Shown piece after piece: positions 1-64,000 of a DNA stretch of 64,000 nucleotides. The position numbers and the translations under genes were made by a program. Source of the stretch: a candidate division FCPU426 bacterium (GTDB taxonomy: Bacteria > Oederibacteriota > Muellerivitia > Muellerivitales > Muellerivitaceae). Each line of letters begins with the position of its first letter. The first letter of the stretch is position 1. The stretch is from the NCBI GenBank assembly GCA_963771075.1, contig CAVYSE010000011.1, positions 484,929 through 548,928 of the forward strand, read 5' to 3'. The notes under the pieces are model-generated. The model had not been told where the DNA came from. It saw only the letters and a program-made list of their open reading frames with translations, and searched no databases.

Positions 1-239
1 GGGTGGTGGGACCCAAGGAAAAGGTGATCTTCAAGGACTCGGGCATCTGCGACCTGGGGCCGGATGGCATCGAAAAACCCTTTGAAGCGAACGCCCGGCT
101 GGCCCATATCCAGGGTTTCGCCATCCCGAAGGACGCGAAGCCGGGGGAATACCAGGTCCGCCTAGCCGTGTTCGACCGAAAGGGTATGAAGATCGCCCAT
201 AATGAGACGTCGGTTCAGGTGGTAAAGAAAAAGTATTAA
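1..239 (+). CDS. C-terminal fragment of a hypothetical protein (possibly Ig-like domain)
   Basis: Open frame running in from the window edge to TAA at 237-239; GC3-rich codon usage; IPKDAKPGEYQVRLAVFD resembles an Ig-like strand pattern. Confidence 0.6.
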   Translation, partial: VVGPKEKVIFKDSGICDLGPDGIEKPFEANARLAHIQGFAIPKDAKPGEYQVRLAVFDRKGMKIAHNETSVQVVKKKY

Positions 240-358
240 ACTAAAAAACCATTTGCCACGGAGACAGGGAGCCGCAGAGAAGAAAATTTTGGAAATGAAG
301 TCTTGAACCCCTTGTTCCTGTGCCTCTGGGGTGAGATTGTCCCTTGAAAGGAATAACC

Positions 359-1696
359 ATGAATCGAAAAATCAACTCATGGCTTTTAATCATCGCGCTC
401 CTCGCTGCCGTGGGGGCGGCCCAGGCGACCGGTGTGGAGGTGGTGAAGAACGTGCCGTCCACCTACATGTATCCCACTGACGGCTTCCTGCCTTTCAACA
501 TCCACCGGGGAACCCAGACCATGCTCACTCTCATGATGCCCGGATGTTCCTTCAACAACCCCCAGGGCGTGGCCTGCGCGTTGCTCGATTCGGACCATGA
601 CCCGAAACAGCCCCAAAACGACGTGGTCATCACCTGCGTGGGGGTCAACTCGGGGGCGGGCGAGATCGTTTACAACGTGGGCCTCAAGGAACTCCGGCGT
701 TTCGGCACCCAGGGGTCGGGGGAAAAACAATTCTTGAACCCGACGGGTGTCGCCATCGATTCCAAGGGCGACGTGGCCGTGGCGGACACGGGAAATGACC
801 GCATCTGCTTGCTTCACCACGACGGCATGCGCCTGACCTGGGTGAAGGCCGTGGGCAAGAAAGGCCAGGCCCCGGGCCAGTTTTCCTCCCCTTCCGGCGT
901 TGCCTATGACTCCCAGGGGCACCTTTATATCACCGACACGGGAAACAACCGCATCCAGATGATGAACCATAAGGGCCACTGTGTGGTTCTCCAAACCCCG
1001 GCCCTGGAAGGCCCGACGGGCATCGCCTGCATCGACGCGAAGGAAGCCTGGACCTTCTTTCAACAGGGGCCTTACGCCGACCGGTTAGCGGTGATCGACC
1101 AGGGGGGACAGAGGCTTCGCACCCTTACCCAGGAGGGAGGGCCCCTTTACCGCATCACCGCCGCCGATATGCCGGACGGTCCGGTTAGCCTATGGGGATG
1201 CGCCTTCGATTATTTCGGCAATGTCATCGCCACCGATACCTTGAAAGGCACCCTGCGTAAGTTTGACAAGGACCTGCGCTATGTCGCCAGCTTCGGGACC
1301 GCCGGGGACGACGATTTCCAGTTCAACGAGCCCCGGGGCATCGCTTTCAACCACCAATTCGGCCAGATCTTGGTGGCTGAGAAGAACAGCGTCCAATACA
1401 TGTGGAACGGCACGGACGTCCTCGAGTTGTCCGCGCAAAGGGACGGCGGAACGCTCAAATTTCCATTTAAATTGACGGAACGGTCCTTGTTGACCGCGGA
1501 AATCCGGGACGAGAAGGGAAAGCCGGTGGCATCGCTGGCGAAGGGCCAGGACATGGAAATGGGGAAACAGGAATTGGATTGGACACCCGAGCCGACGGTT
1601 CCCAAGGGAAGCTACACCCTTTTCCTGAGGCTGATGGCAACCTATTCCACCCGGGACCGGGTGGCGAAGGAAATTGAATTGCCGGTGACTTACTAA
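359..1696 (+). CDS. Secreted NHL-repeat beta-propeller protein with C-terminal FlgD-type Ig-like domain
   Basis: Signal peptide; repeated F-x-x-P-x-G-V-A-x-D / DTGNxR NHL motifs; C-terminal IRDEKGKPVASL...LDW...GSYTL; AAGGA RBS before ATG 359. Confidence 0.8.
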   Translation: MNRKINSWLLIIALLAAVGAAQATGVEVVKNVPSTYMYPTDGFLPFNIHRGTQTMLTLMMPGCSFNNPQGVACALLDSDHDPKQPQNDVVITCVGVNSGAGEIVYNVGLKELRRFGTQGSGEKQFLNPTGVAIDSKGDVAVADTGNDRICLLHHDGMRLTWVKAVGKKGQAPGQFSSPSGVAYDSQGHLYITDTGNNRIQMMNHKGHCVVLQTPALEGPTGIACIDAKEAWTFFQQGPYADRLAVIDQGGQRLRTLTQEGGPLYRITAADMPDGPVSLWGCAFDYFGNVIATDTLKGTLRKFDKDLRYVASFGTAGDDDFQFNEPRGIAFNHQFGQILVAEKNSVQYMWNGTDVLELSAQRDGGTLKFPFKLTERSLLTAEIRDEKGKPVASLAKGQDMEMGKQELDWTPEPTVPKGSYTLFLRLMATYSTRDRVAKEIELPVTY

Positions 1697-2199
1697 TGGA
1701 TCGGAAAAACTTGACCCGAAAAACCTGGCTGTTCTTCTTCGGGGCGGCCTGGGTTTTGCTTTTCTCTTCTTGCGCCCAAAAGAGCGAGCATCCCGACGGG
1801 ATCACCATCAATTACTACCACGGCCTGGAAGTCTCCGACCGGGTGGCGAACGACCTGATCAAGGACAACGCGAAGGACCTTTTTTCCATCCTCGACGAGG
1901 GTTTTTCCACGAGGTTGAAAACCGCAGATGAGTTGGAGCATGTCCTCCAGGATATGTTCGGCCAGTACGGACGGCCCTTGAAGGTCACCTTGAAAGCCTG
2001 CGAGACGGGTTACCGGGCCGATGGCCTGGTGGAACGGCCCCGGCGCAGTTATTTTTACACCTGCGGCACCACCAAATACCCGCTCGGCAAATATTTCGTC
2101 AAGGTGGAAGTGGTGCCCTCCCGCGATTACATGAAATTGGGTGTCACCGGTTTCGGGATCGTTGGTTTTTCCGGCAGTCCACCCGATTTCCTGAAGTAA
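1696..2199 (+). CDS. Hypothetical lipoprotein
   Basis: Coupled TAATG junction with upstream gene; hydrophobic N-terminus ending FSSC (lipobox-like). Confidence 0.7.
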   Translation: MDRKNLTRKTWLFFFGAAWVLLFSSCAQKSEHPDGITINYYHGLEVSDRVANDLIKDNAKDLFSILDEGFSTRLKTADELEHVLQDMFGQYGRPLKVTLKACETGYRADGLVERPRRSYFYTCGTTKYPLGKYFVKVEVVPSRDYMKLGVTGFGIVGFSGSPPDFLK

Positions 2200-2512
2200 G
2201 ATAATCGTTCCAACAACGGCAGACCAACAGTCCCCGGAAAACCTTCGAGAAGCAAAGAACCCCTTCTTTATCTTCGAAGTGATTAACCCATTCCTTGAAG
2301 GTTTGAATGTACTGTAAATAAATTGTAATCTCTGAAAAAGTAGGCTTTGCCGCCTTTTTCAGGAAGATACTCAAGGTAACCCCGCGATTTCCTGCGGAAA
2401 TCTTTGGGATCGAGACCTCTGATTGTCGCTCTTTTAGTGTTTTTCAGAGGTCTCAAATTAAAGATTTTGTTTGGGGATTTTGTGCCTTGTTGATGGATTT
2501 AAGTTTAGCGGT

Positions 2513-3409
2513 TTAATTTTTCCATTCCTCGTAAGCCTGGTGGGCCGCCCCGTGAAAATGAGGATGCCGGGGCTTCCAACCCAAGCTGAGCGAGCGGGTT
2601 GATTTGACTTCTTGGTTCAGGACCAGGGCGTCCGCGAAGGGGCCCATGACCTTGCGGGCGTCGTCCAGGTGCCAGGATTGGGTGTCGCCGTTCATGCCGG
2701 CGGTTTGGCTGATGGTCTTGGCGATCACGGCATAGGGAAGGGGGCTTCCGTCCACCCCATGGAAAATCCCCGAGGCTTTCTTTTCGACTACGATCCGATA
2801 CAGGTCGGCCAAGTCGTCCCGGTGGATAAGGGGCCAAATATTATTCCCCTCGCCCACGTAAGTGACCACACCCTTGGTGGCCGCGTCGTTCCAAAGGCTC
2901 GAAAGGATACCGGCTTTTCCCCCGTATACGATTCCAGGCCGGATCACGGCGCAGGCGAAATGTCCCTCGCCACCCCTCAGGGCCAGTTGTTCCACTCCAG
3001 GCCGCCAGGCCACCATGGGAAAGGCTTTGTCCGTGGGGGCGGTTTCATCCACCGCAACCCCTCCGGTCTTTCCCAAAACCCAAACTCCCGAGGTGTAAAC
3101 GAAGGATTGAATGATTCCCTGGGCGGCCATTTCCTTCAGCAAGGTTTCGACAAGGGCCTGGTCCAACCTGGCCATGTCCGGCCCCATTTCGGCGGCGGTA
3201 TGGATGACGGCTTCGCACTGTGCCGCTTGCGGGGCCCAGGACTGGGGATCTTTCAGGTCCCCTGGGAGGCCCTTCGCGCCAAGGGACTGGAGTAGGGAAG
3301 CTTTTTCCGGATCGCGGTAAAGGCCGGTTACGGAGTGGCCCGCCCCGATCAGATTTTTTACAACCGCGGAACCGATATAGCCTGTGGCGCCTGTGACGAA
3401 TACTTTCAT
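2513..3409 (-). CDS. NAD-dependent epimerase/dehydratase (atypical SDR)
   Basis: MKVFVTGATGYIG Rossmann motif, YTSGVWV, RPGIVYG, IHRDDLADLY; GGAGG RBS before ATG 3409. Confidence 0.9.
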   Translation of the reverse strand: MKVFVTGATGYIGSAVVKNLIGAGHSVTGLYRDPEKASLLQSLGAKGLPGDLKDPQSWAPQAAQCEAVIHTAAEMGPDMARLDQALVETLLKEMAAQGIIQSFVYTSGVWVLGKTGGVAVDETAPTDKAFPMVAWRPGVEQLALRGGEGHFACAVIRPGIVYGGKAGILSSLWNDAATKGVVTYVGEGNNIWPLIHRDDLADLYRIVVEKKASGIFHGVDGSPLPYAVIAKTISQTAGMNGDTQSWHLDDARKVMGPFADALVLNQEVKSTRSLSLGWKPRHPHFHGAAHQAYEEWKN

Positions 3410-3524
3410 GAAAACCTCCCCTTCATTATGATTGTGGCCGTATTGTGGGAACCCGGGGGGTTTAAAGCAAGGGCGCCTACCCGCGACCATTTATTGGGGA
3501 ATTCCGCCTAAGGTTGAGGGACTT

Positions 3525-5873
3525 ATGGGACGATATCGTTTTTCCCTTTTGATTATCGCCGTTCTTCTGCTGGCTTGCCGGTTTTTCCAAGCCCAACGGG
3601 AGTGGAAAACATGGGAAAGTCTTTTTCCGGAGCCAGCCCCGGGGGTATGGAGGGCCTGGGTGGCCGAAGAACCGGAAGTCCTCTTCAACCATCGGGAAGG
3701 ACTCCACGACACCGGGCGACTGAATGGGGTTTATGAACCCTATGTCAAGGAAGTCCGGGTGGTTTGTGTCCTGGTCTCCCGCGACGGAGCCCCCGTTCCT
3801 CCCGTGAAAGCTCGTTGCACCCTGCGGCTAAACCCCGAAGACCCGGCTCCCGCCCTGATCTCCTATGGGGAAACGGTGGAAATGACCGCGAGCCTCCTGA
3901 AGCCGCCGCCCGCGTTGAATCCCGGACAGTTCGATTATGCCCATTACCTGAAAACCAAGGGGGTGCCCTATGTGATGTATGTCCCTTCCCGCCGTTGGCA
4001 CGGGATTGAAGGGGTGCCCCGTGCGGGCGGTTTTTTCATGGAGGTTTCCTGCCGGTTGAGACGCTGGGCCCAGGAAAGGATCTATCATCTCCTGCCTTTT
4101 CCCCAAAACGCATTGCTTGACGGCATCCTCCTGGGCGAAAGAGGAGCCTTGCCCGGTGACATGGTGGAAGCCTTCATGGAAACGGGTACGGTCCATATCC
4201 TGGCCGTGTCCGGAATGATCACGGCCTTCCTGGCCGGGATACTCTTCATGTTGTTCCGGGCCAGCCAATTCCCCAGAAAAGCAGCGGCTTGGGTGACATT
4301 GGCGGGGGTCCTTTTCTTTATCGCCTTGACCGGAGCCCATCCGCCGGTATGCCGGGCGGGTCTTTTCGCGATCCTGGCCCTATTGGCCGTGCTTTTGGAA
4401 AGGCGAGTCCATGGGGGCGCCTTGCTTGCGGCTACCGCCTATGCCTTGACGGTGGCCAACCCTTTCGTCGTGGAAGACCTCTCCTTCCAAATTTCCTTTT
4501 TGGCAACGGCGGGGTTGATGGTGATGGGACGAAGATTCGAGGATAAACTGAAGTTCCTTTGGAAACCCGCGGCGGGTCTCCTGGCGGCCACGGCCGCGGC
4601 GCAAATTTCGGTCTGGGTCCTTTTGATCTACAGTTTCAATCAGTTGTCGCTCTATTCGCTCCTCGCCAATTTACTGATCGTGCCCTTGGCGCTTTTTTCC
4701 GTGGCGGCGGGATTGGCCGCGCTCGCGGCCTCCTGCCTGTCCCCCTTCTTGGGGAGCCTTTTCGCCGCGGGGAGTGATGTGGTGTTACGGTTGTTGATCT
4801 TACTGGCCCAATGGATCAACCGCTGGCCGGGGGCGAATTTCATCGCGGCCTCCCCTCCGGCTATTTGGGTTTTGTTTTTCCACGCCCTTCTACTGATCAC
4901 CTTTACCATCGCCTGGCCCAGGGTGAAACCGGAACTGCCCTCGGAGGAATGGCGCCTGCGCCAGGCCCCCATCCGTTGGGGCCGAAAGGCGTTGCCCTGG
5001 GCCTGGATCCTTTTTGCCGGGATCACCTTCATGGCATGGTGCGTTGAAAAAATCGAGCCCAAAGGTTTCCGAATCGTTTTTTTCTCGGTGGGTCACGCCG
5101 ACGCGGCGATCCTGGAGACCCCCTCGGGAAAAACCCTCGCCTTGGACGGCGGGTGGTTCAACCAGGGTTTGCCGCGATATCAAACGACCGCGGCCTATTT
5201 AAGGCATCGGGGATTCCGCCGTTTGACGGGAATCCTCAACCTTTCGGCCACCGATGAGGACGCGGGAGGACTGGCGAATTTGATCGCGGCGCTGCCGGTC
5301 TCGGATGCCTACGGCTTACCCGGGGATTATCCGGAAAGTTGGGGATGCCAGGCTTTTTTGGATGCCCTGGAGGACCAGGGCCTTCCGTTTAAAAACCTGC
5401 GGAAGGGGGATTCGATCCCCGGATTGGACGGAGCGGTGTTGAAGGTTTTGTCCTCTCCGCCGCGAAAGACGGATTTTAAAACGAAGGATACCAACCATTC
5501 CATGGCCCTGCTGGTGACACTACCTGGGTCGGATAGGCCGGTTCAAATATTATTCGCGGGCAATTGTGGGAAGGAACAAATCGGAGAAATCAAAAAAGAT
5601 TTTACGGGCCTTCTGCGCTTGGATTGGCTGGTCACCCCTCGGCACGGAGCCCTCAGCGCGGGACAGGACGAATGGGCGGAGACGCTTCGGCCTTCCCATG
5701 TCTTGGTGAGCGATTCCAAGAACCATCCGGAAGATGAAGTGTTCTACCGATCCGCCAACCCATCGTCAGTTATATTAGGTTTGGCTTCGACAGGCTCGGT
5801 TGAGGTGGAGGTGGGACCGGGGAAGCAGAGGAGATTTAGAACCTTTCGAGAGGGTATTTGGAGGGCTTTTTAA
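3525..5873 (+). CDS. comEC: ComEC/Rec2 DNA uptake channel (OB, Competence and degenerate metallo-beta-lactamase domains)
   Basis: NPGQFDY, GTVHILAVSG, SFQISFLAT, many TM helices, VGHADA...DGG start of MBL domain. Confidence 0.9.
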   Translation: MGRYRFSLLIIAVLLLACRFFQAQREWKTWESLFPEPAPGVWRAWVAEEPEVLFNHREGLHDTGRLNGVYEPYVKEVRVVCVLVSRDGAPVPPVKARCTLRLNPEDPAPALISYGETVEMTASLLKPPPALNPGQFDYAHYLKTKGVPYVMYVPSRRWHGIEGVPRAGGFFMEVSCRLRRWAQERIYHLLPFPQNALLDGILLGERGALPGDMVEAFMETGTVHILAVSGMITAFLAGILFMLFRASQFPRKAAAWVTLAGVLFFIALTGAHPPVCRAGLFAILALLAVLLERRVHGGALLAATAYALTVANPFVVEDLSFQISFLATAGLMVMGRRFEDKLKFLWKPAAGLLAATAAAQISVWVLLIYSFNQLSLYSLLANLLIVPLALFSVAAGLAALAASCLSPFLGSLFAAGSDVVLRLLILLAQWINRWPGANFIAASPPAIWVLFFHALLLITFTIAWPRVKPELPSEEWRLRQAPIRWGRKALPWAWILFAGITFMAWCVEKIEPKGFRIVFFSVGHADAAILETPSGKTLALDGGWFNQGLPRYQTTAAYLRHRGFRRLTGILNLSATDEDAGGLANLIAALPVSDAYGLPGDYPESWGCQAFLDALEDQGLPFKNLRKGDSIPGLDGAVLKVLSSPPRKTDFKTKDTNHSMALLVTLPGSDRPVQILFAGNCGKEQIGEIKKDFTGLLRLDWLVTPRHGALSAGQDEWAETLRPSHVLVSDSKNHPEDEVFYRSANPSSVILGLASTGSVEVEVGPGKQRRFRTFREGIWRAF

Positions 5874-6007
5874 GCGGTTTGGGTAGAAAAAGCCAAAAAT
5901 AATGCGTTTTTCGTGAAACCTCCATTAAAACATGGTTCTTTTACCCCAATTCAGGATATTCGAGGTATCATAAAACGTAGAAATGAAGTGTTTTTTGTGG
6001 AGGTTTA

Positions 6008-6622
6008 ATGTTTACCTTGTTCCGGGGCGCAAGTCTTAAAATCGCCAAAAATCTCATCAAGGTTACGGGTGTTCAAGAAGGTTTTCACCTTTTCCTTAAA
6101 AAGAACCTTTCCACCATCAACCAGCAAGAATTGTATGTCCGCATGCTGGCGCTGAACGCCACCAATCTTCTTCAAACCATGAAGGAGGAATTCATCAGCA
6201 AAGAAATCGACTCCGAGGACGGCCAGGACATCGTGGACGACTATGTAGTCGAAAATCTCCGCCACCAGGAATGGGTGCCGATCAAGGACGGCGCGGACCT
6301 GATGGAAAAATGCCAGAATGTCGAGGAGATCGCCCAAAAGTTCCGGATCCATTGGATGGGGGATCAGGAGCAAAATGGCCCGGAGCCCCGTTATTACTGT
6401 GTGATGGATATCCTGAGAAGGTTCGGGAACGAGAGAAACCACGACCTGCAGGATTCCCTTTACGAGTTCATCACCTTACAACATAAACATTTCACCCACT
6501 ATTTCCATACCCTCCTGGCGCCGATAGAGGCCGCCGAAAAGGAAGCGGCACCGGTACCCAAAGCTGTCGCCTCCAAGAATTTGGAAATAGCAGGCCTGCC
6601 TAAGATGGAACAATCCTTTTAA
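6008..6622 (+). CDS. Hypothetical protein
   Basis: 204-aa ORF with GGAGG RBS; no motif recognised. Confidence 0.7.
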   Translation: MFTLFRGASLKIAKNLIKVTGVQEGFHLFLKKNLSTINQQELYVRMLALNATNLLQTMKEEFISKEIDSEDGQDIVDDYVVENLRHQEWVPIKDGADLMEKCQNVEEIAQKFRIHWMGDQEQNGPEPRYYCVMDILRRFGNERNHDLQDSLYEFITLQHKHFTHYFHTLLAPIEAAEKEAAPVPKAVASKNLEIAGLPKMEQSF

Positions 6623-6757
6623 ATAGTTCGAATCTGTCGGTTGGCCGAGTTAATATCCTCCTAAAATCCAACTTGAAACCTGAGATGATCAACCCACTTG
6701 AGCTAATCCCCTTTAGAATTAAGCCCGTCTTTTAATTAAACCAAAAAAGGAAGATCA

Positions 6758-8140
6758 ATGACCGAGGTCCCCCTGAACCTTCCCATGGACGATCATGAAC
6801 TCCAATTGGTCGATGGGTTCCGGCAGAGCCGGAACACCTCGGTGTTGACCATCATGTTCACCGATATCCAGGGATTCACCAAACTCACCGAGGAGCGGGG
6901 GGACGCCTATTCCAACGAGGTGCGCCGCGCCCATGACTCGCTCCTGGTGCCTGTTATCGAGCGGGACGGCGCGGGGCGGGTGATCAAACACATCGGCGAC
7001 GCGGTGATGGCGGTCTTCAGCGAGCCTTCCACGGCCGTGTCCCGCGCCCTGGAGATCCAGGAAGTCCTGCGCCGCTATAGCGCCCAGCATTCGGACCAGC
7101 CTCCGATCCTGGTGCGCATCGGCTTGCACATGGGCCAGGTGACGGTCGAGGACAAGGTCAGCATGGACGTATTCGGACGCCACGTGAACCGGGCCTCGCG
7201 GGTAGAAGGCTTGGCCGATGGCGGCCACATTTACCTCACTTACACCGTGTTCGATTCGGCCAAGGGCTGGATGGCCGGTAAAAGTTCCGAGGCGGCCTGG
7301 GTCTCCCATGGGCGATACCGGGTAAAGGGCATCGACGAGCCCCTGGAAATATTCGAAGCTTACCGTCCCGGCGGGGTGAAGCCCCGAAGGCCCGCGGGCG
7401 CCAGGCGGCAAACCCCATGGCCGCCCTTCTCACGCGTCGCCGCACTGGTGTTGGCGGGCGCCCTGGGGATGTTATTCCTTTTGGGCCTGAAGCCCACCGT
7501 GATCTTTGAGGACCTGGGCGTCCGAACGGATACCACCGACGTGATGTTAGACCATAAGACCCGGTTGCAACTGGAGGGAAACCCCGGCGACCACCTGCGG
7601 AAATGCCTCACGAAGATCAAAGCCGGCAACCACCTGATCTATTACGACGTCAGTTACGTCACACGCTATTATTCACCCGTCACCGTGAGGAGGGGGAAGA
7701 ACATCCTCCGCCCTCAATTCGAGTATTTCGGCCTGCCGGGGGTGGAGGGCAATACCAGCTTTGATAAGCACGGGAAGAACGAGCAGGTTTTCTCCAACGC
7801 GACCACCTACGCCACATACGATGACAGCCTGGCCCGTCATGAGCATCAAGCGAACCTCACTCTGGATATGAAATCCGCCCAAGGGCCTATGTCACCTCCT
7901 GTAAAAGGGGTCAAGAAACACCACACCCTCTATTGGACCCTCGAGTGGAAGGTGGACCTGGACGGCAAAACGATTTCTTCGGATAAGACCATCGTCGAAC
8001 ATGACCCGGAGGCTTCTGACTCCACCGAGGTTAAAAAACCCCTCTGGGAGGATTCCCGCCACCGTTATGTGCTGACCTACATCCTGAACGGCATCTCCGC
8101 CCAGGGCGAGATACAGGCCGAGTATGCCGAATATAAATGA
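6758..8140 (+). CDS. Class III adenylate/guanylate cyclase with one TM helix and a C-terminal extracytoplasmic domain
   Basis: MFTDIQGFT, IKHIGDAVMA, RIGLHMG, DVFGRHVNRASRVE motifs; TM segment VAALVLAGALGMLFLLGL. Confidence 0.9.
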   Translation: MTEVPLNLPMDDHELQLVDGFRQSRNTSVLTIMFTDIQGFTKLTEERGDAYSNEVRRAHDSLLVPVIERDGAGRVIKHIGDAVMAVFSEPSTAVSRALEIQEVLRRYSAQHSDQPPILVRIGLHMGQVTVEDKVSMDVFGRHVNRASRVEGLADGGHIYLTYTVFDSAKGWMAGKSSEAAWVSHGRYRVKGIDEPLEIFEAYRPGGVKPRRPAGARRQTPWPPFSRVAALVLAGALGMLFLLGLKPTVIFEDLGVRTDTTDVMLDHKTRLQLEGNPGDHLRKCLTKIKAGNHLIYYDVSYVTRYYSPVTVRRGKNILRPQFEYFGLPGVEGNTSFDKHGKNEQVFSNATTYATYDDSLARHEHQANLTLDMKSAQGPMSPPVKGVKKHHTLYWTLEWKVDLDGKTISSDKTIVEHDPEASDSTEVKKPLWEDSRHRYVLTYILNGISAQGEIQAEYAEYK

Positions 8141-8258
8141 CCCCTTTCATCGCTGTAGTTGGATCTTTTTTCGGGACTCGCGCCGCAACCGACACACCTT
8201 TTAGGCGGGATGGGAAAGCACTTGGGTGGATGAGGAATGGGTCATTTATAGTCAAAAC

Positions 8259-9275
8259 TTATTTTGAATAGAGGTGGTACCTGATCCCGGACCATTTGGC
8301 GCGGGGGCCGGTGAGGCGTTTTTGAAGAGTGGACGGCAATTGATTTTTATCCGCGATGGTAAATCCCAGCGGCAAGTAATAACCAGGAGAAGGGGTGACC
8401 ATCCACAAATATTCCTGAAGGAATTTTTGGCTTTTCTGGGCGAATTTTTTCCTTTTCTCCAAATTTTTCCATTGGTCGCAGGCATATTCCACCAGGGAGT
8501 GGCTTAAACCCTTGCCCCGATAAACCGGGTCCACGGATATACCGGTGATTTCCAAGCAATCCTCCTGAGCGGTCACGGTCAGCCAGCCGCTGTTGAATTG
8601 TTGGACTTCCGCCACCCATGCCAGCGTTCTTTCCGGTGAGACCTCGTCCGCACGCGAATCCGAGAGCGATTTTTCAATCTCCGGCAGGTCGAAGGCCCGG
8701 GCCTCCCTCAGCACAAGAGAATTGTCCAAGGACCAAAGGGAAGAGGCGGTCAAATCGCCCCGGTACATCAAACCCCCGTTTTGGGTCGCGCGTAACCGGA
8801 TGGCTAGGTCCAAGACCTGTTCCCGGGTGGCCCATTTGCATTCCCGGACCTCGTGATGGTCGGTGAAGGCCAGTTCCGTGTCTTGGGTGGTGGCATAAAA
8901 GACGTAAGAATCCCAGGTGGCGACTTCGCCCTGAAACCCGATGTCGAGGGTGATATGGACCAAAAACCGTTTCAACTCACACTGAAGGCCCGTTTCCTCG
9001 ATGGCTTCCCGCAAGGCCCCGGCGACAAAATCCTCCCCCGGTTTGATCCCGCCCGATGGCGAACGAAAGATGCCGGGAGGATAGCTGTGCTTGGCCATCA
9101 TGCCGAAACGACCATCGGGTCCCTCGATGAGCATGGTCACGTCATGGGCGCGGTTTTGCTGAAGGCTCCGTTGAACCAGGTTCCAGCCCTGTTCATCGAA
9201 CTCATAGGTCATCCAGGGATGATAGGGATACCCGAAACGGTCTCGAATGTTGGATAATTGGGGCCGGATGAACAA
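8259..9275 (-). CDS. NUDIX hydrolase-GNAT acetyltransferase fusion
   Basis: Nudix box GGIKPGEDFVAGALREAIEETGL; acetyl-CoA motif VDPVYRGKGLS and YYLPLGF. Confidence 0.85.
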   Translation of the reverse strand: MFIRPQLSNIRDRFGYPYHPWMTYEFDEQGWNLVQRSLQQNRAHDVTMLIEGPDGRFGMMAKHSYPPGIFRSPSGGIKPGEDFVAGALREAIEETGLQCELKRFLVHITLDIGFQGEVATWDSYVFYATTQDTELAFTDHHEVRECKWATREQVLDLAIRLRATQNGGLMYRGDLTASSLWSLDNSLVLREARAFDLPEIEKSLSDSRADEVSPERTLAWVAEVQQFNSGWLTVTAQEDCLEITGISVDPVYRGKGLSHSLVEYACDQWKNLEKRKKFAQKSQKFLQEYLWMVTPSPGYYLPLGFTIADKNQLPSTLQKRLTGPRAKWSGIRYHLYSK

Positions 9276-9384
9276 AATTCAGGACGCTCCCTTTATTAGG
9301 ATACTTTCCCTAAATGAATCATAATGGATAAAAGGTTTATCCATTTTAGAGTTCGGGTGAACGCTGTCAAACAGGAGTTTCCCC

Positions 9385-11610
9385 ATTTACAAGCGATTAT
9401 GGTTTTTCCTTCTTTTGAGTTGCTTTTTGTCGGCCGATTTTCTTTCGGCTTCCCCCCGGGATTTGGCCTCCTGGGTGGACCCCTTTATCGGCACAAGCAA
9501 AGGTGGGAATACCTTTCCCGGAGCCCTCGTGCCGTGGGGGATGGTTTCGGTCAGCCCCCATAACGCCCTGCAAGCTCCCTCGGGCTACCTCCATGGTCAA
9601 CCCCTGGTTTTCGGTTTTGGCCATACCCATTTAAGTGGAATGAACTGCCCCGACCTGGGCAGCCTTTTGCTGATTCCGACCCTGGGCGAACTGAAGCCGG
9701 GAGCTTTGGCCAATGGGAGTGCTTATGAAGAGGAGCAGGCTTCCCCCGGCTATTACGCATTGAAACTCAAGGACTCGGGAATTTCGGCGGAAATGACCGC
9801 GACCACCCACTGCGGCTTCAGCCTCTATGCCTTTCCCGCACGAAGCGGGGACGCGAACATCCTGATCGACGCGTCCCACCGTTTGACCCAGGACGGGCCC
9901 GGGGAAGCGGACCGGTTCCAGGGCCGGGTGAAAATCGTTTCGCCTTCCGAAGCGGAAGGCTTTTGCGAAAGCGGGGATTTTTGCAGTCCCTCCGCCGGCA
10001 ACCAGCAAACCCTCTACTTCGTCATCCAGTTCAGCAAGCCCGCCCAATCCGCCGGAACCTGGAAAGGGAAGATACGATCCCCTGACGACGAGGCCCAGGG
10101 CCAGGAGGTGGGAGCCTTTTTCCGTTTCAATACCGCCGAGATGGAACCGATCGGGGTCAAGGCCGGGGTTTCCTATGTGAGCGTGAAAAACGCCAGGGAG
10201 AACCTGAAAGCGGAACTTCCCGGGTGGGATTTTATGGGGGTACGATTATCCGCCCGGGCGGAATGGAACCGCCAACTTTCACGGGTTCAGGTCTCGGGTG
10301 GATCGGAAACCATGAAAAAAATATTTTACACAGCCCTCTACCATTGCTTGATCCACCCAAGTATTTTTTGCGACGTCAACGGCGAATATCCCTCCTTCAC
10401 GCGTCACGAGATACGTACGGTGAAGGGTGGAATCCGCTATTCGGTTTTCCCACTTTGGTACAGCTATCGATTGCTTCATCCTCTCCTGACTTTGTTTTAT
10501 CCCGAGCGGGAACAGGATATGGTGAAGAGCCTGACGGAAATGGCTCAAGAAAGTGATTGGCTTCCCCGTTGGGAGCTGGCGGGCAATGAAACAGGGGTTA
10601 TGGTGGGGAGCCCGGCCGTGCCTTTTTTGACCGACGCTTACTTGAAGGGAATCCGGGGATTCGATCCGGAAGAAGCTTTTTCCGCGATGGTAAAAAGCCT
10701 CAAACCGGAAGGGAACAAACTTTACGGAGGTTTGAATTCCCTTTTGCGTTTCGGGTTTATTCCCAAGGACGATGCCAGCGGGGATTGGGTTTGGGGATCC
10801 GTTTCCATGACCCTGGAATATTCCTACGATTATTGGTGTTTGGCCCAGATGGCCCGCGCCCTGGGGCATACCCAAGCGCATGACGAATATATCCACCTTT
10901 CGGGGCTTTACCGGAATCTCTACGACCCTGATACGGGTTTTTTGAGACCCAAGATGGGGGACGGCGGTTATCTCTCCCCCTTTGACGCGGCGGCAACCTG
11001 TTGCGACCACAATTGGGAAGGGAGCGGGGGCCCGGGATATGTGGAAGGCAGCGCGTGGCAGTATCTTTTTCACGTTCCCCAGGATTTGGACGGCCTCAAA
11101 CTTCTGATGGGTGGCGACGAGGCCTTTTCAAGCAAGCTTCAGGAAATGTTTGTAAAGGGTTATTACGACCCGGGAAAAGCGGCAGATTGGACCTATCCAT
11201 ACCTCTTTGACGCATTGCCGGGAGAGGCCTGGCGGACCCAAGGGTTGGTCCGGTCCCTCATGGATAAGCATTTCACCGGTGGTCCTGAAGGGTTGCCCGG
11301 CAATGACGAGGGCGGCAGTTTATCGGCCTGGTTGGTTTTTTCTTCCCTGGGTTTTTTCCCCTATTGCCCGGGAAGCGGAACCTACTTATTGGGGAGCCCG
11401 GTATTTCGGGAAGCGAAAATCCTGCTCAATAAAACCTATTATTCCGGGGGAAATCTTCTGATAAAAACCGTCAACAATTCCGACAAGAACGTTTATGTCC
11501 AATCCCAGTTGGTGGACGGCGTTTCCAACCACGAGCATTTCATCAAACACAGCGATCTGGTTTACGGGAAATCCATCGTTTTTACCCTGGGACTCCATCC
11601 CGCGCCTTAA
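9385..11610 (+). CDS. Glycoside hydrolase family 92 (alpha-mannosidase-like), secreted; possible ATT start
   Basis: VDPFIGT, TFPGALVPWGM, GFGHTHLSG, ASPGYY, FYTALYH, TLEYSYD, EGSAWQY motifs; frame extends upstream of TTG 9415 to ATT 9385. Confidence 0.85.
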   Translation: MYKRLWFFLLLSCFLSADFLSASPRDLASWVDPFIGTSKGGNTFPGALVPWGMVSVSPHNALQAPSGYLHGQPLVFGFGHTHLSGMNCPDLGSLLLIPTLGELKPGALANGSAYEEEQASPGYYALKLKDSGISAEMTATTHCGFSLYAFPARSGDANILIDASHRLTQDGPGEADRFQGRVKIVSPSEAEGFCESGDFCSPSAGNQQTLYFVIQFSKPAQSAGTWKGKIRSPDDEAQGQEVGAFFRFNTAEMEPIGVKAGVSYVSVKNARENLKAELPGWDFMGVRLSARAEWNRQLSRVQVSGGSETMKKIFYTALYHCLIHPSIFCDVNGEYPSFTRHEIRTVKGGIRYSVFPLWYSYRLLHPLLTLFYPEREQDMVKSLTEMAQESDWLPRWELAGNETGVMVGSPAVPFLTDAYLKGIRGFDPEEAFSAMVKSLKPEGNKLYGGLNSLLRFGFIPKDDASGDWVWGSVSMTLEYSYDYWCLAQMARALGHTQAHDEYIHLSGLYRNLYDPDTGFLRPKMGDGGYLSPFDAAATCCDHNWEGSGGPGYVEGSAWQYLFHVPQDLDGLKLLMGGDEAFSSKLQEMFVKGYYDPGKAADWTYPYLFDALPGEAWRTQGLVRSLMDKHFTGGPEGLPGNDEGGSLSAWLVFSSLGFFPYCPGSGTYLLGSPVFREAKILLNKTYYSGGNLLIKTVNNSDKNVYVQSQLVDGVSNHEHFIKHSDLVYGKSIVFTLGLHPAP

Positions 11611-11632
11611 AACCCTAAACACAAACAAAAGA

Positions 11633-11735
11633 CAACACAATGACACGAAAACTCTAAGTGCGAAAAAAGATTGGTAATTCGAATTAAGCCTCAATAAGGT
11701 CGGTTCTTCCTTGTGACTTTGTGTCTTCGTGTGGG
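11633..11735. repeat. Intergenic inverted-repeat element of the same family
   Basis: CAACACAATGACACGAAAACTCTAAG facing CTTGTGACTTTGTGTCTTCGTGTGGG. Confidence 0.65.
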
Positions 11736-11789
11736 AGGTAGGTTTAAGTTTGATGACCATAAACAAACCTTGTGGTTTTCGCGCGACAG

Positions 11790-11978
11790 TGCTATAAATT
11801 GACGGCTTTTGGGGGGCCTTAAAACCCCACCAAATCAGGCGAATGGAAGCCCTGTTTCCTGCCTATTTCTCACGCTTTTCTTACCGCTTTCAAGTGTTCC
11901 CCCTGGGAATGGAGAAAGCCTCTCTAGTAGAAAAATAGAGGGATGATAAAGCGGCGGAACAACTAAAGGAGTCGCACC
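11790..11978 (+). promoter_or_regulatory. rpsB promoter (extended -10 TGCTATAAAT) and structured 5' leader, candidate S2 autoregulatory operator
   Basis: TGnTATAAA at 11791; CCGCTTT...AAAGCGG stem closing just before GGAACAAC-AAGGAG; position typical of rpsB leaders. Confidence 0.55.
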
Positions 11979-12944
11979 ATGATGTCCGTTTCGATGAAGC
12001 AGCTATTGGAAGCCGGTGTCCATTTCGGCCACCAGACCCGCCGTTGGAATCCCAAGATGGCCGCCTTTATTTTCGGCGAGCGGAATGGGATCCACATTAT
12101 CGACCTCCAGAAAACCGTCAAGAAGCTCAAGGAAGCCTACCAATTCACCAAGGACCTGGCCGCCGCCGGAGAATCCATCGTTTTCGTGGGCACGAAGAAG
12201 CAGGCCCAGGACGCCATCAAGGAAGAAGCGGAACGTTGCGGGATGCCCTATGTCAACTACCGGTGGCTGGGCGGGATGCTCACTAATTTCACTACCATCA
12301 AGAAATCCATCGGATACCTGAAAGAACTGGAAAGCATCTCGGAGACCGAGATGGCGGACCGTTCTAAGAAGGAACAAGCCGGGTTAAACAAGGACAAGAT
12401 GAAGCTGGAGCGCTCCCTGGGCGGCATCAAGAACGTCAACAAACTGCCCGGCGCCATCTTCGTGATCGACACCAAAAAAGAGCACATCGCCGTGCAGGAA
12501 GCCCGTAAGCTCGGGATTCCCGTGATCGCGGTGGTGGATACGAACTGCGACCCGAGCGAGGTGGACGTAGTCATCCCGGGCAACGATGACGCCATCCGCG
12601 CGGTGAAATTGATGACCTCCGTGATGGCCAGCGCCATTTTGGAAGGCCGGGCGAAGGAACTGGAAGGCCGGGAAGTCACGGCCGACGGCTCCGTGGCCGG
12701 CGGCGAAGTGGGAGAGGAAATGCTGGCGGCGGCGGAAGCTACCGAGGTTGCGGCGGAAACAGCCGAGATAACGGGCGAGGAGTTGGCCGAGGAAAAACCG
12801 GCGCCCGATGCGGCTGAACTCCTGGTGGGCAGTGTGGAGCATTTGGCCGGTGACGCGGTGACCGTCTCCACCCTGGCCGACGAATTGGCCAATGAAAAGG
12901 TCGAGAGGATCCGCACCAAGCGCGTGCGGGACGACAAACCCTGA
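11979..12944 (+). CDS. rpsB: 30S ribosomal protein S2 with acidic C-terminal extension
   Basis: [39 protein letters not shown]. Confidence 0.99.
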
Positions 12945-13059
12945 ACGGCAGTTGACAGTTCGCGGCTGATAGTCGGCTGCGAAAAAGTATAACCCAAACC
13001 AACCGCCGGCAAGAAATGAATCAACCAAGCCTTTGGGGATGAAAGCAGAGGGAAATTAA

Positions 13060-13650
13060 ATGGAGATCAGCGCAACCGTAGTGAAGGACCTCCGGGAAAA
13101 AACTGGAGCCGGGATGATGGACTGCAAAAAGGCCCTGACCGAGACCCAGGGAGATTTTGAGAAGGCCGTGGTTTGGCTCCGGGAAAAGGGAATGTCCCAA
13201 GTCGCCAAGCGCGCCGGCCGGAGCGCCAACCAGGGAGCCATCGCCAGTTATGTGCACGGAGGCAAGGTAGGGGTCCTGGTTGAGGTGAATTGCGAGACCG
13301 ACTTCGTGGCTAAGACCGAGGATTTCCAGGCACTGGGTAAAGAACTGGCCATGCAGGTGGCCGCCTCCTCCCCCAAGTATGTGGTGAAAGAAGAGGTTCC
13401 TGCCGCCGAACTGGAGCAGGAAAAAACGATCTACCTGGCGGAAGCCAAGCAGTCCGGCAAGCCCGAGGCCGTGCAGCAGAAGATCGCGGAGGGAAAGATC
13501 GAGAGCTATTACAAGCTCGTGTGCTTGATGGAACAGCCCTATATCCGCGAACCGAAAAAAAGCGTGAAACAATATGTCACGGAAGTAGCCGCCAAACTGG
13601 GCGAGAACGTGGTGGTCAAACGCTTCTCCCGCCTGCAATTGGGCGAATAA
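13060..13650 (+). CDS. tsf: Elongation factor Ts (short form)
   Basis: [26 protein letters not shown]. Confidence 0.99.
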
Positions 13651-13675
13651 AGCTTCCTTAAGGAGGAAGGGGTCC

Positions 13676-14422
13676 ATGGCTTCCAGAAACTCCCGGCCGA
13701 AAAAAGCGAAACCCGCCTATCGCAGGGTGTTGCTGAAGGTTTCGGGGGAGGCCCTGGCGGGGACCAACCGGGAGCACCGGATCGATGAAAAGATCGTAGG
13801 CTCCATCGCACGCGAGATCTGCGAGGTCTGGAAGAACGGCGTCGAGATGGCCCTGGTCATCGGCGGCGGGAACATCTACCGCGGCGCGGACGGCGAACGC
13901 ATGGGCATGGACCGGGTCTCGAGCGATTACATGGGCATGCTGGGAACCCTCATCAACGCCCTGGCCCTCCAGAACTCCCTGGAGAAACTGGGGGCGAACA
14001 CCCGGGTTCAAAGCGCCATCGAGATGTCCAAGGTGGCGGAGCCCTATATCCGCCGCCGAGCCCTGCGCCACCTTGAAAAGGGGCGGATCGTAATCTTCGC
14101 GGCCGGGACCGGCAACCCCTATTTCACCACCGACACCGCCGCGGCCCTGCGGGCCATCGAGATCGGCGCGGACTGCATCCTGAAAGCCACCAACGTGGAC
14201 GGCATTTACAACGCGGACCCGAAAAAGGACCCCCAAGCGGTCCGGTTCAAGAGCCTGACCTATATCGAGGCCATCAACCGCCGGTTGAAGGTAATGGATA
14301 CGACCGCTTTGAGCCTTTGCATGGATAACAAACTTCCCATCGTGGTGTTTGACATGCACCGGCCGGGCAACATTAAAAGGGTTATCTACGGGGAACCCAT
14401 TGGGACGACGGTCAAGCATTAG
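13676..14422 (+). CDS. pyrH: UMP kinase
   Basis: [34 protein letters not shown]. Confidence 0.99.
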
Positions 14423-14497
14423 GTCCTTTCTCGTCGATCGATGGTTTCAACCGGTTGTTTTTAGCAAATTGATTGTCGCCTGGGAAGGAGTGAACCC

Positions 14498-15058
14498 TTG
14501 GACGCGAACCAAATCCTCAACGAAACCGATTCGAAGATGAAAAAAGCCATTGAGTCCACTAAAAGGGAATTTTCCTCAGTGCGAACCGGCCGTGCTTCCA
14601 CCAGCCTGGTCGAGAATATCAAGGTGGAGTACTACGGCAGTTATGTTCCGCTCAACCAAGTGGCGGGGATCTCGATTCCCGACTCCCGTACCATCGAGAT
14701 GAAGCCATGGGATATCCAGGCGTTGCCCGAGATCGAGAAAGCCATCCAGAAAAGCGATTTGGGACTCAACCCCAACAACGACGGCAAGGTGATCCGGATC
14801 AACATTCCCCCCCTGACCGAGGAGCGCCGGAAGGAATTCGTCAAGGTGGTTCACAAGCACGCCGAGGACGGCCGGGTGGCGATCCGTTCCATCCGCCAGG
14901 AGGCCAACAAACACCTGGACCAGCTTAAAAAAGACAAGACCCACTCGGATGACGAGATCAAGAAGTTCCAGGATCGGGTTCAAAAAATGACGGACGCCCA
15001 TACGCAGGAAATCAACACGCTGAGAGAGCACAAGGAAAAAGAGATCCTCGAGTTTTAA
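14498..15058 (+). CDS. frr: Ribosome recycling factor
   Basis: RTGRAS, DLGLNP, IPPLTEERRKE; TTG start after AAGGAG. Confidence 0.98.
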   Translation: MDANQILNETDSKMKKAIESTKREFSSVRTGRASTSLVENIKVEYYGSYVPLNQVAGISIPDSRTIEMKPWDIQALPEIEKAIQKSDLGLNPNNDGKVIRINIPPLTEERRKEFVKVVHKHAEDGRVAIRSIRQEANKHLDQLKKDKTHSDDEIKKFQDRVQKMTDAHTQEINTLREHKEKEILEF

Positions 15059-15076
15059 ACCAGCCCTGGAGGGCTG

Positions 15077-15889
15077 GTGGTAATTTCCGCAAACCCATCG
15101 GAGCCAACCGACCCTTTTATGACCGTCGCCCTTCTCAAACGCTACCGCCTGAAGCCCCACTTGCCCCGTCATGTGGCCATCATCATGGATGGAAACGGCC
15201 GTTGGGCCAAGAAACGCCACCTACCCCGCATCGCGGGTCACCGGGCCGGGGCCCTCTCCATCCGGGAAATTGTACGCCTATCCGGTGAGCTGGGGATCGA
15301 GGTTTTGACCCTTTACGCTTTTTCCACCGAGAATTGGAAGCGCCCTCCCCGCGAGGTGGGGCTTCTGATGCAGTTATTGAAACAATACCTGCGGAACGAA
15401 GTGGCCGAATTGAAAGCCAACAACGTCCGGTTGACGACCATCGGGAACCGCGAAGACTTGCCCCGAGAGATCCAAACCGAGTTGGACCGGGCCATGGAAG
15501 CTACCTCCCGGGGAACCGGGTTGAACCTGGTCCTGGCCCTTTCCTACAGCGGACGAGCCGACTTGACGAAAGCGGTAAAAAACATCTGCTTCCAAGTGAA
15601 AAAAGGAAAGCTTTCCCCCGGCGGCCTCAAGGAATTCCACATCACCCAGGCCCTTTCGACGGCTCCTCTTCCCGAGGTGGACCTCCTGATCCGCACGAGC
15701 GGCGAGATGCGGATCTCGAATTTCCTTTTGTGGGAAATCGCCTATTCGGAGTTGCATATCACGAAGACCCTCTGGCCTGATTTTCGCAAACGGCATTTTT
15801 TGGCGGCCTTGAGGGATTTTCAGGGCCGGAAACGCCGTTTTGGCGGGGTCCAAAGCGTCATTGGAAGCGTGACTTCATGGGCTCGTTGA
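15077..15889 (+). CDS. uppS: Undecaprenyl diphosphate synthase (start could be 15119)
   Basis: HVAIIMDGNGRWA, YAFSTENWKRP, DLLIRTSGEMRISNFLLW. Confidence 0.97.
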   Translation: MVISANPSEPTDPFMTVALLKRYRLKPHLPRHVAIIMDGNGRWAKKRHLPRIAGHRAGALSIREIVRLSGELGIEVLTLYAFSTENWKRPPREVGLLMQLLKQYLRNEVAELKANNVRLTTIGNREDLPREIQTELDRAMEATSRGTGLNLVLALSYSGRADLTKAVKNICFQVKKGKLSPGGLKEFHITQALSTAPLPEVDLLIRTSGEMRISNFLLWEIAYSELHITKTLWPDFRKRHFLAALRDFQGRKRRFGGVQSVIGSVTSWAR

Positions 15890-16707
15890 CCAAGCGCGTG
15901 CTGGTCGCTTTGGTCTCCATTCCTCTTTTGCTATTCCTGACCTTTTGGGGCCAAACCCTCCCCTTCCGTCTACTCGTGTTGGGGGTAATCCTGCTGGGCC
16001 TCTGGGAATTTCTGACCCTTTGCGAACGTCACGGCTTGGCCCCGCTCAAGGCCGAGGGAATGATAGCCCTGTCAGTGATGCTCTCGCCCTGGGTGATGAG
16101 GCCCTGGGTTTCCTGGGATGGTCGGGGAGCTTTCCTGGTCGCCTTGATGATCCTGTGTTTCTCATTCATGGGATCGAAACGCCCGATGGCGGAGATGGTG
16201 GTCTCGGTGAGCGTCACCTTTTTCGGGGCGGCCTATTTCGGCGTATTGACCGGATATGTTTTCCGCTTGAGGGAACTGAACGAAGGCGCTTCGCAATTGT
16301 TGATCCTGTTCGTGGCTACTTGGGCCTACGACACGGGCGGTTTTTTCGCGGGATCCCTGATGGGAAAACATCCGCTGGCGCCCCTCTCTTCGCCCAAGAA
16401 AAGCTGGGAGGGCGCGGTCGGCGGCACGCTTCTGTCGGCTTTGGGGTTGGGCCTGCTCCGGCAGTGCCTCCCTTATTACGCAAACCATTACTCCTGGACC
16501 GACGTATCGGTCTTGGCCCTGCTCCTGTCCTTCTTCGGACAGTTGGGGGATCTGGTGGAATCGATGATCAAGCGTAGCCTTACCGCCAAGGATTCGGGGT
16601 CCTTTTTCCCCGGCCACGGGGGAGTGTTCGACCGGGTGGACAGCCTGCTGTTCAACGCGCCCGTTTTATTTTATTACCTATTGAACGTGAAGCACATCAT
16701 CGAATAA
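15877..16707 (+). CDS. cdsA: Phosphatidate cytidylyltransferase
   Basis: SPKKSWEG, GDLVESMIKR, KDSG, PGHGGVFDRVDS. Confidence 0.97.
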   Translation: MGSLTKRVLVALVSIPLLLFLTFWGQTLPFRLLVLGVILLGLWEFLTLCERHGLAPLKAEGMIALSVMLSPWVMRPWVSWDGRGAFLVALMILCFSFMGSKRPMAEMVVSVSVTFFGAAYFGVLTGYVFRLRELNEGASQLLILFVATWAYDTGGFFAGSLMGKHPLAPLSSPKKSWEGAVGGTLLSALGLGLLRQCLPYYANHYSWTDVSVLALLLSFFGQLGDLVESMIKRSLTAKDSGSFFPGHGGVFDRVDSLLFNAPVLFYYLLNVKHIIE

Positions 16708-16753
16708 TGCGCGGGTTTTTCCCGGAAGGCCCGCCAAAAAGAAGGAAAAACAA

Positions 16754-17956
16754 ATGCCATTGGAAGATTTGATCAAAAAAACCTATTCCACTTTTGTCCA
16801 CCAGTACGGGGACGGGGGGAGAAAAGTCACGATGGTGGCGGCTCCCACCCGTATCGCGCTTTTGGGCGGTGAGTACACCGAGGCCGTGGACGGATATTCC
16901 CTCGTGGCCGCGGGTAACCGTTTCATGGTGGTGGCGGCCCAGCGCCGGACCGATAAAACGGCGGTTTTCCATTCGTTGAAATATGACGAGAAAATCAAGA
17001 CGAACCTCGCCACGATCAAATTCGATCGCGCGGACGGCTGGGCCAACTACCCCAAGGGCGTGGTTTATCTCTATGAGCGGACCGGCCGCAAGGTGGATGG
17101 CATCCAAATGGTGCTCCATTCGGACATGGCCGAGGATGCGAACCAGGGTATTTCCTCCGCCATCGAGGTGGCGACGGGGGTGGCTTGCAATGCCCTGGGG
17201 AATAACCCGCTCGATGACGCCACCCTGGTCAAGCTGTGTCAGCGGGTGGAAACCCAGTTCATGGGCCTACGCGGGGATTATTCCACACCCTACGCGATCA
17301 AGTTCGCGAAGAAGGACCAGGTGGTCCTATTTGATTCGCGCACCTTCAAGCCCGAATACGCCCCCTTTGACGGCTTCCGCTTCAAACTGGTGGTCATCGA
17401 CAGCGGGGTGCGTAAAAAGGAGAGGGATGAGGAATTCAAAAAGCGCATCGACCTGTTCAACCAACTCCTGTTGGAAATCCGAAAGCACGTGCCCAAGATC
17501 ATCTCCCTGAGGGACGTTCCGGCCGACTTATATGAAGATGCCCGCAAAAAGATCGATATCCTCCTTCGTAAAAGACTGGACCATGTGATCTACGAGAACC
17601 AGAGGGTTCGAAAGGGGAAGGACCTTTTGGCCAAGGGGGATTATGCCGGTTTTGGCCAACTCATGAGCGAATCCCACGATTCCCTGGCGGAAAAGATGAA
17701 AGCGACCTGCCAGGAGGTGGATATACTCACTGCCGTGATTAGGAGCCAGGCAGGCTGCTTGGGCTCCCGGATGGCTGGAATAGGTTGGGGGGGCACGGTG
17801 GTTTGTCTCGTTAGGGCGGCGGAAGCGGAAACCTTCGTGGAACGTGTGAAAGCCGAGTATAAAAAACAAGTCAATATTTACCCGCAAGCCTTCATCGAAG
17901 AACCCCAAGAGGGAGCACGGGAGGTAGCGTCCCCCACCGCCCCCGCAACCCCTTGA
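16754..17956 (+). CDS. Galactokinase-family (GHMP) protein with degenerate catalytic motifs
   Basis: AAPTRI, WANYPKGV, HVIYENQRV, FGQLMSESHDSL, SRMAGIGWGG; motif II and catalytic Asp altered. Confidence 0.8.
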   Translation: MPLEDLIKKTYSTFVHQYGDGGRKVTMVAAPTRIALLGGEYTEAVDGYSLVAAGNRFMVVAAQRRTDKTAVFHSLKYDEKIKTNLATIKFDRADGWANYPKGVVYLYERTGRKVDGIQMVLHSDMAEDANQGISSAIEVATGVACNALGNNPLDDATLVKLCQRVETQFMGLRGDYSTPYAIKFAKKDQVVLFDSRTFKPEYAPFDGFRFKLVVIDSGVRKKERDEEFKKRIDLFNQLLLEIRKHVPKIISLRDVPADLYEDARKKIDILLRKRLDHVIYENQRVRKGKDLLAKGDYAGFGQLMSESHDSLAEKMKATCQEVDILTAVIRSQAGCLGSRMAGIGWGGTVVCLVRAAEAETFVERVKAEYKKQVNIYPQAFIEEPQEGAREVASPTAPATP

Positions 17957-18107
17957 AGGGAAAAACGGGGCCATGAAAGCCCTTTGTCCTGTATTTGCCC
18001 GTCGGAAATCATTTTTCTAGACGGGTTTTCAAATCACTTTATAATGAAACCCGCTATTCTTTGTTAAACGTTTTTGACGATACCCTTGTTCATCTTTGGA
18101 GGCGGCA

Positions 18108-19559
18108 ATGCTCGGTTTAAGGAAAGGCTCCTGGCGGTATCTGGCTTTGGCGGTGATCTTGGGGACCCCCCTCAGCTTGAGAGCCCAGGCTTCTTCCGCG
18201 GGACAATATTTCGCCGCTGCGAATCAGCTTTATACTTCAAAGAATTACAACCAAGCGATCCAATATTACACGGCGGTGGTGAAATCCAACCCCAATTACG
18301 CCCCGGCTTTTCAGGGCATTGGAAATTGCTATTACGCCCTGGGGAATAAACCCTACGCCCTGGCCTATTACAAAAAAGCCTACCAACTCAGCCCTAGCGC
18401 CCAATTGGGCCAGTTTATTCAAACGCTTCAAGGCCAAACCGCGGGCGCCGGAATGGGGTTACAGGCCGCGGCCCAGCCCCAAACCAATTCTTATTTAGCG
18501 ACGGGAATGAAGTATTTCCAAGCGAAGCAATACGCGGCGGCCATCCCCTATTTTAAACAGGCCACCCGCCAGATCCCCAATGACTACCGTCCCTTCTACT
18601 ATTTGGGTTATTGCTATTACATGGCAAACCAGCAAAAATACGGGGCCCTTTACATCGGCGTCGCCGCCATGAAACAACCCAACGCCTCGATTTCGGCGAC
18701 CGAAACCCGTATCAAGGGCAACCTTTCGGATGATGACGCCCAATGGGTGGACGACCAATTGTCCAAATATGCCTCCACGACCGGCCTGAAATTGCCTCCG
18801 GTCAAAACCAAGCCGGTGTTCGGTTTCGACATGGGCCTGGGGATGGATTACCTGCTTTCAGACCCGACCCAAATCGAAGGGGATGTAACGGCCAAGGGAA
18901 CGGTCGCCCTGACAGGCGTGACGCCCAGCTTGCTGGCAATGCCCTCGTTTAATTTCTTTGTGCAACTGAGCCCGAGTTTCGAGATCGATTTGGGTGGGAC
19001 TTATCTTCCCATCGGATCCCTCACCTATACTTGGAAGGAGTATGATTCCACGGATCAATACACCTCGGTTTACGAAACGGATGGCAATTACTACAAGTTG
19101 AACTACACCACTTCCATCTTCACCGGAAGCCTCGGCATGAAAGTCCTCTTTGGGGACTCCACGATGAAGGGTTACTTCGGGGCGGGCGCGGACATTTCGC
19201 CAATCAGCATGACCTTCCAAAAAACCATCAATAATGAAACGACGGGTATCGTTGTGGGTGGGGAAGATCCCGCCAGTAGCGATGTCTCGGGGGATTACTC
19301 AACTGTGGCTTTTGGCGGGCACGCCGTTCTGGGAGCGGATTTTATCCTTGGCAAGGGCATTGGCTTAGGCCCCTACATCGGTTTCAAGTACTTGGACGCC
19401 ACCAACTTCAAAAACAAGGCCGGAAACCTGGTCGTCAACACCTTTAACGGGGACGTGGGGAACAGCGGCCAGGGCCTGTGGAGCACCTATCCCACCACGA
19501 ACCTGGATCTGGATTTCAGCGGCATTTACGGAGGCCTGAACGTCGCTTTCTCGTTCTAA
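18108..19559 (+). CDS. TPR-repeat protein fused to a C-terminal outer-membrane beta-barrel
   Basis: Signal peptide, two TPR clusters (YNQAIQYY, AAAIPYFKQA), amphipathic strands, terminal NVAFSF. Confidence 0.75.
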   Translation: MLGLRKGSWRYLALAVILGTPLSLRAQASSAGQYFAAANQLYTSKNYNQAIQYYTAVVKSNPNYAPAFQGIGNCYYALGNKPYALAYYKKAYQLSPSAQLGQFIQTLQGQTAGAGMGLQAAAQPQTNSYLATGMKYFQAKQYAAAIPYFKQATRQIPNDYRPFYYLGYCYYMANQQKYGALYIGVAAMKQPNASISATETRIKGNLSDDDAQWVDDQLSKYASTTGLKLPPVKTKPVFGFDMGLGMDYLLSDPTQIEGDVTAKGTVALTGVTPSLLAMPSFNFFVQLSPSFEIDLGGTYLPIGSLTYTWKEYDSTDQYTSVYETDGNYYKLNYTTSIFTGSLGMKVLFGDSTMKGYFGAGADISPISMTFQKTINNETTGIVVGGEDPASSDVSGDYSTVAFGGHAVLGADFILGKGIGLGPYIGFKYLDATNFKNKAGNLVVNTFNGDVGNSGQGLWSTYPTTNLDLDFSGIYGGLNVAFSF

Positions 19560-19585
19560 GCAACCGATCCCTTCTTGTATCCATC

Positions 19586-19614
19586 ACGGGGGCCACTGGC
19601 CCCCGTTTTTTTTT
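19586..19614 (+). terminator. Rho-independent terminator
   Basis: ACGGGGGCCA-C-TGGCCCCCGT inverted repeat followed by a T run. Confidence 0.7.
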
Positions 19615-19626
19615 GAGGATAAACCC

Positions 19627-20730
19627 TTGAGCTATCGAACCAGCCTTCGAATGTCCCTTTTCCTCTTGGCGGTAAACCTCGGGACGGTTTCCGCTTGGGC
19701 CGGGGACATCCTTTCCAAAAATGATTTCACCTTTTACGGGGATAACACCGAATTTTTCGAACCCTACCGCACGAGGGAAACCCTTTTGGGCCAACAGGCC
19801 CAACACCGGTTGGAGATCGACCTGGGATCCGATGCCGTCATTTCGGGAGGCTTGTTTTGGGACTTTCGCTCCACCAGCGTGCAAGACATCGACGTGACCG
19901 TCAAACCCCTCTTGTCCTTCGAGTACCGCCAGGGAGGGACCCGGTTGATCCTCGGGACCTTGGACGTCGAGAACCGGCACGGGTTCTTGGAGCCCATGGA
20001 AGTCACCTTTCTCGACTTCACGCGTCCCATTGAGTATGGATTCCAATGGATCGAAAAAGACCCGGACTTTCACGCGGACCTATTCCTCAATTGGCAGCAG
20101 TTGAACGATCCCTCCGAGCCGGAGTCCTTCGATTATGGTGGTATCGTCAACCGCGCCCTGGTGGATGGGCTCAGCCTGGAATTGCAGTACCACGGATACC
20201 ATCAAGGCGGGAAGATTTACTTCATCGACGTCTATAACAACTGGGTGCCCGGGTTAGGGCTGCGCTGGGACCTGCCCCAGGTGCTGGGCGAGACCCGACT
20301 GGCCGCCTTTGAGCTGGTTTCCAGCCAATTGGCGGGCGGGGACCTTTCCCAGATGCAATGGGGCCAGGGAACCTACCTGAGCGCCAGCGTAACGCCCCTC
20401 CCCAACTTCGACCTGTTCGGGATCGGCTGGGTGGGTGACCATTTTTATTCCCAGGAGGGCGACGCCAATTACATGTCCTATAGCGATCCCTATTCCTTCA
20501 CGGTGGACCAGCCCCATGCTTTCGTTCAATCGAACCGGACCTATTTCGAGGCGGGGATCCGAAAGATGTTTCCCATAGAAGGCGGATCCCTCTTCACCAC
20601 CGAACTGCGGTCCCATTTTATCGATGGCGATTTCTTCTTTTCGTTCCGGCTTTGGGTGACCGCTCCGCTGGATATCTTTTTAGGGGATGTGAGTTTCAAG
20701 TCCCGGCCCGGCCCCGAGGCGTCCCAGTGA
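19627..20730 (+). CDS. Putative outer-membrane beta-barrel protein, paralog 1
   Basis: Signal peptide; aromatic/Gly-rich strands; shares FTFYGDNTEFFEP, HGxxEPMEVT, TRPIEYG, SxEGD, ELRSH with the next gene. Confidence 0.65.
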   Translation: MSYRTSLRMSLFLLAVNLGTVSAWAGDILSKNDFTFYGDNTEFFEPYRTRETLLGQQAQHRLEIDLGSDAVISGGLFWDFRSTSVQDIDVTVKPLLSFEYRQGGTRLILGTLDVENRHGFLEPMEVTFLDFTRPIEYGFQWIEKDPDFHADLFLNWQQLNDPSEPESFDYGGIVNRALVDGLSLELQYHGYHQGGKIYFIDVYNNWVPGLGLRWDLPQVLGETRLAAFELVSSQLAGGDLSQMQWGQGTYLSASVTPLPNFDLFGIGWVGDHFYSQEGDANYMSYSDPYSFTVDQPHAFVQSNRTYFEAGIRKMFPIEGGSLFTTELRSHFIDGDFFFSFRLWVTAPLDIFLGDVSFKSRPGPEASQ

Positions 20731-21839
20731 GGGCTCGAAAGCTTAACCTGCTCCTGATCTTCTTCATTTGGACCGGAGGCGCCTTCGCCGCATCCGTGGA
20801 TTGGATGGGCGGGGCCGCTCCGGCTCCGGTGGACATGGGGAACGAACCCCTTTGGTCCAACCGATTCACCTTTTATGGCGATAACACGGAGTTCTTCGAG
20901 CCCTTTCGGGTACGGGCGACGATCCTGGGGCAGCAGTTCAAGAGTTACCTGGACTCAGCCGCCTTGGAAAAGGTGGACCTCTGGACCGGGCTGTTCTTGG
21001 ACCATGAAAGCGCCGCAGACCAGCCGGTCAGCCTGAATCCCATCCTGTCTTTCGTGTACCACGAAGGGGGGACCCAGTTCCTCTTGGGCACCCTCCAGAC
21101 CGTCTACCGACACGGGTTGATCGAGCCCATGGAAGTGACCACCCTGGAATTGACGCGGCCCATCGAGTATGGCCTGGAATACATCCAGTGGGAGGGCTGG
21201 GCCCAGGCCGACGCCTTTCTCAATTGGCAGGATGTCCTGACCGAGAGCCAAAGGGAAATTTTCGATTACGGGGGATCGGGCAAGCTGATCCTCCAGGACG
21301 GCCTGGAGATCCTGGGCCAATGCCACGGGTACCACGTGGGCGGAGCCCAATACGGCGGCGTTGTCCGCAACAACCTGGCCTACGGCCTGGGGTTAGGGCT
21401 TCAAACGGCCCTGCCCTATTTGAACGAAAGCCGGTTGGAGATATACGGGTTGGGAAGCAAGGACACCAACCGTCCGGACTATTCCGGCCCCGCCATGGGC
21501 GAGGGACTTTACCTCAAGGGAATCGTGACGCCTTTCGAGGGCTGGCAGTTATTCGGGATCGTCTGGATGGGTTGGGACTACATGTCGGAGGAGGGGGATT
21601 CCAACTACAATTCCCTCGGAGCGGACGGTGTTTATTATCAAACCAACCGCACTTATGAAGAGGCGGGGTTGAGGCGGCTGGTTCCCCTGGGCCAAGACGC
21701 TTTTTTTGATTTAGAATTGCGCTCCCATTGGATCGAGGACTCATGGGCCAATTCCTTCCGGCTATTTGCCCAGATACCCTTCGATGTTGAACTCGATGTT
21801 AAAAACAAGGCTCAAGACAGGGCCCCGCTTAAACCCTAA
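20727..21839 (+). CDS. Putative outer-membrane beta-barrel protein, paralog 2
   Basis: GTGA overlap with the previous stop; signal peptide; same conserved blocks as paralog 1. Confidence 0.65.
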   Translation: MRARKLNLLLIFFIWTGGAFAASVDWMGGAAPAPVDMGNEPLWSNRFTFYGDNTEFFEPFRVRATILGQQFKSYLDSAALEKVDLWTGLFLDHESAADQPVSLNPILSFVYHEGGTQFLLGTLQTVYRHGLIEPMEVTTLELTRPIEYGLEYIQWEGWAQADAFLNWQDVLTESQREIFDYGGSGKLILQDGLEILGQCHGYHVGGAQYGGVVRNNLAYGLGLGLQTALPYLNESRLEIYGLGSKDTNRPDYSGPAMGEGLYLKGIVTPFEGWQLFGIVWMGWDYMSEEGDSNYNSLGADGVYYQTNRTYEEAGLRRLVPLGQDAFFDLELRSHWIEDSWANSFRLFAQIPFDVELDVKNKAQDRAPLKP

Positions 21840-21869
21840 GATCAATCCAATCATTCGGGAGTTGAGGGT

Positions 21870-22634
21870 GTGGTCTTGAATAAAAACCTCATGCATAAGA
21901 TTTGCTGGATATGCCTGGGGCTCCTATCCTTAGGTTTTCAATCCCAGGCTGAACCCTCGAACGTTTCCCCTTTCGAATATGGACTTCATTGTGTAACCGC
22001 CGGACCGGCCGATCTCCCCCCGGGCTCCCCGGTGGTCGTGATCTTGCACGGTACCGCCGCCACGGGAGACAGCATGTTGTACCTATGCGACCGGCTCCAA
22101 CTTCCCCCCTGCCGGTTTATCCTGCCGGACGGGCCCTTGCGGGCAAAGGGCGCCTTTGCCTGGTATGACCGATTCACCCATGACCGAAAAGGCATTGAAA
22201 CCAGCCGGGACCTTCTTTTTAAACTGATGGACCAATACACCCGTGAGCCGTCAAACCCACAAACGGTTGGAAACTCCACGAAGCCCAGGCCGGTGATCCT
22301 GATTGGTTTCTCCCAGGGCGCTGTCATGGCCCTGGAAACGGGTTTGAACTATAAGGGAAATGTCATGGGTATCGTTTCTTTGAGCGGTTACATTGGGGAT
22401 CCGGAAAAGACCCTGGCCCATCCCTTGGCGGATCATAAAACCCCCATTTTTCTCATGCAGGGAACCGAGGACCCCGTGGTACAGGAAGAAATGGGCCAAT
22501 CCACCGTGGTGGCGCTGAGGAAATCGGGTTACCATCCCTTTTTGAAAAAAGTCCCGATGGGACATAAGATTTCCGACCTGGAAATCGAGGAAGTTTCCAA
22601 GTTTTTGCGGGAAGTTTTTCTCTTATACCATTGA
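21870..22634 (+). CDS. Phospholipase/carboxylesterase (alpha/beta hydrolase)
   Basis: LHG, GFSQG nucleophile elbow, GTEDPVV, MGHKI. Confidence 0.9.
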   Translation: MVLNKNLMHKICWICLGLLSLGFQSQAEPSNVSPFEYGLHCVTAGPADLPPGSPVVVILHGTAATGDSMLYLCDRLQLPPCRFILPDGPLRAKGAFAWYDRFTHDRKGIETSRDLLFKLMDQYTREPSNPQTVGNSTKPRPVILIGFSQGAVMALETGLNYKGNVMGIVSLSGYIGDPEKTLAHPLADHKTPIFLMQGTEDPVVQEEMGQSTVVALRKSGYHPFLKKVPMGHKISDLEIEEVSKFLREVFLLYH

Positions 22635-22690
22635 TATTGGATCAAAATTAAATTCGAACGTTGCTTAAACCTATAACGAAAGGTGAACCG

Positions 22691-23389
22691 ATGAGAAAGC
22701 GATCTATCCTCCTATTCCTTTCAATTATTTGGGTCATGGCTGGTTTATCTCCAATGGTTTTACGGGGAGCTTCGGTTGATTCATCCCTGGCTGACGTTAC
22801 CCTTTTCCTCCCCCCTCCGCCGGCCCAAGATTCGTCTCAAACCAAGGCTGAAATCGAGGAGATCCTCCAGTATCAAAATACCCGGACCCCGGAAATGGTC
22901 GCCGCCGCCCAAGCTGACGCGCAAGAGACCGTCTTCCGTTTCGCGGATATACTGGGGCCGGGGGTTAACTCGGACAAGCTACCCTTAACCGCTTCTTTCT
23001 TTTCCCGCGTCCAGGGGCAGGTGGGGGCCTATATTGATTCCGCCAAGGGCTATTTCCATAGGCCCCGGCCCTACGATTTCGACAAGCGGGTAAAACCCTG
23101 TGTTGGCAAGCCCTGGAATGACTCCTACCCCAGCGGCCATGCCACGGGAGGAACGGTCGAGGCCGTGATCCTGGCCCATATGGTTCCCGAGAAAAAAGAG
23201 ATTCTCTTAGCCCGAGGCAAGGTGATCGGGGAAAACCGGATTGTGGGAGGGGTCCATTACCGAAGCGACGTGGTGGCGGGAGAGATAGCCGGGAGCCTCT
23301 TGGCGGTCAAAATATTACAGAATCCCGATTTTCAGAAAGACTATGAAAAATCCCGATTGGAAATCAGAAGTTTCCTGGGTCTGAAGTGA
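22691..23389 (+). CDS. Class A non-specific acid phosphatase (PAP2 family), secreted
   Basis: KxxxxRPRP, SYPSGH, RIVGGVHYRSDV motifs; signal peptide. Confidence 0.92.
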   Translation: MRKRSILLFLSIIWVMAGLSPMVLRGASVDSSLADVTLFLPPPPAQDSSQTKAEIEEILQYQNTRTPEMVAAAQADAQETVFRFADILGPGVNSDKLPLTASFFSRVQGQVGAYIDSAKGYFHRPRPYDFDKRVKPCVGKPWNDSYPSGHATGGTVEAVILAHMVPEKKEILLARGKVIGENRIVGGVHYRSDVVAGEIAGSLLAVKILQNPDFQKDYEKSRLEIRSFLGLK

Positions 23390-23468
23390 AGGTTTGCGTT
23401 AAATAGAAAAGTGGTATGGGGGCTCCCGTTTTCAATAACCCTCAAAACTGTTAAACTTCCGGCAATTC

Positions 23469-24794
23469 ATGGAAAAACAATCCTCTAAAATCGCTTTCAC
23501 CACCTTAGGTTGCCGGGTGAACCAATACGACACCCAGGCTCTGAAAGAACGGTTGGAAGAAGCGTCATTTCAATCGGTCCCCTTTCACGAAAGGGCGGAT
23601 ATCTACGTCATCAACACCTGCACGGTTACGGCCGCGGCGGACGCGGAGGGGCGCCTTTTGGTGCGCCGGGCCAAGGCGCAGAATCCCGATTCCTTCGTGG
23701 TGGTGACGGGTTGCCTGGCGACGGACCGGCCAAAGGAAACAGCCGATTTGCCGGGAGTCGACCTGGTGGTATCCAATACCGAAAAATCATCCATGCTTAG
23801 CAAGATACTCGAAGCAAAGCTGCAATTCGGTCATCCAGAACACATTTCAATGGGGTCGAATGACCCGGAATCGAACGATCCTTGGGGCGGGGGAATCACT
23901 CGTTTTGACGGCCATCAGCGCGCCACGGTCAAGGTGCAAGACGGCTGCAACTTCGGATGTTCTTTTTGTTTGATCCCGCGGGTGCGGGGCGAAATGATCT
24001 CAAGGCCCCCGGCGGATATCCTCGCCGAAGGCCGAAGGTTCGCCCAAAGGGGGGTGAAGGAACTGGTCTTGGCCGGGATACAACTTTCCTCCTATGGGCG
24101 GGACTGGGGGATGAAAGCTTCGGAGCCCCGTCTCGCGCCGGTCATCGGGCAATTGTTGAAAATTCCAGGAATCCGAAGGGTTCGGCTTTCCTCCTACGCA
24201 GTGGCCGATTTCGAGGATGCCCTCCTGCCCCTTTGGAAAGAGGAACAGGGTTTGTGCCCCCACCTGCATCTCCCCCTCCAAAGCGGGGATGAGGAAGTGC
24301 TCAAGGCCATGCGCCGGCCCTATACCTTGGGAAAATACCGGCAGACCTTGGAAAAGGTCCGGCTGGCGGCTCCCCGTTTGGGCTTGACCGGGGATATATT
24401 GGCGGGTTTTCCCGGCGAGTCGGACATGGCTTTTCAAAAGACCCTTCAGGCGATTGGGGAAATGAATTTTATCGATTTTCATCCTTTCCCTTATTCCGAT
24501 CGGCCGGATACTCCCGGGGAGGCGCTATTCCCCAAGGTGGATCCCAAAATACTTCACGATCGAATGGAACAACTCAAACGGTTGAAAAACAAATGCCTTG
24601 AAAGGTCCGCTGAATCGGCGAAGGGAAGCGAGGTCCGGGTGATCGCCGAACGTTACGGGGAAAAAAGTTACTCGGGTTTGACCGACCAGGGCCTCCGGGT
24701 GGTATTCCCGAAGACCGGGGAAAAATTGGGAATGGAAGTGGATTTGCGCGTGACGGGTTTTGGGGAAGGGGCGGCTCTTGGCGAGGAAATCTGA
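23469..24794 (+). CDS. mtaB: tRNA t6A37 methylthiotransferase MtaB
   Basis: TLGCRVNQYD, NTCTVT, VTGC, KVQDGCNFGCSFC radical-SAM motif, HLPLQSG. Confidence 0.92.
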   Translation: MEKQSSKIAFTTLGCRVNQYDTQALKERLEEASFQSVPFHERADIYVINTCTVTAAADAEGRLLVRRAKAQNPDSFVVVTGCLATDRPKETADLPGVDLVVSNTEKSSMLSKILEAKLQFGHPEHISMGSNDPESNDPWGGGITRFDGHQRATVKVQDGCNFGCSFCLIPRVRGEMISRPPADILAEGRRFAQRGVKELVLAGIQLSSYGRDWGMKASEPRLAPVIGQLLKIPGIRRVRLSSYAVADFEDALLPLWKEEQGLCPHLHLPLQSGDEEVLKAMRRPYTLGKYRQTLEKVRLAAPRLGLTGDILAGFPGESDMAFQKTLQAIGEMNFIDFHPFPYSDRPDTPGEALFPKVDPKILHDRMEQLKRLKNKCLERSAESAKGSEVRVIAERYGEKSYSGLTDQGLRVVFPKTGEKLGMEVDLRVTGFGEGAALGEEI

Positions 24795-25410
24795 CCCGGT
24801 CAGCCTTTTCGACCGGCTCTACCAATGGTATTTCTACCGCAAAAGGGCTTTTGAACACGACCTGCCGGAGAGGCGCGTGGGCTGGCGTTCCCGCCGCAAC
24901 CAGGAACTGCGGTTTGGGTCCCTGACGCGCATTGGGGACCTCCAAGGCCAAAGGATCATGGACCTGGGTTGCGGGTTGGGCTGCCTTTACGGGTTTCTCA
25001 AAAACCAGGGATGGGAAGGTGAATACACAGGCTATGACCTGTTGGGTTTGATGGTGAATGGAGCCCGGAAAAGATTTCCCGGGGTTTGTTTTGAGAAAAG
25101 GGACATTCTCGCCGATCCACCCGATCGTACTTGGGATTACATCCTGATCAATGGCGTTTTCAACCATAGGGTCCGGGACAACTGGGCCTGGATCGAGGAG
25201 ATGATCGCCCTGTCGATGAGGAAGGCCGAGAAGGGCGTGGCTTTCAACATCCTCGTGACGGGGCAAGGCTGGGGAGACGAGGACCTTTTCTACGCGGACC
25301 CGAACGAATTAGAACGAAGGGCTTCCCTTTGGACGGGCGGGCAATACCGTATCGTTCGGGATTATCTCGATGAGGATATGGCGGTTCACCTTTTTCACCC
25401 TGATCCCTGA
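24760..25410 (+). CDS. Class I SAM-dependent methyltransferase (start uncertain)
   Basis: IMDLGCGLG, YTGYD, GVFN, GVAFN. Confidence 0.85.
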   Translation: MGKGRLLARKSDPVSLFDRLYQWYFYRKRAFEHDLPERRVGWRSRRNQELRFGSLTRIGDLQGQRIMDLGCGLGCLYGFLKNQGWEGEYTGYDLLGLMVNGARKRFPGVCFEKRDILADPPDRTWDYILINGVFNHRVRDNWAWIEEMIALSMRKAEKGVAFNILVTGQGWGDEDLFYADPNELERRASLWTGGQYRIVRDYLDEDMAVHLFHPDP

Positions 25411-25491
25411 AATCAAAAAAGATGGCAATGGCCCCGGAAAATCAATAAACTCCTTGATAGGTTAAGTTGAACACCCCCGCGAGGAGGCGCC

Positions 25492-25833
25492 ATGTCGAGC
25501 CTTTGCACCTTTTGCAAAATTATCGCCCGGGAAATTCCCGCCACCATCCTTTACGAAGATGACAAGGTCATAGCCTTTAACGACATCCGTCCCGCGGCGC
25601 CCGCGCATATTCTGCTGATCCCCAAGGTCCATTACGACACGATGGCGGATGTTCCGGCGGGGGACCCCATCCTTTCCACCCTGGCCCAAGCCGCGGGAAA
25701 ATTGGCTGAAAAAATGTCTTTGCGCGAGGGCTACCGCCTGGTGGTGAATGTAGGGGACAACGGGGGACAAACCGTTTATCACCTGCATCTGCACCTCTTG
25801 GGCGGCCGTTTCATGACATGGCCACCAGGCTGA
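25492..25833 (+). CDS. Histidine triad nucleotide-binding protein
   Basis: CTFCKI, GQTVYHLHLHLLGGR, WPPG. Confidence 0.97.
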   Translation: MSSLCTFCKIIAREIPATILYEDDKVIAFNDIRPAAPAHILLIPKVHYDTMADVPAGDPILSTLAQAAGKLAEKMSLREGYRLVVNVGDNGGQTVYHLHLHLLGGRFMTWPPG

Positions 25834-25878
25834 TAAAACCGAACGAAACGGCGAACCCACGGCCAAAACGAACCCAAA

Positions 25879-26063
25879 GACAACACGAAGTCACAAAGAC
25901 ACGAAGAAAGACCCGAAATTTTATTACGGCCTAGGCAAAGGCAAACCAACTTCCAACACGAAGACACAAAGCAACAAAGAACAACCCTAGCCAAAGATTT
26001 GGCTTAATCATTTAATATCGCCTTAATTTGTCTGCCTTTGTGGCTTAGAGTCTTCGTGTTGTC
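25879..26063. repeat. Intergenic inverted-repeat element of the same family
   Basis: CAACACGAAGTCACAAAGACACGAAG units with an inverted copy at 26036-26063; internal block homologous to 36373-36430. Confidence 0.8.
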
Positions 26064-26098
26064 CTTTGGTTTTGAGGGTTTTGCGGGTTTGTCTTTCC

Positions 26099-26127
26099 TT
26101 GACGCGTCCCCCCCTCCGCTATAAACT
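26099..26127 (+). promoter_or_regulatory. sigma70-type promoter of rpsU
   Basis: TTGACG - 17 bp - TAAACT. Confidence 0.6.
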
Positions 26128-26183
26128 CCTTGCTCCCGTGAGGCCCCTTGGTCCTCCGGGCCATTCCACCCATAGAGGGGAGC

Positions 26184-26393
26184 GTGACCCAAGTGGTCGA
26201 AGTCAGACTGGAAGAAAACGAACCCATCGAGAACGCCCTTAAGCGTTTCAAGAAGGTTGTTCAAAACTCGGGGCTAATCTCGGAAATGAAGAAGCGCGAG
26301 TTCTACGAGAAGCCCAGCGAGCGCCGCAAAAAGCGCGAGGCCGCCGCCCGTAAAAAGGCCCGGCGCCGCGCCATGAAGTTCCGTAACGATTAA
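26184..26393 (+). CDS. rpsU: 30S ribosomal protein S21
   Basis: [24 protein letters not shown] start after GAGGGGAG. Confidence 0.97.
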
Positions 26394-26401
26394 ACGCCTT
26401 G

Positions 26402-26434
26402 GAACCCCCGGCCCTAAACCGGGGGTTCTTCTTT
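26402..26434 (+). terminator. Rho-independent terminator after rpsU
   Basis: GAACCCCCGG-ccctaaa-CCGGGGGTTC followed by TTCTTT. Confidence 0.7.
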
Positions 26435-26478
26435 ATCTCTCCGCAATTTGACCCTTTCCCTGGATTTGGAGGAACCCA

Positions 26479-26928
26479 ATGGCATCTCCCCTTTTCGAAA
26501 AGATCAACTCCGACATCGTCACGGCCATGAAAAGCAAAAACGAGGCCGCCCTTTCGGCCCTGCGCATGCTCAAATCCGCGATCAAATACAAGGAAGTGGA
26601 CCTGAAGCGGGAGCTGACCGACGAGGACGTGATCGAGGTTCTCGGCAAACAAGCCAAACAGAGGAAAGAATCCATTGAGGGTTTCGAGAAGGGCGGCCGG
26701 GCCGAGTCCGCCGCCTCCGAGAAGGCCGAGTTGGCGCTCATTGAGGCCTATCTTCCCGCGGCCATGACGGAAGCGGAAATCGCCCAACTGATCGAAGAAG
26801 CCCTGAAGGCGACCGGCGCCGCCACCGCGAAAGATATGGGAAAAGTCATGGGCTATCTGACGCCCAAATTAAAGGGCAAAGCCGATATGGGGAAAGTTTC
26901 CGGCCTCGTGAAGGGAAAACTTGGCTGA
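26479..26928 (+). CDS. GatB/YqeY domain protein
   Basis: AMKSK, LRMLKSAIK, KQRKESI, YLP, KDMGKVMG; usual position after rpsU. Confidence 0.95.
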   Translation: MASPLFEKINSDIVTAMKSKNEAALSALRMLKSAIKYKEVDLKRELTDEDVIEVLGKQAKQRKESIEGFEKGGRAESAASEKAELALIEAYLPAAMTEAEIAQLIEEALKATGAATAKDMGKVMGYLTPKLKGKADMGKVSGLVKGKLG

Positions 26929-26948
26929 GTTTTAATTCTAAGAATCTC

Positions 26949-27168
26949 TAACAAAACCCAATATTTACCACAGAGACACGGAGACACATGCCGACCATCC
27001 ATGAGACATTTAATGGAGTCGGCATTGTCCCGATTTCTTTCGCCTTTTGGGCGAAAGGGGACAGAGTAAACCCGGACAATGGGTTTAAGATTCCTTGAGT
27101 TTAGAAAGGTTTTTCTCTGTGCCTCTGTGGCCGCCAAAGGCGGCCTGTGGTGAAATTGGGTTTTGTTA
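26949..27168. repeat. Intergenic inverted-repeat element
   Basis: TAACAAAACCCAAT...ACCACAG / CTGTGGT...ATTGGGTTTTGTTA arms with CACAGAGA-CACGGAGA units. Confidence 0.8.
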
Positions 27169-27321
27169 TAGTCTCTAATTTTTTAGCTGCGGCGCATTTC
27201 GCGAAGCGAGACTTCACGAACTTAAAACGAAGAAATGAGAACTAAAAACTCCGGAGGCCGTTAGGCCGATGGGGGATAAGACCGGGTTGGTTCTGAATAA
27301 GACCGTCCCTGAAAGAAACCG

Positions 27322-27975
27322 ATGATTCTTCCGCGAACCTTCTATTCCCGCCCCACCGTTTCAGTCGCCCGCGATTTACTCGGCCAAATCCTCACCCATG
27401 AAACCCCTGAAGGAAAAGCTTCCGGTCTGATCGTCGAGGTGGAAGCCTACCTGCCCAAGCGGGACCCCGGTTGCCACGCGGCCAGGGGCCTCACTCCCCG
27501 CAACCAGCCCATGTTCGGCCCGCCCGGACGCGCTTATGTTTATTTCTGCTACGGCAATCATTACCTCTTTAATATCGTGACCGAGAAGGAAGGCGTGCCT
27601 GGCGCGGTCTTGATCCGTTCCTTGGAACCGGTGGAGGGCCAAGGGCTCATGGCCAAGCGCCGGGGAGGGTTTCCTCCCACGGGAAAGAACCTCACCAATG
27701 GGCCGGGCAAGTTGGCCCAGGCCTTAAAGATCAGCCGCAGCCATAACGGAATGGACCTATGCCAAAGGCCGCTCTATGTCCGAAGGGCGAAAAGACGGGG
27801 GAAGATAGGGGTGACGACCCGAATCGGCCTGACCGAAGGTTCGGAATTGCCTTTACGGTTTTACCTGGAAGGCACAGACTACCTATCCGTCAAGCCGGGT
27901 TTGGACCGGCCTTCCCCTGGCATGAAGAAAAAACAAAGCCAACCACCATCTCCCACGACGCCTCAAAGACATTAA
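27322..27975 (+). CDS. DNA-3-methyladenine glycosylase (MPG/AAG family)
   Basis: VARDLLG, IVEVEAY, MFGPPG, YVYFCYG, AVLIR, NGPGKL, RIG. Confidence 0.95.
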   Translation: MILPRTFYSRPTVSVARDLLGQILTHETPEGKASGLIVEVEAYLPKRDPGCHAARGLTPRNQPMFGPPGRAYVYFCYGNHYLFNIVTEKEGVPGAVLIRSLEPVEGQGLMAKRRGGFPPTGKNLTNGPGKLAQALKISRSHNGMDLCQRPLYVRRAKRRGKIGVTTRIGLTEGSELPLRFYLEGTDYLSVKPGLDRPSPGMKKKQSQPPSPTTPQRH

Positions 27976-28089
27976 GAAAGGTTTTGTTTCGAATTTTTTT
28001 TGGTTGAGTCCCCGCGCTTATCCGCGGTTCGAAGAGATTCGTGTTGGAAGTTGTTCGTTTGTAACTAAAAACGGTTAAGGAATAGCCCC

Positions 28090-30510
28090 ATGAGCAACCC
28101 GTCATCGGAGAAATTAGCCCATCATTTTTTGGAGGCCGTGGAGTTCCACGCCCTTTTAAGGGAGCTTTCGCTGGGCTGCCAGACCGCGGCGGGGAAAACC
28201 GCCCTCCTCGGCTTACGGCCCCTCCCCGAGGCCGCGCAAATCAATGAACGCCTGCAGAAGACACGGGAATTGGAACAGCACATCATCAAGGACGCCCCTC
28301 CGACGGTGCCCGATCCCGGGCCTTTTCAAAAGGCCTTGGAAGGGGCCCAGTCGAAAGGGGAAGTTCTTTCCGGCGTGGAACTCGCCGCCCTGGCGAATTT
28401 TTTGGAATCGGTGACCCGCCTTCGGCGCTATCTCTCCCCCGAAAGGGGCATACCCGCCTCCTTCCAGGAATGGCTGTCCCGCTTGAACGCCCTTCCCGAA
28501 TTGAAGGACCTGATCCGCTCCCGGGTTTCCCCGAAGGGGGAACTGCTCGACGACGCCTCCCCGGAACTGAAAAGTATCAGGGACCAGGCGCGCGCCCTGC
28601 GTTCGGAAATCCAGGAATTCTTCCAGGGTTTCCTCCAACAGGCCGAATCGGAAAGCATCTTCCAGGACCGCCTTGTCACGGAACGCGAGGGCCGAATGGT
28701 CGTGCCGGTCAAGCGCGAAAGGCAGAGCCTCGTGCCGGGGTTCGTCCATGGCGTTTCGGCCTCCGGCTCCACCCTGTTCATCGAGCCCCAGGGGACGGTT
28801 GAAAACAACAACCGGGTGAAGGAACTATCCCTGAGGGAAGAGGAGGAAATCCGCCGCCTGTTGCGTGAAATGACCCAAAAGGTGGTCGAATCCTTGTCCG
28901 AATTGAACGTCACCCTGCGGGCCTGCGCCGAGATCGACAGCCATTCGGCCCTGGCCATGTTCGCTTCCCTCTTCGGCGCCCATTTCCTGGCGCCCGATGC
29001 CGCGTCGCCCCTGGTGCTTAAGAACGCGCGTCACCCCCTGCTTTCGATGGAAGCGGGGGAGAAATTCCGGGAAAGGGTCGTGCCCCTGGACCTGGAATAC
29101 GGCGAGGGGGTGCGTATCATCCTGGTCTCAGGGCCCAACGCGGGCGGTAAAACCGTTGCCCTCAAGACCCTGGGGCTGACCTGCGCCATGGCCATGAGCG
29201 GTTTGCCCGTGATCGCCTCGGGACAAAGCACCCTCCCCCTATTCCGGCATTTCGACACCGATTTGACCGACGGCCAGAGTTTGGCGGACCACATGAGCAC
29301 CTACGCGGCCAAACTCACCGCCTTGAAGCGCATGCTGGACCACGCCGAGCCCCCCTGCCTGTTTCTTCTGGATGAACTGGGCGCGGGCACCGACCCGCGC
29401 GAGGGAGGAGCCTTGGGGTTGGCCTGCCTGGAGACTTTCCGGGAAAAGGGAGCCTTTGTTTTGGGCAACACCCACCAGCCCCTGTTGAAACTCTTGACCC
29501 AGGAAGAACAGGGCATGGCCAACGCCGCCATGCTCCTGGACGAGGTTTCGGGGAAACCCACCTTCAAGCTGGTTTCAGGGGTGCCGGGCCGGTCCTATGC
29601 CTTTACCCTCGCCAAGCAAATCGGTTTTCCCGAGGTCATCATGGAAAGGGCCAAGGCCCACCTGCCCGCGGGTGAGGCGGACCTGTCCGAGGTGTTGTCC
29701 AAACTCGCCGTGGAGAAGCAATTGGCGGAAAAGGCCCGGCAGGAATCGGAAAGAACCCGGGACAAGGTCAAAAGGATGGAAGCGGAGCTGGAAACAGCCC
29801 GGCGCCAGATCAAGGATGAGGCCAAGCGAATCAAGAAAGAGGCCCAGGTCGAGGCGGAGGGCCTCCTTAAAAATACCCGTCGGCAAATGGAGCACCTGAT
29901 CCAGGGCGTGGAGAAAAAACCCGGGACGCCCCCTCCCGCGGTCAACAAGGACCGGGTCCGCAACGCCAAGCAGGAAGTCGAACGGAAGATGAGGAACATC
30001 GCCCCCCGCCCGGAAAGGGTCATCCTGGAGATCCGGGAACTCGCCGCCGGGGAATCGGTGCATTTCAAACCCGGCCGTTGCAAGGTGCTGGTGCTTTCGG
30101 CGGACGACGACAAGGCCATGGCGGATATCCAAATGGAAAACGGCCTCAAGCTTTCCTGTAAATATTCCGATTTGGGCCACGTGACCCAGCAACTGAAGCC
30201 CGCGCCCCTGCCGCGCCCCCAGGCCACCGGGGTGATGAGCTCAAAAGCCATGGAGGAGAAGGGAAAACTGGAGCTGGACATCCGGGGCAAGATGGTGGAC
30301 CAGGCCCTGCCGATCCTCGATAAGTTCATCGACGATGCCCTCCTGGTGAACCTGCCTTTTGTGCGGATCATCCACGGGAAGGGGACGGGCGCGTTGAAGG
30401 AAGCCATCCATAAGCATTTACCCGCCTCTCATCCCGGCGTTGAATTCGCCTTGGCGGAGCCCGCGCAGGGCGGCGCCGGAGTGACGGTCATCAAGTTTAA
30501 GGGGTCTTGA
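28090..30510 (+). CDS. mutS2: MutS2 with C-terminal Smr domain
   Basis: VHGVSASGSTLFIEP, GPNAGGKTV, LLDELGAGTDP, IIHGKGTGAL. Confidence 0.96.
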   Translation: MSNPSSEKLAHHFLEAVEFHALLRELSLGCQTAAGKTALLGLRPLPEAAQINERLQKTRELEQHIIKDAPPTVPDPGPFQKALEGAQSKGEVLSGVELAALANFLESVTRLRRYLSPERGIPASFQEWLSRLNALPELKDLIRSRVSPKGELLDDASPELKSIRDQARALRSEIQEFFQGFLQQAESESIFQDRLVTEREGRMVVPVKRERQSLVPGFVHGVSASGSTLFIEPQGTVENNNRVKELSLREEEEIRRLLREMTQKVVESLSELNVTLRACAEIDSHSALAMFASLFGAHFLAPDAASPLVLKNARHPLLSMEAGEKFRERVVPLDLEYGEGVRIILVSGPNAGGKTVALKTLGLTCAMAMSGLPVIASGQSTLPLFRHFDTDLTDGQSLADHMSTYAAKLTALKRMLDHAEPPCLFLLDELGAGTDPREGGALGLACLETFREKGAFVLGNTHQPLLKLLTQEEQGMANAAMLLDEVSGKPTFKLVSGVPGRSYAFTLAKQIGFPEVIMERAKAHLPAGEADLSEVLSKLAVEKQLAEKARQESERTRDKVKRMEAELETARRQIKDEAKRIKKEAQVEAEGLLKNTRRQMEHLIQGVEKKPGTPPPAVNKDRVRNAKQEVERKMRNIAPRPERVILEIRELAAGESVHFKPGRCKVLVLSADDDKAMADIQMENGLKLSCKYSDLGHVTQQLKPAPLPRPQATGVMSSKAMEEKGKLELDIRGKMVDQALPILDKFIDDALLVNLPFVRIIHGKGTGALKEAIHKHLPASHPGVEFALAEPAQGGAGVTVIKFKGS

Positions 30511-30545
30511 ACGCTCTGGGCGGCCAAGACGGGCGGGTGGTCCCA

Positions 30546-32549
30546 TCACGGACTTTGGAGGAACCCTCTTTTTTCCAGTTCAAAAGATAGGATCGAGGAC
30601 CAAAGGGCTTGCCCATGGATGTCAAAATGGTCGTTATTTACACCTTCCGAGAACGGGAAATAGCTCGGCCGCAGGACGGCGAAGTCATCGCTTAAGTCAA
30701 GGAATTCAATGCCTTCTTCGCGGCACATTTCCTCCCAAAAGCGTCTTTGTCCCGAGGAGGGAAGACGGGTTTTCTCGTATATATCCCCCGTGGGAAAGAA
30801 ACAAAAGAGCAAGCGAGGGCCTTTTCTCCCCGCTATTGCCATGCCCGAAAGTTTCCGATTCAAGAACCCCAGGGGTTTCCCGATCATTCCGATCAGTCCT
30901 TTTCGGACCCGTGGGTTGGAGGTGAGAAGGTTGAAATTGGCAACGCTCCACCTACCGTCGGATCCGACCCGGATCAAGCCTTCGGTCTTGCAAAGGTCGA
31001 AGAATTCACGGACCCGCTCATCCTTGAATTTTTTTGAATTGGGTAAGAGATTGAACTCGGGGTCGAGTTCGAATTGGGGGATGCCCTCGGGACCGAGGGG
31101 GGATAGGAAATAGGAATAAAGATCGGTTCGTGGGTCCATGAGCATGACCACCAGGTCGATATCGTATTTCTCGCACAAGGGCGGGACCTCATAATAGGAC
31201 CAGATGTAAAGATTGTGTCGTTCAACCTTGGACCCATCCATCACCTCGGTGATCTTGGACGAACCTTCCAGGGCGCCTCGGGTGTTCAACTCCAGTTCCA
31301 GCCGACGTGACAGCAGGGCCATGGGGGAAGGTTGAGGGGAGGATGAATCCTTGGTCCAGGAACCTTTCCCAGCCATGAGGGAGTAGGAACGGCCCACGAG
31401 AAGTATTCGAAAGACCCCCTTGGGTTTACCGGGTGCGGGGGCGCGGTCCATGAGGGCATCCTGTTTGAGGTCGGTCATGTCCCCTGAAGGTTCCGAAACT
31501 TGTACGGAGGTCAGGATGGAGAGAATGGGATTGGAGACCAGGAGCCTCCCCTCGAAGCGCGGGTCGGGGACCAAACCCCATTTTTCCTGATCGGTCAGTT
31601 CGCGGATGGATGGGAGCCAAGAACCTGGATTCTTTAAGGGAATCGAGGATTCGGGCCAAATGGTGAGAATCTTCGGGGAGCTGGGTTGGGGGAAAATCCT
31701 TACGAGTGGAGTCTTTAAGGAAGCCTGGAGAAGATAAAGGGACTTTCCATCCCGGGTAAGGGTCAGGTTGCAAGCCGGGGATCGATGGAACCCGGCGCCC
31801 ATGGCCGGGGTCCAGAGCTTCCGGAGCTTCTCCATGCCGGGAATCCATTCCCAAACACCCGGAAGGTCCCTGTCACAAAGGAAAAGCCGATCCTTGCCCG
31901 CGCAAAGGGCGCTCGGATGGGAAAGTCCATTTCCCGGAAGATGGACCTCCTGGATTTCACCACCCGGGATAAGGATCCGGTCCAATGGACCTTCTCCGGG
32001 GCGGGAAAGGTAAAGGGCATGATTAGAGGATAGGTAGACCAATTGTCCGGGGTAGGGTCCAGGGGGATCCCCGGCTTTCCGGTATTGGACAAGCGTGGTT
32101 ACCGTCCCCCTCCCAAGGTCTAAGATGCGGATGGAACCGTTCCCGAAATCATCCACGGCAATCCGGCCATCGGGTAGCAAAGCCAGGGAAGTGGGCCCGC
32201 GAAACGAGGCGGAAAGGAGGGGACCGTTTTGGGAGCCTGCCAGCCCGGTGCCGGCTAGGGTGGAGACCTCGTTCTTTCGGTCCAGATCCACAAAACGGAT
32301 CCGGTTATTCCCTCGATCGGCCAGGTAAAGCCGGTCCCCTTCAGGGACACAGACCATTCCCCCGGGGTGATCGAATTGGGCCAAATAAAAGGGACCGTTT
32401 TGGAAGCCGATCTCACCCGTTCCCGCGACCAGGTCGTGGAGAGAAATCAAGGGGCTTTGGCCTGTTGCAAAAACAGAAATGGGGAGGAACGGAGCCAGAA
32501 GGACCAAAAGGAACCGGCGAGATGGAAAGGAGGGTCGTGTTATTCTCAT
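30546..32549 (-). CDS. Secreted NHL-repeat protein with C-terminal SGNH/AlgX-like domain
   Basis: Signal peptide; LADRGNNRIR, VSTLAGTG; RILLVGRSYS and NDHFDIHG resemble SGNH blocks I and V. Confidence 0.65.
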   Translation of the reverse strand: MRITRPSFPSRRFLLVLLAPFLPISVFATGQSPLISLHDLVAGTGEIGFQNGPFYLAQFDHPGGMVCVPEGDRLYLADRGNNRIRFVDLDRKNEVSTLAGTGLAGSQNGPLLSASFRGPTSLALLPDGRIAVDDFGNGSIRILDLGRGTVTTLVQYRKAGDPPGPYPGQLVYLSSNHALYLSRPGEGPLDRILIPGGEIQEVHLPGNGLSHPSALCAGKDRLFLCDRDLPGVWEWIPGMEKLRKLWTPAMGAGFHRSPACNLTLTRDGKSLYLLQASLKTPLVRIFPQPSSPKILTIWPESSIPLKNPGSWLPSIRELTDQEKWGLVPDPRFEGRLLVSNPILSILTSVQVSEPSGDMTDLKQDALMDRAPAPGKPKGVFRILLVGRSYSLMAGKGSWTKDSSSPQPSPMALLSRRLELELNTRGALEGSSKITEVMDGSKVERHNLYIWSYYEVPPLCEKYDIDLVVMLMDPRTDLYSYFLSPLGPEGIPQFELDPEFNLLPNSKKFKDERVREFFDLCKTEGLIRVGSDGRWSVANFNLLTSNPRVRKGLIGMIGKPLGFLNRKLSGMAIAGRKGPRLLFCFFPTGDIYEKTRLPSSGQRRFWEEMCREEGIEFLDLSDDFAVLRPSYFPFSEGVNNDHFDIHGQALWSSILSFELEKRGFLQSP

Positions 32550-32728
32550 GGGGTGCGGAAATCCTTGGTGTCCAAGCCGTGGTTGGAATCTGCTTATTAT
32601 AAGACAAGACCCTAGGAAACAGATGGATCGAACCCATTCCTTCTGTTGTCGTTCCCGGTTTTGATTGTAAAATTTATAGCCCCGGCCCGGATGTCCGACC
32701 GGCGAGCTTTTTCCGACCGAGAGGACCC

Positions 32729-34515
32729 ATGAAATATTCCGATGAAATCATCCAGCGGGTCAAGGACGCCTCCGATATCGTGGCGGTGGTGGGGGAGCAC
32801 GTCCAGCTCAAGAAGGCCGGCTCCAGCTACAAGGGCCTCTGCCCCTTCCACAACGAAAAATCCCCCAGTTTCATGGTCTCGCCCGCCCGCAACAGCTTCC
32901 ATTGCTTCGGATGCGGCAAGGGCGGAAACGCCATCACCTTTCTGATGGAAGTGGAGCGGCTCAGCTTTCCCGAAGCCCTGCGGCTTTTGGCGGAAAAGGC
33001 GAATATCGAACTTCCAAAACCCCAGGAACGGGAGGGGGACCGGGAAGGGGACCGCGTGCGGGAACGCCTCTTCGCCCTCAATGAGTTCGCCGCCAAGTTC
33101 TTCCAGGAAAAACTCCTCTCCTCCGAGGGGCAGGCGGCGCGCGATTATTTCAAGGGCCGGGGATTTAATAAAGAGGATGCCATGAAGTTCCTGATCGGCT
33201 ACGCGCCCGCCGGTTGGGATTCCCTCAAGACCGCGGGGCAAAAAGCCGGGTACTCCCAGGAAGAAATGCTCGCCGCCGGATTGATCGTCCACAACGAGGA
33301 AAAAAACAGCTTTTATGATAAATTCCGGAACCGCCTCATCTTTCCGGTCAAGAATAACTATGATAAAATTCTCGGCTTTGGCGGGCGTTCGCTCGGCGAG
33401 GACCCAGGGCCCAAGTACCTGAATTCCCCGGAGACCCTCCTCTTCAAAAAAGGCGAAAATCTTTACCTGTTGGAATCGGCGAGGGAGGCGATCCGGCAAA
33501 AGGGGTTCGTGACGGTGGTCGAGGGTTATTTCGACGCCTTGGCCCTGCACCATCACGGGTTTGAGAATACGGTGGCCACCTTGGGAACGGCATTGACCCC
33601 CCAACACGGACGCATTCTCAAGCGTTACACCCAGGACGTGCTTTTTTCCTACGACGCGGATGAGGCGGGGCAGGCGGCGGTGGCCCGAAGCTACGAACCC
33701 CTCGCCTCGGCGGGGCTCCAGGTGCGGGTGATGGTGATGCCGGATGCCAAGGACCCGGACGAGTTTCTCCAGAAGCACAAGCCGGAGGAACTGGCGGCCC
33801 TGATGGAAAAGGCCCCCGATTATTTCCGGTGGTGGGCCGCTTTAATCCGGGATCAGAACGCCGGGCAGCCCGCGGAACAGCGGGTGAGGGCCCTGGCGCC
33901 CCTGGTTCCGGTGATCGCGGGGTTGGGGTCGGAATCCCAGGTTCAATCGGCCTGCGCGGCCGTCGAAAGCGAAATGGGCCTGGATAACAGGGATTTCTTG
34001 GCCCTGGTCAACGAGGCCCGGAAAAAGGGTGTCCGAAAAACGGTGGGGGGAACGGAAAACCCCAAGGAGACCCCGGCCTCCGGCCCCGCCAAGGCTCCGG
34101 GCGCGGGTTCCGGCCAGCTGGAAGCGGAATTTATCGTGCTGCTGAAAGAGGAAAACGGGGACTTTATCCCCTGGGCGAAGGATGAACTGACCCCGGAGGT
34201 TTTCGAGGACGAAAATTTCCGCAAGCTGTTCGAGGCCCTCTGTTCCGGGGAAAGGTCCGTCAAGGAACTGGACCAGATCCCCGAGCTGCAGCCGGCGTTC
34301 TTGCGCATCGAGGAGCGCGCCAAGAAGGCCGTGCGGGAGGCCATGCTGGGGGACCTGGCGGCCGCCCTGAAGAAGCGGCACGGGAAAAGGCTTTTGGCCG
34401 ACTTAAAAGACCGCCAGATCGAGGCCGAGAAGGCGGGCCGGGCCGAGGAATCCATGGCCCTCGCCCTGGAAATGGTCCTGGTGAAGAAGCGATACCAACA
34501 AGAGGTGGAACCCAA

Positions 34516-34519
<4 letters not shown>
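32729..34519 (+). CDS. dnaG: DNA primase
   Basis: [11 protein letters not shown]...CFGC zinc ribbon, [28 protein letters not shown]. Confidence 0.98.
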
Positions 34520-36330
<1,811 letters not shown>

Positions 36331-36338
36331 AAAATACA

Positions 36339-36516
36339 AAACCAACTTCCAACGCCAAGCCGCTAAGCCGCAAAGAAAGACCCGAAGTTTTGTTACGACC
36401 CAGCCCAAAAGAAAATCCAACCTCCCATCCGACTTCATATCCTTGAAAGGTTCCATGTTTTACTAAAGGAATGGTTTCCCTTTGCGTCTTTGCGGCTTGG
36501 CGTTGGACGTTGGTTT
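36339..36516. repeat. Intergenic inverted-repeat element with 8-bp-period arms
   Basis: 37-bp arms 36339-36375 and 36480-36516 with 3 mismatches. Confidence 0.85.
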
Positions 36517-36628
36517 GCCTTTGTCCTGGCAAAAAGTTACAAATGGGTAACCGTTTTTCTTTTTTCCCGCACTTGAAATAAGTCCTTCCGCCCCCCACAT
36601 TGTCCTCAAATTAACCCGGGAGGTAGGA

Positions 36629-37528
36629 ATGTCCAAGAAGACTTACGCTGTGATGGGGGCCACGGGCCATATCGGCCGCGTGCTCACCGAGGAGCTTCTC
36701 AAGAAGGGCCACTCCGTGAAGGCGCTGGGCCGGGATGCCGAAAAGCTTTCGCGCCTGAAATCCAAGGGAGCCGAGACCCTTTCACCCGCCTTTGATGACG
36801 CGAAAGCCCTGGCCGGGGCCTTCCAGGGCGTGGACGGGGTGTTCGCCATGATCCCGCCCAACTACACGGCGGAGGATTTTACCGCCTACCAGGATAAGGC
36901 CGGCGAGGCCATCGTCCAGGCGCTGAAAGAATCGGGTGTGAAGCATGTGGTCTTTTTGAGCTCTGTCGGAGCCGACCGGCCCGAGGGGACCGGACCTATC
37001 GCCGGGCTTTACCGCCAGGAACAGCGCCTGAACCAATTGGCGGGCGTGAATGTCCTGCAATTGCGCCCGACTTCCTTCCTGGAGAACGAGTTCCATTCCA
37101 TCCCGGTGATCAAGGGGCATGGCATCAACGGTTCTCCCATGCCGGGAAATGTCCCCCTCGCGAGGGTGGCGACGAAAGATATCGGCGAAAAAGCCGCGGA
37201 GATCCTGGACCGGCTCGATTTTAAAGGCCATGAAGTGTTTGAATTCACCGGGCCGGGGGAATATTCCCAAGCGGAATTGACCGCCGCCCTGGGACGCGCG
37301 ATCGGGAAGCCCGATTTGAAGTATGTCCAGTTTCCCTATGAGGATGCCCAAAAGGCCATGCTGGGCAACGGGATGAAGCCCCAAATGGCGGACCTGATGG
37401 TGGAAATGTACAAGGCGGGGAACGAAGGGAAAATCCGTCCTACCCAGGAACTGACGGCCGAACACCGGGGCAAGACCACGATCGAGGAATTCGCCCAAGT
37501 TTTCGCGGGAGCCTATAGCCAGGGCTGA
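36629..37528 (+). CDS. NmrA-family NAD(P)-binding protein
   Basis: VMGATGHIG, VVFLSSVGA, LRPTSFLEN, VATKDIG. Confidence 0.9.
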   Translation: MSKKTYAVMGATGHIGRVLTEELLKKGHSVKALGRDAEKLSRLKSKGAETLSPAFDDAKALAGAFQGVDGVFAMIPPNYTAEDFTAYQDKAGEAIVQALKESGVKHVVFLSSVGADRPEGTGPIAGLYRQEQRLNQLAGVNVLQLRPTSFLENEFHSIPVIKGHGINGSPMPGNVPLARVATKDIGEKAAEILDRLDFKGHEVFEFTGPGEYSQAELTAALGRAIGKPDLKYVQFPYEDAQKAMLGNGMKPQMADLMVEMYKAGNEGKIRPTQELTAEHRGKTTIEEFAQVFAGAYSQG

Positions 37529-37554
37529 TTATTCTTGCTGGCGCCGGGAGTGTG

Positions 37555-37585
37555 AAAGAGGCGGGCCTAACGCCCGCCTCTTTTT
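37555..37585 (+). terminator. Rho-independent terminator
   Basis: AAAGAGGCGGGC-ctaac-GCCCGCCTCTTT plus T run. Confidence 0.8.
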
Positions 37586-37605
37586 GTTTGATGGGATAAG
37601 TTTCG

Positions 37606-37634
37606 TTGGCGCTCCGCAAACCCTTTTATATAAT
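37606..37634 (+). promoter_or_regulatory. sigma70-type promoter of the tRNA
   Basis: TTGGCG - 17 bp - TATAAT. Confidence 0.65.
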
Positions 37635-37722
37635 GCCCTTCCCGTAAATCCTCACGCGACTGGGGCATCCCCTGAGTAGGGGATCACCCCAAGGCCTGTC
37701 ATTACCTTCCCTAATGATCATT

Positions 37723-37798
37723 GGGGCATTAGCTCAGCGGTTAGAGCAGGGCACTCATAATGCCTTGGTCCCTGGTTCGAATCCAGGATGCCCCACCA
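37723..37798 (+). tRNA. tRNA with CAT anticodon, most likely tRNA-Ile2 (lysidine) rather than Met
   Basis: 76 nt; GGGGCAT/ATGCCCC acceptor stem, TAGCTCAG D arm, GGCA-CTCATAA-TGCC anticodon arm, GGTTCGAATCC T arm, encoded CCA; paired G1-C72 excludes fMet; location near rpoD is typical of Ile2. Confidence 0.93.
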
Positions 37799-37946
37799 AT
37801 TTATATATACCCCGATTCGAACCGGGGGGTGCGAGAGGGGGACGTCTGTGTCCCCGTGCTAAAATTTGTAATGTTGCCATCTTGAATTTATGAAAGATAA
37901 AATACCTTGCTCTGATGGCTTTCTTTAAAAGTTCATGAGGTTTTAA

Positions 37947-38348
37947 ATGCGCAGTCCAAGTCGCAAACGAGAGAAACCAAAAACTTTGGCTTCGATTCCA
38001 GCGGGGATAGACCTAAATTCTATTGCGAACGAAGTAAAATATGTTGGCAGCCCGGAGCATAAAAACACAAAGTCGTTTGCGGGTTGGCCTAGACCACGTG
38101 CGGATGCGAGCATTTGTGATCCGAACTTGGCAAATAGCCAAAATGAAATAACAGAATGGCTAAAAAGCGCAATTTTAAAGGGACATATTGGGAATCCTTG
38201 GGAAGGTAGATTTCCGAGGTATGTATGGGCTAAAAAAGGAGATAATTACTACGAGGCCCGATTAGTAAATCAAGGGGTTGGAGAATATAAAGGTTACCCA
38301 ATTTCGATGGAACAATTACCTAAAGGAATGAAGTTAGATGATAAATGA
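37947..38348 (+). CDS. Hypothetical protein, first gene of an AT-rich pair
   Basis: 133 aa, GAGG RBS, overlaps the next gene by 11 bp. Confidence 0.8.
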   Translation: MRSPSRKREKPKTLASIPAGIDLNSIANEVKYVGSPEHKNTKSFAGWPRPRADASICDPNLANSQNEITEWLKSAILKGHIGNPWEGRFPRYVWAKKGDNYYEARLVNQGVGEYKGYPISMEQLPKGMKLDDK

Positions 38349-39666
38349 ATTTAAGATAAATTTTGAGTGGGAAGATCCACTAGCCGCGCGTGGCAATGAA
38401 TTGCGCCCAACATGGGCAAGATTCCAAATTTTTGTAAACAATGTGAATATTACAAAAGTTGAGGACATTCTTGCTAAAAGTGTTAGGGATGCGATTTATC
38501 TGCCTTTGTATCCAATTGCAGAATGGATTGCCTCCAATTGGTGGAGTCTTCTGTATGAAATTAAATCTCCGATTTTATCGGAAGACAAAGACTATAGTCG
38601 CCGCCATTGTCTGATTAACGCTGCTGAAGGTTTTGCAATACCATCCCTTAACTTTGAATCCGAAGGTGATTTAATTAACTTAAATTGGGACTCTTCCTTT
38701 ATTGAATCTGCAAACGTTAAATTCATTACATATGGTAAATACTATGTTCATCGTAAGAACATTGAAGCAGAATTCGAAAAATTCTTGAAAGCAGTTATTT
38801 TGAGGCTTGAGACTTTTCAAGTAAAGGACACTTTTTTACAAAAAGAATTTATGTCAATAAAGGACTCGAGCGAAGAGGAAAGCGAATTTTGTATTTCCGC
38901 CGCTAAGATTGGTAGCGATCCTTATTCATTATCTGAAGATGAATCAAAGAAATTGGTGGATACCCTAGATAAAATCCCAGCGGGGATAAGAGAAGAATTG
39001 TTGCCTGCTACCGAGATTTCAAAGATCGAAAGTGATATGAATACAGTAAATGGTTTTATAGAAAGTTCTAAGAAAAACGAATCTAATTTAGAATCTTTAA
39101 TTAACTTGAAAAAAACAATGGGGCTTTTACTCAACGGTAATTCTTTGCCTTGGGAACAGGGATACGAATTTGCAAAACGGCTAAGAAGAAATTTAAAGCG
39201 AGATGAAATATTAATTAAATCTACGGACAACCTTACTGATTTTTTGGGTATCGCTTCAAAAGGATGGGCCGATTCTTTTAAAGAACTGCCGATAGATAAA
39301 AGAAGAATAGATAGCCTATTAGCGTCTAATAAAAATAATTCACCCGTATTTGGTATGAGAAAATTTCAAGGAAATGATTCTGGAAAAATGTTTTCTATAT
39401 GTAGGACTTTATTTGAATTTTTGAAACCGGATTTTCTTGGATCGAGTATTGTTACAAAAAGTCATTCAGATAATCAAAAAAGAAATAGGGCTTTTGCGGC
39501 AGAGCTGTTGGCACCTGAGGAGTTGCTTAGAAAACAGTTGTCGACTACCTACGTTACAATGGATGACATTGATGAAATTGCAGCCGAGTTTGGAACATCC
39601 CAAAATGTTATTCGCCATCAGATAGAAAATCATAAATTGGCTCGTATTGAAAATTACGATTATTAA
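38338..39666 (+). CDS. Protein with C-terminal ImmA/IrrE (DUF955)-like region lacking HExxH
   Basis: QKRNRAFAAELLAP and IAAEFGTSQNVIRHQ match the E-x-x-A-N-x-F-A-A-x-L-L-x-P plus HTH pattern; strongly AT-rich. Confidence 0.75.
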   Translation: MINEFKINFEWEDPLAARGNELRPTWARFQIFVNNVNITKVEDILAKSVRDAIYLPLYPIAEWIASNWWSLLYEIKSPILSEDKDYSRRHCLINAAEGFAIPSLNFESEGDLINLNWDSSFIESANVKFITYGKYYVHRKNIEAEFEKFLKAVILRLETFQVKDTFLQKEFMSIKDSSEEESEFCISAAKIGSDPYSLSEDESKKLVDTLDKIPAGIREELLPATEISKIESDMNTVNGFIESSKKNESNLESLINLKKTMGLLLNGNSLPWEQGYEFAKRLRRNLKRDEILIKSTDNLTDFLGIASKGWADSFKELPIDKRRIDSLLASNKNNSPVFGMRKFQGNDSGKMFSICRTLFEFLKPDFLGSSIVTKSHSDNQKRNRAFAAELLAPEELLRKQLSTTYVTMDDIDEIAAEFGTSQNVIRHQIENHKLARIENYDY

Positions 39667-42007
39667 GGTTTGTTTATAATCCCCAGTGACCGGTAGGTTT
39701 TCTGCCTACGCCAAGCCATTTTTTTGAGGACCGGCACGAAGTCATCCGAATAATCATAAACAACCGCGTTCTTTTTACCCTCATAAGCCCGCTGAATCCT
39801 CCCCAAATATTGAATGAGTTTTCCCTTGAAGGAAATGGGGAAGGATAAGAAGAGGGTATCCAGGTTGGGGCAGTCGAAACCTTCCCCAAGAAACTGGCCC
39901 GTCGCCACAAGGAGAATTTCAGCTTCAGGTGCCGCTTCTATGACTTCTTGAAGGACAGCCGCCCGTTCCTTCTTCCCCATATCCCCGGTTAAGAGTCCCG
40001 GTGCTTTCCCGCGAGCCTTCAGCATTTCAGTCAATTGCTGGCAATGTTCCTTCCTTTGGCTCAGCACAAGGCACTTCCGGCCTTCCGAAAGGGCTTGCAC
40101 AACGTCCTCAACAATCAATTCATTTCGGGATTCATCCTTGGGACAAGGTTTGGAAAATCCGTTGGATTGAGAATTCCCCTTCGATTTGCTCGAACCGGAA
40201 ATTGGTAGGCCTGGATTTTAAGAATGGTTTCCAAACCATCCTTGGATTCAGCCATCCGGTACCGCAAAGGCCCGCATTGCATGAAGATCAAGTCTTGGAG
40301 CCCATCCCTGCGGATGGGCGTGGCGGTCAACCCAAGGATATAGCGAACCGGGGCCTGCTTAACATATTGTTCGAAGGATACGGCGGGCAAAACATGGCAC
40401 TCATCCACTAGGATGAAACCATACCGGGAGAAAAACTCTCGCAGATCTTCCATCCGCTTGAGGCTTTGGATCATGGCGAGATCCACGATTCCAGTCGAGC
40501 GTTTCCTGCCCCCGCCCACTTGTCCGATTTGGCGGGGTTTCAATCCCAACATTTTTTTCAATTGGGCACGCCATTGGTCAAGAATAGGCTTGCGGTGGGA
40601 AAGGATAAGCGTTGGCAAATTGCGTTTGGCAACCGCGTAACAACCCATCACGGTCTTTCCGGCTCCCGGAGGAGCTACCAAGACCCCGCTTTCATGCCGT
40701 AGTACCTCACCCATCGCCTTTTCTTGATTAGTGGTCAATTCCCCATGGAATTTAAATTTCAAGGCGTCGGGAACCAACCGGGTGTCGGTTAACTCCACGG
40801 AGCTTCCGGCCTCTTCCAATATCTTTTTTAAATCCTCCAATGTGCCGCGCGGGAATTGGAGATAGGCGACGTCCTCCCCGTAACAGCGGATAAATCTTGG
40901 AATCCCGTAAGTTGAAAACCTCATGTTTTGCCGCTCATAAAAAACGGGATTGTGCAGGGAGGCCAGGTGCTTGAGCTGGGATAACAGCCAGGGTGGTATA
41001 CCTGATTTTTCGACACCGATGGAAGCATCCAAGACACATCGGACTAAGGATGGAGCCGGATATTTTTTCTTGAGAACAGGGGAAACGGCCTTTGCCGTTG
41101 TTTGTGGGCCGACTTCAATGGACGGAATCTTTTCCAACAAGGCTGATAATTGATCCGGGCTTAAGCGCCTGACGGAACTTAAGAACGCCCACTGATCGGG
41201 ATAGGGGTTTAAGTCAGGGTTTTCTGAATCCAGGAATTCCGTACAACCCATTTCCCGGCGCTGTTTTTGGAGTGGAAGAGCGATCAAGTTTCCGAAACCG
41301 CCCCTGGGCATGAAATCCTGGTTTGGAAAAAATCTGTCGTAACTAGCCAAGTCCACTTCGGCCCTTTTTTCCATCGTGTCCCGCAAGAGGCGCAGGCCTA
41401 ATTGCCGGGCGGATACGGCTTGGACGGGCGAGGAAAAGAAAACCCAAGCGTGCCCACCGTTCCCAGACCTGGATTTTTCCAGGTAGGCCGGAATGCCGTA
41501 AGAAGCGCAAGATTGCAGGTAGGCCAGTGCGTCCAATTCCCAACCGGCTTTGTCGAAATCGCAGGCAAGGAACCAACAGGTGTTTTCCTTGAGTAGCGGA
41601 TAAACACCGATGGTTTTCTTTCCGGATAAATGGTCTTGAACCACTTGGTCGGTCAAAGGCAGGTACTTCTTGGGTTTTCCCTTTCCAGCCCAGGGGTTCT
41701 CACAGGCCGGGGAATAGCCTTTCTTGCCGGTAGTCTGGTTTATCCACAAAACCGGATACACATCTTCCCGGCCCTTAAAGAGAATGCGAAACAGGTTTAT
41801 CTTGTCCTGGTTGGAGGAATGGGAATCCAATTTCGGTAAAGGCTCGGTCGGCAAAGGTGGGGGTGGAGGCGGTTCATCGGCAAATTCAACGGGAGATCCT
41901 TGGGCGACTAGCGCGGGTTCTTGGGGTAAGCCCAGCCGTTTTTTTAGCTCGGCGTTTTCCCGGCGCAGTCTTTCTAGTTCCTTAAGGGCCTCTTCCAATT
42001 CAGACAT
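39663..42007 (-). pseudogene. AEP primase-like domain-SF2 DEAD/DEAH helicase fusion with two single-base frameshifts
   Basis: LFKGREDVY, GVYPL, ACDFD, EKSRSGNGGHAW, FGNLIALPLQ; APPGAGKT, VDECH, GLTATP; C-terminal EGFDCP/QYLGRI motifs lie in another frame. Confidence 0.85.
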
Positions 42008-42035
42008 TAGACCCCCTTTAGGAGTCATTAGGAAA

Positions 42036-43256
42036 TTAAGCGAAGTAGTGGAGCGCCTCGGCGGCTCCCGCAATGAGTATTTCGCCATTTTCGAGTTTGT
42101 GGTTATTCCAAACGGGGCGGTTGACGAGTTGCAAGCCCCTTTTGCATGGCAAGACCGCCAAAAAACGGGACCAATTTTTGGAGGGTTCCATGTCGTTACT
42201 CTTCACTTCCACTGGTAACCAGGGAATGCCATCCCGGACGATCAGAAAATCGATCTCGTGTTTTTGCTTATCACGCAAGTAGAAGAGATCGAATTCTCCT
42301 TCGCCCGTGTCCGTCCAGTAATGGCAGGCTTTCAACAGGTGGCAGGCCACGAGATTTTCAAAACGGGCATCCGGGTCTTTCACCGCGGGGTAATCGAAAA
42401 GATAAACCTTTCCTTCCCGCCTCAGTGAGCGGACTATGTTCCGGCTGTATGGTTTTATCTCGAAGAGGTAGTAAAGCTCCTTCAGATAGGTCATCCATCG
42501 GCGGATGGTGTCAAAAGCGATCTCCATATCCTCCCGCAGGGAAGCGATGCTGAATAAAGAGCCCACCCGCTCCGGTATCAAGGAGGCCATCAATTCAAGC
42601 CTGCCCAGGTCAGGCAGGTGGCTGATGTCCCGCAAGTCCTCCCGGATAACGGTTTGCTCGTGACCCCGCCGCCACATCCGGGCGCTTTGCGCGTCCTGAC
42701 CGAACAAGGGCTCCGGAAACGGGCCGTAAGCCAACAGGGAGGCCAAATGTTTTTCACCCTGTTGATGGCGCTCAGAAGCACGGCTAAAAAGGAAATCCAT
42801 CGCTTTATCCGGAGGAAGGAAATCTTCTTGTTCCATTTCACGCAAACTGAAAGGGTGAAGCCGAAAATGAAAGAACCGGCCCATCATGCTGTCGCTTCCC
42901 CTCCGGTAGACGTTCAGGCGGGCGCTACCGGTTACGAGGAAATCACAGGGTGACACTAGCGTGTCGTACAAGCCTTTAAGATTCCGTTTCCATAACCGGT
43001 CTTTGTGAATTTCGTCCAGGATGACCAATGGAACGACCCCCGGGGTGGAGGGCGGAATAAGGGAGGAAGGTTTCTTTGTCCAAGTCCGGCGGAATTCCGC
43101 TTCGTCCCAGTTGTAATAGGTTCCGGCTCCACGTTTTTTGAGAAGCATCTTGGCGAGGGTTGTTTTTCCACATTGGCGCGGGCCGGAAACCATCGCGATT
43201 TTGTGCTTGGTGAAGCTGAAAGAGTTAATGGCGCTTGCCAGGTAACGATTCCGCAT
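42036..43256 (-). CDS. AAA_14-type ATPase with DUF4143 and C-terminal nuclease-like motif
   Basis: GPRQCGKTT, ILDEIHK, VTGSA, LHPFSLRE, FENLV, EIDF, PVEVK. Confidence 0.9.
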   Translation of the reverse strand: MRNRYLASAINSFSFTKHKIAMVSGPRQCGKTTLAKMLLKKRGAGTYYNWDEAEFRRTWTKKPSSLIPPSTPGVVPLVILDEIHKDRLWKRNLKGLYDTLVSPCDFLVTGSARLNVYRRGSDSMMGRFFHFRLHPFSLREMEQEDFLPPDKAMDFLFSRASERHQQGEKHLASLLAYGPFPEPLFGQDAQSARMWRRGHEQTVIREDLRDISHLPDLGRLELMASLIPERVGSLFSIASLREDMEIAFDTIRRWMTYLKELYYLFEIKPYSRNIVRSLRREGKVYLFDYPAVKDPDARFENLVACHLLKACHYWTDTGEGEFDLFYLRDKQKHEIDFLIVRDGIPWLPVEVKSNDMEPSKNWSRFLAVLPCKRGLQLVNRPVWNNHKLENGEILIAGAAEALHYFA

Positions 43257-43416
43257 ATTGACCATACTACGGAGTGCCCGCAGTTTGGTCAATAAGTCTA
43301 TTTCTGACTATATTCCCGACACACCTTAGTTTGGTCAAAAGAGCTTTTTTGCGGAATCTTGCGAATTTTAATAAAAGGCCGCGACCGGTTTATTGCAAAA
43401 GGTTTAGCCAAGGAGA

Positions 43417-43453
43417 TGTGACCCAATTAACGACATTCGTTAATTGGGTCACA
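43417..43453. repeat. Perfect 17-bp inverted repeat with 3-nt loop
   Basis: TGTGACCCAATTAACGA-cat-TCGTTAATTGGGTCACA. Confidence 0.9.
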
Positions 43454-43491
43454 CAGGGTAAAAGACATATCTGTTCCACAAACCCCTTTAG

Positions 43492-43728
43492 TTATTTCCA
43501 CATGTTTTTAGGTTCTTTCCGAGGATCGAAATGGGTCTTCCCGTCCTTGCTCATATGCCAAGTGGTCATGACTTGGTTCATTTTGAGGGGCAGGGCGTCT
43601 TCCCCGGCTTTATTGACCAGGATCTTGTTGTGGTGGCGGAGAGTCCTATTCGCCAGGCGTTTATCCGACTTCTCGGATTCGGCGGTGGTAATCCCCCGGA
43701 AGGGGTTATGTTTCCTGGAACGGCTCAT
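43492..43728 (-). CDS. Small basic hypothetical protein
   Basis: GGAGGTG RBS before ATG 43728; MSRSRKHNP...SEKSDK...W-x-M-S-K-D-G-K. Confidence 0.7.
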   Translation of the reverse strand: MSRSRKHNPFRGITTAESEKSDKRLANRTLRHHNKILVNKAGEDALPLKMNQVMTTWHMSKDGKTHFDPRKEPKNMWK

Positions 43729-43869
43729 AGGTGGCACCTCCCTTAATCTATTTTGGCAAAGCCGGAAAAGGTACCGCTGTTTTCTTTTTGTGTAAAGTCT
43801 CCACATATGTAACTCGCGGTGTAAATAATTATTATTCATGACATGAAAAACGAATAACTTCCCTTATTC

Positions 43870-43898
43870 TTGTAAACCGTAACGTTACACTTTATACT
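43870..43898 (+). promoter_or_regulatory. Promoter of the fic gene with a dyad in the spacer; probably leaderless
   Basis: TTGTAA - 17 bp - TATACT, ATG 7 nt later; palindrome GTAACGTTAC at 43879-43888. Confidence 0.65.
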
Positions 43899-43905
43899 TT
43901 ACGTA

Positions 43906-44889
43906 ATGAACTGGAACAAACTCGATCCAAAAAAGAAGCGCTTGGACGCCTTGCGTCCGCTGAAGCCAGCCCTCGTCCAGAACCTGGAAGAATGGTTCCG
44001 GGTGGAGTTGACCTATACGAGCAACGCGATTGAGGGCAACACCCTTACCCGCCAGGAAACGGCTGTTATCCTGGAAAAAGGGATCACCGTCGGTGGCCGG
44101 ACGATGCGGGAACATTTGGAAGCCACCAACCATGCCAAGGCATTGGATTGGTTGAATAAGGTTGTTGCCAGTCCAAGGCACCCGGTAGGCGAAAAAGAGA
44201 TCCTTGAACTGCACGGGATGATCCTCAAGGGTATCGACGATGCCAATGCCGGACGGTACCGGACTCTCATGGTCAGAATCTCGGGTTCCGCGGTGGTTCT
44301 CCCTAATGCCAAAAAAGTTCCTCAGCTCATGGGTCAATTCGCTTCCTGGCTCAAATCGACCACCGACCTACACCCAGCCGAGTTAGCGGCTCAAGCGCAT
44401 TACCGTTTGGTGAGTATCCATCCATTTGTCGATGGAAACGGAAGAACCGCCCGGCTTTTGATGAACCTGCTTTTAATGCGAAAAGGTTATCCCCCGGTTT
44501 TCATCCGAACCCGTGAGCGTTTGGCTTATTTAAACGGGCTCGAAAAGGCTCAGTTGGGGGGGAGTATCGAAGCCTATGAAGCGCTCATGTACAGGGTCAT
44601 GGACCGGTCTCTGGATATTTACCTGAAAGCGGCAAAGGGGGAAAGCCCTGCCAAGGAAACCCCGGAGATTACATCCCTGCTTCGGATCGGGGCCTTAGCC
44701 AGAAAGACGCGGGAAAGCACGGCGACCCTACGCCATTGGACCAAAGAAGGGCTTTTAAAACCGGCGGACCATACCGAATCGGGTTACACCTTATATCCAT
44801 TAGGGGCCGTTGAGGAAGTTAAGCTTATCCGGGAGTGGCAGGGAATGAGGCTTTCCCTACAGGAGATTAAAAGGGAATTAGAAAAATAA
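43906..44889 (+). CDS. Fic-domain protein (class II) with C-terminal MerR-type HTH
   Basis: SNAIEGN inhibitory helix, HPFVDGNGRTAR, LRIGALARKT...TLRHWTKEGLL...SGYTLY. Confidence 0.92.
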   Translation: MNWNKLDPKKKRLDALRPLKPALVQNLEEWFRVELTYTSNAIEGNTLTRQETAVILEKGITVGGRTMREHLEATNHAKALDWLNKVVASPRHPVGEKEILELHGMILKGIDDANAGRYRTLMVRISGSAVVLPNAKKVPQLMGQFASWLKSTTDLHPAELAAQAHYRLVSIHPFVDGNGRTARLLMNLLLMRKGYPPVFIRTRERLAYLNGLEKAQLGGSIEAYEALMYRVMDRSLDIYLKAAKGESPAKETPEITSLLRIGALARKTRESTATLRHWTKEGLLKPADHTESGYTLYPLGAVEEVKLIREWQGMRLSLQEIKRELEK

Positions 44890-44931
44890 TTATGTTTGAG
44901 CGGAAAAAGAGTCTTAGCCGCCATGCAAATT

Positions 44932-44988
44932 AGTTCAATCCAATGGACTCAAAATGTGGGCCTGCGCTCCACCCGTCCAAAAAGGTCC
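44932..44988 (+). repeat. Imperfect direct repeat, copy 1 (copy 2 at 47585-47641)
   Basis: 46 of 57 positions identical by manual alignment; 37 of the first 42. Confidence 0.85.
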
Positions 44989-45199
44989 ACCGTCCCCCTT
45001 CCGTCGGCGCGAGGGAAAAGTAATTGAAGGGCTGGAGCCGGGCCAAGAAGTTCGCCTTGACTAGAAATGATATTCAATCTCTCAAAAGGGGTTCTAAAAA
45101 GAAGCCTTGAAACAAGTCGAATGCCCCACCCATTTTATTAGGCTGGAATTTCCTTAAAGATCAATACATAATACCCTTAATAAATAAGGGGTTTGTGAA

Positions 45200-45808
45200 A
45201 TGCCTCGAAACACTGATTCTTACCAAAAACTATTCAAGACCGCCCTGGAACAACAGGGCTTCTTCACCACCCGCCAGGCGGTGGCCGCCAGCTACTCCGA
45301 AAAGAACCACGCCTTTCATGTGAACCGGGGGACGTGGGTCCGGGAGGAACGGGGTATTTATCGGCTTGCCCAATTCCCGGAACCCGAGAACTCCGATCTT
45401 ATCCTTTGGTCGCTTTGGTCGCGGGACAGGAAGGGGCTGCCCCAAGGTGTCTATTCCCACCAGACGGCCCTTCGAATCCATGAGCTGACTGACCTGAATC
45501 CTCCTAAGCTTCACATGACAGTTCCGCCTGTTTTTCGCAGGAGTGCCCCTATCCCCAAATTGCTGGTACTTCACCGGGGCAAAGTGGAGACAAAGGATAT
45601 CGAACAAAAGAAGGGGTACGCCGTGACGAATGTCCGGCGTACCCTGGAAGACCTCGCCCTGGAAAAAAGCGTGACTGAAAGCATCCTCCGCCAAGGCGTC
45701 GAGGAAGGAATACGCCGTGGAATACTCGGCCTCCGAGAAGTCGTGAATAGCCCCCTTCTCAAGAAAATGGCACCCCTAGCCCGTCGTGCGGCGGGAGGAG
45801 GCAGGTAA
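45200..45808 (+). CDS. Type IV toxin-antitoxin antitoxin, AbiEi family
   Basis: QQGFFTTRQA, RGIYRL, SHQTALRIHEL, VTNVRRTLED; directly upstream of an AbiEii gene. Confidence 0.88.
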   Translation: MPRNTDSYQKLFKTALEQQGFFTTRQAVAASYSEKNHAFHVNRGTWVREERGIYRLAQFPEPENSDLILWSLWSRDRKGLPQGVYSHQTALRIHELTDLNPPKLHMTVPPVFRRSAPIPKLLVLHRGKVETKDIEQKKGYAVTNVRRTLEDLALEKSVTESILRQGVEEGIRRGILGLREVVNSPLLKKMAPLARRAAGGGR

Positions 45809-45810
45809 CC

Positions 45811-46674
45811 ATGACAACCCGCAAGTTTAAGGACGCAACGGCTTTCCGCGCTTCTCTTGAGGAGAGGTTAAAGACCGTCTCCCGGAAGAAAGGAATGGAT
45901 CTTCAAAGATTGAGACGGCAGGTCGCTTTCGACCGGCTTCTGGCCAGGCTGTTTTCAGGTAAGAACGCTCCTTGGTACTTAAAAGGCGGGTACGCCATGG
46001 AATTGAGAATCCAAGGCGCACGGACAACAAGGGACGTTGACCTGGGCCGCTCCCTGGAACCTGGGGAAAGGACAAACCGTCCTAAACTTTTGGAGGAAGT
46101 ACAGGCCTTTGCCTCGCTGGACTTGGGGGACTTCTTCGAGTTCCGGATAGGCGCTTCAACCCTGGAATTGGAAGGTACCTATGGGGGATCACGCTTTCCA
46201 GTCGAAGCTAGGGTGGATGGCAGGAGTTTTGTGAAATTTCATATGGATGTTGGCTTGGGAGACGCTCTTACGGATTCATTGGAGGATTTAAAGGCCGTGG
46301 ATTGGCTGGGATTTGCGGATATTCCCGTTCCGGTGTTTCCGACCATTTCAAGGGAACAGCATTTCGCGGAGAAGGTTCACGCCTATACCAAGACAAGGAA
46401 AGACCGGGAGAATACCCGTGTGAGGGATTTGGTGGATATGGTTCTTTTGATGGGTGATTCCGGTTTGGAAAAGAAGAAGATGCGTAAAGCTCTTGAAAAG
46501 ACTTTCCACCATCGGAGTAGCCATTCACTACCTATTGACTTAAAAGTGCCGCCAGCCTCTTGGGAAAGACCTTTCGATGAAATGGCCGCAGAGTGCGGAT
46601 TGAAACTTTCTATTTCAGAGGCGTTTGGAAAAGTGAAAAAATATTTTAAAGAACTTCAAAAAGCAACTGGATAG
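45811..46674 (+). CDS. Type IV toxin-antitoxin toxin, AbiEii nucleotidyltransferase
   Basis: LKGGYAM, RTTRDVDL, AEKVHA, RVRDLVD. Confidence 0.92.
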   Translation: MTTRKFKDATAFRASLEERLKTVSRKKGMDLQRLRRQVAFDRLLARLFSGKNAPWYLKGGYAMELRIQGARTTRDVDLGRSLEPGERTNRPKLLEEVQAFASLDLGDFFEFRIGASTLELEGTYGGSRFPVEARVDGRSFVKFHMDVGLGDALTDSLEDLKAVDWLGFADIPVPVFPTISREQHFAEKVHAYTKTRKDRENTRVRDLVDMVLLMGDSGLEKKKMRKALEKTFHHRSSHSLPIDLKVPPASWERPFDEMAAECGLKLSISEAFGKVKKYFKELQKATG

Positions 46675-46732
46675 AAATGGTTACACTTGTAAATAAGTGT
46701 TGGTGTTTTTATCCACTGTGGAATTGGAGTTT

Positions 46733-47530
46733 ATGACTGTTCCTCAACCTTCGATTTTCGAGCGTTACATCGGCATTGACTATTCCGGTGCGCAAACCCC
46801 GACCGCCAGCCTGAAGGGCTTGAGGGTCTATTCCTCCAATCGAACAGGCCCGCCGCTGGGGGTAATGCCTCCGCCCAGCCCCCGCAAATATTGGACTAGG
46901 CGTGAGGTGGCCGAATGGCTGGCCGAGCGGTTGTCCGAACCCCAGCCGACACTCGTCGGTATCGACCACGGATTTTCTTTCCCCATGTCTTATTTCCAGG
47001 CCCATGGCCTTCCCCTTGATTGGCAGGCCTTCCTGGAAGACTTTCAACGAAATTGGCCCACCGACGAGGACCATACCTACGTGGATTTCGTTCGTGATGG
47101 GATAGTGGGGAACGGGAAAGCCCGTACCGGAAATACCCGGTGGCGGCGAATAGCTGAACTCAGGACCCGCATCGCCAAGTCCGTGTTCCAGTTTGATGTC
47201 CAAGGTTCGGTGGCAAAATCCACCCATTCCGGCTTGCCGTGGCTCCTTTACCTGCGCCGAAGAGTAGGCGGGAAAGTCCATTTCTGGCCCTTTGACGGGT
47301 GGGATATCCCGTCCGGCCGCTCGATCATTGCGGAAGTTTACCCTTCCCTTTGGAGCCGTAGCTTTCCGAACGAGGGACGCAACCCGGATCAGCACGACGC
47401 TTACTCGGTCTCCGAGTGGATGCGACAGGCCGACCTCAATGGGGATTTGGCGCGTTTTTTCCACCCCTCCCTCAAGCCAGAAGAAGAGAAGATCGCCCGT
47501 ATTGAAGGCTGGATATTGGGGGTCATGTAG
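46733..47530 (+). CDS. DUF429-like predicted RNase H-fold protein
   Basis: YIGIDYSGA, LVGIDHGFSFP, FWPFDGW, AEVYPS, DQHDA, EGWILG. Confidence 0.7.
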   Translation: MTVPQPSIFERYIGIDYSGAQTPTASLKGLRVYSSNRTGPPLGVMPPPSPRKYWTRREVAEWLAERLSEPQPTLVGIDHGFSFPMSYFQAHGLPLDWQAFLEDFQRNWPTDEDHTYVDFVRDGIVGNGKARTGNTRWRRIAELRTRIAKSVFQFDVQGSVAKSTHSGLPWLLYLRRRVGGKVHFWPFDGWDIPSGRSIIAEVYPSLWSRSFPNEGRNPDQHDAYSVSEWMRQADLNGDLARFFHPSLKPEEEKIARIEGWILGVM

Positions 47531-47584
47531 TCGAAGACCGGAGACGTCTTTCCGCTGAAACGCCCATCCGGTCCTTCCAAAAGA

Positions 47585-47641
47585 AGTTCAATCCATTGGA
47601 CACCAAGTGTGGGCCTACGCTCCACCAAGGCAAATAGGCCC
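47585..47641 (+). repeat. Imperfect direct repeat, copy 2
   Basis: Aligns without gaps to 44932-44988. Confidence 0.85.
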
Positions 47642-47805
47642 CCTCCCCCCCGGCGCGCCCCCATGCCTCTTGGACTCTTCTTCATCATGATATTTTCGGT
47701 GAAATCTAACCTGGGTCATATCTTTTGGATACGTATATCCTCCAAGATAAGTCCCAAGTTAGATGCTCATTTGCGTTTTTGGGTAAAAGGGCGTAGGATT
47801 CAAAT

Positions 47806-48162
47806 ATGAAAAAGTTGTTCTCGATAATGAATCGAATGTTCCTGGCGGCGGGGTTGTTGCTTGCCCTGACTCCCTGCGGCCTTTGTCACGGGTCCTCGGT
47901 GACGCAGACTTCCGTTTGCCCCATGGAACACATGGGGAACATGAATTGTTGCGGGCATTGCCAGTCCCATAAATCCCATAGCCCTCTTTGCAAGGTGATG
48001 GACCAATCCACCTTGCCGGCAGCGGGTGCCCATTTGAATGTTGCTGATGTTCAGGCGGGTTCCTTCGCCGTTGTTCTGCCCTCCTTCCTCAGGATGCCTA
48101 ATGTTTCGCCTGAAATCATCTTCGATACATCCCCTCCCAAGCCGCTAGTTCTCCGCATTTGA
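47806..48162 (+). CDS. Small Cys/His-rich exported protein heading the metal efflux cluster
   Basis: Signal-like N-terminus, CGLC, CPMEHM, CCGHC, C-terminal SPP. Confidence 0.65.
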   Translation: MKKLFSIMNRMFLAAGLLLALTPCGLCHGSSVTQTSVCPMEHMGNMNCCGHCQSHKSHSPLCKVMDQSTLPAAGAHLNVADVQAGSFAVVLPSFLRMPNVSPEIIFDTSPPKPLVLRI

Positions 48163-48322
48163 AAAATTTCTAAAACCAGCTATAGGCCCCGTGGAAAGGC
48201 CTATTGCGCTTTCGTGCGTCCTTTTCTAACGCTCAGAGCCTGCTTCTTTTCCGCAATTTCCTAACAGGGGCACAAGTCCGTCTAAAATCCCATTTTCACC
48301 CTAAAACTTAAGGAGAGCTGTG

Positions 48323-48667
48323 ATGAAAACTTTAACTTTCGTTTTTGCATTGGCTTTAATTCTTGGAACCACCACTTTGGGTTTCGCGGGAACGCAACCT
48401 GCTGTGAAATATCCTGCGGGCCAGTTCGCCACGGCAGGTGGAAATGTTCAGGTTACCCCTTGGGCCAAGGGCGTCCACCAATATCCGGGAGGGGTTGTTG
48501 TCGTCAATCCTGGAAACGGAATTTGCCCGGTGATGAACAACCCGATTAAGTCCAAGCATAACCTCGAAATAGCCCTGTCCAATGGCAAACACATGACGGT
48601 TTGCTGCGTGCCTTGCAAGGGGACAATCGAGAAAGACTTGAGGAAATTCCAGGCCTTCATGTACTAA
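48323..48667 (+). CDS. Small secreted protein with YHS/TRASH-like metal-binding motif
   Basis: AAGGAG RBS, signal peptide, ICPVM...CCVPC. Confidence 0.7.
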   Translation: MKTLTFVFALALILGTTTLGFAGTQPAVKYPAGQFATAGGNVQVTPWAKGVHQYPGGVVVVNPGNGICPVMNNPIKSKHNLEIALSNGKHMTVCCVPCKGTIEKDLRKFQAFMY

Positions 48668-48744
48668 AAGCAGGTGGAGCATCAGGGCGGGGCGCAAATA
48701 AAAACGCCCCGCAGGGCTCCATAAATGTTCCAGAGGACAAGAAA

Positions 48745-50034
48745 ATGAAATTAAAAAGATTCGTGATTTCCATACTGGTTTTTGGGGGATTCTTTCCATT
48801 GGCGACGGTATCCCAGGCGGAAGAAATGCCTGGAATGGACCACGGAGCAGATGGGTCTCCTTCCGCGATTTCGTTGACCCTTTCCAAGGCGGAGGAACTG
48901 GCCCTCTCCGGCAATCCCCATATACGGGCGGCGGATGAAAGGGCTAAAGCATCGGACGAGAAGGTTTTGCCTTCACTCTTCCCGGACGATCCTATGTTCA
49001 TGATCGACACGACAAACCCTGGAATGGATCAATGGATGATCGAGGAAAAATTGGGATTCCCCGGCAAGGGCATCGCCCAGGCTGACGTGTACGGGGCGGA
49101 AGCCAAAGAGTCGTGGGCGGAGGCCGACGTAGAGCGCCGAACCATCGTGCTCCAGGCACGCCAGGCCTTTTGGGAGTTTTATTACCGGCAAAAGGTCGAT
49201 GGCCTGCTCCAAGAGGCGGAAACGAAGTGGAAAGGTTTGAGCCAACTGATGGAATCCAAGGAATTGAGCGGGCAATGGCTTTCGGTCAAAACCATCCGCA
49301 TGCAGATGGAAATGGCCCAGGCGGTGAACGAACTCATCACCAACAGCCGGGCGCTCAAAGTTTCCCAGTTCAACCTGAACCATTTGTTCAGCCTTCCCCA
49401 CGGGACGCTTTACACGCTACCCGAGGATGTTTCTCTCACCCCCTTTGCCGGGCAGGAAGAGGATTACGTGCAAAAGGCCCTTCTTCATAACCCCGAAATC
49501 GAGGTTTACCAGGACGCGGTCAAATCGCGCGAGGCAAACCAAAGCCTTGCGAGTTTTGATTATCTCCCCGATTTCGACGTTTGGGTTTCGGGGGTAAGGC
49601 AGCCGGACGGGGGTTTTTCCGATTACGGCTACCGGTTGGGCATCAGCCTTCCGATTTTCTTTGCCGCCAAGCAAAACCAGGCTGCGGGTGCCGCTTCCGA
49701 CGATTTATCAGCGGCCCGTTACGACCTGAAGGGGAAACAAAACGAAGTCATCCACATGGTGGAGGATGCCTACGTCAACGCCGAATCCGCATGGCGTCTC
49801 TTGAGACTTTATGAACAGGGCGGACTATTAAAACAGACCCGGAAAGCCTGGGCCTCCACCCAGTTGGCTTACCGCAACGAGGAAATGCCGCTCGCCGAAT
49901 TCGTCGAGAACTACAACATCTACCTGGAAACCTTCCGGAGTTATTACCAGGCCCAGGCCGATTATGGAAAGGCCCTGGCGGAATTGGATTACCAAGCCGG
50001 GGATTTAAAAGGAGACCGCCATGAAAATAATTAA
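48745..50034 (+). CDS. TolC-family outer-membrane efflux protein (CusC-like)
   Basis: Signal peptide, ALSGNP / ALLHNP repeats, YLPDF, ISLPIF; upstream of MFP and RND genes. Confidence 0.88.
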   Translation: MKLKRFVISILVFGGFFPLATVSQAEEMPGMDHGADGSPSAISLTLSKAEELALSGNPHIRAADERAKASDEKVLPSLFPDDPMFMIDTTNPGMDQWMIEEKLGFPGKGIAQADVYGAEAKESWAEADVERRTIVLQARQAFWEFYYRQKVDGLLQEAETKWKGLSQLMESKELSGQWLSVKTIRMQMEMAQAVNELITNSRALKVSQFNLNHLFSLPHGTLYTLPEDVSLTPFAGQEEDYVQKALLHNPEIEVYQDAVKSREANQSLASFDYLPDFDVWVSGVRQPDGGFSDYGYRLGISLPIFFAAKQNQAAGAASDDLSAARYDLKGKQNEVIHMVEDAYVNAESAWRLLRLYEQGGLLKQTRKAWASTQLAYRNEEMPLAEFVENYNIYLETFRSYYQAQADYGKALAELDYQAGDLKGDRHENN

Positions 50035-51043
50035 TTCGAAACAAAGAATATGGATGGGCCTGCTGGTCCTTTTGACAACGAGTTTCATCGCCCTGGATTT
50101 CGGGGGTTGTGGCCAAAAGCCGGGCGTCACCCAGTCCAAGAAAACCATTTATACCTGCGTCATGCACCACCAGATTCGCCGCGACAAGCCTGGGGATTGC
50201 CCCATCTGCGGAATGGCCTTGGTTCCATTGGAACAAATCCAAGGAGAATCGGGGCCATCCGAGGGAAAAAAGATCAAGTATTGGGCCAATCCAATGAATC
50301 CCAACCAGCATAGTCCCAAGCCGATGAAGGACGACATGGGTATGGATTACGTCCCGGTCTACGAGGACGACACGGTCGCCGAGGGGGCCCCCGGGGTCTT
50401 GCAGGGCCTCTCCCCTATCAAGATCAGCCCCTACAAACAACAGTTGATCGGGGTGAGGTTCGCGACCGTTCATAAATCCCCCCTTACAAGAGTCATCCAC
50501 ACGGGGGGGCGTTTCGCGGGGGGCGAAGGCGATTTCGCGGCCATGGCTGGGGATTTCGCGGCGAGAAATTCCATGCGGTCCTCCGGGCGGTATGTGGTGG
50601 CGGATGTTTATGCGCTGGATTTGCCATTTGTTAAAACAGGGCAGAAAGCCGTGGTGTCTTCTTTGACCGGTTCAGGTGAAAGGGTGGAGGGAAAGATCAC
50701 CCACATCTACCCTTACGACGAGACCCAATCACGCGTGACCCGGGTAAAGATCACACTGGACAAGCCCATGGCGGCGGGGCTTTTCGCCAATGTGGATATC
50801 CAGGCCGTCACCCAGCCTCTTTTATCCCTTCCCCCAACGGCAGTCATGGATACGGGAACCCATCGTTATGTTTTCATCCAAATGGAGCCCGGAACCTTTT
50901 CCCCCCGCGAGATCACCGTGGGCTACCAGGGATCGGACTTGTGGGAAGTCACCTCCGGGTTGAAGGAAGGGGACCAAGTAGTCGATGGAGCCGATTTCCT
51001 CATCGACGCGGATTCCAAAATCACTTCGTCATTCGCCGAGTAA
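50021..51043 (+). CDS. Efflux RND periplasmic adaptor (CusB-like) with heavy-metal-binding domains
   Basis: YTCVMH...CPICGMAL, YWANPMNP...MGMDYVPVY, GLKEGDQVV...FLIDADS. Confidence 0.88.
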   Translation: MKIINSKQRIWMGLLVLLTTSFIALDFGGCGQKPGVTQSKKTIYTCVMHHQIRRDKPGDCPICGMALVPLEQIQGESGPSEGKKIKYWANPMNPNQHSPKPMKDDMGMDYVPVYEDDTVAEGAPGVLQGLSPIKISPYKQQLIGVRFATVHKSPLTRVIHTGGRFAGGEGDFAAMAGDFAARNSMRSSGRYVVADVYALDLPFVKTGQKAVVSSLTGSGERVEGKITHIYPYDETQSRVTRVKITLDKPMAAGLFANVDIQAVTQPLLSLPPTAVMDTGTHRYVFIQMEPGTFSPREITVGYQGSDLWEVTSGLKEGDQVVDGADFLIDADSKITSSFAE

Positions 51044-51053
51044 GGGGCTCATC

Positions 51054-54000
51054 ATGATTTCCAAATTGATCGACTGGTGCGGAAAAAACAAATTTTTGGT
51101 TTCGTTGGGGATGCTGGTGGTCATTGTTTGGGGCGTTTGGGCGTTGAAAAACATCCCCCTGGACGCGATACCCGACATTTCAGACACACAAGTGGTGGTT
51201 TACGCCAAGTGGATGAAGAGTCCGGACATACTGGAAGACCAGGTGGCTTACCCCGTCGTGCGGGCGCTTTTGGGAGCCCCCAAGGTGAAAAGCATCCGGG
51301 CCTTTTCGGACTTCGGCTATTCGTACATTTACATCATTTTTGACGACGGCACGGACCCCTACTGGGCACGAAGCCGGGTTTTGGAGTATCTCTCCAAGGT
51401 ACAGGGAACCCTTCCGGAGGGGGTGAAGGTGGAGATGGGGCCGGACGCCACGGGCGTGGGCTGGGTTTACCAGTACGTCTTGGTCGATAAAACCGGACAA
51501 CACACCCTTTCCGAGTTGAAAAGCTACCAGGATTGGAATCTGCGATACCAACTCCAAAGTTTGCCAGGAGTGGCGGAAGTTTCCACCGTTGGGGGCGAGA
51601 CCAAACAGTATCAGGTGGAAGTCAATCCCAATGCCTTGGCCTCTTATGACCTGACTTTTGGACAGGTCTTGGACGCGGTGCGAAGTTCCAACCGGGACGT
51701 GGGCGGAAGGCTTTTGGAAATCAACGGCACCGAATACATGATCCGGGGGTTGGGATATTTGAAGGGTATCTCCGACCTGGAGAAAGTAGTCATAGGCCGG
51801 GACAAGCAGGGAACTCCCATTTTCATCGGGGACATCGCCCATGTCCAAACGGGACCGGAAGTACGCCGGGGTGTGGCCGAGTTGGATGGACAAGGGGAAG
51901 TGGTGGGCGGCATCGTGACCGCGCGCTATGGCGAAAACGCCCTGGCCGTCATCGAGCGGGTCAAGGAAAAGCTGAAAGAACTCAAACCGTCCCTTCCCGC
52001 CGGGGTGGAGATTGTTCCCGTTTATGACCGGTCGGAGCTGATCGACAAGTCCATCGAAACACTTACCCATGAGCTGATCAAGCTCGCCATCGCGGTCGCG
52101 CTGGTGTGCCTCATATTCCTGTGGCACCTGCCCAGTGCCCTGGTCATCATCCTGACCCTGCCGCTGGCCATCCTCATGTCCTTTATCTGCATGAAATACC
52201 TGGGGGTTTCCTCCAACATCATGAGCCTGGGAGGCATCGCCATCGCCATCGGGGCCATGGTGGACGCGTCCATCATCATGGTCGAAAACGCGTGCAAGCG
52301 GCTGGAGGAATGGGAAAAGGGAGGCCAAAAGGGGGACCGCTCGGAAGTCATCCTAAACGCGGCCAAGGAAGTGGGGCCTTCCCTCTTCTATACCCTTTTG
52401 GTCATCACGGTCGGGTTTCTTCCTGTGTTTGCCCTTCAAGGTCAAGAAGGCAAGCTTTTCTCTCCCCTGGCATACACCAAAACCTTTTCGATGTTCTTCG
52501 CCGCTTTTCTTGCCATTACGGTAACGCCTTTCCTGATGGTCGTTTTCCTGAAAGGAAAAATATTGACCGAGGAAGAGCATCCCCTGAATCGTTTATTAGG
52601 CAGGTTTTACGCGAGACCGGCAAAGTGGGTTTTGGAAAACAGGAAAAAGACTCTTTTGGCGGCCCTAGGGCTGGTGGTTGTGACTTTATTTCCCCTCTCA
52701 AGACTAGGAAGTGAATTCATGCCCCCCCTATGGGAAGGCTCCCTGCTTTACATGCCAACCACCTTGCCGGGGATATCGGTAACAGAGGCGGCGCGGGTGC
52801 TTCAAACCCAAGACCGGATCATCAAGTCTTTCCCGGAAGTGGAGCGGGTTTTTGGAAAGGCGGGCCGGGCCGAGACTTCCCTGGACCCTGCCCCTTTCTC
52901 CATGGTGGAAACAACAATTCTTTTGAAGCCGGAAAGCCAATGGCGAAAAGGCATGACCCAGGAAAAACTTCTGCATGATCTGAATGAGGCCTTGCAGTTT
53001 CCCGGCTACACCAACGCCCTGACCATGCCCATCATCAACCGAATCAATATGCTCAGCACGGGGGTGCGAACCCCGATTGGCATCAAAGTTTTGGGCACGG
53101 ATTTCAAGACCCTCGAACGGGTCGGGGTTGAAGTCGAGAATGCCCTCAAACCCCTCAAGGGAACCTCCAGCGTTTACGCTGAAAGGGTAACGGGGGGTTA
53201 TTACGTCGATATCACTCCCCGCAGGGATCAGATCGCGCGTTATGGGCTGAAGATCGAGGATGTGAACGAAATTATTGAAATGGCGATCGGGGGTGACACG
53301 GTTACCACCACCGTGGAAGGCCGGGAACGCTACTCGGTGAGCGTTCGTTACGCCCGTGATTTCCGCGACGATGTCGAGAAGTTGAGGCGTGTCTTGGTGA
53401 CCACCCCCTCGGGAAGCAAGGTCCAGCTGGGCCAATTGGCTGACGTTGGCTTGTCACTGGGTCCGGGCATGATACGCGACGAAAACGGCCTGTTGGCCGG
53501 TTACGTGTACGTGGACATCGAGGGAATCGATCCCGGAACCTACGTGACGGCGGCCAAAAAAACCATCGCCGAAAAAGTAATTCTGCCGGTGGGCACCAGC
53601 CTAGCCTGGAGCGGCCAGTATGAGTACATGACCCGGGCGGCGGAACGCTTCAAGATCATGATTCCGTTGACTCTCCTGATCGTGTTCCTGCTGATCTATT
53701 TCAACACTAAATCCTTCACCGAAACCTTCATCGTGCTTTTGGCCGTCCCTTTTTCCTTGGTCGGGGCGGTATGGCTCCTGTGGATCTTGGGTTACAACAC
53801 CTCGGTGGCGGTATGGGTGGGCGTCATCGCCCTGGCGGGATTGGACGCTGAAACGGGAGTGGTGATGCTTCTTTATTTGAGTCTCTCCTACCGAAAATAC
53901 CGGGAGGAAGGAAAGATGAGGAATATCCAGGACCTGGAGGAATCGGTGATGCACGGTGCCGTCAAACGTCTTCGCCCGAAACTCATGACCGTATCGGCGG

Positions 54001-54212
54001 CTTGGTTCGGGTTGGTGCCGATTCTTTTTTCCACGGGGGTGGGCGCGGATGTCATGAAACGCATCGCGGCTCCCATGGTGGGGGGGGTTTTTACATCTTT
54101 TATCCTCGAACTTCTGGTTTACCCGGTCCTGTTCACCCTTTGGAAGTGGCACGCTGAGGTGAACCCCCAAAAACCGACTGGGTTTTGGAAATGGGTCCAA
54201 AGAATTGGATAA
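51054..54212 (+). CDS. cusA: CusA-type Cu(I)/Ag(I) RND efflux transporter
   Basis: LDAIPDISD, YWARSRVLEYL, GAMVDA, EFMPP / FSMVET / LTMPI methionine triad, MKRIAAPMVGG. Confidence 0.93.
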   Translation: MISKLIDWCGKNKFLVSLGMLVVIVWGVWALKNIPLDAIPDISDTQVVVYAKWMKSPDILEDQVAYPVVRALLGAPKVKSIRAFSDFGYSYIYIIFDDGTDPYWARSRVLEYLSKVQGTLPEGVKVEMGPDATGVGWVYQYVLVDKTGQHTLSELKSYQDWNLRYQLQSLPGVAEVSTVGGETKQYQVEVNPNALASYDLTFGQVLDAVRSSNRDVGGRLLEINGTEYMIRGLGYLKGISDLEKVVIGRDKQGTPIFIGDIAHVQTGPEVRRGVAELDGQGEVVGGIVTARYGENALAVIERVKEKLKELKPSLPAGVEIVPVYDRSELIDKSIETLTHELIKLAIAVALVCLIFLWHLPSALVIILTLPLAILMSFICMKYLGVSSNIMSLGGIAIAIGAMVDASIIMVENACKRLEEWEKGGQKGDRSEVILNAAKEVGPSLFYTLLVITVGFLPVFALQGQEGKLFSPLAYTKTFSMFFAAFLAITVTPFLMVVFLKGKILTEEEHPLNRLLGRFYARPAKWVLENRKKTLLAALGLVVVTLFPLSRLGSEFMPPLWEGSLLYMPTTLPGISVTEAARVLQTQDRIIKSFPEVERVFGKAGRAETSLDPAPFSMVETTILLKPESQWRKGMTQEKLLHDLNEALQFPGYTNALTMPIINRINMLSTGVRTPIGIKVLGTDFKTLERVGVEVENALKPLKGTSSVYAERVTGGYYVDITPRRDQIARYGLKIEDVNEIIEMAIGGDTVTTTVEGRERYSVSVRYARDFRDDVEKLRRVLVTTPSGSKVQLGQLADVGLSLGPGMIRDENGLLAGYVYVDIEGIDPGTYVTAAKKTIAEKVILPVGTSLAWSGQYEYMTRAAERFKIMIPLTLLIVFLLIYFNTKSFTETFIVLLAVPFSLVGAVWLLWILGYNTSVAVWVGVIALAGLDAETGVVMLLYLSLSYRKYREEGKMRNIQDLEESVMHGAVKRLRPKLMTVSAAWFGLVPILFSTGVGADVMKRIAAPMVGGVFTSFILELLVYPVLFTLWKWHAEVNPQKPTGFWKWVQRIG

Positions 54213-54293
54213 GGCGACGAGAGGTAGGAATGGAATGAGATGTTCCCGGATCCTTGATCGGAAGCCGGTGTAAAAATTAAAAGGAGCAGGGCC

Positions 54294-54579
54294 ATGAAAA
54301 AGTTATTAAGTTTGATGATAGGGGTGGCTTTTGCTGGTTGCCGCCCAGATGGTTTGGGCCGACGGAATGGGCAATATGCCTGGGATGTCCACGCCAATGG
54401 CGGGTGCCACTCCGGTTTCCACGCCGAAGGCTGCTGCGAAGGCGAAGAAGTCCAAGAAAAAAGCCGCGAAACCAGCGGCTCAGGCAGTTTGGGTTTGCCC
54501 CATGGGCGATTACAGCGGCCCCAAAACGACGGATGGGAAATGCCCAAAGTGCGGGATGGATTTGGCCGAGAAGAAGTAA
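54294..54579 (+). pseudogene. Small periplasmic Met-rich heavy-metal-binding protein with a frameshift in its signal peptide
   Basis: Removing one T from TTTT at 54329-54332 gives MKKLLSLMIGVALLVAAQMVWADGMGNMPGM...WVCPM...KCPKCGMDL. Confidence 0.8.
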
Positions 54580-54699
54580 TAAGTTTTTTTCGCGGCGGGC
54601 CATTAGGGCCCGCCGTGTAGTTCGGATTAAAAAATGGGAGAAAAATGAAAAAGTTATTTGGGTCTTTCCCGAGAATAATGGAGTCACCTATGAAAAAGA

Positions 54700-54870
54700 A
54701 TGTCCAGGCAAAAGCGTAGTATCACGGCCCCAAGTCCAACCTGAGTCTCAAAGGACTACAAGTCAGTCACCTATTCGCGGTTGTTTCACCGCACGATAAC
54801 GTTGGACCCGGCCGCTCAATCAGGCCAAGGACCTCAACTCTTGCGGGTTGTGTCAGACCCCGTCGGAGCT
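54700..54870 (-). ncRNA. Predicted bridge/seek RNA of the IS110-family element (boundaries approximate)
   Basis: Structured region with segments matching both strands of the reconstructed target and of the circle junction. Confidence 0.75.
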
Positions 54871-55875
54871 GGCCGGGCAGTCCTCAAAAGCTTCCTTCTT
54901 TCGTAACATATGAAAGATGCTTTTCAGCATAGCCCTTGCTACTGCTATTCGTCCCGCGTTATTCCCATGCTTCTTCTTCACCCTCGTGTATAAGGTCCCA
55001 TACCGTCGGGTTTTGCGAATGGCATGAAGCGAGTTCTCAACCAATATCCAGCGAATCCATTTAGAACCCTGTTTGGTGATGTGGCCGTTGTGGCTTTTTC
55101 CCCCTGATGCGTGAACACTGGGGACCAATCCACCATAAGAACATAGATGTTCCGCGTCCGGGAACCGGCGAATATCCCCAATCTCGCTCAAAATTAATAA
55201 AGCCGAAAAGGCACCCACGCCTGGCATGGTCATCATCAGCTGGGCTTCCGGGCTTTCTGCTGCCATTTTCTTGATCACCTCTTCTGATTTGGCGATCTCT
55301 TGGCCTAGTTCCCGGATTACTTCCATATATCCGTCCAGTTCCAAACGGTAGCAAGGCCGGGTACCTACCGTGGCAAGTTCGCGGAAGTTCTTTATTCCGA
55401 ATCGGTTTTTAGTAACGGGTTCGATTCCCGCCTTGGTCATGACCGAAGTCATCCGGTTTTTGGCTTGTGTTCTCAATTGCACCAGGGAAGCCCGGTACCT
55501 AAGGATTTCCCGTAAGTCGCGGATCTCTCGGGGTGGCACATAGGCTCGTGGCAGCAGATCCACCCGCAAAAGTTGAGCCAGGATTCCCGAATCAATTTTA
55601 TCCGTCTTGATCTTGGCCGAGGCTATGGCTTTGACCTTTTGGGGGTGGGCCAATACCAGGTTGGGGAATCGATCCTCGATGAGTTCGTAAAAGTGATACC
55701 AATGACCTGTGGCTTCTACTACGACCTGGCTACTCACGGGTTGCTTCTTGAAATAAGCCTTTAAAGTATCCGCGTCGTTCTTCAGATCGACTTGTTCCAG
55801 CACCTTTCCTTTCTCATTCACTCTCGTGACGTAGGATGTTTTCTGGTGTAGGTCTACTCCGATATACTGTCCCAC
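54853..55875 (-). CDS. IS110-family DEDD recombinase/transposase
   Basis: IGVDLHQ, VVEATG, KTDKIDS (DEDD); MPGVG, EIGDIRRF, GLVPSVHASGGK serine loop, IAVARAML; GTG start after AGGAGG. Confidence 0.96.
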   Translation of the reverse strand: MGQYIGVDLHQKTSYVTRVNEKGKVLEQVDLKNDADTLKAYFKKQPVSSQVVVEATGHWYHFYELIEDRFPNLVLAHPQKVKAIASAKIKTDKIDSGILAQLLRVDLLPRAYVPPREIRDLREILRYRASLVQLRTQAKNRMTSVMTKAGIEPVTKNRFGIKNFRELATVGTRPCYRLELDGYMEVIRELGQEIAKSEEVIKKMAAESPEAQLMMTMPGVGAFSALLILSEIGDIRRFPDAEHLCSYGGLVPSVHASGGKSHNGHITKQGSKWIRWILVENSLHAIRKTRRYGTLYTRVKKKHGNNAGRIAVARAMLKSIFHMLRKKEAFEDCPASSDGV

Positions 55876-56250
55876 GGCTGCACCTCCTAAGCGTTTTGCA
55901 CCACCTGCAAAGGTGAGTGCCTTTTCGACTCTGGGTTTATCCTAGAGCCTCGTCCCACTTAAGTGGAGACGCTCTACGCTTGGAGCTCTGCAGCCTTTTT
56001 CATGTTATCAGGCCAACATAAAACACTTACTTGTCCGAAGGACCCGGCCCGGCTACTGGGTGCCAAAATCCGATTTTTTGCACATTCGCTGTCTGGTTTA
56101 CCGTCCAACCTGGAAAAAATTCACGCCCGAAGAAGTTCCCATTTGACCATGCGTTCTATTTCGGATTATAAAAATTAAGTTGTTACGGTGTACCCGCCAA
56201 CATGTGGTTGGCGGTTAGGGGAGAAAAATTATGAAGCTGGAGGTCCCCCT

Positions 56251-57966
56251 ATGCCCGTCACGATTGAGGATGTATTAGGACTTCTGCCAGAGCTGTTTCC
56301 AGGAATTCAACAAGTTCCGCTCGCGAACATCAGCCAGCTTCCGGATAACCCGGGCGGCACCCCCAGCGAGGAAGTCATCCTTGGGTTGATGGAAAGCATC
56401 CGGGAGAACGACCTCCAGAACCCGCTCAAGCTCAAACCCAACCGCACCCAACCCCTGGCCGAAGGGGTCCAGATCCATCCAGAGAACCCCCGGATCACCC
56501 TGGAAGGCCGCCCCTGGCGGGTGGAGGACTTCCACTATTGGGTCTTCAGCGGCAACCGGCGTTTGATCGCCTTAAACCGGCTTCAAAAGGATAAGGCCCC
56601 TTGCTATATCACCAACCCTAGCGAGTTGGAAACGGTCGTCAAAGGCCGGATCGATAACGTTGTTGACCAGCGTGGTTGGTGGGTGGATTACCAGGATGTC
56701 GAAAGGGTTATCAAGGCCAACCCCTATGTGACTCAAAGGCAGATAAAGGGGTATTTGGGGTTGGACGATGAGAAAATTAATCGGGCGATCAAGGTATTAC
56801 CCCTCCTTAATTCTCAATCCAGGGACTTAATTGCTCGTGACACGAGCATTTTAAATAAGGGAATTCCGGGTATTTCTGACTTGGCCATCTCCCAATTGGC
56901 CGCCTTGGGCCCTGGTACCGGCCTCAAGCCCGGTCGTCCCAAGAAAGACATGGCCGAAGGGGAGGAACCTCAAAAGCTATACCCCTATCCCCCCATCCCC
57001 CCGGAGACCCAAGACCTCGTTTACCGGGCCCTCCAGGTAGCCTTAGCCCATAAGATGACCGAAAACCAGTTGAAGGGCCTGGTAGCCCATATCCAGGCGG
57101 GGGGCCAGCCTGAAGATTACAAGCTGGTAGTGAAGCCCTCAAAAAAGAAAGGGCCCCCTAAGGGTGGTTCCGGCCCAGGGGGCGGCCCTGGGAGTGGGCC
57201 TGGCGGATCGGGCGGGTCGGGTGGTGGCGGGTTAACTCCCTCTATAGAAACCCCTAAAGTAGCTGACAGTTCGCAGTTGACAGTCGACAGTAAAACAACA
57301 ACTGGCAACCCCCAAAACCCTCAACCTAACCCTACAGCCCCCACTGTAACTATCCCGGTCGTGCCACCCACCCCCCAAAAATCCGGCTTCTGGAATGCCC
57401 TCAAAAAAGTCTGGCAGGGCTTTATCGGTGCAGTCCTCAAAGCCTTCTTTGCTTCTGGCCCGAGGCCTCAAGTTGAGGGCCAAGGTTTGATTGCCCCAGG
57501 ATCTAAAACAGATCCTGGGGAAGTTTCATTCTTTTGGGGCACCATGGCCGGCATCCCCTGGATCAAGGCCATCCGGGCCAAGATCAAGTCAGGGCAAGAC
57601 CTCACCCTCTGGGAAAAGCTGTTTCTGGTGGCGGCCTTCTTTGGGCGGATCTTGCATTGGACCTGGCATAAGACATGGCCCCGGACCAAGTGGTTCTTCG
57701 GGTTGGTTTGGCAATACATGAAAATAGGCTTGAACGCCACCCTAAGGTTCTTGGGAGAAGTGGTGGGCAAGCCCGCCAAAAAAGTGATCCAGGGCGTGGT
57801 GGGTATCGCCTTGGTGTTGGGGCTGGCCTATGGCCTCTATCTATTCTTCTTCCACCCGGCGGGACTAAGGGGCTTGGTGGGCCGCGCCACCTCCGGGGTG
57901 ATCCATTGGGTGGGGTCTTGGGTAAACCCTTGGGAAGGAGATACTAAGACAGTTCAAAACCAGTAG
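56251..57966 (+). CDS. ParB/Srx N-terminal domain plus HTH protein with Gly/Pro linker and C-terminal TM helices; probably the 5' part of a broken longer gene
   Basis: LMESIRENDLQNPL, FSGNRRLIAL, TQRQIKGYLG...INRAIKVL; TM segment VVGIALVLGLAYGLYLFFF; GGAGGT RBS. Confidence 0.7.
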   Translation: MPVTIEDVLGLLPELFPGIQQVPLANISQLPDNPGGTPSEEVILGLMESIRENDLQNPLKLKPNRTQPLAEGVQIHPENPRITLEGRPWRVEDFHYWVFSGNRRLIALNRLQKDKAPCYITNPSELETVVKGRIDNVVDQRGWWVDYQDVERVIKANPYVTQRQIKGYLGLDDEKINRAIKVLPLLNSQSRDLIARDTSILNKGIPGISDLAISQLAALGPGTGLKPGRPKKDMAEGEEPQKLYPYPPIPPETQDLVYRALQVALAHKMTENQLKGLVAHIQAGGQPEDYKLVVKPSKKKGPPKGGSGPGGGPGSGPGGSGGSGGGGLTPSIETPKVADSSQLTVDSKTTTGNPQNPQPNPTAPTVTIPVVPPTPQKSGFWNALKKVWQGFIGAVLKAFFASGPRPQVEGQGLIAPGSKTDPGEVSFFWGTMAGIPWIKAIRAKIKSGQDLTLWEKLFLVAAFFGRILHWTWHKTWPRTKWFFGLVWQYMKIGLNATLRFLGEVVGKPAKKVIQGVVGIALVLGLAYGLYLFFFHPAGLRGLVGRATSGVIHWVGSWVNPWEGDTKTVQNQ

Positions 57967-57991
57967 TTGGTCCGACCCCCGGTCGCGGTGA

Positions 57992-58098
57992 CAGTACCCA
58001 TATCAACGTAGACATAGGTACCCCTGTTCCGAGATCTCAACCGTCGGACAAGCCTTGGCAGTACCCATATCTAAATCAGATATGGGTACCCCTGTTCC
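57992..58098. repeat. Two ~40-bp direct repeats, each internally palindromic
   Basis: CAGTACCCATATC...GGTACCCCTGTTCC at 57992-58030 and 58059-58098; the second holds perfect GTACCCATATCT-aaatc-AGATATGGGTAC. Confidence 0.85.
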
Positions 58099-59092
58099 CA
58101 CGCCTGAGGTTGTTAAAACTAAACACCTAAAACTCAAAACTTCTAAATCTTTGAAAAAGGCCGTTCCGGTGGCTGTGGTTTCAAATCAAAACCCAACACC
58201 TAAAACCGAGAACACGGCCGCATCATCGGCCCTACCCGTCGCGCCCGCTACGGGGCAAGAAGCGGCGTGGGTAGCCGAACTCATCCCAGCTTTTCCTTCG
58301 CCCTTCCTAGTGAAGCCTTTGGATCTTCAGCCCGACCCAACCATTTCTCCCCTCATGGTCCAGAAAAGGCTCTCCGAAATCCAGGACCCCGAAAGGTTCC
58401 GCGTTTACGTGGGGCATGACCGCCAAACGATTAAATCCATGAACGTGGACGATGGCGGCATGGACCTATTCTTCAACGGTTCCTTTGGAGGATTGCTGGG
58501 CGACTCATCCAGCTTTAGGTTCTTCTGGGAGGACGTGCAGGGCATCCGCCTGGCGACGGTGGAGGTTTCGGGCGACAAGCCCCAAACGCTCTGCTTTTGC
58601 GCGCTGGAAGTGAAGACCAAGAAAAAAATGGCGGCCTTCGAATGCGCGCCGGGGGACGTTGCCCATTTGGTGTCGGCCCTGGCGGCGCAGTTCAAAAGCT
58701 CCACGAAAAGGGAGGTATTGGTGGCGCCCCTGCCTTACGTGAACCAGGGTTTGTGGCTGGGCGGGCAGAACCAGGTGGATGGGATGTGGTGGGAAAGCCC
58801 GGCGGGGCGGTCGCAAGAGGTGAAACTGCGCTTTACCCCGGCGGACTGGCAAAGGCCCACGACCGGCGGCGGAATCCGCCTGGGGGATTACCTTTGGGGC
58901 CTGGGTGTGAACCTGAATGAACAAACCGGGAAGGAAGAATTGTTTAGGCAGTTGGGCGGAACGGCCTCGGGACCGTCGACCCTATTCGTGGTGGGCCCGG
59001 AGGATTGGCGCAAGGCCCAGAATGCCGAGACCGGCCCCGAAAACGACCCCTTCAACCCGCCCCGCAGGGCGGTGCGCTTGGCGACGCCGTGA
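58055..59092 (+). CDS. Hypothetical protein, likely C-terminal extracytoplasmic part of the upstream ParB-like gene
   Basis: No clear RBS; begins with a Pro/Thr-rich linker; SPAGR...GIRLGDYLW resembles a PDZ-like motif. Confidence 0.55.
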   Translation: MAVPISKSDMGTPVPTPEVVKTKHLKLKTSKSLKKAVPVAVVSNQNPTPKTENTAASSALPVAPATGQEAAWVAELIPAFPSPFLVKPLDLQPDPTISPLMVQKRLSEIQDPERFRVYVGHDRQTIKSMNVDDGGMDLFFNGSFGGLLGDSSSFRFFWEDVQGIRLATVEVSGDKPQTLCFCALEVKTKKKMAAFECAPGDVAHLVSALAAQFKSSTKREVLVAPLPYVNQGLWLGGQNQVDGMWWESPAGRSQEVKLRFTPADWQRPTTGGGIRLGDYLWGLGVNLNEQTGKEELFRQLGGTASGPSTLFVVGPEDWRKAQNAETGPENDPFNPPRRAVRLATP

Positions 59093-59138
59093 GGGGCCTT
59101 TGTTTCTTTAGGGACTCAACTAGGGTTTGCGCAAAATC

Positions 59139-59422
59139 GGTAGTGGGTCAGTTTGAATAATTCCCCACTTCCCCCATGCCTCTATTGAGAAAAATGATAC
59201 GGGGCATGGGGACGTCCCCATTTTCATTTCGTATGTTTCCAAATGAAGAAATGGGTGTGAAAAAGGGGGGACAGGGGGGTATTAGTCTTTAACGACAGGC
59301 TAACTCCCCCTTAATCCCCCTCTTTCATGCTGTTCCTCATATAAATTTTAGTTAATGAGAACAGTATAGTGCTTTAGCACAGAGGGGGAAAAGAACGCCC
59401 GCCCTCAAACTGACCCGCTACT
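59139..59422. mobile_element. Non-autonomous miniature inverted-repeat element (284 bp)
   Basis: 18-bp TIRs GGTAGTGGGTCAGTTTGA / TCAAACTGACCCGCTACT (2 mismatches); 7-bp direct repeat CAAAATC at 59132-59138 and 59423-59429. Confidence 0.85.
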
Positions 59423-59489
59423 CAAAATCGGGGGAAGTCCCGCCAGACCCCAATGTTATTTGGTTTGAATAATTCGGAGGTGGGAGAAC

Positions 59490-60029
59490 ATGGGCGAAAT
59501 GATCGCGGGGTATAAAATCGAGGACAAAATCCTATTTCTTCGGGGCTTCAAGGTGATGCTTTCAAGCGATTTGGCCTAGCTTTATGGGGTCGAAGTCAAG
59601 GCCTTGAACCGCGCTGTCAAACGGAACCGGGACCGGTTTCCGGCCGACTTCATGTTCCAACTGAACGCGAAGGAAGCGCAAAATTTGAAGCGCCATTTTG
59701 GCACTTCAAGTTGGGGTGGTGCGCGTAGGGATCTGCCCTATGCCTTCACCGAACTCGGCGTGGCGATGCTTTCCAGTGTATTGAGAAGTAAAAAAGCGGT
59801 TCGTGTAAATATTGAAATCATGCGGGTTTTCTCCAGGTTGAGGGAAATGCTGGCGGCGAATAAGGATTTTGCCCGACGGCTGGAAGACCTGGAACGCAAA
59901 TTCAACGCACATGACCACCAATTCCAAGCTGTGTTTGAGGCTATCCGCGAGATTATTCGGGTCCCGGAAAAAACCAAAAGGCGGATCGGGTTTTTGGAAG
60001 AAAAATCGGAGGCCTATCGGGTCCGTTGA
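59490..60029 (+). pseudogene. ORF6N-domain DNA-binding protein with in-frame TAG at codon 30
   Basis: IEDKILFLRGFKVMLSSDLA*LYGVEVKALNRAVKRNRDRFPADFMFQL...PYAFTELGVAMLSSVL; TAG at 59577-59579. Confidence 0.88.
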
Positions 60030-60051
60030 TAGATAATATAAAATAAAGACC

Positions 60052-60091
60052 TGACCCCGTTATTTGTATTTTGACCCCGTTATTTGTATTT
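60052..60091 (+). repeat. Perfect 20-bp tandem duplication
   Basis: TGACCCCGTTATTTGTATTT x2. Confidence 0.9.
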
Positions 60092-60363
60092 GTGTGGATT
60101 GCGTTCTAATGGGGGATGGAACCGTTGACCATACCGCTGTTTATCCTAGAGAGATTTTAAAGAAGGCATTAGAGCTTAACGCCTCTGGTTTGCTTCTCTC
60201 TCATAACCACCCAGGGGGAAGCCTTGAAGCATCGGAAGGGGATAGACAATTAACTCGTCAGATCGTAACCGCCTCTAGGGCATTGGGTTTAACTGTCCAT
60301 GACCACCTAATTGTGACCCACGAAGGGCATTTTTCATTTAGGCAAGCGGGACTTTTAGGGTAA
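60092..60363 (+). pseudogene. 5'-truncated RadC/JAB-domain gene
   Basis: GTVDHTAVYPREILKKAL, HNHPGG...S..D, VHDHLIV, SFRQAGLL; N-terminal part absent. Confidence 0.85.
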
Positions 60364-60534
60364 AGCCAAAGCCCCATCTTTTTGGCCCTTTTGTGTCTGG
60401 CAGGGTAGGGCGTTCCCTCCCTGCATTTCACCACATTTAAAGCACAACAAAATTGAAAAATATCCTTTCAATTGATTATTTAGAATCATGATAATTTTAT
60501 ATATTTGATTAAAAATCTTAAAGGGATTTTCAAC

Positions 60535-61359
60535 ATGAATATACGATTTTACGCTCCCGCCCCTTTAGATGGTGAAGTACCTGAAGGGGAAATTGTTGCC
60601 TTCGACAAAGACAAAAACAAAAGAGAAATAAGCCAAGTTGTTTTCCCAATATTATCAATTACTAAAGGCAAAGAAAAATTATTGGGGACTGGTTTTTTTA
60701 TCGCTAAAGGCGGTCTTTTTTTAACTGCTAAACATGTACTGGCCGATAACCTCAATAAAAAAGGTGACCCAATTGGCGATCTTTTTATTTGCCAGTTTTT
60801 GGAAGGAAAAAAAATAATTAGAAGATACATCAATCATTTTTATTTTCCCGAAAGAGGGGATTTGGCTTTGGGAGCATGTTTTCCAAGAGAGGTTGATAAA
60901 GACGATGGACCGTCAATTGATAATAGCGTTCTTACATTAACTACAACCGTTCCTAAACGGGAAACAGAAGTTTATACATTTGCTTATGCAAAAACCCTTC
61001 GGTTTTTTTCTCAACCCGAAAATAAAGAAATAATTGAATTCTATCCGGCTTTTTATAATGGAAAATTAAAAGAACATCATCCTAATGGTCGTGATCCTTT
61101 AATGATGCCTACTGAATGCTTTGAAACTAGCATGCGTATTTATGGGGGAGCGAGTGGAGGACCCGTATTTAATGAGGAAGGATTTGTCTTTGCCATTAAT
61201 AGCACAGGTTGGGAAAATACTGATCTTTCCTATATTTCGAGCATTAAAGATATCCTTAAAATGGCTCTTACTGAGGTTATAACTAGTCCAAGCAATCAAT
61301 TAACCAATCCGACAATTTCTGAATTAGTAAAAAAAGGATTTATTGTTTTCAAGTCATAA
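60535..61359 (+). CDS. Trypsin-like serine protease, no signal peptide
   Basis: GTGFFI, LTAKHV (His), DLAL (Asp), GGASGGPVF (Ser); AT-rich. Confidence 0.88.
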   Translation: MNIRFYAPAPLDGEVPEGEIVAFDKDKNKREISQVVFPILSITKGKEKLLGTGFFIAKGGLFLTAKHVLADNLNKKGDPIGDLFICQFLEGKKIIRRYINHFYFPERGDLALGACFPREVDKDDGPSIDNSVLTLTTTVPKRETEVYTFAYAKTLRFFSQPENKEIIEFYPAFYNGKLKEHHPNGRDPLMMPTECFETSMRIYGGASGGPVFNEEGFVFAINSTGWENTDLSYISSIKDILKMALTEVITSPSNQLTNPTISELVKKGFIVFKS

Positions 61360-61473
61360 TACATGGAGGGTGAATTTTTTCCAAAAGCAGTGATTCTAAT
61401 TTTAAAATTCGAAAATTTCGGAAAAGTCTCGCTAGGAACTTTTCTTGTTTCGTTGGGCTTTTCTTTCCCAAAC

Positions 61474-61516
61474 CATCCTCTTTAAAACCGCTGAAAGAGG
61501 GGTTTTAAAGAGGATG
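61474..61516. repeat. Perfect 16-bp inverted repeat
   Basis: CATCCTCTTTAAAACC - 11 nt - GGTTTTAAAGAGGATG. Confidence 0.85.
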
Positions 61517-61890
61517 AATTCTTCTTAAATACCGCGGGCTGCCAAGTTATCATGTCTCTTCAATGTTCAACCTGAATCCAATGAAAGGTGTCTATTTGGA
61601 AACGGACATCACTTTAAAGCGTAACAGATATCCAGTTGATACATTGTTTTCCGCCTTTGGAAAAACAAAAGAAACCACTTTAACTGCGGGATTGGCCTAT
61701 CTGATTTGGAAATTTCAAGAGGAAATCGGCAGTCTTTTTGTTAAAAAAGGGGCAAGAATCAAAGAAGTTTCTATTGAGGAAAGTGAAAGGGAAGGCGGTC
61801 GCTACGACGTTTTAGTAACAACTAATAAGCAAGATGTACTAATTGAGGCTAAAAGAGATTTTTCGCAAAACAGAAAACAACTAAAAAGAT

Positions 61891-63303
61891 CACTCTTGTC
61901 CTAAATAAAGGACTAAAAAAAGACACCTCCGACTGAAGTAGAATTGGGTTAGTCGACAAGCCCAAAGCGACGGTTACCAGCCGTCGCTACTTCAAACATC
62001 CGGAGGCGTATTTCGATGGTACCACCAACCAGTCTTTTTGCCCAAGTGTTGAAAATTGTGGATCGCACGGCTTTTGAACGAATTGTGCGGGAGTTTGAAG
62101 CCGAAAAACACGCCAAGGGGTTCAGTTGCTGGAATCAGTTTGTTTCCATGCTTTTCTGCCAGATGGGAGCCGCCCATTCCTTGAGGGAAATCTGTGGTGG
62201 CCTCCACACGGCCCTTGGGAAATTGACCCATTTGGGTCTTTGCGAAGCACCCACTAAATCCACCTTGGCTTACGCTAACGCCAACCGTCCTTGGCAGGTT
62301 CAGCAAAGTCTTTTCTACCATCTGCTATCGAAGTGTCAGCTACAGGCGGCCATCTCGAAGAGGAAATTCAAGTTCAAGAATCCCCTCTACAGCCTGGACT
62401 CCAGCACCATTGATCTTTGTTTGTCAGTCTTCGACTGGGCAAAGTTCCGTAGGACCAAAGGGGCCATCAAACTCCATCTCTTGCTGGATCATCAGGGATA
62501 CTTGCCCTGCTGGGGACTCGTAACGGAGGGAGGCGTGCATGACGTGAAAGTGGCTCAAAAGCTGGATTTTCCGGTGGATTCAATCGTAGTGATGGATCGG
62601 GGATATGTGGATTTCTTTCTTCTGGCCCGATGGACGTTCCAAGGCGTGTGGTGGGTGACCCGTGCCAAGATCAACATGGCCTACGAGGTGGTGAAGAACC
62701 TGCCGGTTCCGAAAACGGGCAACGTCCTGAAGGACCAAGTGATACGGTTAACAACGTTTCGGTCACAGGAAGCCTACCCGAAAGAGATGCGACGAGTGGT
62801 GGTATGGGACGAAGACCAGAAGCGGGAACTCGTATTCCTTACCAACCACATGGGTTTTGCTGCCTCGACGGTGGCGGCCATCTACAAGGAACGTTGGCAG
62901 ATCGAGTTGTTCTTCAAGGCTCTCAAGCAGAACTTACGGGTGAAGACTTTCGTAGGGACCACTGAGAATGCTGTTCAGACGCAGATTTGGACAGCATTGA
63001 TTGCCATGCTGCTGTTGAAATTCCTTCAACTGAAGAGCCATATCGCCTGGAGCCTGTCCCACTTGGCGGCCATGCTGCGGATGAATCTATTGACCTACCG
63101 CGATTTGTGGGCTTGGTTGGATGCACCATTCCTGGTGGCGAGATTGGAACCGGCGGAAAAACAGATGGAATTAATACCCTCGTGATTTGGACAGCATCCG
63201 GACGAAAGGGGGGGGCTTATCCCTGGAAATTCACAAACCTGTCCAAAATCGCTTGTTTTTCTTGGGGGGCAGCGGTCAGATTGAGTTGTTTAGGATAGCA
63301 GTG
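61891..63303 (+). mobile_element. IS4-family insertion sequence (1413 bp)
   Basis: TIRs CACTCTTGTCCTAAA / TTTAGGATAGCAGTG (12 of 15 match); 9-bp TSD TAAAAAGAT at 61882-61890 and 63304-63312. Confidence 0.93.
62016..63185 (+). CDS. IS4-family DDE transposase with DUF4372-like N-terminus
   Basis: SLREICGGL, STLAYAN, LDSSTIDL, MDRGY, YKERWQIELFFKALKQ (YREK-type motif). Confidence 0.95.
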   Translation: MVPPTSLFAQVLKIVDRTAFERIVREFEAEKHAKGFSCWNQFVSMLFCQMGAAHSLREICGGLHTALGKLTHLGLCEAPTKSTLAYANANRPWQVQQSLFYHLLSKCQLQAAISKRKFKFKNPLYSLDSSTIDLCLSVFDWAKFRRTKGAIKLHLLLDHQGYLPCWGLVTEGGVHDVKVAQKLDFPVDSIVVMDRGYVDFFLLARWTFQGVWWVTRAKINMAYEVVKNLPVPKTGNVLKDQVIRLTTFRSQEAYPKEMRRVVVWDEDQKRELVFLTNHMGFAASTVAAIYKERWQIELFFKALKQNLRVKTFVGTTENAVQTQIWTALIAMLLLKFLQLKSHIAWSLSHLAAMLRMNLLTYRDLWAWLDAPFLVARLEPAEKQMELIPS

Positions 63304-64000
63304 TAAAAAGATATTTAAACGCACGTAAAAACACGAAACTTGTTTTGGTTGATAAAGGCTCTCTTTTTAAAGATTCGTGGGTGAAAGAGTCGGTCGCTTC
63401 CAAGAGAATTAAAGTGGAGTTCGTAAGTTGGGCAAGAATTTGGCGGGCTCTAAAAAAGATAGACACAAAAACGAATAAAAAACGAGAGCCAATAGGGTGG
63501 GCAATATCTAAAGATTTAAGAAGGTTCATGGAGGTGAATGGGATGGCTGAAATAAATCAGAAAGAAATATATGTAAGGGACATGAGCGGTGATTCGATAA
63601 ATTTATTTTTTAAATACCATATTTATAAATGCCAGAAAAGATTTTTTAGGTCAGCTAACGGTAATTTATATTTTGCCCCTTACTTCACGGGGAAGGCGCA
63701 CCATTATTTTGAAGAACAATCAATCAAAGGGAAAAAAGGCATAACTTGGGTTGCGGCCGTAAAACATGTCGAGGTAATTAAAAAGAAAAACATCCTCAAG
63801 TTTTTAAAAATAAACAAATGGGAGAATTTTAAAGAAGCGGCCAGAGAATTTAAGAAACAAACACGTCACAGCGAAAATGAATTGATCGTAATGCTTTTAG
63901 GCGAACCCTTCCAGGTGTTTTTGAAACCCGTCGAAAAATCTAAATTGAATCAATTTGGGCCAATGGGTTCCAAGTCCTTTACTTTTGAAGAGTTATTTAC

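Follow-up and report, generated by a model that had tools for sequence, protein, structure and literature searches.

The window analysed here, that is, the whole 64,000-nt stretch of DNA to which all coordinates refer, carries on its minus strand an IS1111-type insertion sequence of 1324 bp (54684-56010), and all guide and junction strings are read on that strand. The left junction reads GTTGGCC-TGA-TAAC-ATGAAAAAG (56017-55995, minus) and the right junction CTTTTTCAT-AGG-TGA-CTCC (54698-54680, minus). A preliminary description of the region had read these junctions, the guide segments and the hairpin between two of them correctly to the base; its span for the element (54684..56016) was right as to location but too long, as it takes in six nucleotides of target (TTGGCC) as well as both TGA copies. 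The features are given below in minus-strand order, those of the RNA, the guides and the promoter being predictions.

56011..56016, minus strand: left target flank TTGGCC, outside the element (junction and copy comparison)
56008..56010, minus strand: core TGA, left copy; first 3 bp of the element by IS1111 convention (copies, uninterrupted sites)
56002..56007, minus strand: TAACAT, first bases of the left end; right donor half-site TAAC and predicted -10 box
55995..56003, minus strand: left subterminal inverted repeat ATGAAAAAG, pairs with 54690-54698
54853..55875, minus strand: transposase gene, 340 aa, GTG start 7 nt after AGGAGG, TGA stop (ORF, Pfam)
54866..54877, minus strand: target-loop closing stem, 5' strand CCCGGCCAGCTC; falls within the final codons of the transposase ORF (covariation)
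54856..54861, minus strand: right target guide GGGGTC, complement of GACCCC; last two codons of the gene
54830..54854, minus strand: apical hairpin of the target-binding loop (covariation, helix 2)
54820..54828, minus strand: left target guide TTGGCCTGA, identical to the left side of the target plus core
54807..54817, minus strand: 3' strand of the target-loop closing stem, GAGCGGCCGGG (covariation, helix 1)
54732..54809, minus strand: distal stem GGGTCCAAC (54801-54809) / GTTGGACTT (54732-54740), which would close the donor loop
54795..54800, minus strand: right donor guide GTTATC, complement of GATAAC at the left end
54777..54792, minus strand: apical hairpin of the donor-binding loop, GCGGT-GAAACA-ACCGC (covariation, helix 3)
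54767..54774, minus strand: left donor guide ATAGGTGA, same sequence as right end and core
54701..54706, minus strand: TGGACA, predicted -35 box, which the circle would place 17 nt ahead of the left-end TAACAT
54690..54698, minus strand: right subterminal inverted repeat CTTTTTCAT, pairs with 55995-56003
54684..54689, minus strand: AGG (3-bp right extension), then the right copy of the core TGA
54680..54683, minus strand: right target flank CTCC, outside the element (junction and copy comparison)

The ends carry the asymmetric terminal extensions of the IS1111 family, TGATAAC (7 bp) on the left and AGG (3 bp) on the right, and the subterminal inverted repeats form nine perfect pairs (11 of 16 on extension), which places them at the short end of the IS1111 range. 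In the parts of the two 2024 reports used here, the IS1111 group is defined by a GL-P----S(t)G C-terminal motif and a transposase of 330-350 aa, with terminal extensions of 7 (or 6) bp on the left and 3 bp on the right (Siddiquee et al. 2024, PMC11187229), and the length of the subterminal inverted repeats is given as usually 11-13 bp by Siddiquee et al. and as 7-17 bp by Durrant et al. (2024, PMC11208160). The 340-aa ORF matches the Pfam domains PF01548 (E 7.5e-23) and PF02371 (E 4.1e-24) and contains the GL-P----SG motif as GLVPSVHASG. The IS621 transposase is a homologue (E 1.8e-9) that aligns with it at the catalytic motifs around D8, E54, D92, D95 and S257, and among 25 homologues the four acidic residues are invariant and S257 nearly so. 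Judged by these domains and motifs, the protein is a DEDD (RuvC-like) transposase of the IS1111 type within the IS110 family. Non-coding DNA amounts to 166 nt downstream of the stop and 135 nt upstream of the start, a small difference.

Seven full copies, 100% identical, are present in the genome, and the element is an intact, recently copied IS1111-type mobile element. The copies had been expected in related sites, and all seven were found in NNGRCC-TGA-CCCC-like sites, with the left flanks TTGGCC (two copies), CAGGCC, GTAGCC and AAGACC (three copies) and the right flanks CCCC (five), CTCC (one) and TTGA (one, the copy with a tail duplication). Thus xxxxCC-TGA is common to 7/7 copies and C(C/T)CC on the right to 6/7; the core TGA stands on both sides of every copy and only once in uninterrupted sites. 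There is one preferred target and one orientation, and target duplication is limited to the shared core. By our own count the genome holds 46 uninterrupted NNGNCCTGACCCC sites, including paralogues of the occupied sites, and the uninterrupted paralogous sites with a single TGA fix the ends, so that the empty target and the ends stand as first read. The natural target is a 32-34-nt inverted repeat bounding elements of about 1 kb whose IS200-like Y1 transposase is fused to a DnaA-type HTH. Interpretation of the target as an integron attC site or a Tn3-type inverted repeat was rejected, as the flanked genes are IS200-like Y1 transposases.

Around and after the stop codon of the transposase gene stand, in this order, GGGGTC, TTGGCCTGA, GTTATC and ATAGGTGA, with GGGGTC 27 nt 5' of TTGGCCTGA. 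GGGGTC complements the right side of the target and part of the core, and it makes up the last two codons of the gene because the stop TGA (54853-54855) adjoins it directly, which agrees with the earlier proposal that one guide overlaps the end of the ORF. Its pairing with the CTCC site of the window needs one G-T wobble, as previously stated; to the usual target, GACCCC, GGGGTC is fully complementary, CCCC being the right flank in five of the seven genomic copies. With its 5' part, the predicted RNA covers the final eight codons and the stop of the transposase gene, and the predicted span is about 72 nt for the first loop and about 144 nt for both loops. When the 203-nt region was shuffled 200,000 times, TTGGCCTGA occurred in 181 shuffles, ATAGGTGA in 606 and both together in one, and at least three of the four guide segments were found in 3/200,000; chance is excluded as the source of the four-segment arrangement. 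Occupancy in the genome includes imperfect matches: the AAGACC-TGA sites (3/7 copies) have five contiguous bases in common with the 9-nt left target guide, or seven with one G-T wobble, and no insertion is present in the only uninterrupted perfect target, TTGGCCTGACCCC at C1:40564, or in 13 AAGACCTGACCCC sites. In one genomic copy a 136-nt tail duplication is joined exactly after TTGGCCTGA, the DNA of the left target guide.

A single-sequence fold of a 207-nt region gave z = -1.46, with a lowest-energy fold that mixes both loops; as this was uninformative, the structure was taken from an alignment of 13 sequences and 21 pairs. Within this alignment 91.9% of the cells were paired, versus 28.9-43.3% with the partners slid, and changes on both sides were seen in 18 of the 21 pairs; the observed values were reached in none of 500 shuffles. 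Such two-sided changes occurred in 10 of the 12 pairs of helix 1 (the target-loop closing stem), in all four pairs of helix 2 (the target-loop apical hairpin) and in four of the five pairs of helix 3 (the donor-loop apical hairpin). The stem GGTCCAAC/GTTGGACT, earlier suggested to close the donor loop, does form eight pairs in the window, one of them G-U, but it is not present in all relatives: equivalent distal stems were identified in L031, L036 and L046, whereas in other relatives a stem immediately follows the left donor guide instead, and the donor loop may be closed at either of these two positions. An Rfam scan of 54400-56300 with E up to 1 returned two chance-level hits and no bridge RNA family.

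A single-protein search of the genome contig collection gave no related loci, whereas an alignment-based scan did find them. The best match in the collection has 60% protein identity and the relatives are spread across several phyla; among the genomes of 40 relatives and the genome of the element itself (G000), a close homologue was identified only in G029 (51% identity, four copies). The relatives' sites were chosen by a pattern requiring TGA at both ends (34/82 loci), so the conservation of the core among them is partly by construction. Guide order was constant across 33 relatives' sites, and an exact repeat of the right end (at least 8 nt) stood at the left donor guide position in 32 of them; the left flank with core was found at the guide (at least 7 nt) in 22, and the complement of core and right flank (at least 7 nt) in 20, the relatives in these counts being kin rather than independent.

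Covariation of the segments with flanks and ends had been put forward in the preliminary description as a check, and the guides do track the flanks and ends of each relative. In a permutation test on 25 distinct guide regions, in which guides were compared with their own flanks or left end, the observed sums were 171 for the left target guide (permuted mean 105.5), 152 for the right target guide (110.4) and 105 for the right donor guide (61.9), and in each case none of 10,000 permutations reached the observed value. Individual loci exhibit the same dependence. For instance, in the near-identical pair L050/L051 the right target guides, CGGGGTCA and CAGGGTCA, are one base apart, and the right flanks, CCCCG and CCCTG, differ to match. 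In G029 the left-target-guide position reads AAGATGTGA, for the target CAAGATG-TGA. The left donor guide varies with the right end across subgroups, as ATAGGTGA, ATAGATGA, CATAAGTGA, CATGAGTGA and ATGGATGA. The right donor guide is exact in the window; overall its exact matches are 3-7 nt, several relatives having only 3-5 nt. The guide pattern persists, with different targets, in relatives down to about 37% protein identity.

The identification of an IS1111-type, predicted RNA-guided recombinase is thus supported by the domains, the motif, the ends, the guide order and the covariation, and it is very probable that this intact element has a 3' region that would yield a two-loop bridge RNA guiding the recombinase. 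The 3' non-coding region would be transcribed into this bridge (long seek) RNA, the first loop of which may read the target via GGGGTC and TTGGCCTGA and the second the donor via GTTATC and ATAGGTGA. By analogy with ISEc11, ISPa11 and IS621, the element would excise as a circle joined at CATAGG-TGA-TAAC. As in studied relatives, the circle junction may create a promoter (TGGACA, 17 nt, TAACAT) for the gene and the RNA, the recombinase-bound RNA would pair with both strands of target and donor, and strand exchange would take place in the TGA core common to both, with no duplication of the target. Among 27 distinct relatives, the TAACAT position has at least 4/6 matches to TATAAT in 23 and the TGGACA position is TTGACA-like (at least 5/6) in nine; a promoter scan of the linear element gave no sigma-70-like sites. 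Contigs from four DNA metagenome runs (four studies) over 54300-56400 contained no circle-junction or empty-site joint; contigs drop rare forms and therefore say nothing about circles. The contigs only added more insertion flanks, as well as a left-flank repeat variant connected to different DNA.

The function of the second loop may be judged differently. It has to be considered that only the first loop, as a short seekRNA, is functional and that the recombinase recognises the ends by protein contacts with the subterminal inverted repeats, in which case the matches of the second loop to the ends would be dispensable or would serve processing or regulation. For ISEc11, the parts of Siddiquee et al. 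used here report that an 82-nt short seekRNA with the target loop only is enough for movement and leave the role of the long form unresolved (PMC11187229), and covariation is consequently the sole ground for donor-loop function in the IS1111 family. The shortness of the right donor guide matches points the same way, as does the limited variation of the donor sequences within the clade: most close relatives have CATAGG-TGA, so that informative changes are fewer. However, covariation between the right donor guide position and the opening bases of the left end exceeds all 10,000 permutations, the left donor guide differs between subgroups in step with the right end, and the hairpin between the donor guides keeps its pairing through compensatory changes. 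Donor complementarity is also reported in the loops of a few inspected IS1111 members in the parts of Durrant et al. used here (PMC11208160). An element that depends on its first loop only is therefore regarded as unlikely.

Far less probable still is an origin of the matches that involves no guiding at all: an internal second right end would be left over from nested or alternative ends, a target copy would have been acquired through imprecise excision, and the protein alone would pick the site. As such an origin would have it, ATAGGTGA simply repeats the right end in direct orientation, and the 136-nt tail duplication demonstrates that end-related rearrangements happen. Nevertheless, the positions of the four segments are constant within a set of helices that covariation supports, two segments are reverse complements and not repeats, and the pattern recurs in relatives as distant as noted above, with different targets; the covariation contradicts leftover ends, and the mechanism experimentally shown for the family explains all of the pattern.

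Guide RNAs and their downstream position in IS1111 were published in 2024 (Siddiquee et al.; Durrant et al.), and the two-loop RNA-guided recombinase preferred here involves no new mechanism. Compared with ISEc11, ISPa11 and ISKpn4/ISPst6, as presented in the parts of PMC11187229 used here, the element agrees in its DEDD transposase, which has the GL-P----SG motif and a length of about 340 aa, in having subterminal repeats and 7-bp/3-bp extensions, in the guide region downstream of the gene, and in the guide order, with two matches that overlap in the target; in IS1111 members of that source, the guide pairing with the top strand stands 5' to that for the bottom strand. The predicted lengths of about 72 and about 144 nt compare with 82-96 nt (short) and 148-172 nt (long) for the RNAs of those elements, and a bridge RNA is predicted in the right end of 93% of IS1111s according to the parts of PMC11208160 at hand. 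What differs from the three systems is the target (NNGRCC-TGA-CCCC) and the ends, known here from sequence alone, and the overlap of the predicted RNA with the end of the gene.

The shared core of IS621 is a CT dinucleotide, whereas that of the window element has 3 nt (TGA), and the subterminal inverted repeats of the window element are long in comparison with IS621. Both systems, as far as the consulted parts of PMC11208160 describe IS621 (8wt6 and others), have two internal loops, one for target and one for donor, with one identical and one complementary guide per loop and a core shared by donor and target. Unlike in IS621, where the RNA region lies in the left end, it lies here in the right end, and the guide order within the loops is reversed. 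Another member of the IS110 family, ISPpu9, inserts into REP sequences of Pseudomonas putida, as stated in the parts of PMC12288879 used here; both elements home into a short repeat that is part of a different mobile or repeat system, with a single position and orientation, but the repeat in the present case is the inverted repeat bounding Y1-transposase elements and not REP.

A useful natural test case is provided by this locus, with seven identical copies, many empty targets in the same genome and relatives whose guides, targets and ends are mutually readable. It bears on natural guide mismatch tolerance, as three of the seven insertions are at mismatch or wobble sites and the perfect site lacks an insertion. 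As candidate tools, such recombinases number in the thousands, and in this one the overlap of the right target guide with the coding sequence would constrain retargeting unless the RNA were supplied separately. The locus also bears on a possible role of the second loop in the long RNA of the IS1111 branch, the reading of the IS ends. Tentatively, and with more doubt than confidence, it may be suggested that in this widespread IS1111 clade the second loop reads both IS ends and that the DNA of the left target guide doubles as a half-target. If so, a match to the left side and core alone would be enough for strand exchange with the right end, the half-target would explain the 136-nt tail duplication, with the guide-coding DNA acting as a built-in self-target, and IS1111 elements would be full two-loop bridge systems on a fixed TGA core.

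The insertion sequence on the minus strand is an IS1111-type element in which a DEDD transposase gene is followed by a predicted two-loop guide RNA (seekRNA or bridge RNA), and the decoding of its guides in the preliminary description was right, being backed by copies of the element, by empty sites and by covariation among relatives. All junctions and segments of that description are where it had placed them:

Minus strand (sequence reading): left junction, GTTGGCC-TGA-TAAC-ATGAAAAAG
Minus strand (sequence reading): right junction, CTTTTTCAT-AGG-TGA-CTCC
54853-55875, minus strand: 340-aa ORF, GTG start 7 nt 3' of AGGAGG
54856-54861, minus strand: GGGGTC, right target guide
54820-54828, minus strand: TTGGCCTGA, left target guide (9-mer)
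54795-54800, minus strand: GTTATC, right donor guide
54777-54792, minus strand: hairpin GCGGT/ACCGC
54767-54774, minus strand: ATAGGTGA, left donor guide (8-mer)

The span first given, 54684-56016, does contain the element but also counts in six target nucleotides and the TGA on both sides; as uninterrupted paralogous sites carry a single TGA, the element is TAAC...CATAGG plus one TGA, 1324 bp. The claimed overlap of a guide with the last codons was borne out, in that GGGGTC lies directly 5' of the transposase stop codon and the coding sequence also takes in the 5' side of the stem at 54866-54877 that closes the first loop. When the 203-nt region was shuffled 200,000 times, the 9-mer appeared in 181 shuffles, the 8-mer in 606 and both in one, and at least three of the four segments were present in three; the segment matches are not produced by chance.

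The genome of the window (G000; 4.39 Mb, 28 contigs) contains seven full copies at 100% identity, along with fragments. Their left flanks are TTGGCC (two), CAGGCC, GTAGCC and AAGACC (three), each followed by TGA, and past the second TGA the right flanks are CCCC in five, CTCC in the window copy and TTGA in a copy on contig C28. The usual target GACCCC pairs perfectly with GGGGTC, while the CTCC site of the window needs one rG-dT wobble, as had been claimed. There are 46 uninterrupted matches to NNGNCCTGACCCC in this genome, by a count of the individual matches. They include paralogues of occupied sites, among these 13 AAGACCTGACCCC and one CAGGCCTGACCCC, with a single TGA. The sole uninterrupted perfect site in the genome (TTGGCCTGACCCC, C1:40564) has no element inserted, and its six TTGTCCTGACCCC and 13 AAGACCTGACCCC sites are likewise unoccupied, whereas three of the seven insertions lie in AAGACC sites, where the match to the left target guide is five contiguous bases, or seven with one G-T wobble. 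These occupancies do not fit a simple best-match reading of target choice.

Several other occurrences were noted in the same genome. The 9-mer TTGGCCTGA also lies within a palindrome of another repeat family, TTGGCCTGAATTCGGCCAA, at six places (e.g. C1:58426 and C21:16468), all unoccupied by the element and with a right side that mismatches the right target guide. At C18:281540-283124 (L008/L009) two partial copies stand head to head, one covering bases 5-935 (100% identical) and one, a 93% variant, bases 5-685, with C-terminal fragments of a Y1-transposase gene on either side; the arrangement may stem from rearrangement or, near a contig end, from faulty assembly. Two solitary right-end fragments were found, one of 37 nt at 100% identity adjoining a tandem TGACCCCGTTC repeat (C6:2793-2829, L012), the other diverged and without the terminal CATAGGTGA (C1:118275-118331, L011).

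The covariation check proposed in the preliminary description was run, and the guides vary with the flanks and ends of each relative. A genome of the same phylum (G029) holds four copies of an element with a 51% identical transposase, whose right end and right target are those of the window (CATAGG-TGA-CCCC), and whose left target is CAAGATG and left end starts with TGTG. Its non-coding region carries, in order, GGGGTCA, AAGATGTGA, TTCATCA, a hairpin and ATAGGTGA; the left target guide has thus changed jointly with its target. Scanning the genome collection with an alignment returned 80 loci from Nitrospirota, Armatimonadota, Actinomycetota, Chloroflexota, archaea and others. A scripted end pattern (TGA-N2-5-ATGAA ... 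TTCAT-N2-4-TGA with inverted repeat) was present in 34 of the 82 sequences made up of the window, G029 and the 80 loci, and the analysis went on with these 34; many of the other 48 are cut contigs or have other ends. Conservation of TGA within the 34 is by construction, because TGA is part of the search pattern. L041 duplicates the G029 locus and was dropped, leaving 33 sites. In 32 of these, an exact repeat of at least 8 nt, made of the final bases of the right end and the core, lies upstream; the left flank plus core recurs over at least 7 nt in 22, and the complement of core plus right flank is present over at least 7 nt in 20. The order does not vary, running from the right target guide through the left target guide (and the right donor guide) to the left donor guide, and the distances between them are similar. 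Across subgroups the left donor guide shifts with the right end (ATAGGTGA, ATAGATGA, CATAAGTGA, CATGAGTGA, ATGGATGA), and two near-identical elements, L050 and L051, are one guide base apart (CGGGGTCA vs CAGGGTCA), their right flanks differing correspondingly (CCCCG vs CCCTG). Several Solirubrobacterales relatives have only 2-4 matching bases on the left, which again does not fit simple best matching.

Targets were also exchanged among the 25 distinct guide regions in 10,000 permutations, with match lengths summed. The observed sums of 171 for the left target guide, 152 for the right target guide and 105 for the right donor guide (permuted means 105.5, 110.4 and 61.9) were reached in none of them; with the 15 closer relatives alone they were reached in 0, 45 and 0, respectively, and these counts are not probabilities, because the relatives are not independent.

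The predicted RNA structure shows compensatory changes. RNAalifold on 13 sequences gave three helices, namely the stem closing the first loop and apical hairpins between the target guides and between the donor guides. In this alignment 91.9% of cells are paired, and shifting the partners by 1-3 columns lowers the share to 28.9-43.3%; changes on both sides occur in 18 of 21 pairs, and the observed values were reached in 0 of 500 shuffles. The distal stem that had been proposed to close the donor loop, GGTCCAAC/GTTGGACT, is present with 8 pairs and has equivalents in three relatives (L031, L036, L046), but eight others form a stem immediately 3' of the left donor guide instead, so that either stem may close the second loop. 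The first loop alone (54806-54877) measures about 72 nt, the two together about 144 nt; lengths given for published seekRNAs are 82-96 nt (short) and 148-172 nt (long) (PMC13604230).

All testable features of the IS1111 family are found in the element. The ORF matches the Pfam domains DEDD_Tnp_IS110 and Transposase_20, its GLVPSVHASG fits the motif GL-P----S(t)G, and its 340 aa lie within the 330-350 described for IS1111 transposases together with that motif (PMC11187229). Among transposases of solved structure it matches those of IS621 and ISCro4 (E about 2e-9), with YIGVD, EATG, KTDKID and PSVHASG aligned to their counterparts. Across an alignment of 25 homologues D8, E54, D92 and D95 never vary, and S257 hardly does; by analogy with the family literature these residues would be catalytic. 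A large protein collection holds 4071 homologues at E <=1e-20, the closest 97% and 85% identical and mostly from short metagenome contigs. Outside the 9-bp subterminal repeat the left end has 7 more bp (TGATAAC) and the right end 3 (AGG), an asymmetry described as typical of IS1111 members (PMC11187229). According to the same source, IS1111 seekRNAs carry a top-strand-complementary segment 5' of a bottom-strand match, the two overlapping in the target; here GGGGTC lies 5' of TTGGCCTGA and both cover GA of the core.

As for the target itself, there are units of about 1 kb bounded by inverted repeats of 32-34 nt, and it is within these repeats that the AAGACC-TGA-CCCC and TTGGCC-TGA-CCCC sites are found. 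The protein encoded by each unit combines an IS200-like Y1 transposase domain with a DnaA-type HTH. Two families of such units were distinguished (L110, C3:234900-236200; L111, C1:39400-40720), and in one examined unit the Y1 gene is split into two ORFs. By tblastn 29 pieces of Y1 genes were located in the genome, several adjoining element copies or fragments; among the 82 relatives' loci a Y1 homologue stands beside the insertion in two (L042, L048). The repeat that houses the insertion described here is a solitary one and belongs to the second type, and an uninterrupted site of the Y1-repeat kind is also present in the window near 60046-60058 (C11:544974). Homing into repeats of other mobile systems is already known in the family, ISPpu9 homing into REP sequences (PMC12288879), and Tn21 inverted repeats and attC sites are also known targets. 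At several places (right flanks of L003 and L006; C11:544974; C26:77295) a tandem duplication starting with TGACCCC directly follows a TGACCCC site, for example TGACCCCGTTTCG twice or an 18-20-nt unit twice; these may be footprints of Y1 elements or of excision of the insertion sequence. Beside the insertion, a 592-aa ORF (56188-57966, plus strand) has an apparently ParB-like N-terminal part, joined by a long linker rich in Gly and Pro to a C-terminal part that is hydrophobic. On the other side a 1075-aa ORF (50985-54212, plus strand), by eye resembling a CusA/CzcA-type RND efflux pump, is followed by a small ORF (54331-54579, plus strand) with a terminal CxxC...CxxC-like motif.

In the C28 copy (C28:109624-111088, L005/L010) the tail of the element is duplicated in tandem over 136 nt. 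The junction lies exactly 3' of the internal TTGGCCTGA, the stretch encoding the left target guide, and a normal CCCCAATGTTC (CCCC) flank comes after the second right end. Exchange of a right end with the DNA of the left target guide would yield this arrangement; the case is single, and the right half of the pseudo-target, TTGAGC, mismatches the right target guide. Insertion of a second copy at this place with subsequent homologous deletion could also account for the duplication.

By analogy with studied relatives, gene and RNA would be transcribed, the RNA bound by the recombinase, a circle formed from the element and strands exchanged within TGA. A circle with one TGA would set TGGACA (54701-54706) 17 nt before TAACAT (56002-56007). 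Among 27 distinct relatives the -35-like box is TTGACA or one mismatch off in nine, and the first six bases of the left end have at least four matches to TATAAT in 23. A promoter scan of the linear element returned no promoter-like site, and a circle-junction promoter has been described for the IS1111 family (PMC11187229); the predicted junction boxes agree with the gene and the RNA being transcribed together from the circle. Of 21 listed public runs, 20 contain some or all of the stretch; they are metagenomes of soil, bog, lake and peat, come from 9 studies, and in 12 cases contain at least half of its words. In contigs of four of these runs the element has other flanks, which together with the 100% identity of the copies fits recent activity.

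For 93% of IS1111 elements, the predictions of Durrant et al. place a bridge RNA in the right end, and the examples they inspected showed target and donor complementarity (PMC11208160); Siddiquee et al. demonstrated seekRNA experimentally for four IS1111 members (PMC11187229). The supplementary lists of elements and targets of both studies might already hold a close relative. The element, whose interest the preliminary description overrated, is a further member of this already described guide-RNA group of the IS1111 family.
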